From the IMG/VR virus record IMGVR_UViG_3300038675_000183, positions 1-41,535 of that record: a stretch of 41,535 nucleotides of DNA; one strand, written 5' to 3'. The notes under the pieces are model-generated. The model searched no databases and was not told the DNA's origin. It was given only the letters and a program-made list of their open reading frames with translations. Positions 1 through 41,535 of this stretch are shown here, in pieces. Made by a program: the position numbers and the translations under genes. The stretch is from a virus (Duplodnaviria; Caudoviricetes). Numbering within the stretch: position 1 is the first letter of the stretch; every line of letters starts with the position of its first letter.

Positions 1-114
1 GAGGCCGCTTGTTTGCTGGAATTACCCGAGGCCGCTTGTTTGCTGGAATTACCCGAGGCCGCTTGTGTGCTGTAATCACCAGAGGCCGCTTGTGTGCTGG
101 AATCACCCGAGGCC
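1..114. repeat. 27-bp coding tandem repeat (GAGGCCGCTTGTTTGCTGGAATTACCC), about 4 copies
   Basis: Units at 1-27, 28-54, 55-81, 82-108, partial 109-114; encodes 9-aa repeats on the minus strand. Confidence 0.95.
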
Positions 115-440
115 AATTCACCCTCGTCTTTTTTGGTTTTTGAAAACATAAAGTCAAGCGATGCCTTTATAAATCCGGCAAGCGTTAGTTTTGCTCCGAT
201 TTTAATTTTGGTAGTGCATTTTTTTGTATCTTCATCGTGAGTTTTACAATCAGCTAATGCCTCAACTTCCGCAAATTCGCTATCGCATATATCGTAATAG
301 TTAAGGCAATCGAGCGGGTCTGTGCAGAAGTGGAAACCTGATTCGCATATTTCAGCTTTATCGGTTGTGTATTCCTTTCCGACTTCATACTGAAAACCAC
401 GGCATTTTAAATCCTTGTCAAAACCCTTATAGCCTTTCAT
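1..440 (-). CDS. 5' part of a phage repeat-containing protein (MKGYKGFDKDLKCRGFQYEVGKEY...CESGFHFC..., then 9-aa repeats); continues across the contig junction
   Basis: Manual translation from ATG at 440; common phage N-terminal motif KGF..DL.CRGFQYE.G...C..GFHFC; open frame runs off position 1 in ASG[DN]SS[KT]QA repeats. Confidence 0.85.
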   Translation of the reverse strand, partial: MKGYKGFDKDLKCRGFQYEVGKEYTTDKAEICESGFHFCTDPLDCLNYYDICDSEFAEVEALADCKTHDEDTKKCTTKIKIGAKLTLAGFIKASLDFMFSKTKKDEGELASGDSSTQAASGDYSTQAASGNSSKQAASGNSSKQAA

Positions 441-747
441 TGCCACTTCCTTTCGCATAAATTTTAAAAAGCCTGTCTGACTTATCTCTGCAACTAAAGC
501 CGTAACTTGTTCTGATCAACACACAGTCACCAACTGATTTCTTTTTGAGCGCGTGCATAACGTGGTCGATTTCATTTTGTGTCATTTTTAAATAACTGTA
601 ACGTGCCTCTTGCTCTTTGTGATCTGTAAAAACGATGGTGAATACTGCTCCCAGCACGATAAGAATTGCCAGAAAAACAAGGTCGATAATATCCCGCCCG
701 ATGGTACGGGATTGCGTTAATTTCATACTTGTAGCGTTCATATTCAC
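427..747 (-). CDS. Small membrane protein, hypothetical (start possibly 741)
   Basis: ORF track; one hydrophobic segment LVFLAILIVLGAVFTIVF; GGAGG RBS upstream. Confidence 0.65.
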   Translation of the reverse strand: MNMNATSMKLTQSRTIGRDIIDLVFLAILIVLGAVFTIVFTDHKEQEARYSYLKMTQNEIDHVMHALKKKSVGDCVLIRTSYGFSCRDKSDRLFKIYAKGSGNERL

Positions 748-952
748 CCCTCCTAAAGGTTATTGTCTCCCCGTCCATCGGTACGGGCTTCTGATCTGCT
801 TTCCATTGGGTCGCCAGCCCGTCCCTAAAGTACAAATCACGCTTCGGATTTGTCGGGCCTTGTGATTGCTGGCCTATTAGATGCGAGGGCTTATGCCATC
901 TCTGGTGCCTAGCGATCCGAGCGTTTGCAACCGTGACTCTTCGGGTGTTGCT

Positions 953-1807
953 TTAGATTACCAACCACTCGCTAATCATGGACAAGTGAGATTTCTGTTT
1001 TCCAAAAAACCATTCCTTCGCCGCGTCAGACGCAACCATCCGTTTTAACGGTTTGCCGTCGAAGTGATACTTGATAGCCGTCATACAGTAATTTAGGATT
1101 GTTGCCCGTTCACCACCCGCCGCCGCGCCGCGTGTTTTCCTTCCAAGCATGAACGTCCTAAACGTTAATGCCGGATCGCCGTCACAAAGGTTTGTCCCCT
1201 TGAAATATCGCTGTTTGAAGTCCATCGCCTTATCAAGATCAACCTTTGCGGCGAGGATTATGCCCGTCATAGCTGGCGTGTATGAAAGGCCACGAACGGA
1301 TGACCTGTCAGAGAGTGTAAATTCAATTTCGTCGGAATAGAGGTCAATGATTTTCAATGCGACGCGCGGGCTTAGTTTGACACTACCCTTTAACGAATAG
1401 ACGATCATGTTTGCGATAGCCACTTTATAAGTGGCATCGGTTACGCCGTGCGAGATTGCCAGAACATCCGGTATGGTGCGCGGCTTTCCGCCGTCGATAA
1501 CGTCCTGGGTGAACAGTTTTCCATCCCCGTTGTTTTTGTAGATAGCAGGAAGATTGCGGACAACAAGCATCTTGATTGGAACTCCCGCCTTGACGATTGC
1601 AGACAATCGCTGCTGTCCATCAAGTAAAGTTCCATCCTCTGCAAAACCGATCCCCTGATTGGTAACAGTCCACGCGCCGGACGCCATGTCTCTGGCGTAT
1701 CTGTCAATCGTTTTTTCAAATAGTGGACGGTTTTTTGTGTTGTGTTCCCTTAACCATTTTTCCGCCATTTTCGGTGTAACTGACTCAACAGCATAAGATA
1801 CGTTCAT
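953..1807 (-). CDS. ParB/Srx-like N-terminal domain protein
   Basis: Motif NRPL....I..YARDM..G.W......I.F..DG.LLDGQQRL.AI, typical of phage ParB-like proteins. Confidence 0.75.
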   Translation of the reverse strand: MNVSYAVESVTPKMAEKWLREHNTKNRPLFEKTIDRYARDMASGAWTVTNQGIGFAEDGTLLDGQQRLSAIVKAGVPIKMLVVRNLPAIYKNNGDGKLFTQDVIDGGKPRTIPDVLAISHGVTDATYKVAIANMIVYSLKGSVKLSPRVALKIIDLYSDEIEFTLSDRSSVRGLSYTPAMTGIILAAKVDLDKAMDFKQRYFKGTNLCDGDPALTFRTFMLGRKTRGAAAGGERATILNYCMTAIKYHFDGKPLKRMVASDAAKEWFFGKQKSHLSMISEWLVI

Positions 1808-2362
1808 TTATAGACCCTCCTCTTTTGTCCATTCGATAAAAACACGCCTGTCTTTTTTCGTCGTCTTCTTCCACCATCGCTTAAGGTGAAAAAGGGCGTC
1901 CGAGTCTTCATTGTGCTTTGGTATGGTCGGTTTTGGTTCTGGTTGTTCTGGCTTCGGTTGTTCGCCGGTTATCTCTTTGACTACCTTTGAAACATGGGCG
2001 GCTGTGACTTTCCCCTCTGGTGCGGTTTCGACGGCTTTCTGCCATGCTTCACGTTGCTGTGCGGGTTCGAGTTTTGATAGTGGGCGGGTCTGTGATTCGG
2101 TAACAGGCTTAATTGGACAATTGTCCAATTCGTTGATTACGGATGCAGAATCCATCAATTTATAAGCATACCACTTTCCAAAATCCCATCGGTCTTTGCA
2201 GTACGCCTCAAAGGTGTCATATCCGAGAACGTCCCTGTAAAGCCCCTTGTCTCTGATTTCCATCAACGCTCTGCCTACTTCATAGAACGCGCCGATGTTT
2301 CTCTGGATGACACCCTCAAGCTGTTCCAGTTCCGTCGTGTTTCTTGCTATTGCGTTTTCCAT
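1808..2362 (-). CDS. Putative DNA-binding protein (DUF3102-like helical/HTH region)
   Basis: Motif VG.AL.EIRD..LYR...GY.TFE.YC..RW; likely start ATG 2362 with GAGGTG RBS (ORF track extends to 2428 over the promoter). Confidence 0.7.
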   Translation of the reverse strand: MENAIARNTTELEQLEGVIQRNIGAFYEVGRALMEIRDKGLYRDVLGYDTFEAYCKDRWDFGKWYAYKLMDSASVINELDNCPIKPVTESQTRPLSKLEPAQQREAWQKAVETAPEGKVTAAHVSKVVKEITGEQPKPEQPEPKPTIPKHNEDSDALFHLKRWWKKTTKKDRRVFIEWTKEEGL

Positions 2363-2386
2363 GAGCACCTCTCTAAATTTTGCGAT

Positions 2387-2415
2387 ATCATAATCCCGTT
2401 CCAGTAAATAGTCAA
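2387..2415 (-). promoter_or_regulatory. Leftward sigma70-type promoter
   Basis: Minus strand TTGACT (2415-2410), 17 nt, TATGAT (2392-2387). Confidence 0.7.
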
Positions 2416-2445
2416 GAATTATTTTCATTTAATTTTATTCTTGAC
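2411..2445. promoter_or_regulatory. Inverted repeat (putative operator) covering both -35 boxes
   Basis: GTCAAGAAT (2411-2419), 17 nt, ATTCTTGAC (2437-2445). Confidence 0.5.
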
Positions 2446-2469
2446 ATTCTAGGGTAATCAACATATAAT
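2441..2469 (+). promoter_or_regulatory. Rightward consensus sigma70 promoter
   Basis: TTGACA (2441-2446), 17 nt, TATAAT (2464-2469). Confidence 0.85.
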
Positions 2470-2476
2470 CTCAACC

Positions 2477-2680
2477 ATGATTACTGTAGATTTAACACAA
2501 ATTGAAGCGAAGCGCAAAGAAATGGGAATTAAAAGGGCGGTGCTGGCTCGTCAATCAGGAGTTCAACCAGATACCCTTTTCCACTTCATGCGGTCAACTA
2601 AAAAACTCAAGCAACAGCTAAACCTAATAGACAGATTATGCCGAAACGTGGGGCTTGATTGGAAACAGATAATAAGATAA
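2477..2680 (+). CDS. Cro/XRE-like helix-turn-helix regulator
   Basis: 67 aa; KRKEMGIKRAVLARQSGVQPDTL...LIDRLCRNVGL pattern; first gene of the rightward operon. Confidence 0.7.
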   Translation: MITVDLTQIEAKRKEMGIKRAVLARQSGVQPDTLFHFMRSTKKLKQQLNLIDRLCRNVGLDWKQIIR

Positions 2681-3002
2681 TCCTTTTGCAAAAGCATTTC
2701 TGAAATTGGTTCCTAATCACGACTGTTCTGACATTGGCCAGAAAGTGACAATGGGTCTTATCACTGGATCGTATCTCAAGACTTACGCACCGGACTTTAC
2801 AGGCTACGGCGAAATCAAGGGGTATTCGGCAACCACTCTAGGGGCAACGAGGGCAAGGTATATCCCTGCTGAGCGCATCCTGACAGTAGAGAACAGGGCT
2901 GACAACGTAGGGCAGAAGGGGAATCAGTAAACAACTTTACCGTTTTTCAATTATTGAACCTGTCAACAAGTGGTCAACATGAAAATACCTCATAGGGACT
3001 AA

Positions 3003-3188
3003 ATGAAAAGTAAGCCATTATTTAAACCAGAAATGCAGATATATTGCGTACATTGCGGACTAGAACAATGGGCACCGGCAGTCTGGAATATATCACACGG
3101 CAAAGAAACCTGCGCTTGGTGTGGAAAAATGTCAAAAGAAATGACCACCGAAGAATACAGGAAAGCCATTAAGAAGTTTAGGGGATGA
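3003..3188 (+). CDS. Small zinc-finger protein
   Basis: CVHC...CAWC pairs, 61 aa. Confidence 0.6.
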   Translation: MKSKPLFKPEMQIYCVHCGLEQWAPAVWNISHGKETCAWCGKMSKEMTTEEYRKAIKKFRG

Positions 3189-3325
3189 AAATGAAGGGCT
3201 TCGTCGTCGGCACATTACTTTTCTTGACCCTGCCTTTGTGGGTTGTCATCGCAATCGTCGGGGCCGGACTTTTAGTTGTGTGGGAAATCGGGCAAATACT
3301 CGCAGAAGGGATTAACGGAAAATGA
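3185..3325 (+). CDS. Small membrane protein (46 aa, not in ORF track)
   Basis: Manual translation MKMKGFVVGTLLFLTLPLWVVIAIVGAGLLVVWEIG...; ATGA overlaps with both neighbours. Confidence 0.55.
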   Translation: MKMKGFVVGTLLFLTLPLWVVIAIVGAGLLVVWEIGQILAEGINGK

Positions 3326-3513
3326 CAGACAGATACAAAATTAAATTTGAAAGTCTTACTTTAAGACAATCGGCAAAGTGGCTGTTAATCCACGAGAAAC
3401 GCAGACATCAGCAGGACATTGCCGCAATTAACAGGGATCTGAAAAAACTTGAGGACGTAGAACTACCGGAAGAGTTGAAGTCATTGGCCGGAACAGCGAG
3501 GTTTGAGGTATGA
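3322..3513 (+). CDS. Hypothetical protein
   Basis: ORF track; translationally coupled to upstream ORF. Confidence 0.55.
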   Translation: MTDRYKIKFESLTLRQSAKWLLIHEKRRHQQDIAAINRDLKKLEDVELPEELKSLAGTARFEV

Positions 3514-3619
3514 CCAATCTTAAACGAGCGTTTTTAATAGCGTTTTTAACTGTATCAGCGTGGATAGTGGCGTTTCTGGCGATTTACGGGGCAATGAGGA
3601 TAGTGGAGAGGATTTTCGG

Positions 3620-4063
3620 ATGAAAGCCAAAATGAAGCTTGTCACAAAAAATAAGAAACCGAAACGAAAAGTTAGTAAGAAGCGCAAGCTAGAACAGAAA
3701 TGCCTTAAATTGTGGTCAGATTGCGTCAGGGCGAGAGATATGGTTTGTAAGCAATGCAATAGTGATTATAAATTATCTGCTCACCACATCCGTTCTCGCA
3801 CGAATTTAAGCACAAGATACCTTTTGGCTAATGGAATTTGCCTGTGTTGGAAATGCCATTCACTTCAAAAATGGAATCCTGAGAAGTTCCAGGACATGAT
3901 TTTGGAAATCATCGGTGATGAAAAATATCAGGAGTTAAAGCGCAAATCGCTGATAGAGATCACCAAGCACACGGAATACGACTTGGAAATAATTCAAGAA
4001 TACCTTGAGGGGAAGTTGAAAGACTACAAGGCTGGAATAGATTTTAACGATTTACCTTTTTAA
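3620..4063 (+). CDS. NinG/Rap-like recombination endonuclease (HNH-type zinc-binding)
   Basis: LWSDCVRARD..CKQC...AHHIRSR...TRY...NGICLC..CH; likely start ATG 3620 (track gives 3560). Confidence 0.75.
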   Translation: MKAKMKLVTKNKKPKRKVSKKRKLEQKCLKLWSDCVRARDMVCKQCNSDYKLSAHHIRSRTNLSTRYLLANGICLCWKCHSLQKWNPEKFQDMILEIIGDEKYQELKRKSLIEITKHTEYDLEIIQEYLEGKLKDYKAGIDFNDLPF

Positions 4064-4115
4064 AGTGGCTAGGGTAGCACCCGAAAAGGCCGAACGTCAC
4101 CGGCCCTGCCGCTTT
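4062..4115 (+). ncRNA. c4-like antisense RNA (three-way junction)
   Basis: Outer stem AAAGTGGC/GCCGCTTT, hairpin GGGT-AGC-ACCC, GAAAA linker, hairpin GGCCG-AACGTCAC-CGGCC; loop is complementary to GTGAC sites at 4122 and 4143. Confidence 0.6.
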
Positions 4116-4142
4116 TAACTTGTGACAACGCTCTAGGGAAGC

Positions 4143-4835
4143 GTGACGGAGAGCGAACAAATGCAACGTGGTTACATAAAAGTTTGGCGTAAAACTATTG
4201 ATTCGGGGTGGTTACAGAATCATAAACTGTGTGCGTTTTGGCTATGGTGTCTTTTGAAAGCAAGTCATAAAGAATACGATTTGATAGTTGGTTGTCAGAA
4301 AGTTCATCTTATGCCGGGGGATTTTGTGTTTGGATTAAACAAGGCATCGGAAGAGTTAGCAATGTCAATCCGTTCAATTCGTACTATTTTGGCATTTTTA
4401 AAAACAAGCCAAAATCTGACAATCAAAACGACAAACAAATTTTCGGTTATTTCTATTGTTAATTGGGATATTTACCAACAAACAGAAACAACAAACGACA
4501 ACCAAAACGACAAACCACCGACAAGCTACCGACAAGCTACCGACAACAAACAAACACATAAACACAAAAGCACAAAAGAATATACGTCAGATTTTTTACA
4601 ATTCTATGACGCATATCCAAAACACATAGGAAGAGAGCCAGCATGGAAAGCATGGCAGAAACTAAATGGAAGCCGTCCCAACCTGTCAACCCTTATTACA
4701 AAGATCAACGAAATGAAAAAGTCAGAGGATTGGACAAAAGACAATGGGAAGTTTATCCCGCATCCAGCGACATGGCTAAATCAAAAACGATGGGAAGATG
4801 AGGGTGTGAGGTTAGAGGTAAAGCCATCATGGTAG
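4143..4835 (+). CDS. Phage replication initiator (replisome-organizer type)
   Basis: N-terminal GYIKVWRK; C-terminal F..FY.AYPK......AWKAWQKL...KDNGKFIPHPATWLNQKRWEDE; internal iterons; start may be ATG 4161. Confidence 0.85.
   Translation: MTESEQMQRGYIKVWRKTIDSGWLQNHKLCAFWLWCLLKASHKEYDLIVGCQKVHLMPGDFVFGLNKASEELAMSIRSIRTILAFLKTSQNLTIKTTNKFSVISIVNWDIYQQTETTNDNQNDKPPTSYRQATDNKQTHKHKSTKEYTSDFLQFYDAYPKHIGREPAWKAWQKLNGSRPNLSTLITKINEMKKSEDWTKDNGKFIPHPATWLNQKRWEDEGVRLEVKPSW
4494..4549 (+). repeat. Iteron-like ~11-bp repeats (putative replication origin)
   Basis: AACGACAACCA, AACGACAAACC, ACCGACAAGCT x2, ACCGACAACAA inside the initiator gene, followed by an A-rich stretch. Confidence 0.7.
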
Positions 4836-5077
4836 ACCCTTATTACTGGAAGCTGAAGATTGGTGATGAACACGAAACAATAAACCGTTACGCCCGGATG
4901 ATAGGGACATGGAAACAGATGATCGAACGCGAAATAGATGATAAAAACAGACAATATTTTGAGTATTTTCAACGTGTTGACGAAATAGAAATGGAGAAAT
5001 CTTATGAAAGACTTGAGAAATACCGCTCCGAACTTACAGATTATGAACTGCGACAACGAGAGCTTCAGCCAGTATGA
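4829..5077 (+). CDS. Hypothetical protein (possibly helicase N-terminal part or loader)
   Basis: ORF track; overlaps the initiator stop and the helicase start. Confidence 0.5.
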   Translation: MVDPYYWKLKIGDEHETINRYARMIGTWKQMIEREIDDKNRQYFEYFQRVDEIEMEKSYERLEKYRSELTDYELRQRELQPV

Positions 5078-5822
5078 AGGGGAAGATCGGGTTGTCACCT
5101 CGTTTGAGCTTAACGACAAGTTGCAGGGCGACAAACGGGAACCTCATGTCAACGTGAAATCGGGAATACCGGGAATCGATTACGCCTGTGAGGGGTTTCG
5201 GGATGGTGAACTTATTATAATCTCCGGCCCGACGAAAATGGGCAAGACTTTGTTAGCTCAAACCTTTACAGCTAATTTCACCAAGCAGAAGGAATACGCT
5301 TGCTGGTTTTCATACGAAGTCCCGGCAAGGCAGTTTCTTGAACAATTCCCGATATTACCGCTATTCTATCTTCCAAGCAAGAACACGGCACAAGATTTTA
5401 AATGGTTCATGGAAAAGTGCATGGAGGCGTTTTTCAAATATAACTGCCGGATTTTCTTTATAGATCACCTTCATTTCCTTGTGGATATGGCAAGGGTAAA
5501 CAACCCAAGTTTAGAGATCGGCGCAATCGTCAGGAGAATAAAGAGATTTGCCGTCGAGAATGACTTTATAATATTCCTTCTGGCCCACATCAAAAAGAAT
5601 GAGGGTGAAGATTTAAGTTACCGTGATTTAAGGGATTCGTCGTTTATCGCACAGGACTCTGACACCGTGATCATGATTAAGCGAACGCCAAAGTTGGGAA
5701 TGAACACTGCAAGGGCAAGGGTTGAATTTCACCGGCGGACCGGTATCATGGAATGGGTTGTTAATTTAGAGAAACAACACGGTTATCTTAGGGAAATCAT
5801 AACGGAAGATGAAAATGAATAA
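5004..5822 (+). CDS. DnaB-like (SF4) replicative helicase, ATPase domain
   Basis: Walker A GPTKMGKT; FSYE; FFIDHLH; LLAH; DLRDSSFIAQDSDTVIMIKR. Confidence 0.85.
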   Translation: MKDLRNTAPNLQIMNCDNESFSQYEGEDRVVTSFELNDKLQGDKREPHVNVKSGIPGIDYACEGFRDGELIIISGPTKMGKTLLAQTFTANFTKQKEYACWFSYEVPARQFLEQFPILPLFYLPSKNTAQDFKWFMEKCMEAFFKYNCRIFFIDHLHFLVDMARVNNPSLEIGAIVRRIKRFAVENDFIIFLLAHIKKNEGEDLSYRDLRDSSFIAQDSDTVIMIKRTPKLGMNTARARVEFHRRTGIMEWVVNLEKQHGYLREIITEDENE

Positions 5823-5973
5823 CGAAGAAATAATGAATGTGTATTTTATAAAAGCCGGAGAACACGTCAAGATTGGCATTGCGAAAAACATTAAAAGCCG
5901 CATATCCGCATTACAGACGGGGCAGGCCGTAAAAATAGAACTTTGCGGAGCAATCCAGAGTATAGACAAGTAA
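5815..5973 (+). pseudogene. Truncated GIY-YIG/T5orf172-like nuclease fragment
   Basis: Manual translation MNNEEIMNVYFIKAGEHVKIGIAKNIKSRISALQTG...; stops at 52 aa before the usual E..LH...GEWF half. Confidence 0.6.
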
Positions 5974-5980
5974 AATACCC

Positions 5981-6253
5981 ATGGGCACAAATGAAAGAAG
6001 TTCGGGATCGCTAATAAAAGGGGGAGGTTTGATGAAAGAAGGACTGATAACCATGGAAGAGTTCCGCGGCATTGATGCAAAACCTGATCTTGAGAAAATG
6101 AGAGAGTCAGTGTCTCGTTTCCGGGAATTTTCGGATATTATCAAGGAAGACAATAAAATCCGGGCAGGTATAATAAAAGCCAAATATGATGCGTTAATTT
6201 CCGAAGGATTCACACCGGCGCAGGCGCTTGAATTATGTAAGGTTCCGTACTGA
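5981..6253 (+). CDS. Hypothetical protein (start probably 6032)
   Basis: ORF track; GGAGG RBS before MKEGL; C-terminal KYDALISEGFTPAQALELC. Confidence 0.65.
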   Translation: MGTNERSSGSLIKGGGLMKEGLITMEEFRGIDAKPDLEKMRESVSRFREFSDIIKEDNKIRAGIIKAKYDALISEGFTPAQALELCKVPY

Positions 6254-6309
6254 TAAACAGAGCCTTTTAAAGGCGCGTAATAGTTGCATATTAAGAAAGG
6301 AGCAACATC

Positions 6310-6444
6310 ATGAATAGCATAGGCATATTATTCGCGTTCTTATTAATGTTCGCAGTATTTGTGGCCCTCATACGTTGGGCATTGAGAGTCAACGACATAG
6401 TGCAAAGGCTGGATAAGATTGTGGAGATACTCAATGCAAAGTGA
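6310..6444 (+). CDS. Small membrane protein (44 aa, not in ORF track)
   Basis: AAGGAG RBS; MNSIGILFAFLLMFAVFVALIRWALRVNDIVQRLDKIVEILNAK. Confidence 0.6.
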   Translation: MNSIGILFAFLLMFAVFVALIRWALRVNDIVQRLDKIVEILNAK

Positions 6445-6757
6445 AACAGGTCAGGTCAAACGCTGGTATGATTCAGTACGATGGCGCAAAGCAAGGGCGA
6501 TGTTCCTGAGATACAATCCCTTGTGCGTCATGTGTGAAAAGCGTGGGATGACTGTTATAGGTACGGTTGTTGATCACAAAATTCCACATAGAGGCAATGA
6601 AGTTCTCTTTTGGGATCAGGGTAACTGGCAGACTTTATGTGCCTCATGTCATTCAGGTGTGAAGCGTATGCAGGAGAATCACGGTTATAGTCAATCGTGT
6701 GGTGTTGACGGACAACCGATAGACGTTGGGCATCCGTGGAATAAAGAAAGGAAATGA
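6434..6757 (+). CDS. Packaging-associated HNH endonuclease (HK97 gp74-like)
   Basis: Y...RWRKAR..FL..NPLCVMC...VVDHKIPHRG...LFWD..NWQTLC..CH. Confidence 0.9.
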   Translation: MQSETGQVKRWYDSVRWRKARAMFLRYNPLCVMCEKRGMTVIGTVVDHKIPHRGNEVLFWDQGNWQTLCASCHSGVKRMQENHGYSQSCGVDGQPIDVGHPWNKERK

Positions 6758-6945
6758 TTATGCATTATGAGTATGAGTGGATTGTAACAGTCGAGGTAAT
6801 AGCCGAAACAGAATCAGAAAGTAAAAAGAAGTTGGCTGCATTTAAAAGTAAACTGTTTGAGCAGTATGCAGAAACAGATGACATTTGGTTGACGGGGATC
6901 AAGAGGAGGGGGCGGTCAAATCTCCACAACTCTTTGACCGATTAA
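6754..6945 (+). CDS. Hypothetical protein
   Basis: ORF track; ATGA overlap with HNH. Confidence 0.5.
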   Translation: MIMHYEYEWIVTVEVIAETESESKKKLAAFKSKLFEQYAETDDIWLTGIKRRGRSNLHNSLTD

Positions 6946-6995
6946 CCGGCTGGTTCCTCGCGATTTAGATTCCGCAATATTACAAGAGGGGGGTA
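6905..6995 (+). other. Putative cos/packaging-site region
   Basis: GGGGGCGGTCAAATCTC...ACCGGC...GAGGGGGGTA downstream of the HNH gene, like cos-flanking sequence of HNH/P27-TerS phages; inverted repeat CGGTCAAA (6913-6920)/TTTGACCG (6933-6940). Confidence 0.45.
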
Positions 6996-7015
6996 AACCG
7001 CAAAATGGAGGTTTC

Positions 7016-7573
7016 ATGGTAAAGGTTGAAATAAAAACGGTGAAGATGGGGGAAATTAAGTTAAATCCTGATAATCCACGGACGATTAGCAAGAAAGACA
7101 TGGATTTATTGGTGAAATCTTTGAAGGATTTCCCTGAAATGCTGGAACTGCGGGAGATTGTTGTTGATGAGGGGATGATGATACTTGGCGGGAATATGCG
7201 CTACCTTGCGTTGCAGAAGGCAGGGGTGAAGGAGGCCACGGCAAAGGTCGTGACCGGTCTCACGCCGGCGCAGAAACGGGAGTTTATTGTTAAAGATAAC
7301 GCTTCGTTTGGTGATTGGAACATGGAAGACCTGGCGAACTCATGGGCGGACCTGCCTTTGGCTGATTGGGGCGTGAAGTTGCCGGATGATTGGATGAAGG
7401 CAGATGAACCGCCGGAAGAAAAACCAGAAAGCGTTGTCCCTGAAAAAGACCCAAATATTTTAGTACGGGTTTCTTTTCATCCTGGTATTTGGCTTGGGAA
7501 GCGCGAAGAAATTATAACGATATTGGAAAAACTAAAAAAGACATATGGTTGTGACGTGAGGATCGAAGAGTGA
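7016..7573 (+). CDS. ParB-like nuclease domain protein
   Basis: NPDNPR.I......L..SL..F....REIVVDE...ILGGNMRY.AL...G....IVKDN..FGDW. Confidence 0.85.
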   Translation: MVKVEIKTVKMGEIKLNPDNPRTISKKDMDLLVKSLKDFPEMLELREIVVDEGMMILGGNMRYLALQKAGVKEATAKVVTGLTPAQKREFIVKDNASFGDWNMEDLANSWADLPLADWGVKLPDDWMKADEPPEEKPESVVPEKDPNILVRVSFHPGIWLGKREEIITILEKLKKTYGCDVRIEE

Positions 7574-8949
7574 AAATTGGATATTTGACATTTGGTCGCG
7601 ATGACTTTAGTTATGGGCTTGCGCTTTGCATTTCGCGCCTTAAAGATGTCGAATTATATCGCGTTACGCCAAAGACGGCCAAATATGTGGATGTTCTTCT
7701 GTTCTCGTGCTTTTGGTGGGAGCATATCTATTTACTGGCTGATTTTTTACGAAAAGCCGGAATAAAAAAGAGCGAGCCGGTGCGGCCGCGCATACTTGTC
7801 GGCGGCTTCAATACATTCAACCCAGTCCCATTCCTTGCTTTTGCCGATGCTGTTATTTGCGGCGATGGCGAATCTATTATAAATCAGGTGGTCAATGGTG
7901 ATTACTCTGCTGATAGCGTTTTAACCGATGATAAAAAATCCGTGAAATGGTGCGACGTTAATCCTCTTGTCGGATTTTGTCACGACACAAATGATATTGG
8001 CCGGCTGGAAATAGCGCGTGGATGTAAAGCAAAGTGCCGTTTCTGCGCAGTATCCGCCTTAAAGCCTTACCGGGAAGTGCCACTTGATGAAGTCGAAAAG
8101 GCGCTGAAGACAACAAAAGCAAAGCGCATCGCCATGTTTTCACCTGAACCTACTTTTCACACATCAAACAATGAGCTTCAAGAACTTTGTCGCAAGTATG
8201 GGAAGACGCGGCTTGATACAGATGTCCGTCTTGACAGAATAGGCCATCGACATATGGACGGCGGCGTTTTAAGATCGGGGATTGAAGGACTTTCGGAACG
8301 GTTAAGGAAATCAGTAGGCAAGCCGTATAAAAATGATTTTATTGTGGAAGCTGTGAGAAAAGCCATTGAGCAGGGTCGCCATGGGATGTTTTTTTATCTT
8401 ATCATGGATCTGCCCGGCGAAACAGACGCGGACTTTGATGAATTTTTGACCATGCTGCACCGGATTGAAGAAATTCCAGGATGTGAAGAGCTTGTTTTGG
8501 TGCCTTCTCCGTCGGTGTTTATGCCGTCGCCTCATACAGCAATGGAATATGATATGATCCATTATGATCGGGACTATGGATCGAAATGGTATAACCTTTT
8601 CCGTGGACATGGATTAAAAGACGGCGTGAATAAACCTTGGAAATTTCAAATGGCTGAACGGGCGCGAATCTTCGGACCTTCGGCGCGGGTTTTGTCGATG
8701 GTTTCAACCCGGTCAGGAGCGGAGTTTGTCGAGATTGAAAAAGAGTTGAAAAAGAAGAAGCTAATTTCAATAAGTGCTGATGGGCGGGTATCATGTAAGG
8801 ATTTGAATGGCTTGGTAGATTCTTTACGGCCGTTCGGCGGAGTAGAAAAATATTGTGGTATCTACACCGCCGAAAAAGCTCCCTGGAAAATATTGTCTAT
8901 TTCAGATCATAAAAACGCGCCGCGAGCGGAGCGGGGAGGTTCTCTTTGA
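7570..8949 (+). CDS. Radical SAM protein with a B12-binding-like N-terminal region
   Basis: EIARGCKAKCRFC (CxxxCxxC); ILVGG....NP.PF..FADAVICGDGE; GIEGLSERLR..VGK; LPGET..D. Confidence 0.9.
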   Translation: MKIGYLTFGRDDFSYGLALCISRLKDVELYRVTPKTAKYVDVLLFSCFWWEHIYLLADFLRKAGIKKSEPVRPRILVGGFNTFNPVPFLAFADAVICGDGESIINQVVNGDYSADSVLTDDKKSVKWCDVNPLVGFCHDTNDIGRLEIARGCKAKCRFCAVSALKPYREVPLDEVEKALKTTKAKRIAMFSPEPTFHTSNNELQELCRKYGKTRLDTDVRLDRIGHRHMDGGVLRSGIEGLSERLRKSVGKPYKNDFIVEAVRKAIEQGRHGMFFYLIMDLPGETDADFDEFLTMLHRIEEIPGCEELVLVPSPSVFMPSPHTAMEYDMIHYDRDYGSKWYNLFRGHGLKDGVNKPWKFQMAERARIFGPSARVLSMVSTRSGAEFVEIEKELKKKKLISISADGRVSCKDLNGLVDSLRPFGGVEKYCGIYTAEKAPWKILSISDHKNAPRAERGGSL

Positions 8950-9070
8950 AAGTCTTAAGCCATGCTCTGCGAGGTAATGCGTTTTTGTATTCAGGAATTA
9001 ATTTTAATACCTGGTTGTTTGAGCAATCAAGATGTTCTTCAACCCATTTTGCTGCTTCTTTTGCTGTCAT
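8897..9070 (-). CDS. Hypothetical protein (57 aa, not in ORF track)
   Basis: AAGGAG RBS; MTAKEAAKWVEEHLDC...; coupled to the upstream minus-strand ORF. Confidence 0.5.
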   Translation of the reverse strand: MTAKEAAKWVEEHLDCSNNQVLKLIPEYKNALPRRAWLKTFKENLPAPLAARFYDLK

Positions 9071-9246
9071 GATGATTTTCTCCTTTCGTCAACTTTTATT
9101 ATTTTTCCACCGCGTTTCAAAAAATCTTCAACCGTTTCGGCTTTTTGGGTATTTTGAAACTGGCGGCTTTCGCACCTTTGGAATAAACGGTCGGTTATGG
9201 CTTCGGCCCTATCCGCTCGTGCTTTGCTAACAAGGCGATTTCTCAT
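9067..9246 (-). CDS. Small protein with FL.RGGKI motif (SutA RNAP-binding-like; not in ORF track)
   Basis: AAAGGAG RBS; MRNRLVSKARADRAE...ETVEDFLKRGGKIIKV... Confidence 0.55.
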   Translation of the reverse strand: MRNRLVSKARADRAEAITDRLFQRCESRQFQNTQKAETVEDFLKRGGKIIKVDERRKSS

Positions 9247-9322
9247 AGATTTCTCCTTTCGGCTCTTTGAAAATTGAATAATGCTTGACTAAGGCCGGGG
9301 TTGGCGGCCCCGGCTGGTGGGG

Positions 9323-9649
9323 TTATTTATTTAATCTGTTAAATAAAAAATCAATTTCGCGCGTTCTACTCATTTCGACATATTCTCTAAAATCTTCTTG
9401 CGTTTCAAATTCGAGCGTCTTTCTGTATGTGTTCAAAAAATTTGCGTCTTTTTGCGCTTGCGAAACTTCCGTTGATGTTGAGTGAAATTTATTGCGTGTA
9501 TCAATGATTTCCAACGCGCGTTTAATACGCGCCGCCGTCCATTTAGTGGTCGGCCTTCCCCCCAACTTCCCGTTTTCCCGGCTTGATGCTGCTTTTTTGG
9601 CGGATTTGATGGAGCCCAGGGCGGCGGCGGCTTTCGATGTGTTTTTCAT
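9323..9649 (-). CDS. Hypothetical basic protein with S..KAA.SRENGK.GGRP motif
   Basis: GGAGG RBS before ATG 9649; motif common in small phage DNA-binding proteins. Confidence 0.65.
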   Translation of the reverse strand: MKNTSKAAAALGSIKSAKKAASSRENGKLGGRPTTKWTAARIKRALEIIDTRNKFHSTSTEVSQAQKDANFLNTYRKTLEFETQEDFREYVEMSRTREIDFLFNRLNK

Positions 9650-9682
9650 GTTTTGTTCCTCCTGTTTTATTTTGTTGATTGA

Positions 9683-9711
9683 AATATATATCCTAGCGTT
9701 CGGTTTGTCAA
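9683..9711 (-). promoter_or_regulatory. Sigma70-type promoter for the minus-strand cassette
   Basis: TTGACA (9711-9706), 17 nt, TATATT (9688-9683). Confidence 0.65.
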
Positions 9712-9812
9712 GCATTATTTTTAAGAGATTTTCAAATATTTTAAAAGTGTAATGATTTTAATAGGTTAGGTGTGAAAATAATTAATAAAATACGGTAAAA
9801 ATGAGGTAAATT

Positions 9813-9875
9813 ATGAGCAGAGGCGGATACAGACCCGGCGCGGGCCGGAAAAAAGGCAAAAAGAAGGAGGGTTGA
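9813..9875 (+). CDS. 20-aa basic peptide MSRGGYRPGAGRKKGKKKEG, in frame with terS
   Basis: GAGGT RBS; GG.RPGAGRK motif; separated from the TerS ATG by TGA-ATA. Confidence 0.4.
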   Translation: MSRGGYRPGAGRKKGKKKEG

Positions 9876-9878
9876 ATA

Positions 9879-10358
9879 ATGGGAAGAAAAAAGAAACCGA
9901 TTAATTTAGTTGTTTTGGAAGGGAATCCCGGCAAGAGGAAAATTCCAGCGACACCGCAACCACCATCTGATATGCCGGACCCACCGAAACACCTTGATGC
10001 CTACGGGCTTGAAGAGTGGGACCGGATCGCTCACGGCCTGAATGTAATGGGCGTATTGTCACAGGTTGACCAATCGGCGTTGGCCGCTTATTGCATGGCT
10101 TACTCCAGGTGGAGGACGGCTGAAGAAGAAATGCAGAAAAGGGTTGCGAAGGGCGGAGCGTTGGCCGGGTTGGTTGATAAGACCGCGGCGGGGAATATCA
10201 TACAGAACTGCCTGGTTGGAATTGCGAATAAAGCCGCGGCGGACATGGTCCGGTATGCGGCGGAGTTTGGGATGACACCATCAGCGAGGGCGAGGTTGGG
10301 TGTCGGGTCCGAAAAACCAAAATCAAAATTTGAGGGATTAATTGGTGTCAAGAAGTAA
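9879..10358 (+). CDS. terS: Terminase small subunit, P27 family
   Basis: GRKKKP....LEGNPGKR; PP.HL.....EW; D..ALAAYC.AYSRW; EFGMTPSARARL. Confidence 0.92.
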   Translation: MGRKKKPINLVVLEGNPGKRKIPATPQPPSDMPDPPKHLDAYGLEEWDRIAHGLNVMGVLSQVDQSALAAYCMAYSRWRTAEEEMQKRVAKGGALAGLVDKTAAGNIIQNCLVGIANKAAADMVRYAAEFGMTPSARARLGVGSEKPKSKFEGLIGVKK

Positions 10359-11913
10359 AAGAGTTCAGAACATTATAGATTTTATTGAGAAGTTGGTTGT
10401 CCCTTCCGGCAAGGGCGAGGGTAAACCGTTTAAACTGCGTCCTTTTCAGAAGAGGTTTATTCAGGATGTTTATGGAGCGACTGATAAGGCGGGCAACAGA
10501 AGAGTGCGTCGCGCCATCCTTGCAATGGGAAGGAAAAACGGTAAATCTGTATTAATTGCCGCTTTAGCCTTAACGCATCTGGTCGGTCCCGAAGCGGTAA
10601 ACAACGGGGAAATATACTCTGCCGCTAATGACAGGGAACAGGCGGCGTTGATTTTTAAATACGGCGCGCAAATAGTCAGGGCTGATGCTGAATTATTGTC
10701 CATTATCAAAATAGTTGATTCCACAAAAACGATGGTATGTTTTGCTAATGGTTCTGTTTATCGTGCAGTGTCGGCGGAAGCAGGGACGAAATACGGCCTT
10801 AATCCGACAGTGGTTATATATGACGAATTGGCGCAAGCGAAAAACAGGGACTTGTATGATGCCCTTGATACTTCGATGGCGGCACGTTTGGAGCCGTTAT
10901 TTATTGTTATCAGTACGCAATCAAACGACCCACAACATATTTTAAGCCAACTCATTGACGACGGTTTATCAGGGAATGACCCGACAACCGTTTGCCATTT
11001 ATATGCCGTACCCGATGACGCGGAAGATGTGTTCACAGATGAAAAACTTTGGAAACTGGCGAATCCGGCTTTAGGTGATTTCCGTTCCCTTGAAGAATTG
11101 AGAACGGCGGCAAAAAGGGCAAAGCGTATGCCGACGTTTGAGGCCGCGTTTAGAAACCTGTATCTAAATCAGAGGGTTAATGCCGAAACGCCATTTATTC
11201 CCCGCGCCGAATGGACTGCCTGTCAGGGAGAATATGAAATTGAACTAAAAGAAGAAATATATTTAGGGTTGGATTTATCCGGCAAGACGGACTTGACTGC
11301 GTTAATCGGGGTAACAGCATCCGATCAGGAAAAAATTAAATGCTGGTTTTGGAAACCGCAAGACACATTACTTGAACACGAAAACAGGGATAGAGTTCCC
11401 TATTCTGTCTGGAAGAATCAAGGAATTATTAACACAACACCAGGACGGGCAATCCAATATCCATTCATAGCGGAAGAACTGGCAAGGATTAACACTGATT
11501 ATGTAATCAAGGGGATGGCCTTTGACCGATACAGAATTGATGATCTGATGAACGCGATGACCGCAATCGGACTGGATTGCTACGTTGACGGAAAAGACAA
11601 GGAACGGGCCGGTTGCCTCCGGCTGGTTCCGTGGGGTCAGGGATATGCGTCTATGACACAGGCGGTTGAGGCATTGGAAGTTTCTGTTTTAGAAAGGAAA
11701 TTAGTACACGACGGTAATCCTTGCTTAACGTGGAACATAAGCAACGCGATGATTATAGCGGACGCCGCGGGAAACCGGAAGCTGGATAAATCAAAAACGC
11801 GGTTTCGCATTGATGGAGCCGTGGCTTTGGCGATGGCAATAGGACTGAAAAGCAGGGATATGAAAGAGGAAATAGAATTTATCTACGACAAATACAGTCT
11901 TGTGAGGGGATGA
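10342..11913 (+). CDS. terL: Terminase large subunit
   Basis: Walker A GRKNGKS; YDE Walker B; ISTQ; ANPALG; GLDLS..TDLTA; RIDGAVALAMA. Confidence 0.97.
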   Translation: MVSRSKRVQNIIDFIEKLVVPSGKGEGKPFKLRPFQKRFIQDVYGATDKAGNRRVRRAILAMGRKNGKSVLIAALALTHLVGPEAVNNGEIYSAANDREQAALIFKYGAQIVRADAELLSIIKIVDSTKTMVCFANGSVYRAVSAEAGTKYGLNPTVVIYDELAQAKNRDLYDALDTSMAARLEPLFIVISTQSNDPQHILSQLIDDGLSGNDPTTVCHLYAVPDDAEDVFTDEKLWKLANPALGDFRSLEELRTAAKRAKRMPTFEAAFRNLYLNQRVNAETPFIPRAEWTACQGEYEIELKEEIYLGLDLSGKTDLTALIGVTASDQEKIKCWFWKPQDTLLEHENRDRVPYSVWKNQGIINTTPGRAIQYPFIAEELARINTDYVIKGMAFDRYRIDDLMNAMTAIGLDCYVDGKDKERAGCLRLVPWGQGYASMTQAVEALEVSVLERKLVHDGNPCLTWNISNAMIIADAAGNRKLDKSKTRFRIDGAVALAMAIGLKSRDMKEEIEFIYDKYSLVRG

Positions 11914-12092
11914 TGAAATCATTACCAGAGAAAGAATTATTAAGACCTGATGAAGTTGCTGAGTTCTGGTCTGTGTCGGTAAAGACGATTTACCGTTGGA
12001 TTGACCTCGGTATAATTCCGGGCGTTAAGAAGGGCGGGACGGTCAGAGTGCCGCGTGAAGAGGCTGAAAAGGGTCAGCCGGTGATGGAATAA
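11910..12092 (+). CDS. Excisionase/MerR-like HTH protein (HTH_17 type)
   Basis: LLRPDEVAEFWSVSVKTIYRWIDLG.IPG.K.GGTVRVP. Confidence 0.85.
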   Translation: MMKSLPEKELLRPDEVAEFWSVSVKTIYRWIDLGIIPGVKKGGTVRVPREEAEKGQPVME

Positions 12093-12117
12093 AACAAAAT
12101 AAGAAAGGGGCAGTATC

Positions 12118-13002
12118 ATGGAAAACACAGAGATTGTGAAGCGGTTGAGTTATTTAGTGAAGAGTTACGAACGGATAACGAAAGTTATCGCACAGACGAG
12201 GCAGACAGGATTAGCATATGGGACACTTGTTGAAGATGCGGATGATGATGTTGATTTGATCTTGAAAGGCAATGGTAAGGAAGTCGGGATGCTCACCGTC
12301 AAAGGCCGGTTAAGCCGTGAGATCGAAAAGGAATTACCGCAATGGGATGTATGGGAAAGGTGGTTAAAGTATGTGCCGGGGATCGGTCCGGCAATCGGAG
12401 CGAAATTAATCCTCATGTTTAATTACAGGTCGGTTGCTGTTTGTAAGGATTGTGGTGGGATGCTAGAAAAAGAGGATAAGCAACTTATTTGTCAAGAGTG
12501 CGGAAAGACAGCCAAAGACGGATTGCTGAAATATCGGATTGAACGCCGTGATTACGCGACTATTTCAAAGTGGTGGGCATATATGGGAAGGCACACGGTT
12601 GATGGTATTATGCCGAAACGGAAATCGGGAGAATTAGCGAACTGGTCAACGGAGGGCCGTACTTTGGGTTTTCACATTGGCGATCAGTTTAATCGGCAAA
12701 AAGAAAGCAATCCCTATAAGGCGTTATTGCTTGAGCATAAGGCGAAACATCAGAGGAATCATCCTGAGTGGTCAAAGGGTCATGTGCATAATGCCGCGAA
12801 GAATGAGGTTGTTAAAATATTCCTTGCCCACTTCTGGACTATATCAAGGACGTTGGAAGGCAAAGAAGTATCGGAACCGTATGCCGGTGCAATTATGGGG
12901 CATACAAATATTATAAAACCGCCGTTTTGGGAAGAGAGCGACACCACCTATGAAACCCAAGGCCGTTATGCGTCCCATTCGGCGGTTGAGATGAGAGCGT
13001 AA
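12118..13002 (+). CDS. tasA: TIGR-associated Nop-domain RNA-guided protein, TasA-like (no nuclease domain), with zinc-ribbon insertion
   Basis: Coiled-coil N-terminus; WLKYVPGIGPAIGAKL; SKWWAYMG; PKRKSGELANWS; IGDQF; HVHNAA...VKIFLAHFW..SR.LEG.....PY....MGH (IS110/Nop-like); directly followed by a 36-nt array. Confidence 0.85.
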   Translation: MENTEIVKRLSYLVKSYERITKVIAQTRQTGLAYGTLVEDADDDVDLILKGNGKEVGMLTVKGRLSREIEKELPQWDVWERWLKYVPGIGPAIGAKLILMFNYRSVAVCKDCGGMLEKEDKQLICQECGKTAKDGLLKYRIERRDYATISKWWAYMGRHTVDGIMPKRKSGELANWSTEGRTLGFHIGDQFNRQKESNPYKALLLEHKAKHQRNHPEWSKGHVHNAAKNEVVKIFLAHFWTISRTLEGKEVSEPYAGAIMGHTNIIKPPFWEESDTTYETQGRYASHSAVEMRA

Positions 13003-13152
13003 GAGATGAGCTATGGACAGAGTGAAACCCATTAGAGTCTTGCGAGCGACTATAACCGTGAAAACCAAATCATATCTGCGAGCGATGGAATTGCTGAACC
13101 CCAATTTACTAATGCGAGCGACTTGAGCATTGAAACCCATTGAATATATGCG
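12937..13152 (+). ncRNA. TIGR array 1: six 36-nt units (one degenerate)
   Basis: Units start at 12937, 12973 (degenerate), 13009, 13045, 13081, 13117; consensus AGCGA-N9-TGAAACCCA-N9-TGCG. Confidence 0.9.
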
Positions 13153-13179
13153 ACAAAATTAAAAAAGGAGAATACCGAG

Positions 13180-13800
13180 ATGGAAAAGAACAAGTTTGAC
13201 AAGTTTTCATTAACCGAATTGGAAACAAAAGTCGAGGAGAGTGCCAAAGATGCGCGGGATGCGCAGAAGATGCAGATTGAGGTTTTGTTTTATCTCAAGG
13301 TGTCTGGGCGTTACAAAGAAAACAAACGGTATGAAAAAGCAACATTCTACAATTACATTGATGACAGATTTAATATCAGAAAAAACACCTATATGGAAAT
13401 GCAGATGGCGTTTATTAAGTTTCCGAAAGAGACAAGGGAGTTTGGTGTTGGTGTTGTATCGCGGGTAATGCGTGATTGCGGTGCGGTTAAGGTTAAGTCG
13501 GTTTTGGAGAAACTCAACTCCGCGCAAGAAGCAAGTAAGACAATTCTCAAGAGAGCGGAAATTGAAGGAATTATCCAGAGTAACTCCAAACCGAAACCAA
13601 TAAAAAAAGAAATCACCGATTGGCGGTTGATGTATGAAACAGAATTGAGAAACCATGAAGCGACGAAAACAAAACTGCATGAGGCGTTGATGACTATTAG
13701 AGAACTGAACAACCAGATTAAAAAGCTAAAGATGACCGCGCAACGTATTACAGACATAAGGGCGATCATTGAAAAGCCGGTGCAACAGATACACGCATAG
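13180..13800 (+). CDS. Putative DNA-binding/coiled-coil protein embedded between the TIGR arrays
   Basis: AAGGAG RBS; L..LK..G.YK....Y...TF..Y..DRF motif resembling ORF 1808-2362; C-terminal coiled coil. Confidence 0.8.
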   Translation: MEKNKFDKFSLTELETKVEESAKDARDAQKMQIEVLFYLKVSGRYKENKRYEKATFYNYIDDRFNIRKNTYMEMQMAFIKFPKETREFGVGVVSRVMRDCGAVKVKSVLEKLNSAQEASKTILKRAEIEGIIQSNSKPKPIKKEITDWRLMYETELRNHEATKTKLHEALMTIRELNNQIKKLKMTAQRITDIRAIIEKPVQQIHA

Positions 13801-13806
13801 GATGTA

Positions 13807-13950
13807 AGCCTTAAGTTTTGTGAAGCCCAAAAAACGAGTGCGAGCGACTAACCATTTGGAACCCACTTGCTTAGTGCGAGCGACGCTTCACATGAAATCC
13901 ACTCCAGCTTTGCGAACGAAATAAACAATGAACCCCAATCCGCGTTTGTG
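13807..13950 (+). ncRNA. TIGR array 2: four 36-nt units
   Basis: Units start at 13807, 13843, 13879, 13915; same edge/loop repeats as array 1. Confidence 0.9.
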
Positions 13951-13955
13951 TCCAC

Positions 13956-13979
13956 AAGGGGAGGTTTTTGCCTCCCCTT
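13956..13979 (+). terminator. Hairpin closing the TIGR locus
   Basis: AAGGGGAGG-TTTTTG-CCTCCCCTT perfect 9-bp stem, followed by AT-rich sequence. Confidence 0.7.
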
Positions 13980-14149
13980 AATTATATTCATTCTTATCTG
14001 TCTTAAACAATCCCATCCTTCTTAGACGTTTCAATAATTACCTGACACAATTAAGCCAGACGATCAGGAAATCCCTGATCCGTTATTCATCCGATGGCCG
14101 CAGTTAATTCTGTGGGGATCAGGAAAGCAGGGGTGGGGCTTCTTATGAA

Positions 14150-14314
14150 ATGATTAAGAAAATCAGCGGAGCTATAACACTGCGAGATGTTCTTATTATT
14201 ATTGGCCTGTCACTTATTGGTGTCGGGCTTTACCTGTTTCTGCCGTGGGTATCTTTTACCGTCTGCGGGGCTTTAATCCTCGTTGGCGGTTTTTTTATGC
14301 AGGAGAAAAAGTAA
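14150..14314 (+). CDS. Small two-TM membrane protein upstream of portal (54 aa, not in ORF track)
   Basis: MIKKISGAITLRDVLIIIGLSLIGVGLYLFLPWVSFTVCGALILVGGFFMQEKK; stop abuts the portal ATG. Confidence 0.7.
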   Translation: MIKKISGAITLRDVLIIIGLSLIGVGLYLFLPWVSFTVCGALILVGGFFMQEKK

Positions 14315-15550
14315 ATGGGGATTTTTTCCGGCATCCGTCCCAAAGCCATGACAAGCGACGCATTAGAGCGTCTTATCATTGAAACATTCGGAAGCACTAA
14401 AACCGCCTCCGGCCAGAACATTAATTCAACCACGGCCATGCAAGCGATGGCCGTTCATTCATGTGTGAAGATCAAGGCTGATTCAATCGCGCAGTTACCA
14501 TGCCACTTATACATCGAAAAAGGAAACACAAAAGACAAGGCAAAAGAGTTGAGGCTTTACCGATTACTACACAGGCAACCGAATGAATGGATGACCGCGC
14601 CTGAGTTTTGGGGAATGTGTTCTGCTTGCTTGGATTTGCGGGGAAACTTTTTCGCGTTAAAAACCGGCCTGCCGGGGCGTGAAGTTCAAGAGCTTATTCC
14701 AATACCGATAGGACGGGTTGAGGAAGTTATTCAAGAGGCCAACTACGGCCTTTTCTATAAGATCAGGCGTCCCGACGGATCAGGAACCGATATAGTTCCC
14801 GGCAACCGAATTTTTCACGTTCGCGGCCTTGTTCTTGATGGTTTTACCGGATTGAACCCTATCGAATACGCAAGGGAGAGCATCGGGCTGGATCAGGCTC
14901 TTGCCAAGCATGGGGCCAAGTTATTCAGTCATGGAACCATGATCGGCGGCGTTTTGCAAATGCCAGGATCATTCAAAGACCGGACAATGGCGCAGAAATT
15001 CCTTGATGATTTCAACGACCATTATTCATCTGTGGAGAACGCACACAAGACGGCACTGCTTGAGCAGGGTGTCACTTGGCAGAAAATGGCGATGACATCT
15101 GTTGATTCGCAATTCCTTGAGGCCCGCAACTTCCAGAAAAAAGAAATCGTGGACCTGTTCTTTGGTTTGCCGCTGTCCATGCTCCAATCCGGGGATAAAG
15201 TGGCAACGTATGCCAGTGCGGACGCATTTGACCTTGAATATGTCAAATATGCGCTGACTCCGCGCCTTGTTAATATCGAAATGGCAATTTATCGGGATTT
15301 ACTCACTGAAGAACAAAAACAAAACTATTTTGCGAAATTTTCAACCGGCGGATTGCTGCGCGGCGATACAGCGGCGCGGACCCTTTATTATCAGGGCATG
15401 ATCAACATTGAGGCAATGTCACCGAATGAGGTCCGTGAGCTGGAAGACATGAACCCCTATGAAGGCGGGGATGAATACCGGACCCGGACGTCAACGGTCA
15501 GAGAACGGAAAGGCGGTGATAATCAGGGAGGCGAGGACAATGAATCTTAA
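14315..15550 (+). CDS. Portal protein, HK97 family
   Basis: AV.SCV..A.SIAQLP; LL..QPN.WMT; G.NPIEYARE.IG; SQFLEAR.FQ; NEVRELEDMNP..GGD. Confidence 0.96.
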   Translation: MGIFSGIRPKAMTSDALERLIIETFGSTKTASGQNINSTTAMQAMAVHSCVKIKADSIAQLPCHLYIEKGNTKDKAKELRLYRLLHRQPNEWMTAPEFWGMCSACLDLRGNFFALKTGLPGREVQELIPIPIGRVEEVIQEANYGLFYKIRRPDGSGTDIVPGNRIFHVRGLVLDGFTGLNPIEYARESIGLDQALAKHGAKLFSHGTMIGGVLQMPGSFKDRTMAQKFLDDFNDHYSSVENAHKTALLEQGVTWQKMAMTSVDSQFLEARNFQKKEIVDLFFGLPLSMLQSGDKVATYASADAFDLEYVKYALTPRLVNIEMAIYRDLLTEEQKQNYFAKFSTGGLLRGDTAARTLYYQGMINIEAMSPNEVRELEDMNPYEGGDEYRTRTSTVRERKGGDNQGGEDNES

Positions 15551-16364
15551 ATACCGAAATCCAAGGAACGCCGAAGCGACGGCACGATACTGGAATAAGC
15601 CGATTGACAAAGCCGATTGGTATAAGATCGAGGCGCTTTCCGAAGACAACACCGAATTGATGATCTATGACGTGATCGGCTGGCCCTTTAATGACGCCGG
15701 TGAAATCATCAGGGCGTTGGCTGGAATCGACACAAAGACAGTGACTGTCCGCATCAATTCACCCGGCGGGGATGTTTTTGACGCGATGGCGATCTTCAAC
15801 GCCCTGCAATCGCACAAGTCCAAGGTCATTACGCGGGTTGAATCCCTCGCCGCTTCCGCGGCTTCTTTCCTCGCTTTGGCCGGGAAAGAGGTTCAGGCAT
15901 ATCAAAACGCGATGTTCATGATTCATGAACCGTGGGTGCTGGCCGCCGGAAGCCAGCATGACCTGCGCGAAATCGCGGATATTCTCGAAAAGATCAGCGG
16001 CAACATGGTCGATATTTATTCTCAAAATTCCAGCGTCGGAAAAAAAGAGATCCGCGAAATGCTGAAAGCGGAAACGTGGTTCACCGCAAAAGAGGCAAAG
16101 GAAAAGGGCTTTGTTGACACCATTATCGACGGCAAGGCGGCAAAGGCGCAGTTTGATTTGAGTATGTTCGCCCATGTGCCGGATGGATTTACGGCAGAAG
16201 ACCACGACGAACCAATAGCACGAAAATATGAGAAGGCCCTGCGCGATGTAGGGGCTTCCAAAAGTGAGGCGCGGACTATTCTGGCGCGAGGCTTGAAGTC
16301 TGTCACCTGTGAAGAAGAGGTTTTAGCAGCACAAAAATTATTAAACATATTAGGGGGAAAATAA
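15540..16364 (+). CDS. ClpP-like (S14) prohead maturation protease
   Basis: INSPGGDVFD; LAASAAS; MFMIHEP; ETWFTAKEA...GFVD; likely start ATG 15540. Confidence 0.93.
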   Translation: MNLKYRNPRNAEATARYWNKPIDKADWYKIEALSEDNTELMIYDVIGWPFNDAGEIIRALAGIDTKTVTVRINSPGGDVFDAMAIFNALQSHKSKVITRVESLAASAASFLALAGKEVQAYQNAMFMIHEPWVLAAGSQHDLREIADILEKISGNMVDIYSQNSSVGKKEIREMLKAETWFTAKEAKEKGFVDTIIDGKAAKAQFDLSMFAHVPDGFTAEDHDEPIARKYEKALRDVGASKSEARTILARGLKSVTCEEEVLAAQKLLNILGGK

Positions 16365-16366
16365 AC

Positions 16367-17575
16367 ATGGAACTCAAAGAAACCATTGAGAGCATCGGCA
16401 GGGCGTTTGAGCAGTTCAAGGCTGAAAACGATGCACGGCTGAAAGAAATTGAGAAGAAGGGCCACGTTGATCCGCTGCTTGCGGAGAAAGTTGAAAAGAT
16501 CAACGCTGATATTTCCGCACTTGGCGAAATGAAGAAACAGTTGGAAGCCATTGAAACCGCAGTAGCTCGCGGCCAGTTCGCAGGTGGTGGAAGTGCAAAG
16601 GACCAGGAAGTCATTTCGCGGGCAAAGGCGTTTATTCACCTTATGCGCGGTAACATCGAATCCGTGAAGGACATTAACATTCAGGCTTCCGCGTCAACCC
16701 TGTCTGATCCCGACGGCGGCTTTACGGTCCCCGAAGAAGTGGATACGGCCATTGACCGCGTTCAGGGTACGCTTTCATCCATGCGTCGGCTGGCAACTGT
16801 CCGTGGTATTTCCACTGACACCTATAAGAAGCTGGTTAATCAGGGCGGGGCCACTTCCGGATGGGTTGCTGAAAAAGGTTCTCGCGCAGAGACAAGCACC
16901 CCGACGCTGGCGGAAATCGCAATCAACACCAAAGAGCTTTATGCGATGCCTTATGCCACACAGACCCTTCTGGATGACAGCCGAATTGATATTGGCGCAT
17001 GGCTGGCTGAGGAAGTCGGTGTCGAGTTTAACGACGAAGAAGGCGACGCTTTCATCAGAGGCGACGGCGTATCAAAACCGAAGGGCATTGCGGCTTATAC
17101 GATGATCGCAAACGCTTCTTACGCTTGGGGAAAGGTCGGTTATATCGCGAGTGGTCACGCTTCTTTGTTAAATAACTGCGACAAGTTGATTGACCTTCAG
17201 CATGCACTGAAAACCTCTTATCGCAACGGGGCCGCGTTCCTGATGAATGATTCCACTTGTCAGACCATCCGTAAACTCAAAGACGGTGACGGCAATTACA
17301 TTTGGCGTCCGGGCCTTATCGAAGGTGCGCCTGATGTTCTTTTGGGAAAACCGGTTGAGTACGATGACAATGTTGATGACATCGGCGCCGGGAAATACCC
17401 GATCTTTTACGCCAATTTCAAAAGGGCATATTTGATCATTGACCGTTTCGGAACCCGCGTCCTGCGCGATCCCTATACCGCAAAGCCTTATGTGGCGTTT
17501 TACACGACCAAAAGAGTGGGCGGCGGAATCGTGATGTACGAAGCAATCAAGGCGTTCAAGATTGCGGCCAGCTAA
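16367..17575 (+). CDS. Major capsid protein, HK97 fold
   Basis: N-terminal coiled delta domain; DGGFTVPEE; WVAE; F..G.G..KPKG; LKD.DGNYIW; LLGKPV; RDPYT.K..V.FYTTKRVGG. Confidence 0.96.
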   Translation: MELKETIESIGRAFEQFKAENDARLKEIEKKGHVDPLLAEKVEKINADISALGEMKKQLEAIETAVARGQFAGGGSAKDQEVISRAKAFIHLMRGNIESVKDINIQASASTLSDPDGGFTVPEEVDTAIDRVQGTLSSMRRLATVRGISTDTYKKLVNQGGATSGWVAEKGSRAETSTPTLAEIAINTKELYAMPYATQTLLDDSRIDIGAWLAEEVGVEFNDEEGDAFIRGDGVSKPKGIAAYTMIANASYAWGKVGYIASGHASLLNNCDKLIDLQHALKTSYRNGAAFLMNDSTCQTIRKLKDGDGNYIWRPGLIEGAPDVLLGKPVEYDDNVDDIGAGKYPIFYANFKRAYLIIDRFGTRVLRDPYTAKPYVAFYTTKRVGGGIVMYEAIKAFKIAAS

Positions 17576-17583
17576 CATTAACA

Positions 17584-17603
17584 GGGGCTTGAAACACAGC
17601 CCC
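17584..17603 (+). terminator. Hairpin after the capsid gene
   Basis: GGGGCT-N8-AGCCCC followed by ATTT. Confidence 0.45.
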
Positions 17604-17633
17604 ATTTAAAAAATGCCATAAGGAGGCAATGAT

Positions 17634-18056
17634 ATGAAAGACCTTTACAATAACATCGAAGCGGTTTCGGTGCTCCATCCGATAGCGATTTCCGAGACGG
17701 CCGTTCATACCGACATCGACCTTGCAGGGTTTAATTCCTGCGTAATCCTGATTGATACAGGGGCCGATGCAGGAACCGGCCTTAGTGCGTCCCACAAACT
17801 CGTTTTCACGATGGACCACTCCGATGATGGAACGACCTACACGGCAGTCACCACGGCTGACATGCTGGATCTGACCGTTTCCAGCGGCGTCGTCCTCACC
17901 ATCGACAGTACCGACGAAGACAACACGCTTTACAAGCTCGGCTATATCGGCGGCAAGCGGTATCTGCAGCTTACCTACACGGAAACGGGGGCCGTCTCCA
18001 TGCCGATGTCGATCATCGTCGTCAAGGGCCATCCTCTGGATGCTCCCGTAGCTTAA
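17634..18056 (+). CDS. Head-associated (decoration-like) protein
   Basis: Position after MCP; IDL.GF...HSDDG.TYT.V...LGYIGGKRYL pattern seen in post-capsid genes. Confidence 0.65.
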   Translation: MKDLYNNIEAVSVLHPIAISETAVHTDIDLAGFNSCVILIDTGADAGTGLSASHKLVFTMDHSDDGTTYTAVTTADMLDLTVSSGVVLTIDSTDEDNTLYKLGYIGGKRYLQLTYTETGAVSMPMSIIVVKGHPLDAPVA

Positions 18057-18078
18057 CACCTGGCTTTTAATAGCTACT

Positions 18079-18105
18079 CGGTAGGGGTCGCTCCGGCCCC
18101 TACCG
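18079..18105 (+). other. Strong intergenic hairpin (mRNA stabiliser or terminator)
   Basis: CGGTAGGGGTCG-CTC-CGGCCCCTACCG. Confidence 0.5.
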
Positions 18106-18135
18106 GGGAAACCACAGGAGAATGGAGGCTTTAAA

Positions 18136-18651
18136 ATGGCAGATGCAACATATCAAAGTAAAGTATATCGGAAACGTGGCGGCGAAAGTTTTGTCGTCGC
18201 TGATGGTGGTGATATTGACATTGAAGCGGGTGGTTCTCTGAAATTTGCGGGTGTTGCAATCTCCCCGGCAATCGAAGTCGTGGAAGCGACGAATGTTATT
18301 ACTGCGGACGAAAACGGAAAGACTTTTTTCCTTAAAGCGGCTGCTGGTTTTCAGTCAACACTTCCCGCTCCGGCTGCTGGATTGAGGTTCACCTTTATTG
18401 TCCACACGGCTCCTACTTCAAACGGTTATACTATCGTCACTAATGGGACCACACAGAAAGTTTTAAAAGGTTTGGTTGTCGTCGCGGGCGATGGATCGGG
18501 AGCAGATGTTTCTGCTGGTGGAACAACGGCGACATTCGTTCACAATAAGGCACTTCCGGGGGATCGTATCGACATGATTTGTGACGGTACTATTTGGTAC
18601 ATGATCGGTTATGCACAAGTGGCAGCGGCCTTGACGATTACCGGCGAATAA
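18136..18651 (+). CDS. Putative virion (head fibre/decoration) protein
   Basis: beta-rich; TLPAPAAGL.FTF...GDRIDMICDGT.WY motif; head module position. Confidence 0.6.
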   Translation: MADATYQSKVYRKRGGESFVVADGGDIDIEAGGSLKFAGVAISPAIEVVEATNVITADENGKTFFLKAAAGFQSTLPAPAAGLRFTFIVHTAPTSNGYTIVTNGTTQKVLKGLVVVAGDGSGADVSAGGTTATFVHNKALPGDRIDMICDGTIWYMIGYAQVAAALTITGE

Positions 18652-18694
18652 AATTAATTTGGCGGGGTGAAAGCCCCGTCCTGATAGGTTTTTA

Positions 18695-19036
18695 ATGATC
18701 ACCAAAGACAGTAAATTAAAAGACCTCTTGAAGATATTAGTCAAGAGGAACGCGTGTGAACCGGGGATTACTTTATTTAACAGGATGATAAACCGGAGTG
18801 CCGCGACGACTGTTGATGAGGCGTTGAAGAAGTTTGGCAGTGGCGAGGTCTGGTTTGAAGAGCGATGGGCAAAGGTATTACTCAAGACAGCGGGCAAAGA
18901 ACTTGACCCGTCTATTCGTAAAAGAATCATGACAAGGGTTAAGCCGGAACACGCTTTATCGCTATTGGAAGATGAAAAGATTGATTTTCTAACGGACGAA
19001 GAACGAGAGATATTGAAGAAAAATGCTAACCCTTGA
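18695..19036 (+). CDS. Hypothetical protein (ACE-motif paralogue 1)
   Basis: ORF track; aligns by eye with the N-half of the next ORF. Confidence 0.65.
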   Translation: MITKDSKLKDLLKILVKRNACEPGITLFNRMINRSAATTVDEALKKFGSGEVWFEERWAKVLLKTAGKELDPSIRKRIMTRVKPEHALSLLEDEKIDFLTDEEREILKKNANP

Positions 19037-19643
19037 TTCCAAGTTTTCTGATTATTTTGCGCTAATAAAGGGCATTGCCTGTGAGGACGCTGTTGCTCCG
19101 CAGAGCAAGATCAAGGAAGGTCTGACCATCGGGGAGGTATTTGCCGGGTATAGGGATGATCCTAATTTTGAGGAAGGCTGGGGCGTGTGGTGTCTGGAAA
19201 CCGTGGGTATGGAGCTGGGCGAAGATATCCGGTTGATGATTATCAACAAGATTAAATCTCCCATGAAGTGTTTTAAGCTGTCTTTGAAGTGCCCCTTTTT
19301 AAGCGAGAAGGAGAGTACGCTTTTAAAAGGGAAATACGAGGGGGATAAAGACGTTGCGAGGGCTTTGGTTTGTCTGGAAGCTATACAGAAAAATCGTGAG
19401 TTTAACGTCGTGAGGGCTGATGCGGTTACGAGTTGCAAGACGGTTTCAGAAGTCAAGACGCTTATTGAGGCGACAGGAGTCACAACCTCTTTATCTGCTG
19501 ATACTGCTGAAAAGTCTAGCGGCGACTTGAAGAACATCCTTGAACCGGAAAGAGCAAAGATGACCGAGGCCACGAAAAAGGTCATAGTGGAGCAGGGGTT
19601 TGGTGGTGTTGCTGTTTTTGAGTCTTGGTTTGAGGTGGCCTGA
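19023..19643 (+). CDS. Hypothetical protein (ACE-motif paralogue 2)
   Basis: ORF track; overlaps neighbours. Confidence 0.7.
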   Translation: MLTLDSKFSDYFALIKGIACEDAVAPQSKIKEGLTIGEVFAGYRDDPNFEEGWGVWCLETVGMELGEDIRLMIINKIKSPMKCFKLSLKCPFLSEKESTLLKGKYEGDKDVARALVCLEAIQKNREFNVVRADAVTSCKTVSEVKTLIEATGVTTSLSADTAEKSSGDLKNILEPERAKMTEATKKVIVEQGFGGVAVFESWFEVA

Positions 19644-20713
19644 TGTCAACTTTAATCCTTCGTCCTAATTCAGATACCGCTACCGCACAACAGAAATGTT
19701 CCAGCGGGGTAACTCACTATATTCTGATTGACGAGGCGACGAAGGACGAAGCTGATTATTGTTTTAACCCCGACACATTAACATCAACCAAGACTGACCT
19801 TTACGATTTCCCGAACCAATACGCAGAGTTAGGGACGATAAACTCCGTAACGGTAAAACTTTATGCGAAGTATATTTTATACGGAACCTCCGACGGGACT
19901 GCCTATGTAAAACCGATGATTAGGGTAAGTGACACCGAATACGGGGATAATCAGGCATTAACTGACACAGTTGCTTTATATTCCCAAACGTGGACGACAA
20001 ACCCATATACTTCAGAGGCGTGGACATGGAAGCAGATTGACGCACTGATAGCGGGTGATTCACTCACCAACTATGCCACTGATAAAAAAAACTACAAAGC
20101 TGCTTGTTGCTATCAGTTATGGGTTGAAGTGGATTACAGGGCAAGTTACAATAAAGCCTGTACCGTCGGCATGAGTTTGACTCCATCTGACAGTGAACTT
20201 GCCGACTTTGTGAAAGCCGCGAGTGCGGGATTGTCACTTGCCTCAAATCCGTCAGAAGTTGCCGATTTCCCGGCTTCCGCATCAGTTGGTTTATCTCTTG
20301 GGGTTACTCCGGCAGAGGTAGCGGATTTTATAGTGGCCGTGGCAGTAGCCTTGAACATGACAACGGCATCCAGTGAAGTAGCGGACTTCCCGGTATCGGC
20401 TTCTGCTGGTTTAGGTCTGTCTGTTTCCAATTCCGAGCTGGCTGATTTTGTGCGGGCGGCCACAGTGGGGATTAATTTGGCGGCCAGCGATTCAGAGGTT
20501 GGGGATTTTATCCGCAGTGCATTGGTAAACATGAGCCTTTCCGCCTCTAATGGTGAAGTGGCTGATTTTGTAAAGACGTTGACCGCTGCCATTGCCATTG
20601 CGGGTGCCGTTGGTGCAACCACTCTTTACTCCGTCAGCGCGGTCACATACTCGGCGGGGGATTTAAAAGTTTCACTGGTATTCAATAATAACAGCATCAA
20701 ATATGTACATTAA
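19643..20713 (+). CDS. Putative virion fibre protein with seven 20-aa repeats
   Basis: Repeats of SE[LV]ADF...A..G[LM]SL; Ala/Ser/Val-rich. Confidence 0.7.
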   Translation: MSTLILRPNSDTATAQQKCSSGVTHYILIDEATKDEADYCFNPDTLTSTKTDLYDFPNQYAELGTINSVTVKLYAKYILYGTSDGTAYVKPMIRVSDTEYGDNQALTDTVALYSQTWTTNPYTSEAWTWKQIDALIAGDSLTNYATDKKNYKAACCYQLWVEVDYRASYNKACTVGMSLTPSDSELADFVKAASAGLSLASNPSEVADFPASASVGLSLGVTPAEVADFIVAVAVALNMTTASSEVADFPVSASAGLGLSVSNSELADFVRAATVGINLAASDSEVGDFIRSALVNMSLSASNGEVADFVKTLTAAIAIAGAVGATTLYSVSAVTYSAGDLKVSLVFNNNSIKYVH

Positions 20714-20723
20714 GGGGTGAATT

Positions 20724-21212
20724 ATGGAAGCAACTTTAAATTTAAAAGGCAAATTCAAGTTTGAGTGTTACGACAAAGACGGAAAGCTCAAATGGGAAAA
20801 AGAGGCCGACAACGCGGCAACGGATGAAGGGTTAAACAGTGTCCTTAACGTCTATTTTCACGCCGCCACGCAGATTTCAACCTGGTACATCGGCCTGATT
20901 ACAGGAACGGGAACATTGGCAGCAGCAGACACCCTCGCCTCTCACGCCGGATGGACGGAAGGAACGGACTACACCGGAGATCGGCTTGAGTGGACGGAAG
21001 GGGCCGCATCGAGCAAGAGCATCACCAATGCGGAAACGGTTGATTTCCCTTGCACCGGTTCAATGACCGTAAAGGGTGCTTTCCTCTCCTCTGCGGCAAC
21101 CGGAACATCCGGCGTTCTGTTCTGCACGGCGGCATTTACCGACGGCGATCAAGCAGTGGGTAACGGCGACACCTTGAAAGTAACTTATACGGTAACGGCA
21201 GCAGCAGCATAA
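20724..21212 (+). CDS. Conserved phage structural protein
   Basis: G.FKFEC.DKDG.LKWE...N..TDEG; WYIGLI; AADTLASHAGWTE; GDTLKVTYT. Confidence 0.7.
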   Translation: MEATLNLKGKFKFECYDKDGKLKWEKEADNAATDEGLNSVLNVYFHAATQISTWYIGLITGTGTLAAADTLASHAGWTEGTDYTGDRLEWTEGAASSKSITNAETVDFPCTGSMTVKGAFLSSAATGTSGVLFCTAAFTDGDQAVGNGDTLKVTYTVTAAAA

Positions 21213-21222
21213 GGAATTAAAT

Positions 21223-22122
21223 ATGGACCGATTCAGGACAAAGCAGACAGGTGAATCGTATTATATCGAGTTTGATTTCTCGACCATAGCCAGCACGTTG
21301 ACTATTTCATCGGCTGTTGTATCAGCAAAGGTCGTGTCAACCGGCGTGGATGCCACGGCCACGATCACCACAGTTGCAAGCCAGTCAATCAGCGGCCAGT
21401 CTGTTTTTGTTTGGGTCAAGGCGGGGACGGACGGGACGGACTATTTAATCACCTGTAAGGCAACGGCCTCTGACGGATCGGTTTATGAACTTGAAGGCTT
21501 GATGCTGGTCGCTGATGTTCCTTTGACCGCTGAAACGGCAACCACAGGCCCAGGGTGCGTTGTTCGTCCGATTCTTGAACCTGTATCGCTGGCGGAGTTA
21601 AAACTTCACCTGAGAATAGACCACAGCGACGAGGATGAACTTCTAAATGCCGTCCTTTTGACCGCCCGGGAACGGGTCGAGGATTTCACGGCAAGGGCTT
21701 TATTGACTCAGACACATGATATTTGTCTCAACGAATGGCCTGACGGTGATTACATTGAACTGCCCTATGGGAACCTTCAGAGCGTTTCATCGGTCAAATA
21801 TAAAGACTGTGACGGGACGGAAACCACGCTTGTTGTGACGACTGATTACCTTGTGGAAACCAACAAAGAGAACCGCGGCAGAATCGTATTACCTTACGGT
21901 GAATCATGGCCGGCAGATACTCTTTATCCCTCCAATCCCATCACGATCAGATTTGTTTGCGGCTGGACCAAGGCCGCTGACGTTCCCTATTCCATCAAGG
22001 CGGCAATCAAATTGCTGGCCGCTGACTACTACAACATGAGGGAGATCCACACCGACAGGCAGATATTTGAGAACAAGGCGGTTTACAATTTACTGTATTC
22101 TTACAAGTTGTGGAGTTTTTGA
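21223..22122 (+). CDS. Head-tail connector (gp6/phiE125 gp8-like) with an extra N-terminal beta domain
   Basis: EPVSLAELKLHLRID..DED.LL...AR..VE.FT.RALLTQT...VP.SIK.AI.LL.A..Y..RE; first ~110 aa form a separate Y.IEFDF...GTDG..Y.IT domain. Confidence 0.88.
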   Translation: MDRFRTKQTGESYYIEFDFSTIASTLTISSAVVSAKVVSTGVDATATITTVASQSISGQSVFVWVKAGTDGTDYLITCKATASDGSVYELEGLMLVADVPLTAETATTGPGCVVRPILEPVSLAELKLHLRIDHSDEDELLNAVLLTARERVEDFTARALLTQTHDICLNEWPDGDYIELPYGNLQSVSSVKYKDCDGTETTLVVTTDYLVETNKENRGRIVLPYGESWPADTLYPSNPITIRFVCGWTKAADVPYSIKAAIKLLAADYYNMREIHTDRQIFENKAVYNLLYSYKLWSF

Positions 22123-22454
22123 TGTTAAACGCTGGAAGCCTAAATAAAAGAATCGAGATCCAAAGCAAGACCTCTACTGCTGACGGTTTGGGCGGTTACT
22201 CTGATGTTTGGGCAACGGCGAAAGATGAGCATAAAGTTTGGGCCGCTATTTGGCCCCTGAGTGCGGCAGATGTCATCGAGGGCATGAAGACCAGCGCGCA
22301 GGTAACGCACAGGGTCAGGATCAGGTATCAGCCAGGGATAACGTCGGCAATGCGGATTAAGTTCGGGACATTGTATTTTAGCATCATTGCACCGCCGATT
22401 AACCCGAACATGGCAAATGAGTATCTTGATTTACTTTGTAAGGAAACGTCGTGA
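22122..22454 (+). CDS. Head-closure/head-tail adaptor (SPP1 gp16-like)
   Basis: AG.LNKRI.IQ....DG.GG...W; WAAI.PLS; THR.RIRY..GIT..MRI. Confidence 0.9.
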   Translation: MLNAGSLNKRIEIQSKTSTADGLGGYSDVWATAKDEHKVWAAIWPLSAADVIEGMKTSAQVTHRVRIRYQPGITSAMRIKFGTLYFSIIAPPINPNMANEYLDLLCKETS

Positions 22455-22870
22455 AGAATTTCTACACAGGATTAATGACATACTTCAACGCGGCTCCGCA
22501 CAATTCGTTCTATACGGACATCGGAGGGCGGCTGTATAACACCTATGCACCGGAAGGAACGACACTGCCTTATGCCGTGTTTCAGCATATATCAAGCCGC
22601 CCTGATGATACATTTACGGAAAAGCTGGATGACATTCTCATTCAGTTCACCATTTTTTCCACAAGCGCATCATCGAGTGAAATTCATACTGCGATGGTTG
22701 ATTTAAAATCATTGTTTGATAATTGCACATTCACCGTGACCGGCTCAAGCATCGTGGAGTTCGTGCGCGGGGGCGAGGGGCTGACATCGGAAGAGTTTGA
22801 AACAGTGGACGGGCTTCAAAGAGGATGGAGTTATTACGTCGAATACAATGTGCTGGTGAGGAAGACATGA
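22451..22870 (+). CDS. Tail terminator/completion protein (DUF3168-like)
   Basis: GRLY...AP....LPYAV; IQF.IFS; position. Confidence 0.8.
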   Translation: MKNFYTGLMTYFNAAPHNSFYTDIGGRLYNTYAPEGTTLPYAVFQHISSRPDDTFTEKLDDILIQFTIFSTSASSSEIHTAMVDLKSLFDNCTFTVTGSSIVEFVRGGEGLTSEEFETVDGLQRGWSYYVEYNVLVRKT

Positions 22871-24075
22871 TCTCTGTAATCATCCCTATTTATAACCAAC
22901 ACGAACTCACCAAAGAGTGCATTGAGGCCGTCAGGTTATGCACACAGGATTATGAACTGATCCTTGTTGACAACGGTTCTATTCCGCCGATTGAAAAGCC
23001 TTACGCTGGATTTGTGGATGTGACTTTAATCCGCAACGAACTCAACCTCGGCTTTCCAGCGGCAGTTAATCAGGGGATTCGTGAAGCGAAAGGTGACGTT
23101 ATTTGCCTCTTGAATAATGACGTTATCGTGACACCAGGGGCAATTAACAGGCTGGCAGAATTTTTAGACGAATACTCTATCGTCGGCCCGACTACCGGAT
23201 ATTGCGCAGGTGTCCAGAAGGTAGCAGCTCCGATTTATGAAAACATTAACGAACTGAACGAGGTTGCGAAACAGGCTGCGGACACATTCGCCGGGATCAT
23301 AGACGACGTTTCATTTGTCATCGGTTTCCTGATGGTGTTCAAGAAATCCCTTTTTGAAGAGATAGGGGAGTTTGACGAATCAATGTGGCCGTGTTCAGGG
23401 GAAGAAATAGATTTCTGCTTCAGGGCGAAAAAGGCTGGTTATAAGATTGGTATTGCAAGGGATGTTTACGTCCACCACGAAGGGAGCCAGACCTTCCGGC
23501 AAATGCAAGATGATAAGCAAATTGATTACGGTAAGATACTCAAAGACTGTGACAGGAACATTGCGGATAAATGGGGAAAGGACTTTTGGAATAAACAGAC
23601 AAGTGCTTTTTACGTTGGAGATTTCACAAAGCTAAACCTCGGATGTGGTTATCACCACAAAGAGGGGTACGTCAATATTGACATGAGGCCGGAAGTAAAG
23701 CCGGATTTAGTCGCTGACGTAAGACAGGGACTCCCTTTTGCGGATAGTTCAGTTGATGAAGTCAGGGCTTATGATTTCCTTGAGCATATCCCTTTAGGGG
23801 AAACCATCGGCGTTATTACAGAGATATGGAGGGTGTTAAAACCTGGGGGGGTGTTTGAATCGTCAACTCCTTCAACGGATGGACGAGGGGCATTTCAAGA
23901 CCCGAATCATGTTTCGTTTTGGAATCGTAATTCATGGCTTTATTACTCAAACAAAGAACATCGTGACCTGTATGGAATTAAGGCGAATTTCACCATTACG
24001 GAAATTGAAGATGTTGTCACAAATAAGACTTTGAATATTATACACACGCGCGTTGTAGGAAAGGCGGTCAAGTGA
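22867..24075 (+). CDS. Family 2 glycosyltransferase fused to a SAM-dependent methyltransferase
   Basis: ISVIIPIYN; ILVDNGS; N.GF..AVNQG; LLNND; E.DFC.RA...G; C-terminal KLNLGCG...G.VNID...LPF.D.SVD...FLEH...RVLKPGG. Confidence 0.92.
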   Translation: MISVIIPIYNQHELTKECIEAVRLCTQDYELILVDNGSIPPIEKPYAGFVDVTLIRNELNLGFPAAVNQGIREAKGDVICLLNNDVIVTPGAINRLAEFLDEYSIVGPTTGYCAGVQKVAAPIYENINELNEVAKQAADTFAGIIDDVSFVIGFLMVFKKSLFEEIGEFDESMWPCSGEEIDFCFRAKKAGYKIGIARDVYVHHEGSQTFRQMQDDKQIDYGKILKDCDRNIADKWGKDFWNKQTSAFYVGDFTKLNLGCGYHHKEGYVNIDMRPEVKPDLVADVRQGLPFADSSVDEVRAYDFLEHIPLGETIGVITEIWRVLKPGGVFESSTPSTDGRGAFQDPNHVSFWNRNSWLYYSNKEHRDLYGIKANFTITEIEDVVTNKTLNIIHTRVVGKAVK

Positions 24076-24728
24076 GAATCAGTAACTTAAAACTCGGCAT
24101 AGGGATTCCGAATAATTTTCCCATGATTCCATCGGCGTTCTTTGATTCCTTTATCTGCATGGAGAAACCGGACTTTGTTTTCTTGAGAAGTTCATTCGGC
24201 CCGATTGAAGAAATGCGGAATAACATTGTCAGGGATGCCTTAATGCAAGGTTGCACCCATTTGATATTGATGGACACGGATCAGGTTTATCCTGTGGACA
24301 CGATAACACGGTTACTATCCCATCGGTTGCCTGTGGTTGGTGCGCTTCTGTTTCGCCGCTATCCGCCCTTTGATCCCCTCATGTTAACGGGCGACATGAC
24401 AAAGTATTCGACGATTTCAGAATGGACGGAAGGCGAACTTGTGGAAGTTGACGCAACCGGAACGGGGTGTGTCCTGTATGACACGGAAGTTTTTACAAGG
24501 ATTCCTGATCCGTGGTTTAGATTCAGAAAGACCGTGGAAGGTGGCGAGATAGGTGAAGACATTGGCTTCTGCCATGACTTACGAAAAGCCGGATATAAAA
24601 TATATGTTGATACGGCAATCAAGGTTGGGCATCTGACAAAGATGACCGTGGATCAGGCAACATGGGAACTTTATAAATTGAGTCAGGAAGTAGTCAAGCG
24701 TCAAAAGGAGAAAAGTAAAATAATTTAA
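24072..24728 (+). CDS. GT-A fold glycosyltransferase
   Basis: RN.IV..AL..GCTHL..MDTD (DxD); EVDATGTGC.L; PWF; GEDI.FC...R.AG.KIYVD...GHL. Confidence 0.85.
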   Translation: MRISNLKLGIGIPNNFPMIPSAFFDSFICMEKPDFVFLRSSFGPIEEMRNNIVRDALMQGCTHLILMDTDQVYPVDTITRLLSHRLPVVGALLFRRYPPFDPLMLTGDMTKYSTISEWTEGELVEVDATGTGCVLYDTEVFTRIPDPWFRFRKTVEGGEIGEDIGFCHDLRKAGYKIYVDTAIKVGHLTKMTVDQATWELYKLSQEVVKRQKEKSKII

Positions 24729-24785
24729 AATTTAGGGTTTTCCCAAAGAGTGGCCACTTGGAGGGGAACGCAAGAACAAATTAAG

Positions 24786-24827
24786 CGCGGCTTGTAGGAG
24801 CCTACACTTCTACGACCGCGTTTTTTT
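24786..24827 (+). terminator. Intrinsic terminator-like hairpin plus T7 between the GT genes and the major tail gene
   Basis: CGCGG-C-TTGTAGGAG...CTTCTACGA-CCGCG followed by TTTTTTT. Confidence 0.55.
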
Positions 24828-24851
24828 GTTGCCCTAAACAAAGAGGAGGAT

Positions 24852-25295
24852 TTGAAAATGGCATTTTTAGCAGGAAATAAAGGAAAGGTGACTTTGGGGG
24901 CGAATACCGTCGTCGGCATGGGATCATGGAAGCTGAACGGTATCACGGTTGATCAGTTAGAGACAACCTCATTCGGTGACACCGCAAAACAGTACATGAC
25001 CGGCCTTCTGGATTACGGCACGGTTGAATTTGCGGGCTTGTATGATCCGGCAGACACAACGGGGCAGGGCATCCTTGTCAGTGCAATGCTGAACAATAGC
25101 AAGATCGCTAATATCCGTCTGTATGTGGATAACACAAGTTACTGGACTCCTAACGTAACAACGGGATCAGGTGGGCTTGCGGCGGCTGGATTGTATCTGA
25201 CAGCAGTTCCTATCGGAATGGATAAATCTGGACTCGGAACGATTTCTTTTTCGGGTAAATGCACTGGTCCGTGGTGCTTAACAGCAGGTGCGTAA
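24852..25295 (+). CDS. Major tail (tube) protein
   Basis: W.L....D.LETTSFGD..K.Y..GL; YDP.D..GQ; position before the chaperone; start probably ATG 24858. Confidence 0.82.
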   Translation: MKMAFLAGNKGKVTLGANTVVGMGSWKLNGITVDQLETTSFGDTAKQYMTGLLDYGTVEFAGLYDPADTTGQGILVSAMLNNSKIANIRLYVDNTSYWTPNVTTGSGGLAAAGLYLTAVPIGMDKSGLGTISFSGKCTGPWCLTAGA

Positions 25296-25319
25296 CCGCA
25301 CAGAAAGGCAAGGCAAGGA

Positions 25320-25778
25320 ATGTTTGACATATCCAAATTAGGCATTGGTGAGTGGTTTCCATATCAGGAATCGAAGGTTGATCCTTTAACTGGAGAGGTG
25401 ACATGGGGTGAACCTTCAACAACGGAAAAGATTTGTTTCCGGCGGATGGACCCGGACAGGAACAGGGAAATTTCAGAGAAGTTCAAAGGGAAGAAAGTTA
25501 ACACCCCTGTTATGAATCCGTCCTCAAAGAAGATGGAACTTATCACCACTTACGAACAGACACCGGAACAGGAAAAGGCTGAGAGAATGGCCTTTTGGGA
25601 TGAGATCATTTCTGATTGGAACATCACAGATCCGCAAGGGAAACCTATTCCTCCAACGGCAGAGAATAAATATCTGCTTATTAAAGGCTCGATGGAGTTT
25701 CTGAGGTTTGCGAATCGTTGTCTGGAAATCCTGTCAGGCGCGATGGTCGAGAACAAGGAAGCATCTGAAAAAAACTGA
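25320..25778 (+). CDS. Tail assembly chaperone (gpG-like)
   Basis: I.DWNI.D..G.PIP.T.ENK; ends EKN at the slippery site. Confidence 0.8.
   Translation: MFDISKLGIGEWFPYQESKVDPLTGEVTWGEPSTTEKICFRRMDPDRNREISEKFKGKKVNTPVMNPSSKKMELITTYEQTPEQEKAERMAFWDEIISDWNITDPQGKPIPPTAENKYLLIKGSMEFLRFANRCLEILSGAMVENKEASEKN
25769..25775 (+). other. -1 programmed frameshift heptamer A AAA AAC
   Basis: The -1 frame reads CTG ATT GAA TGG GTG, open into ORF 25787-26104. Confidence 0.8.
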
Positions 25779-25786
25779 TTGAATGG

Positions 25787-26104
25787 GTGGAGTGGTTATC
25801 CACCCAAGCACCACACTGCGAAGAGTGCAGGGCAACAAAGCTGAATGGCGAACCGTGGAGTGAATCAAGGTGCGAATCGTGCCGTGTTGACCTCTTGGAA
25901 GAGAACAGGGACGCGGGAACGGTTTACATCATGTGCCGGAATCAGGTCATCACGGCGGGAATGGGAGAAATCATCGACATTAACTTGCAGACCGTCAAGA
26001 CCGTCATGGACTTATACGGCGTTAAGGATCAGCGCGAGTGCGTGGAGAAGGTCACAAAGACTTTTCGACATTACCTGAGCAAGAGGCGAGATGAGCAGAA
26101 TTGA
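25787..26104 (+). CDS. Tail assembly chaperone frameshift extension (gpT-like)
   Basis: In the -1 frame of the upstream chaperone; CxxC...CxxC; L..EN..A..V....NQ. Confidence 0.75.
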   Translation: MEWLSTQAPHCEECRATKLNGEPWSESRCESCRVDLLEENRDAGTVYIMCRNQVITAGMGEIIDINLQTVKTVMDLYGVKDQRECVEKVTKTFRHYLSKRRDEQN

Positions 26105-26462
26105 TTGGAACCTTCAGAAGTATGACGGCGAGTTTAAGGCGGCTGGAATGGCACGAATTAAAAAGGCCGCTGAAGCAATCCGCGACGCAGCAAGGGCGAA
26201 GTGCGTTGTCGGCACGATTACTCGTCCGGCAGTCGGGAAGTATTGGACTGAACGGACACCTGGGGCAATGAGGAACACCATCCGCGTAACTGAAAGGAAA
26301 GGCGTTGATAACATCCTTGTTATCGCGGGAAACGACAAGACGTGGTGGGCAACACAAATGGAGTATGGACGCGGCGCTTGGAAGGGCGGGGCAAAACCTT
26401 TTATGCGTCAGGCAATCCATGAATCATATGAGAAGATTCGGGCAATCGTTGAGGGCAGATAA
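26091..26462 (+). CDS. HK97 gp10-like tail component
   Basis: AA..IRD.AR...G.MR.TI; W....EYG.....AKPFMRQA. Confidence 0.75.
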   Translation: MSRIDWNLQKYDGEFKAAGMARIKKAAEAIRDAARAKCVVGTITRPAVGKYWTERTPGAMRNTIRVTERKGVDNILVIAGNDKTWWATQMEYGRGAWKGGAKPFMRQAIHESYEKIRAIVEGR

Positions 26463-29017
26463 TGGCTGAAGGTAAACCAGTTGGCCAAATGTACGTTGAG
26501 CTTGCGCTTGACGCCACGAAATACACGAAGGCGCAAAAGGAAATATTGGCCGGTGCGGAGAAGAACTCTGCCGACATCAACAAGGCGTTCAAGATCGTCG
26601 GGACAAAATCTGACGAAATGTATAACGCCATGAGAAAGAACATCCAAAACCATCTTGACGCCATTAAGAAATCTCATTTGTCATCGCACGACGAAATCAG
26701 AAGGGCGAAGGAAGCGGCGGCTGCCAAGATCAAGGCCATAGACGAGGCGCAGTATGGTGTGCAAGCCGGATTCATCGAGAAGTGGAAAAAGAACTGGCTG
26801 GCGGCTACTGCCGCAGTAACCGCAGCATATTTTGCCGTAAGCAGGGCCTGGGACATTGCCGAGAAAGCCGCGAACTTTGAACAGCAGAAGATCGGTTTTG
26901 CTAACCTTGCTGCCTCCTATGAGGCAAACGGGGAGAAGATACTCGAAAGTTTAAAAAAGGTTTCCGGCGGAACGGTCGACAGCATGACTCTGGTGAACAA
27001 GGCTGGAACCGCCATGATGATGGGGATTGATCCTGACAAGATTGTCAAGTTGATGGAAATTGCGCGGGCGACCACCAGGGTTACGGGACAGTCGGTGACA
27101 CAGGCATTTGACGACATATCTTTGGCCGTTGCCAGATCAAGTAAATTAAAACTGGATAACCTCGGCATCATCATTGACGTTGCAAAAGCTAACGAGGAAT
27201 ATGCGCTAGAGTTAGGAACTACCGCAGAAAAACTTAACGACACACAAAGGAAACAGGCGTTTCTTAACGCATCCATCAAGGCCGGTGAAGACCTCATCAA
27301 GAGGATGGGCGATCAGGCAGATACCACAAGAGACAAGATGGACAGGCTGAAAGTTTCACTTGATGAACTTCAACTACTCATGGGTCAAGGTTTGATTCGT
27401 GCCGGACTTGGTTTATACGGCGTTTTCCAGATGGTTGCTGCTGCCGCATTAAAGATTTCACAGGGCATTTTCAAGATAGCTGAAGGTGCAAACGCACTGC
27501 TTGATTTTGTGACGTTTGATAACTCTTTAGGTGGTGCTCAAGCAAAAAAAGATAAGCAATATTGGGCATTGCAAGCCGACGCCGCTGGTGGTGCATCTAG
27601 TGAGTTGTGGCAAACCGCAAAAGATAATTTTGCCGCCATGACTGCATCTTCAAAAGACCTCGCAAGTGCAATGGTAAAACAAACGAGTGATACTGGTACC
27701 ACCACGCCAGCAGTAACCAAAGGCGGCGGTGGTTCAGCCGATTGGACTGAATGGAACATCGCAAAGGACGTTTACGAGAAGGCCATTGATGCGGCTGAGT
27801 ATGCGGCAAAAATGGAAATCACCGCTGGCAAGGATGCTCTGACGGCCAAACTGGAAGCTCTCGACAAACAGGAAGCGGCTTTAGAAACCTATTACGCATC
27901 TGCAACAGCCGCCGCACAAGGCAACAAAGACAAACTATCTCAGCTAGACCTTGAATATAACAAGGACGTTCAGAAGTACGCACTGGAACGAGCACAGATT
28001 ATAAGAAAACAGGAACTTAATATCCTTGAACTGAAAAAGACATCGGCAGATGCACAGTCTGAAATTGATAAAAAAGAAATTGATCTTGCAAAGGAACTCT
28101 ATGACGCGAAAGCGAAATACGGCGGGACTTCGAACCTTGAAGATTTAAAGGCCGAATACGAAGTCAAAAGAAAGAGTCTGGAACTGGACAAGCAGAAACT
28201 TGAAGCCGAACTGCTTTACGTTGAGGCCAAGGGTGCATCACAGGAAAAAGAAAAAGAAATCCTCGAACTGAAAAAGAAGCAGAAACTTCTTGTGATGGAA
28301 ATAAACACCCTCGACGAAAAGGAATGGATTGAATCTAAAAAATACACCGGCAACTTCTTTGAGGGTTGGTCATCTGGAATAGCACAATGGCGCAAGAGTG
28401 TAGGCGAAGAGTTTGAGCAAGCTCAGGATATGGCAAAGACCACAGCCGATGCCATGAAGAACTCTTTAAGCGACGGTTTCTTTAAGTTACTCAAGGGTGA
28501 AACGGTATCCATGAGGGATATATTCTCCTCCATGTTTGATTCCATCCTTAAACGATTCACCGATATGTGTTCTGAGATGGTCATTAAGTGGATCACAAGC
28601 AAAGAGGCTATGGCAATGGCAGGTGCGTCGATTTCAGCCGTTGGGACCGGCCTCAGTGCTATCCTCGGCGGTCTGTTTCATGAAGGCGGTATTGTCGGTG
28701 GAAACACGACAGGCGTAATGCTCCCCGCTTATGCCTTTGCCGGGGCGCCTCGCTTACATAACGGTCTGTCTGCTGACGAATACCCTGCAATTTTACAGAA
28801 GGGAGAGGAAGTAATCCCGAAAAGCAAGGCCGGTCAGAAACAGGAAAAGTCCGGCGACAGCGCGAACCTCAATCAATACACCATTAATATAAACGCCGTT
28901 GACGCGAAGTCCTTTGCCGAACTTTGCAAAAGGAATCCGTCTGCATTGATCGGGCCGGTCATGAGTGGCATGAAGTCTAATAAAACCCGTAACGACATGA
29001 GGAAGTTGCTGAAATGA
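26462..29017 (+). CDS. Tape measure protein
   Basis: 851 aa, Ala/Lys-rich helical; LDNLGI; C-terminal FHEGG...APRLH.GL..DEYPAILQKGEEV; INAVDAKSF. Confidence 0.93.
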   Translation: MAEGKPVGQMYVELALDATKYTKAQKEILAGAEKNSADINKAFKIVGTKSDEMYNAMRKNIQNHLDAIKKSHLSSHDEIRRAKEAAAAKIKAIDEAQYGVQAGFIEKWKKNWLAATAAVTAAYFAVSRAWDIAEKAANFEQQKIGFANLAASYEANGEKILESLKKVSGGTVDSMTLVNKAGTAMMMGIDPDKIVKLMEIARATTRVTGQSVTQAFDDISLAVARSSKLKLDNLGIIIDVAKANEEYALELGTTAEKLNDTQRKQAFLNASIKAGEDLIKRMGDQADTTRDKMDRLKVSLDELQLLMGQGLIRAGLGLYGVFQMVAAAALKISQGIFKIAEGANALLDFVTFDNSLGGAQAKKDKQYWALQADAAGGASSELWQTAKDNFAAMTASSKDLASAMVKQTSDTGTTTPAVTKGGGGSADWTEWNIAKDVYEKAIDAAEYAAKMEITAGKDALTAKLEALDKQEAALETYYASATAAAQGNKDKLSQLDLEYNKDVQKYALERAQIIRKQELNILELKKTSADAQSEIDKKEIDLAKELYDAKAKYGGTSNLEDLKAEYEVKRKSLELDKQKLEAELLYVEAKGASQEKEKEILELKKKQKLLVMEINTLDEKEWIESKKYTGNFFEGWSSGIAQWRKSVGEEFEQAQDMAKTTADAMKNSLSDGFFKLLKGETVSMRDIFSSMFDSILKRFTDMCSEMVIKWITSKEAMAMAGASISAVGTGLSAILGGLFHEGGIVGGNTTGVMLPAYAFAGAPRLHNGLSADEYPAILQKGEEVIPKSKAGQKQEKSGDSANLNQYTININAVDAKSFAELCKRNPSALIGPVMSGMKSNKTRNDMRKLLK

Positions 29018-29589
29018 GCGAAGTCTATCCTACAACGCCCGTTCCAAATTGGCCATATGACATACGAATCAACTGGAACACCACTATTTCGGCGTTCGAT
29101 TCAGGGAAGGAACAAAGAAGGCAGAAGAACCTATATCCCAAGTATGACGTGACGCTGACTTATTCGGTTCTGACAATGGCGCAGATGCAGACGCTCTGGA
29201 ACTTCTATCAGGCGCGTAAAGGGACATTTGAACCGTTTTATTTTTACTCATTGGAAAGCACGACATGGAGCGGATGTTATCTTGGAATCGGTGACGGCAC
29301 AACCACGACATTTGACATCCCCGGCAAGTCCACGTCGAACGTACAAATCTATGTGAGCGGTGTTGCATTACGGGCGACAGAGGAATACACATTATTAACT
29401 GGTGGTGGAGCTGGATCATCGGACAGGGTTAATTTCTTAACCGCACCGGCGGCCAATGCCCTTATCACCTGTGACTTTACCGGATACCTAAGAATCAGGT
29501 GTCGATTTCAGGAAGAGCTTTCACGGTCTGCTTTTACAGCGGCCTTGTACCGGACGGGAATTAAACTTAAAGGGTTATCGCATATATGA
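29014..29589 (+). CDS. Distal tail protein (DUF2460-like)
   Basis: T.I...DSGKEQR; F..ARKG.F..F; GDG.TT.F; F.TAPA..A.IT.DF. Confidence 0.82.
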   Translation: MSEVYPTTPVPNWPYDIRINWNTTISAFDSGKEQRRQKNLYPKYDVTLTYSVLTMAQMQTLWNFYQARKGTFEPFYFYSLESTTWSGCYLGIGDGTTTTFDIPGKSTSNVQIYVSGVALRATEEYTLLTGGGAGSSDRVNFLTAPAANALITCDFTGYLRIRCRFQEELSRSAFTAALYRTGIKLKGLSHI

Positions 29590-30212
29590 GGATCATTAAT
29601 TCCGACATCTCTGCCGAACTGCAAAAAGAGTATTTGCGCTTTTTTGCGATGGTTGAATTTGTCTTTTCGTCTGCGACTTATAGATACAACGAAACGGAAG
29701 AGACTATTTACGATGCTGACGGCAACCCTTTTCTGCCGCGCACGTTCACCTTTGACAACATTAACGCTACTTCGGGGATGTCTGCATCTTCCATTGATAT
29801 TGTAATTGACGATACAGACAAGACCATGAGCGCGATCCTATTAGGTGAGGACGTAAGGAACAAGGTTGTCAAGTTGTATATTGGGGCCGTCACGGAAACA
29901 GCCGGAGTAACGGAGATTGTCACGGAAGAATTTATGCGTGGCATCATCGGTGGATGGGAGCTTTCAGAGGATTCAAAGGCAACCATCACTATCCAGAATG
30001 AATTTGTATTGTGGTCTAAAAAGACACTGAGGACACAATCATCATCCTGTCCGTGGGTTTTCAAGGGGCTTGAATGTACCTATGCCGGACATGAAACATG
30101 GTGCGATCAGAGTTATCCACGATGCAAGGCTTTGGGCAACAGTGATTATTTCGGCGGCTTTCGGTTTCTGCCGAGTATCACCGGAACAGAAATCAAGTGG
30201 GGCGGGCAATGA
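29586..30212 (+). CDS. Baseplate hub/minor tail protein (DUF2163/gpL-like)
   Basis: C-terminal CPW.F...EC.Y....CD.....C......FGGF cysteine cluster. Confidence 0.8.
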   Translation: MRIINSDISAELQKEYLRFFAMVEFVFSSATYRYNETEETIYDADGNPFLPRTFTFDNINATSGMSASSIDIVIDDTDKTMSAILLGEDVRNKVVKLYIGAVTETAGVTEIVTEEFMRGIIGGWELSEDSKATITIQNEFVLWSKKTLRTQSSSCPWVFKGLECTYAGHETWCDQSYPRCKALGNSDYFGGFRFLPSITGTEIKWGGQ

Positions 30213-30640
30213 GAGAGCAAAAAAAGACCTTTGCTGAAATCATCGGTGACTTTGCCATGAAACCGGCAAGCCATAAACACAATGATCCGGTCAATGGGTA
30301 TAGTTGTTTAGGCTTTTGTCATTCGGTTTTAAAGACGTTGGGTAAAAATCCACCGGACAGTTATCAGGGGATTAACCTAGATAACTTCGAGGAGCTTTAC
30401 CCTTCGGGAACCGAATCGACTTTTGAGAAGTTAAAAGAGTTTTCCCAAACGATGGGAAGTGAAGTCAATCCGGCGTTAGTCGTTGCCGGTGATTATATAC
30501 TTTTGGAAGATCGGCGCGGTCATGTGTTTCCGGGGATTTACGCGGGTAACGGTCAGGCGATGGTCTGCTTTGAGTATTGCGGTGTGAGGTCGTTCACTAT
30601 TTCGGGGAAGGCTAAAATCATTATGGCGAGGCGGTTGTGA
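30209..30640 (+). CDS. NlpC/P60-like tail-associated protein
   Basis: G..C.GF; GD..L; GIYAGNG; position between hub and tip protein; the catalytic His looks substituted. Confidence 0.6.
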   Translation: MREQKKTFAEIIGDFAMKPASHKHNDPVNGYSCLGFCHSVLKTLGKNPPDSYQGINLDNFEELYPSGTESTFEKLKEFSQTMGSEVNPALVVAGDYILLEDRRGHVFPGIYAGNGQAMVCFEYCGVRSFTISGKAKIIMARRL

Positions 30641-33264
30641 TTCCATTTATTACAGGCTTAATTTTAGTTTTGGTTATTGTCCCGCAAGACGCTCATGCGT
30701 GGGCGGGGGCTACTTGGTTGGCAGGGGTCATTGTGGGGGCCGTCGTTGGCACAGTGTCGGGAGCTCCCGCCGCCATAGCTGTTGCTGCTGCTTATGTTTT
30801 GTCCGCTGCTATATATGTCGGTGGTGTGGCTATTGTTGGCATGGGGTTGTCGATGATCGGGCAAGCGTTGACCAGTGGATCATCGGGCAGTGGGCTTGGT
30901 TCTGCGGGGTCATCAGCACAGGCAACAAAAGAAACATCTGCTAGAGGGCAATTAATCAACACGACTGATTCACAGGTTGCCTTGCCTTTGGTCTATGGCC
31001 GTCAGAGAGTTGGCATTAACCGTGTATATATCGGAACAAGCGGAACTGATAATAAATATTTGCACATTGTCGGTACGCTATGCGAAGGGCCGATTGAAGG
31101 GATTGCGGTTGTTAGCGGCGTTCCTCAAATATACCTTAACGACAAGATTTATACCTCATTCGGTGATTCGTTTTATTATGAATTTGCTTCTGGAACATCC
31201 ACACAGACGGTTAATTCAACGCTTCATTCAGCAATACCAGCGTGGACTGATCCGTTAAGATACACGGCTTATATATATGTAAGGTTGACGTTTAACCCAG
31301 ATGTCTTTACTTCCATCCCCGAAATTACCGTCGTTGTTGACGGGTTGAAGGTTTACGATCCGGCGACTGAAACAACGGCATTTTCCTCCAATCCCGCTAT
31401 ATGCTCAAGGGACTTCCTGACACGAAGGTCATGCAGAGGCGGCATGGAAATAGCTTCTGCGAGAATAGATGACACATTAGTCAACGCGGCCGCTGCCTAT
31501 TGCACAACAAAGGGATGGACGTGCAATCTATGTATTTTAGAGAATAACTCCGTGGTGGACAACCTCGCGCAGATTCTAGGGTGTTTCAGAGGTGACGTGG
31601 TTTACTCCGGCACGAACTTCAAAATGAAATACACAGACCTTAATTACGAATCATCCGTAATGGACATTGACGAAGATGACATCGTTGAGGTCAACGGAAG
31701 AAGCACTTTGGCAATCGTCCAGCCGGATATATTCGGGACTCCAAACGCCGTCAGGATGAAATTCTACAACGAGAAAAAGCTATGGCAGATTGACGATTAT
31801 GTTCTTTCTGATTCAGATGCAATCACGGCAGACGGAGATTACCGGGAAAAGGAAATCTACGTCAGAGGCATTGACAACCTTGATGATGCTCAAAAGATTG
31901 CCAATTACAACCTTGAACGACTCCGATACAACAAGACCATTTCCTTTGTAATGGGATCGCGGGGCATGGCTCTTGAACCTTACGATATTATCCGCGTGAC
32001 CGTTGCCGCTTATGGCTGGGCGTTAAAACTATTCAGGGTCATGGAAACAACAGCGACGCAGACGGGAGAAGTGGCTATTATTGCCGTGGAAGAAACAGCG
32101 GCCATGTATGACGATACTTATAATTTATCTGACTATACATGGGATGACACAACCCTGCCGTCCATCCTTGACCCGATTCCGTCTGTCGGGAATATCATTT
32201 TAACAGAAGAAGTCTATTACTATCGCAAACGCTCTTACGTTAGATTGAACGTCACATTTACGCCTCCCGCGAAGTCAGTCTATCCGCAATGGTCGTATGC
32301 TGATGTTTATACAAAGGTCGGGTCTGGTGATTGGGTATTCCAGACAAAGGCCGTCACTTCATACACCCTTGACCCCGTGGAAGAAGGCGAAACCTATATG
32401 GTCAGGCTTGTGTCCTGTACCACTTACGGATCAAAACAAGTCTTTGCCAATGGTGCAACGGCATCAAAGACGATTGTCGGAAGGTCGGCAACTCCTCCTT
32501 CATCGGTCAGTGGCGTTTCCGTTGCTGTAACTGGTAATTCAGTTAAAATATATGCCCCGGCACTTGATGACCCTGATATTGCTTTCTATGAGGTACGATC
32601 AGGGACGACATGGGCCGGTGGTACGATGGTCGGCAGATCGGTATCTGCGATTATTTATCTTCCGGGTGTTAGACCTGGAACTTACACTTTCTGGATGAAC
32701 ACCTGTGATACTTCCGGTCTGTACGGGACAACACCTCGTTCAACGACTTGCATGGTTTATACTCCTATTACTGAAACCCTAGAGAATGAATGGACGTGGG
32801 ACTACTCGACGGGATCACACAGCAACACGGAAAGAGTTTTGTCTGATCCTGAAAGCGACAACGCCCTTAAATGCTCTCATACCAATGATAATTTACTCGG
32901 TTCGTGGTTGTCGGTTGAGTATGATCTCGGTTCAATTAAGACAGCTAGAATCGAAGGTGATTTCTTAACTTACTATGTCGCTGGAACGCCGACATGGGCA
33001 AACACGGTAGGCACACAGACATGGGCTGATTGGGCGACGGATGACGCATGGAAAGCCCTATTTGACATGGAAGCGGCAGACTCGTTGAGCGCGGTCTTGT
33101 ATTATGGGGAAACATCACCCCCGACTAACTCAATCGCAATATCTTCCGTGTTAAGCCCGACAGTCAGCGCGAGATATGTCAAGGTACTGGTCTATATTAC
33201 AGACCCGGTGCTTGACGCAAATCTATACGTTAAAAACCTTAATATGAAGGCTTACGCATCATGA
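30637..33264 (+). CDS. Tail tip/host-specificity protein (gpJ-like) with FN3-like domains
   Basis: LPLVYGRQR; CEGPI; GLKVYDP; SSNPA.C..DFL; LEPYDII; 875 aa. Confidence 0.9.
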   Translation: MIPFITGLILVLVIVPQDAHAWAGATWLAGVIVGAVVGTVSGAPAAIAVAAAYVLSAAIYVGGVAIVGMGLSMIGQALTSGSSGSGLGSAGSSAQATKETSARGQLINTTDSQVALPLVYGRQRVGINRVYIGTSGTDNKYLHIVGTLCEGPIEGIAVVSGVPQIYLNDKIYTSFGDSFYYEFASGTSTQTVNSTLHSAIPAWTDPLRYTAYIYVRLTFNPDVFTSIPEITVVVDGLKVYDPATETTAFSSNPAICSRDFLTRRSCRGGMEIASARIDDTLVNAAAAYCTTKGWTCNLCILENNSVVDNLAQILGCFRGDVVYSGTNFKMKYTDLNYESSVMDIDEDDIVEVNGRSTLAIVQPDIFGTPNAVRMKFYNEKKLWQIDDYVLSDSDAITADGDYREKEIYVRGIDNLDDAQKIANYNLERLRYNKTISFVMGSRGMALEPYDIIRVTVAAYGWALKLFRVMETTATQTGEVAIIAVEETAAMYDDTYNLSDYTWDDTTLPSILDPIPSVGNIILTEEVYYYRKRSYVRLNVTFTPPAKSVYPQWSYADVYTKVGSGDWVFQTKAVTSYTLDPVEEGETYMVRLVSCTTYGSKQVFANGATASKTIVGRSATPPSSVSGVSVAVTGNSVKIYAPALDDPDIAFYEVRSGTTWAGGTMVGRSVSAIIYLPGVRPGTYTFWMNTCDTSGLYGTTPRSTTCMVYTPITETLENEWTWDYSTGSHSNTERVLSDPESDNALKCSHTNDNLLGSWLSVEYDLGSIKTARIEGDFLTYYVAGTPTWANTVGTQTWADWATDDAWKALFDMEAADSLSAVLYYGETSPPTNSIAISSVLSPTVSARYVKVLVYITDPVLDANLYVKNLNMKAYAS

Positions 33265-33494
33265 AATATGTAATTGATACGATAGTTACAACGAAAGGAA
33301 TTGATTACGTTTACATTAAATTCCTTAATGATGAAGGCAAGGTCATAGAAAAGCACTGCCTCCCCTATGACGAAAAGTTTGAAACGGAAATCAAGGCGAG
33401 GCTGGCGAAGTGCGATACAGCAAACAGTACGTTGGAAGCAAAAAAACAAGCAATAGAAGCCATCTTTGCTAAAGCAGGGGCAACGAAAGGATAG
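33261..33494 (+). CDS. Hypothetical protein
   Basis: ORF track; ATGA coupling. Confidence 0.6.
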   Translation: MKYVIDTIVTTKGIDYVYIKFLNDEGKVIEKHCLPYDEKFETEIKARLAKCDTANSTLEAKKQAIEAIFAKAGATKG

Positions 33495-33507
33495 AAGGAG
33501 TAAAGAT

Positions 33508-33621
33508 ATGAGTCATTGTAGCGTGTTGGGATGTTTTTCTAAAAAAGAAGATGCGGCGTTGGCTTATAACAATGCCGCCATTGAGAACTTTGGCGAATAT
33601 GCCAGACTAAATACTTTATAA
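33508..33621 (+). pseudogene. AP2-domain remnant of an HNH-AP2 homing endonuclease
   Basis: Manual translation MSHCSVLGCFSKKEDAALAYNNAAIENFGEYARLNTL matches LG.F...E.AA.AY..AA...FGE.A.LN. Confidence 0.7.
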
Positions 33622-33636
33622 TATTAGGGGGTTACA

Positions 33637-34776
33637 ATGTCGCAAGTTTTCACAGATGACTGTTACGGATCAGCACATACCGCAACAACGGATTTACAGG
33701 CGTTCGAGGATAACTTTGCCGCTTTAAAATCCGCTTTTTCCGGGGCGACTGAGCCAGCAAACACCGTGGCCGGAATGTGGTGGTTTGATACCACAGCAAA
33801 CATTCTAAAATTACGCAACGAGGCGAATAACGCATGGCAGAGTGTTTGGGATTTCGCCAACAACAAACCAGTAATTACAAACCTGAGCAACGAAATCACC
33901 GGCGCGATGATCAGTTCAGCAATTAAGGACGCTGCCGCTGCTACTCCATCATTAAGGACACTAGGCACAGGGGCGACACAGGCTTGCGCTGGTAATGATT
34001 CACGGTTAGGCGCCCCTGCGGACTTGTCAATCACAACGGCTAAACTGGCTGCGGATGCTGTGACCAATGCTAAACTTGCCGACAATGCGGTAAAGACAGA
34101 GAATATTTATGATGGTCACGTCACAGAAGCAAAGATGGCCGCGTCCGCAATCTCTCAAACCAAACTCAAAACAGCCGTCGGGGAAGGTGTTGGGGTCGGG
34201 ACTTTTACCCTGCCGGGAGAATCCTACGGGTTTTTCCCGAAGCTCTATATGTGTCGGGCAACCTTTTCTGGATGGACTTCATATTATGCACAGATTACTT
34301 TAGCTGAAGCATGGGGAGGATATTCGCCTTCTTTCTCTCAAAGATATGTCACCTCATCGGGTGAAGTCAACTGGTTATTTATTCTGCGCGACAAGCAAAC
34401 CAAAGAAGTGAAGCGGTCATGGTACGCATCCGATCACCCCTGCATGGGTAATGGTGGTGATCCAGAACTGCTCCCTCATCCGTTTGGTGAGATTAAGGAA
34501 ACGGAAGAGATTATTGTTGTCAACCCGACGGATGATGAAATTGATGTCATTAAAAAGAAGATACCGAAACAAGGGTCGTTATTGCGTACCATTCTGGACA
34601 ACTGCGAAATAAGCGAGGCTGATGCTGAATGGACAGACAAAGACGTGACTGTCGGGTTGCCGGAAGATAGCGACTGGAAGATGCTTCAAAAGGATTCAAC
34701 CATCAAGCCGATTAAAATGAAGATACCGAAGCCAGCAAACGTACTTTGCAAAAAGTTAAAATGGAGGAAGAAATGA
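33637..34776 (+). CDS. Tail fibre/receptor-binding protein
   Basis: AGMWWFDT...LKLRN..N.AW; TACAGNDSRL-type motif; 10-aa repeats ITTAKLAADA/VTNAKLADNA. Confidence 0.8.
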   Translation: MSQVFTDDCYGSAHTATTDLQAFEDNFAALKSAFSGATEPANTVAGMWWFDTTANILKLRNEANNAWQSVWDFANNKPVITNLSNEITGAMISSAIKDAAAATPSLRTLGTGATQACAGNDSRLGAPADLSITTAKLAADAVTNAKLADNAVKTENIYDGHVTEAKMAASAISQTKLKTAVGEGVGVGTFTLPGESYGFFPKLYMCRATFSGWTSYYAQITLAEAWGGYSPSFSQRYVTSSGEVNWLFILRDKQTKEVKRSWYASDHPCMGNGGDPELLPHPFGEIKETEEIIVVNPTDDEIDVIKKKIPKQGSLLRTILDNCEISEADAEWTDKDVTVGLPEDSDWKMLQKDSTIKPIKMKIPKPANVLCKKLKWRKK

Positions 34777-34922
34777 AACGTATATTTTTAACAATTCTGA
34801 TTGTTTTGGTTTCGGTCAGTGTGTGTTTCGGCGCAAGCACGAAGATTTCACCTGACGTTGCCATCGGGTCAGGAGGGGCGGCGGTTACACTGGGAAGCGG
34901 CGCAGTTGGCACGTTGTATTAG
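34773..34922 (+). CDS. Small secreted/membrane peptide (49 aa, not in ORF track)
   Basis: GGAGG RBS; MKRIFLTILIVLVSVSVCFGA signal-like N-terminus. Confidence 0.5.
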   Translation: MKRIFLTILIVLVSVSVCFGASTKISPDVAIGSGGAAVTLGSGAVGTLY

Positions 34923-34952
34923 GTAAATACCTTGAGGGAGGATTAACGAGAA

Positions 34953-35219
34953 ATGAACCCTGTGAAGATCGAATATGAAAAAGAGGACATCTACAACAAG
35001 ACTGATTCGGAGAAATTGAACATACTATTGGACATCGCTTTTTCCAACCACAAGCAGTTAGTGACACAGGGTTTGACTTTATACGGGAATGGTGATCCGT
35101 CTAAAGGGTTGTGCAGTCAACTGGACAAACAAAGAACACGGCTCAACTGGCTAGTCGCTATCCTGTCCGCTGTCGGTTTAACCGGATTGGGGATGGTGGC
35201 AACGCTTTTGGTGCGGTGA
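34953..35219 (+). CDS. Membrane protein with a C-terminal TM helix (holin-like candidate)
   Basis: GGAGG RBS; LYGNG motif; WLVAILSAVGLTGLGMVATLLV; upstream of endolysin. Confidence 0.6.
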   Translation: MNPVKIEYEKEDIYNKTDSEKLNILLDIAFSNHKQLVTQGLTLYGNGDPSKGLCSQLDKQRTRLNWLVAILSAVGLTGLGMVATLLVR

Positions 35220-35371
35220 TGAACCCCTTTGAGGTTTGGTGGCAATGGTACGTGTGGTGGATGATGACGCTGTTTCAGCCTGACGAAGTGAAGGCTTTGA
35301 GAAACTGTCAGAACGCAAATGTCATCAGGCTAGACAGAATTGAGAAGAAGTTACGGGAGCAGGGGATATGA
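35219..35371 (+). CDS. Small Trp-rich hypothetical protein
   Basis: MNPFEVWWQWYVWWMM...; TGATG coupling. Confidence 0.45.
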   Translation: MNPFEVWWQWYVWWMMTLFQPDEVKALRNCQNANVIRLDRIEKKLREQGI

Positions 35372-35817
35372 CGCTCAAGGAATTTATCACGGCTGACGAA
35401 GGGCGCAGGGCGAAAATGTACCACTGTTCAGCGCATCGACGGACGATCGGAATAGGCCACAATATCGAGGCCAATCCCCTGCCGCCGGATATACAGAATT
35501 ACTTGGCGCAAACAGGCTACATTACCGAGGATATGATCGACAGGCTATATGATATCGACATTCGCCACGCTACGGCAGATTGCAAGGTGCTATTCCCCCA
35601 ATTTGAGACGTTCACAGAAGCGCGACAATGGGCATTAATCTCGTTTGTTTTCCAGTTAGGTTTCACAGGCGCAAAGAAGTTTATCCGGTCTGTAAAGGCC
35701 ATTAACGAACACCGCTGGGATGATGCGGCAAAATACATGATGGAGTCCCTTTGGGCAAAGCAGACACCAAAAAGGGCAAAACGCATAACAGGTATAATCA
35801 AGAGAGGTGAATTATGA
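35368..35817 (+). CDS. Endolysin, T4-lysozyme-like (GH24)
   Basis: DEG.R..MY.C.....TIGIGH; RQ.AL....FQLG; W..AA..M..S.WA.QTP.RA.R. Confidence 0.92.
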   Translation: MTLKEFITADEGRRAKMYHCSAHRRTIGIGHNIEANPLPPDIQNYLAQTGYITEDMIDRLYDIDIRHATADCKVLFPQFETFTEARQWALISFVFQLGFTGAKKFIRSVKAINEHRWDDAAKYMMESLWAKQTPKRAKRITGIIKRGEL

Positions 35818-36170
35818 GTTTATTTACAGCTATCGCAGATTTTTTTACATCGTTGTTTGGGAATGTTTCTATTAAATCGGCTAAACTTGCAGGGCTTTTC
35901 ATTGCCGCCAACAATTCTGAAAAGGTCAAGGTCATTCTGCCGTTTGCTAAAATCGGATTGGCACAGGCCAAATCAGGGGCAATGACAGAGGCACAATGGC
36001 AAGAACTTATGAACAAGGTGCTGACCGAAGTCAAAGACCCGAAGTTCAAACTGATTGTCAGTGAATTTATCACCGTCCCGAATTTCACAGGGAAGGGAGC
36101 AATCAAGGCGAACGAACAGGTTGCCAAACTTTTAGATGCTTTCATCCTGGGGCTTGAAGCAGGGGTTTAA
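35814..36170 (+). CDS. Hypothetical lysis-region protein
   Basis: ORF track; amphipathic N-terminus. Confidence 0.6.
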   Translation: MSLFTAIADFFTSLFGNVSIKSAKLAGLFIAANNSEKVKVILPFAKIGLAQAKSGAMTEAQWQELMNKVLTEVKDPKFKLIVSEFITVPNFTGKGAIKANEQVAKLLDAFILGLEAGV

Positions 36171-36172
36171 AA

Positions 36173-36574
36173 TTGCGCTATCGAAAAGGCTATAAATTCC
36201 AACTCTATGAGGACGAAGAAATCCGCACTGGTATTTACGGTAAAAATATCAAGACGGACTTCATAGAACTGTTCGCCAACGGTGTTTTAATAGGGCGAAA
36301 AGGCTATGCTTGGGATGGGGCTTCCTTTTTTTTAGCAAGGGACAATAAACACACAGTCAGGGGTACTCTATTCCACGACATCGGTTATCAGTTAATAAGG
36401 GAAGGACTCCTGACACCTGATTATAAGGCGTATTTTGATGGGTTACTTTACTTAATAATAACACAAGACGGGTTGAATAAATTGGAAGCAACGGTATGGT
36501 ATCGTGCCGTGTGGGGATTCGGGAAGAGTAGCACCCTGCCGGAGCATGACAGGCCTATTTTACAGGCTCCGTGA
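36173..36574 (+). CDS. DUF1353-like protein
   Basis: KGYAWDGAS; L.HD..YQ; Y.AV..FG. Confidence 0.75.
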   Translation: MRYRKGYKFQLYEDEEIRTGIYGKNIKTDFIELFANGVLIGRKGYAWDGASFFLARDNKHTVRGTLFHDIGYQLIREGLLTPDYKAYFDGLLYLIITQDGLNKLEATVWYRAVWGFGKSSTLPEHDRPILQAP

Positions 36575-36836
36575 CAATAAAAGGTTCACCCTTCATTTTG
36601 TAATATGTTATTATCGTAAGCCCTTTGTAATTACCGCATATTTCAATGCCATCAATCGTCGCACCTATGGGAATGTCGGCAGTAGTGAATCCTTCGCGAA
36701 GTAACTTTCCCCAAAGATCGCTTGTTCCACCGTAAGCCTTCTCCTTCATTTCACCCCCATCAATATCGCACCCCAGCCTATAATCCCCGCTATCACAGAA
36801 AGTGATAACATAAACGCTATTGCCCTTTTTAGCCAC
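36555..36836 (-). CDS. Hypothetical protein
   Basis: ORF track; end of the leftward operon. Confidence 0.5.
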   Translation of the reverse strand: MAKKGNSVYVITFCDSGDYRLGCDIDGGEMKEKAYGGTSDLWGKLLREGFTTADIPIGATIDGIEICGNYKGLTIITYYKMKGEPFIVTEPVK

Positions 36837-36851
36837 TTAACCGTTATCAGG

Positions 36852-37073
36852 TCAAGCCTTTTTACGGCGGTGGGCTTCATACTCTCTCTTTTCTCTTGCG
36901 TTGGAAACCGCCTTTTGCCAGACAGCCTCACCAGCTTCTTCAAGGCACTTTGCAAGACCGTTTGAGGCTTTGTGATCGAACGTGCAAATCAGCTTGTCGT
37001 TGACCTTGACCTCATAGTTTTGCCAGCCCGTTGTGCTGTATTCCTTTGAAATATTATGAATAATTATCATCAA
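36852..37073 (-). CDS. Hypothetical protein
   Basis: GAGGGG RBS; YEVKVN...I..F.H....GLA.CL..A. Confidence 0.65.
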   Translation of the reverse strand: MMIIIHNISKEYSTTGWQNYEVKVNDKLICTFDHKASNGLAKCLEEAGEAVWQKAVSNAREKREYEAHRRKKA

Positions 37074-37206
37074 AACCCCTCATATTCGTCATTATCCCTC
37101 TCTGGATGCGCCACCGAATCGTAAACACACAGCACAGCGTAAACAGGCCATGCCACACACAGCAACAGAATCACGCCGATGGCCTTGATGATGGTCCAAG
37201 CTGTTT

Positions 37207-37434
37207 TCACGTTGCCTCCTTATTATAATACGCACAATGGTCTTTGAGTTCTTTTTTCCTTGATATATATCCACCGCATTGGCTTGGTGGGATACCGCCT
37301 ATCCAGTACATAGATTTAGGCAACTCAGGAACTTTGTACGGATAGGTGCATTTCCCTTCTCCCGAAGGGTGTAATCTCCCCTTTGCTGTTCTATCCCAAA
37401 CCGCATATTTACAATCAAGACAGTGTTTCATCAC
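37207..37434 (-). CDS. Cys-rich hypothetical protein
   Basis: CLDC...C...C...C; coupled to neighbours. Confidence 0.6.
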   Translation of the reverse strand: MMKHCLDCKYAVWDRTAKGRLHPSGEGKCTYPYKVPELPKSMYWIGGIPPSQCGGYISRKKELKDHCAYYNKEAT

Positions 37435-37628
37435 CCCTCCTTAACCTCTGCGTCGATGCAGGCCTGGCAACGCTTTTTATGACATTCCATGATATAAGCC
37501 ATGTCTCCACGGAGCCGAGCCGCATGGCAACAACCGCACACCCGATTTATCAACCTCCCCATTCGTTCTCTATCAGGTATTGTTGCTGGGTTTTTACCGC
37601 ATATTTCACACATTTTTTGTTTCTTCAT
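37431..37628 (-). CDS. Zinc-finger hypothetical protein
   Basis: CEICGKNPAT...VCGCC. Confidence 0.6.
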   Translation of the reverse strand: MKKQKMCEICGKNPATIPDRERMGRLINRVCGCCHAARLRGDMAYIMECHKKRCQACIDAEVKEG

Positions 37629-37652
37629 CGTACCCCCTCCGGCACTTCGTAC

Positions 37653-37949
37653 TCAATCCTGATTGTAGGCATATGGCTCCTTGGGCGGTTTAGGGGTGGC
37701 TGCTATGGGTTCGGTCATAGCCCTGTTCGTTTCCTTACCAGCCCCTTGCCGCCCTTTTAATTCGTTCTCGTATTCTGTTAATTGCACTTGCAGTTCTTTT
37801 ATTTTGTGTTTCAGTTGCCTTTTCGCTTCTTTGACAGCCGCCATTCTACTGATAAACATTTCTGGATTTATGTCTTTAGAATAATAACCTTTTACTTGTT
37901 CCTCTTCGGAAATAACTTCTCCTTCGAAATCAACAAAATAATATTTCAT
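37653..37949 (-). CDS. Hypothetical protein
   Basis: GGAGG RBS; ORF track. Confidence 0.6.
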   Translation of the reverse strand: MKYYFVDFEGEVISEEEQVKGYYSKDINPEMFISRMAAVKEAKRQLKHKIKELQVQLTEYENELKGRQGAGKETNRAMTEPIAATPKPPKEPYAYNQD

Positions 37950-38221
37950 TTCCCCTCCTTTTTCAGCCCCTTCCAGACGGGGCAGTATCTTTTACAACAA
38001 GCCGTGATAGTGTTTTCCTTGTAAACGTCATTGTGTTCGCATGAATTAAAATTTTCAAAACTGCACCAGTATCTATGGCCACAATTCTCTTTCAGCTTCC
38101 TAAACGTAATCAAACGGGTTTCCATCAGTCCTCTGTATCTTCTGTTCGCAAATAGTGACGTTTTTCGTACCTTTTTGCAGACATTCGCGCTATGTCCTCT
38201 TTCAGAAACCTGATCTCCCAC
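37946..38221 (-). CDS. Cys-rich hypothetical protein (true start probably ~38125)
   Basis: ORF track; METRLITF...C..YCPVW. Confidence 0.5.
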   Translation of the reverse strand: MGDQVSERGHSANVCKKVRKTSLFANRRYRGLMETRLITFRKLKENCGHRYWCSFENFNSCEHNDVYKENTITACCKRYCPVWKGLKKEGK

Positions 38222-38370
38222 GCCTGCCGGTTTTTTATGTCCAGCACGTTGCCCAGCTCTTCCTGCAAATCCGCAACCTGTGATTTCAGCTCTTCGATTT
38301 CGGCGGCATATTTAATCAGCAGTTCAGTTTCAGACAATCTAGCCTTGACTTCAGATGAGGTGATAATCAT
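38125..38370 (-). CDS. Coiled-coil hypothetical protein
   Basis: ORF track; coupled. Confidence 0.6.
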   Translation of the reverse strand: MIITSSEVKARLSETELLIKYAAEIEELKSQVADLQEELGNVLDIKNRQAWEIRFLKEDIARMSAKRYEKRHYLRTEDTED

Positions 38371-38609
38371 GCGCTTGCCCTCCGTGGCTTTGTCTGATTT
38401 CTCTCGTTGTAGCCGCTACCCTCATCATGCCGCTTATAAACACACGCTGGACAAGCCTGATGCCAATGTGAAAGCCATTTTTGTAACGGGGTCATTTCCA
38501 TTGTGGTATGCATTGTTTTGCAGTATGGGCATTTGTTAAGCACTGGAAACAACTTGCTCACCGTGCTTTTGTGCTTTGTGTAGCCCTTATAATCTCTACT
38601 TACTGGCAT
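38367..38609 (-). CDS. Zinc-finger hypothetical protein
   Basis: CPYC...CPAC. Confidence 0.55.
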   Translation of the reverse strand: MPVSRDYKGYTKHKSTVSKLFPVLNKCPYCKTMHTTMEMTPLQKWLSHWHQACPACVYKRHDEGSGYNERNQTKPRRASA

Positions 38610-38802
38610 TGCTATCCCTCGTTAGTTTGGCATATTCCGGCCAATATATTTTGCGGTACTGCCGTTGGTATTCCCTGTAATCCGCATTAGTAGCGTATCT
38701 CTCTCGCTGTTTCCGATTCAGTTCATCCCTGTGGGCGGCACGGTATAACGCATTTGTGATGCGCTTTATTTCCCTCATTTCATTTATTTTTACTGGTTCC
38801 AC
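38596..38802 (-). CDS. Basic Arg/Tyr-rich hypothetical protein
   Basis: ORF track. Confidence 0.5.
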   Translation of the reverse strand: MEPVKINEMREIKRITNALYRAAHRDELNRKQRERYATNADYREYQRQYRKIYWPEYAKLTRDSNASK

Positions 38803-38941
38803 GTTTCACCTTCGTATTGTTTTTAATAACATCGTATTTGATAATGAAGCCCTTAATAAATTCTGCGGCCTCGTTTAGCTTGTGCTGTTCAGCAAGTAAA
38901 TATAGCTTCGTCATCTGCCTAGTGAGTTCGGATGGCTTCAT
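38780..38941 (-). CDS. Hypothetical protein (53 aa, not in ORF track)
   Basis: MKPSELTRQMTKLYLLAEQHKLNEAAEFIKG...; ATGA overlap with upstream gene. Confidence 0.45.
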   Translation of the reverse strand: MKPSELTRQMTKLYLLAEQHKLNEAAEFIKGFIIKYDVIKNNTKVKRGTSKNK

Positions 38942-39948
38942 TTAACAACCTCATTGCAGAGATATTCGTAAACGCCCTTCTGGATGTCGCCCGTTGACTC
39001 ACTGCCGATATTAGCCTTGAGAAACTCTTTTATCTGCTCGTCGGATTTGCCACTTCCCTTGGCGATTGCGTAAAATCTCTTGCGCTGATTGGCGGTAATA
39101 AGAGTGGGTGAGGGCGTATCAGGAAGCGGCTCCTGGCTCTCGACGTTGCCCTGTGGCGTGACTTCTTCCGCCGGGGGCATGGATGGTTCGGGTTCGGGCA
39201 AGGCATCGACAGGGACGTCGTCAATGACGTCAACCGGATCAAGTTCAGGGTTGTCGTCCTTCGGCGGCGGCAGCGCGATATGCGACGAGTATTCCAGGAT
39301 CCGCACGTTGTCCGTCCGCAACTGGTTGATCGTGTCGATGTTGGCGTCCATGATCAGCTTCAGCGTAAAATGCGACTGCTTCTTGTCGTCATGGTGCGTT
39401 TCTGTCTTGTCCCTGCGCAGCTTCAGCGGGACCATGGCAACCCTGCCGACCAGGGCTTTGATGTAGTCGATGCCGGAATTGATGTCTACAATGCTGTTAA
39501 ACGATCCGGTCCTGATCTGGTAAACGCCGCCGACGTTAATCTTCGGCAGAATCACGTTCAGCGTTCCGGACTGGTGGCATTTCTTTTCGTCCAGTAGCTT
39601 GCACGGGCATTGGATCTCTTCCATTTCCTTGGTGTCCGCATTCACGCGCCATGCCTTCTCGCCGTCGCCGGTGCATTTCAAACCCTTACCGCTTCCGTAG
39701 TGCTTATACGCGCATGGAAAGACGGCATCAAGTTCGTTCAGCGGCAGCATGACATCAAGCTCCGTCGGTGTTTCGCCGTAGACCTTCTTGACTTCATCCG
39801 GGACGACAAAGTATTCTGTCTCCGCCGGATATTCCACGCCTTTGGCGGTCTTGCGCTTGATCCCCAGTCGGATAATGCCCAGGCGGGGCAGCCTGCGCTT
39901 GTCGCTCAAACCCTTAATGGTGGTCACTCTCTGTGCAAATACAGTCAT
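38938..39948 (-). CDS. Phage recombination protein (Gp3-like/recombination-directionality-factor-like family)
   Basis: RLPRLG.IRLG.K....YP....YFV; C.GDGE.A; CPC...C...G.L.V.LP...GGVYQ..T.S.NS; adjacent to the exonuclease. Confidence 0.7.
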   Translation of the reverse strand: MTVFAQRVTTIKGLSDKRRLPRLGIIRLGIKRKTAKGVEYPAETEYFVVPDEVKKVYGETPTELDVMLPLNELDAVFPCAYKHYGSGKGLKCTGDGEKAWRVNADTKEMEEIQCPCKLLDEKKCHQSGTLNVILPKINVGGVYQIRTGSFNSIVDINSGIDYIKALVGRVAMVPLKLRRDKTETHHDDKKQSHFTLKLIMDANIDTINQLRTDNVRILEYSSHIALPPPKDDNPELDPVDVIDDVPVDALPEPEPSMPPAEEVTPQGNVESQEPLPDTPSPTLITANQRKRFYAIAKGSGKSDEQIKEFLKANIGSESTGDIQKGVYEYLCNEVVK

Positions 39949-41012
39949 CGTTTTTTCTCCTTCGGTTTAGATATAAAAAGACGTTCTGACATGGACTTGA
40001 CGGTCGCCCGCTCGATCTCGGCAGGCGTCAGCAGTTCCTTGTCTATTCGGTTCGACTCAATAAGCGACAACTTGACGACATATTCACCGGCGCGGCCTTC
40101 CCGTATGCCGGCCTGCTTCAGCGTGTCCTTGATCTTGCCGGCCAGATCCTTGTATTCAGCATCAATGTCGGATTTCTGGCCTCCCAGTTCCTTGTAGTAC
40201 CGCAGCATATCCGCGACATCGTCGGGCAGCATCTCGCCAGTCTTCAGTTCGGCAAATTCCTCTTTGTATCCCGCCCAGCAGACACGGTTCCAGGCGCAGT
40301 AGTCGCACTGCCAGTCGCCCATGAAATAGTCGCGCGGCGGCAGGGTGTTGGCCTTGATGTGATCGTTTACTTTTTTGAATTTATCAAAGCACGACCGGAC
40401 AGCATCGGGGATCTCTTCGTTGATCACTTTGACTTCGCCATGGGAATTGCAGGACTGCTCGACGACCGCCAGATCAGCGTCATAGTCGTAGCGGATGATT
40501 AACTCCATATAGGCAGCGGTGTTCTTGTTCTTGATCAGCAGGATCGCCTTGTTAATGTTCGGGTTATCAGAATGCAGCCCGCGCAGGTAAATGCAGCACT
40601 GGGCAACATAGTCATAGGGGATGGTGCCGTCCCAGTATTTCATCCATGTGAAATAGTTGATTGCTTTGTGTTCGTATAGGTAATCGGTGGCAAGAAGATC
40701 CGTCACGACGCCGTCAATGTGACCTTTCAGCTTGAAGTCATATCCCATGTCCGCGGTGACTTCCATCTGCTCACTGTGAATGTGAAAAGCCGACTTGCGG
40801 ATCCAGTCTGCTGTCAGGTCTTCATGGAAACTTGAATCAGAAAAGATCATAACAGCCCTACCAGCAAGCGGCTCTTTGGGGATATTTAAACCGTGATAGA
40901 CCATTTGACGGGTGCATCGCTCTGGCCCTGCCATACTTGGGCGAGGGTAATACTTGTGATCTTCTTCCTCTTGGAACTGCCCTGCTATTTTTAAAATTAC
41001 GTCAGCTAACAT
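39945..41012 (-). CDS. Cas4-like PD-(D/E)XK exonuclease
   Basis: RPS....C.RQ; H; GHIDG; YEHKA; Q...Y; C-terminal CDYC.W...C (four-Cys Fe-S pattern); likely start ATG 41012. Confidence 0.85.
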   Translation of the reverse strand: MLADVILKIAGQFQEEEDHKYYPRPSMAGPERCTRQMVYHGLNIPKEPLAGRAVMIFSDSSFHEDLTADWIRKSAFHIHSEQMEVTADMGYDFKLKGHIDGVVTDLLATDYLYEHKAINYFTWMKYWDGTIPYDYVAQCCIYLRGLHSDNPNINKAILLIKNKNTAAYMELIIRYDYDADLAVVEQSCNSHGEVKVINEEIPDAVRSCFDKFKKVNDHIKANTLPPRDYFMGDWQCDYCAWNRVCWAGYKEEFAELKTGEMLPDDVADMLRYYKELGGQKSDIDAEYKDLAGKIKDTLKQAGIREGRAGEYVVKLSLIESNRIDKELLTPAEIERATVKSMSERLFISKPKEKKR

Positions 41013-41220
41013 TTGCTTTCCTTTCATTCTTGGAATAGGGGTTTGCATGAACGTGCGAACAAGGGAAAACGTGTTGCAAAAGTGCCGCCACGATCTCCTT
41101 CTGCTGCTTTGATTCCCACTTCCGCAAGAGGCGTTTATGTTCGTTGATTGCCTGGTCTATCGGGCGAACAAGAGGGTCACGCTTTACAAACGCTCTGCTG
41201 ATTGCGGTTAGGATGTTCAT
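41002..41220 (-). CDS. Hypothetical protein
   Basis: AAGGAG RBS; HVHANP motif; coupled. Confidence 0.6.
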   Translation of the reverse strand: MNILTAISRAFVKRDPLVRPIDQAINEHKRLLRKWESKQQKEIVAALLQHVFPCSHVHANPYSKNERKANVS

Positions 41221-41535
41221 TTTGACTCCTTAAACTCTCCGTTCTTTAGTGTGTAATAAACGTCTGCCTTGATCTTCTTGCCGTCAATTTGAACAGACTT
41301 AACGTTGATTGGCTTATTGTTTTCCCACTCTGCCAGTGTTATCCAACTTCCAACTTTCCCCCTGATTTTTCCACCTTCTCCTATTGCGGCCATGACACAA
41401 TAATACCCCGTGCTTTCAATCGTGCTGTAATCACCCGAGGCCGCTTGTTTGCTGGAATTACCCGAGGCCGCTTGTTTGCTGGAATCACCCGAGGCCGCTT
41501 GTTTGCTGGAATTACCCGAGGCCGCTTGTTTGCTG
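41217..41535 (-). CDS. 3' part of the junction-spanning repeat protein (begins at 440)
   Basis: ...SKQAASGDYSTIESTGYYCVMAAIGEGGKIRGKVGSWITLAEW...DGKKIKADVYYTLKNGEFKESK*. Confidence 0.85.
   Translation of the reverse strand, partial: SKQAASGNSSKQAASGDSSKQAASGNSSKQAASGDYSTIESTGYYCVMAAIGEGGKIRGKVGSWITLAEWENNKPINVKSVQIDGKKIKADVYYTLKNGEFKESK
41422..41535. repeat. 27-bp coding tandem repeat; the last 45 nt duplicate positions 1-45
   Basis: Units at 41437, 41464, 41491, partial 41518; 41491-41535 is identical to 1-45. Confidence 0.95.

Follow-up and report, generated by a model that had tools for sequence, protein, structure and literature searches.

The window analysed here is a complete 41.5-kb tailed-phage record (41,535 nucleotides) with direct terminal repeats. 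Between its terminase (9879-11913) and portal (14315-15550) genes lie, in order, a gene for a 60-aa helix-turn-helix (HTH) protein, tasA, TIGR array 1, the gene under study (hereafter the partner gene), TIGR array 2, a hairpin and a gene for a small membrane protein (Table 1). The partner gene (ORF 13180-13800, + strand) encodes a protein of 206 aa. The original prediction placed this gene, with a ribosome binding site of its own, inside a TIGR array. Its coordinates and binding site were right, and the gene does lie between array 1 and array 2, upstream of the one hairpin that they share (13956-13979), but the array is not a single interrupted one. Array 1 terminates in a 3'-truncated edge repeat, whereas the first edge repeat of array 2 is 5'-truncated, its conserved half beginning at 13807. 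Such truncated edge repeats are described as typical of array ends (Faure et al. 2025, PMC12045711). Since each array bears them, the gene is flanked by two complete arrays and not inserted into one. The hairpin (-19.6 kcal/mol, z -4.5, 0 of 200 shuffles) is the only one downstream of array 2, and a promoter scan was uninformative (6 sites against 4.8 expected). Judging from the layout, tasA, the guides and the partner gene are likely to be co-transcribed.

Table 1. Features of the TIGR cassette and one further gene, with positions in the window
Feature	Position	Strand	Basis
Unlinked phage gene, likely start 2362, not part of the TIGR system	1808..2428	-	Weak distant match to the partner N-half
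tasA, 294 aa, nuclease-less Nop-domain protein	12118..13002	+	TaTasR and SpTasH profile matches, phrog_4285, zinc-ribbon and Y/H patterns
Single TIGR unit within the 3' end of tasA	12933..12977	+	18-nt register; repeat family D1
TIGR array 1 with four 36-nt units of two spacers each; edge repeats truncated at either end	13005..13153	+	18-nt register
Ribosome binding site AAGGAG, 9 nt 5' of the partner ATG	13165..13170	+	Sequence
Partner residues 1-138, basic all-helical ParB/KorB/SopB-like predicted DNA-binding domain	13180..13593	+	AlphaFold, VIA, charge
Partner residues 139-206, a coiled coil of 50 residues behind a short linker; predicted to dimerise	13594..13800	+	Helix 148-198, heptads
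TIGR array 2, again with four units; edge repeats truncated at either end	13803..13951	+	18-nt register
Terminator-like hairpin closing the cassette	13956..13979	+	Folding energy versus shuffles

Within the arrays repeats and spacers each measure 9 nt, and edge and loop repeats alternate in an 18-nt register. Both spacers are variable at all nine positions across 413 units from the fetched loci, on which ground an alternative reading as 10-nt repeats and 8-nt spacers was rejected. Position 3 is purine-rich in both spacers of these units (A+G 68% and 66%), most other positions being nearer even.

The identity of the 294-aa protein follows from a profile of 22 relatives that matches TaTasR (9MTY, E 1e-39) and SpTasH (E 5e-12). 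These matches cover only the coiled-coil and Nop parts of the two proteins, starting at residue 156 of TaTasR and at residue 64 of SpTasH, past its HNH domain, and the protein is therefore a TasA. A Pfam scan found neither RuvC nor HNH nuclease families in it, in keeping with the earlier claim of a nuclease-less Tas. Residues Y255 and H262 are invariant in the 22 sequences and align with SpTasH; in dual-repeat systems a Tyr/His pair has been named as the dyad responsible for processing (Xu et al. 2026, bioRxiv 10.64898/2026.09.09.750476). By its domains, arrays, hairpin and Tyr/His pair the cassette would thus be a dual-repeat TIGR-TasA system and is predicted to be RNA-guided. The Nop domain carries a CxxC..CxxC zinc-ribbon insertion at residues about 107-128 (window 12436-12501), which is found in 32 of 34 TasAs with a partner, in all four unpartnered members of the clade that were tested and in none of four distant Tas proteins tested. 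The unpartnered TasAs of loci L037, L043 and L091 retain the ribbon, whereas the partnered TasAs of L104 and L105 are without the pattern, and the ribbon is hence not a strict docking marker. The word 'zinc' does not occur in the accessible part of the 2026 diversity preprint (bioRxiv 10.64898/2026.09.09.750476), and a comparison of TasA with 50,697 annotated phage records gave two weak matches only.

The partner protein belongs to no family in Pfam or PHROG scans and has no match in the same 50,697 phage records, while a PDB sequence search returned essentially coiled-coil matches. A word-based search recovered eight relatives and an exhaustive profile search 330 clusters (50% identity); the 150 listed ones yielded 136 near-full-length sequences for alignment. 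The only match in a prokaryote genome, L033, was dropped as a coiled-coil artefact. The 136 members are 191-253 aa long and basic, with a median pI of 9.6, a pI above 9 in 96% and a net positive charge in 95-96% of them. Their Pfam matches are mostly generic coiled coils with at most seven members per family among the 25 best families, which do not include PF01672. Residues Q179, L183 and K184 of the coiled coil are conserved, and the exposed positions of the putative recognition helix are variable across the family. Neither a catalytic fold nor a nuclease or integrase motif is evident in the family, and no fused longer form was present among 7,997 scored candidates, which counts as weak evidence. 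In six of the ten sequence pairs tried dN/dS was 0.05-0.17, dS being saturated in the other four; with dN far below dS, the gene is shown to be under purifying selection. The partner ORF is a genuine gene from a large family without a name, and not a chance passenger.

The full-length AlphaFold model (pLDDT 95.8) is all-helical without any beta strand. Its helices extend from residue 3 to residue 134 and are followed by a linker and a single helix at residues 148-198, in which 10 of 14 heptad a/d positions are hydrophobic. The C-half is accordingly predicted to be a coiled coil, as had been noted from the sequence, and would mediate dimerisation. Residues 1-138 folded alone give the same elements (pLDDT 94-96), namely a long helix, an HTH at about residues 56-80 and a helical bundle. 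In a VIA fold comparison against 48,161 PDB representatives the top match of the model was ParB (6s6h, Z 6.1, rmsd 3.6, 94 aligned residues), followed by Raf1, which is not a DNA-segregation protein (Z 5.8). Further down came Spo0J (1vz0, Z 5.3), KorB (1r71, Z 5.1; 8qa8, Z 4.9), P1 ParB (1zx4, Z 4.6) and SopB (3mkw, Z 4.3, and a second chain, Z 4.2). Seven ParB-family chains thus stand among the top 19 matches over residues 24-138, with sequence identities of 4-9% and Z scores of 4.2-6.1, all short of 8, below which the tool cautions that a match may reflect a common arrangement of helices. Foldseek returned no match at E<=0.001 from the PDB and viral models, its weak rows including ParB, SopB and DUF3102 proteins, and the language-model neighbours of the partner (0.90-0.92) carry PF01672/DUF3102. 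The joint ranking of several ParB-family domains, the basic charge and these neighbours suggest that the N-half is a ParB-type DNA-binding domain, a prediction of modest strength; the DNA-binding character first ascribed to it by eye has structural support at that same modest level.

The resemblance does not extend to the ParB/Srx nucleotide-binding (CTPase) domain, which is absent from a model without beta strands whose helices start at residue 3. ParB_N is not among the Pfam families matched by at least two of the 136 members, and a GxxR/DGQHR-type pattern occurs in one of the 136. The idea of a ParB split over two genes was considered and rejected: ParB_N was found in 4 of 19 phage records, and in the two whose position could be established it lay several kb away from the cassette; this search was of limited sensitivity, since it missed the window's own weak ParB_N gene (7016-7573). 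A DndB/DGQHR gene is present in 0 of the 19 records. In the window (7016-8949) a ParB-like nuclease-domain gene adjoins a radical-SAM gene, probably as part of a DNA-modification cluster unrelated to the TIGR cassette.

The N-half had also been likened by eye to the product of ORF 1808-2362. BLASTP between the partner and this ORF (1808-2428, - strand) does not show the likeness, but a profile-profile comparison (hhalign) reproduced its exact register over 58 columns at weak significance (probability 39%, E 3e-4). A shallower profile gave 2.9% and E 0.015, and an unrelated control gave E 0.61. The ORF family is large and common in phages without TIGR, and some of its members carry PF01672, the N-domain of a Borrelia plasmid partition protein. 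Proteins of the PF01672/DUF3102-like group likewise have a long helix followed by an aromatic-rich HTH in the same register; in the one case seen, L034, such a gene is not tied to the TIGR locus but lies 5 kb off on the other strand.

For the analysis of linkage, loci were fetched with partner queries and with TasA queries, scored with both profiles and clustered at 90% identity. An adjacent tasA gene on the same strand is present in 23 of 26 partner clusters, or 23 of the 24 that can be assessed; the other two lie on contigs with less than 700 nt upstream, both showing 36-nt periodic repeats there. The exception, L054 (5977-6456), encodes a truncated partner of 160 aa without coiled coil, TasA or array. 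The element that carries it is small and, judged by eye, has a gene for a Clp-like protease 5' of the partner copy. When TasA is taken as the starting point, the partner gene is present in 28 of the 33 clade clusters (at least 100 bits) and in 0 of 5 distant Tas clusters, although the former count is inflated because the TasA alignment for this wider scan was built from partnered loci. An unbiased scan with a single TasA sequence found the partner gene in 9 of 11 loci. The TasA clusters without it comprise L037 and L043, which are well flanked downstream and negative in their partial contigs as well, L091, where a 25-bit partner remnant occupies the expected position, and L082 and L093, which have almost no upstream sequence.

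The gene order itself is not fixed. The partner gene lies upstream of tasA in L088, L089 and L090, and in L035 a 1.9-kb insertion that includes a methyltransferase gene separates the two. An array lies between tasA and the partner gene in 30 of 34 loci, whereas arrays on both sides of the partner are found in just 16 of 31 tas-first loci, some contigs ending too early to tell. It is adjacency to tasA that is conserved, and not a position inside arrays, the feature that the original prediction had pointed out. The neighbours also vary: 63 flanking or nearby proteins (56 of 102 listed plus seven) include three terminase families, portals, a RecE-like exonuclease, HNH, methyltransferase, helicase and phosphoesterase proteins. 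In L030 (1440-2489) and L031 the translation suggests by eye a probable tyrosine integrase gene 3' of the partner and arrays. An integrase is encoded in 6 of 19 phage records, which argues against a general tie to integration; the complete 41.5-kb window contains no tyrosine integrase that could be found. On the - strand of the window (38938-41048) a Cas4/RecE-like PD-(D/E)XK exonuclease gene adjoins a Gp3-like recombination-directionality-factor gene, and in L002 (6244-8994) a 917-aa portal gene is interrupted by a long insert with a match of the DNA-binding/endonuclease type, which is probably an intein.

Across 34 distinct loci the tree distances of TasA and partner are correlated (Pearson 0.77, Mantel p 0.0005), with 10 of 12 supported splits of the partner tree recovered in the TasA tree and 11 of 17 conversely. 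The partner diverges faster than TasA in these loci, and the linkage holds down to about 20-25% identity. Counting how often homologues sit beside TasA, the check suggested with the original prediction, therefore supports it. The counts are not independent events, since related loci share both ancestry and gene order, and for this reason the reversal of order and the changing neighbourhoods are the stronger argument. In the loci examined the partner family follows one TasA clade almost without exception, a conserved companion of nuclease-less, zinc-ribbon TasA in dozens of phage settings unrelated to one another. Linkage and co-divergence of this kind show co-inheritance and not binding.

The closest published counterpart is TasParB, whose gene forms a conserved operon with a nuclease-less tasA, the two being separated in some cases by arrays (Faure et al. 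2025, PMC12045711). Its annotation drew on ParB-domain matches, ParB-like CTPases among them, and cites the link between ParB and sulfiredoxin; the reference list of that article also includes dnd and ParB/Srx papers. C-terminal dimerisation is predicted for TasParB, and its arrays are given 10-nt repeats (Faure et al. 2025, PMC12045711). The partner resembles TasParB in being a ParB-like protein with predicted C-terminal dimerisation, encoded in a conserved tasA operon with variable flanks and dual-repeat arrays upstream, downstream and between the genes. It differs in that it has neither the room nor the strands for a CTPase-like domain, and in that repeats and spacers measure 9 nt each and not 10 nt for the repeat, a contrast that depends on where the authors set the boundary. 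An array between the genes is moreover the rule here (30 of 34 loci) and occasional in TasParB loci. On these grounds it is rather unlikely that the partner family is TasParB under another description. The name TasParB was found in the literature only in Faure et al. 2025, a literature search for TIGR or TasA with HTH, coiled-coil or accessory proteins turned up a single review, and the motifs of this TasA clade were not found in the searched part of Table S1 of that article.

A TasA of the stem-loop clade is able on its own to repress transcription in E. coli (Xu et al. 2026, bioRxiv 10.64898/2026.09.09.750476). The cassette resembles published TasA systems, among them the dual-repeat FpTIGR (Faure et al. 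2025), in that its Nop-domain protein stands alone, its 36-nt units hold two spacers, the repeats at the array ends are truncated, a hairpin closes it and a Tyr/His pair is kept. It departs from them in the zinc-ribbon insertion and the dedicated second gene. Xu et al. tested the stem-loop TasA alone; neither 'ParB' nor 'accessory' occurs in the accessible text of that preprint. A more distant parallel is offered by plasmid RK2, where DNA-bound KorA co-operates with the ParB-family protein KorB to repress transcription (PMC11790492), that is, a sequence-specific DNA-bound protein acts together with a ParB-family protein. The partner is predicted to share with ParB, Spo0J, KorB and SopB an HTH and helical-bundle domain and a C-terminal dimerisation element; it differs in having no N-terminal CTPase and no ParA in 19 phage records, and its site would be chosen by RNA.

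The guides themselves do not point to the phages that carry them. A search of 465 units against 1.06 Mb (18 phage records, two geometries) gave no perfect match and three cross-matches with a single mismatch. Against their own phages none of the 465 matched below two mismatches, totals being equal to those of four re-paired controls, and the guides of the window have no match better than two mismatches in the fetched loci. It is for this reason that a target on foreign DNA is proposed.

The partner is judged a real second component of this TasA clade, probably one not described before, and the mechanism may be pictured as follows. One transcript would carry tasA, the guides and the partner gene, and TasA would cut it at the edge repeats. 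The TasA-tigRNA complex would then find an 18-bp site on foreign DNA, be it a rival element or the host, and a partner dimer held together by its coiled coil would be recruited at or next to the bound TasA. The two HTH heads of the dimer could grip flanking or distant DNA, and the RNA-guided block on transcription or replication would become tighter, longer-lived or wider. That the partner is a co-factor which stabilises or extends the TasA-guide block in this manner is offered tentatively as the reading that fits best, at a little less than an even chance. It would act as an enhancer rather than as the missing effector, and as it contains no CTPase domain it is not expected to form a sliding clamp. 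The original prediction of a two-component system agrees with the linkage and co-divergence; its premise that the embedded protein could supply the function because the Tas has no nuclease is weakened by the stem-loop-clade TasA that represses alone, and by L037 and L043, which have no partner, and L091, which has a remnant. An obligatory effector role is unlikely on the same grounds, with TasA able to repress alone and the partner dispensable in some lineages. Processing does not need the partner gene either, since TasA keeps its Tyr/His dyad. A more specific version, in which the zinc-ribbon TasA recruits a CTPase-less ParB-type dimer that bridges or coats DNA at the guide site, would amount to programmable looping or long-range silencing, undescribed and distinct from TasParB; it is possible but rather doubtful.

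HTH domains combined with a coiled coil are a common repressor layout. The partner might on this basis be a regulator of the cassette itself, either a dimeric HTH repressor or a TasA-binding brake, that does not act at targets. Linkage and co-divergence would fit a regulator equally well, and so would the variable recognition helix. However, neither gene was found to contain a palindrome common to the loci (no aligned codon has one in more than 4-5 of the 30), and tasA follows closely behind the terminase genes in the window and several relatives, leaving little room for a promoter of its own. A regulator of this kind is unlikely.

The presence of an array between tasA and the partner in most loci, and the speed with which arrays change, could indicate that the partner maintains or renews them by binding repeat DNA or precursor RNA or by assisting spacer exchange. 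L016, for example, encodes a partner 98.5% identical to that of the window and has only one whole unit in common with it, and one spacer A is found with three different spacers B. We know of no TIGR machinery for the maintenance or renewal of arrays. Against such a function stand the missing catalytic fold and nuclease or integrase motifs of the partner, the processing pair of TasA itself, and the regular arrays both of the partner-less L037 and L043 and of most Tas clades, which have no partner; it is improbable. No better placed is the idea of a well-preserved cargo gene: the partner would be a phage DNA-binding protein in its own right, functionally unconnected with TasA, that profits from the transcript and mobility of the cassette. 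Other small genes and methyltransferases do occur between tasA and the partner in L015 and L035, phages without TIGR commonly carry the distant look-alike family, and the truncated copy in L054 has no TasA. Yet that copy is the only TasA-free one in 24 assessable clusters, and the link outlasts reversed gene order and altered surroundings at identities as low as about 20-25%.

RNA-guided partitioning, in which TasA would mark a centromere-like site and the partner serve as a ParB/ParZ-type adaptor for ParA to stabilise a phage episome, has the predicted ParB-type fold and a precedent in the non-ParB, possibly phage-derived Borrelia centromere binder ParZ (PMC9712426) in its favour, but is highly improbable, being disfavoured by the lack of a ParA-family gene (PF13614) in 19 phage records (eight at least 90% complete; control found in 14 of 14 genomes) and of self-targets among the 465 guides at 0-1 mismatches, besides the missing CTPase domain. 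A ParA supplied by the host might stand in for the missing one.

The natural role of nuclease-less TasA is stated to be open (Faure et al. 2025, PMC12045711; Xu et al. 2026, bioRxiv 10.64898/2026.09.09.750476), and the locus provides a small, defined, two-gene test case for it. If TasA recruits the partner, TIGR systems would use separate effector subunits, and the pair (294 and 206 aa) would form a compact, PAM-free module for programmable repression or DNA bridging. A true two-protein system would parallel, on the TIGR side, the accessory effectors that belong to nuclease-dead CRISPR systems. If the partner instead regulates or renews arrays, it would bear on the control of TIGR or on its adaptation step.

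The arrays also hold traces of how spacers may change. Across three close relatives one spacer A is joined to three different spacers B. Another spacer A, with one base changed, goes with two different spacers B and keeps its variant loop repeat. The half-unit exchange sites lie at 13077-13112 and 13839-13874 in the window, at 739-774 and 1501-1536 in L016, and at 1215-1250 in L017. This pattern suggests that spacers are exchanged singly and not in pairs, a point of interest for the adaptation step of TIGR systems. In addition, the bases that follow the stop codon of tasA and that of the partner gene are alike and contain the same truncated first repeat (window 12994-13024 and 13792-13822; also L002, L009, L017 and L029), as if the array starts had been homogenised or duplicated within the locus in several lineages.
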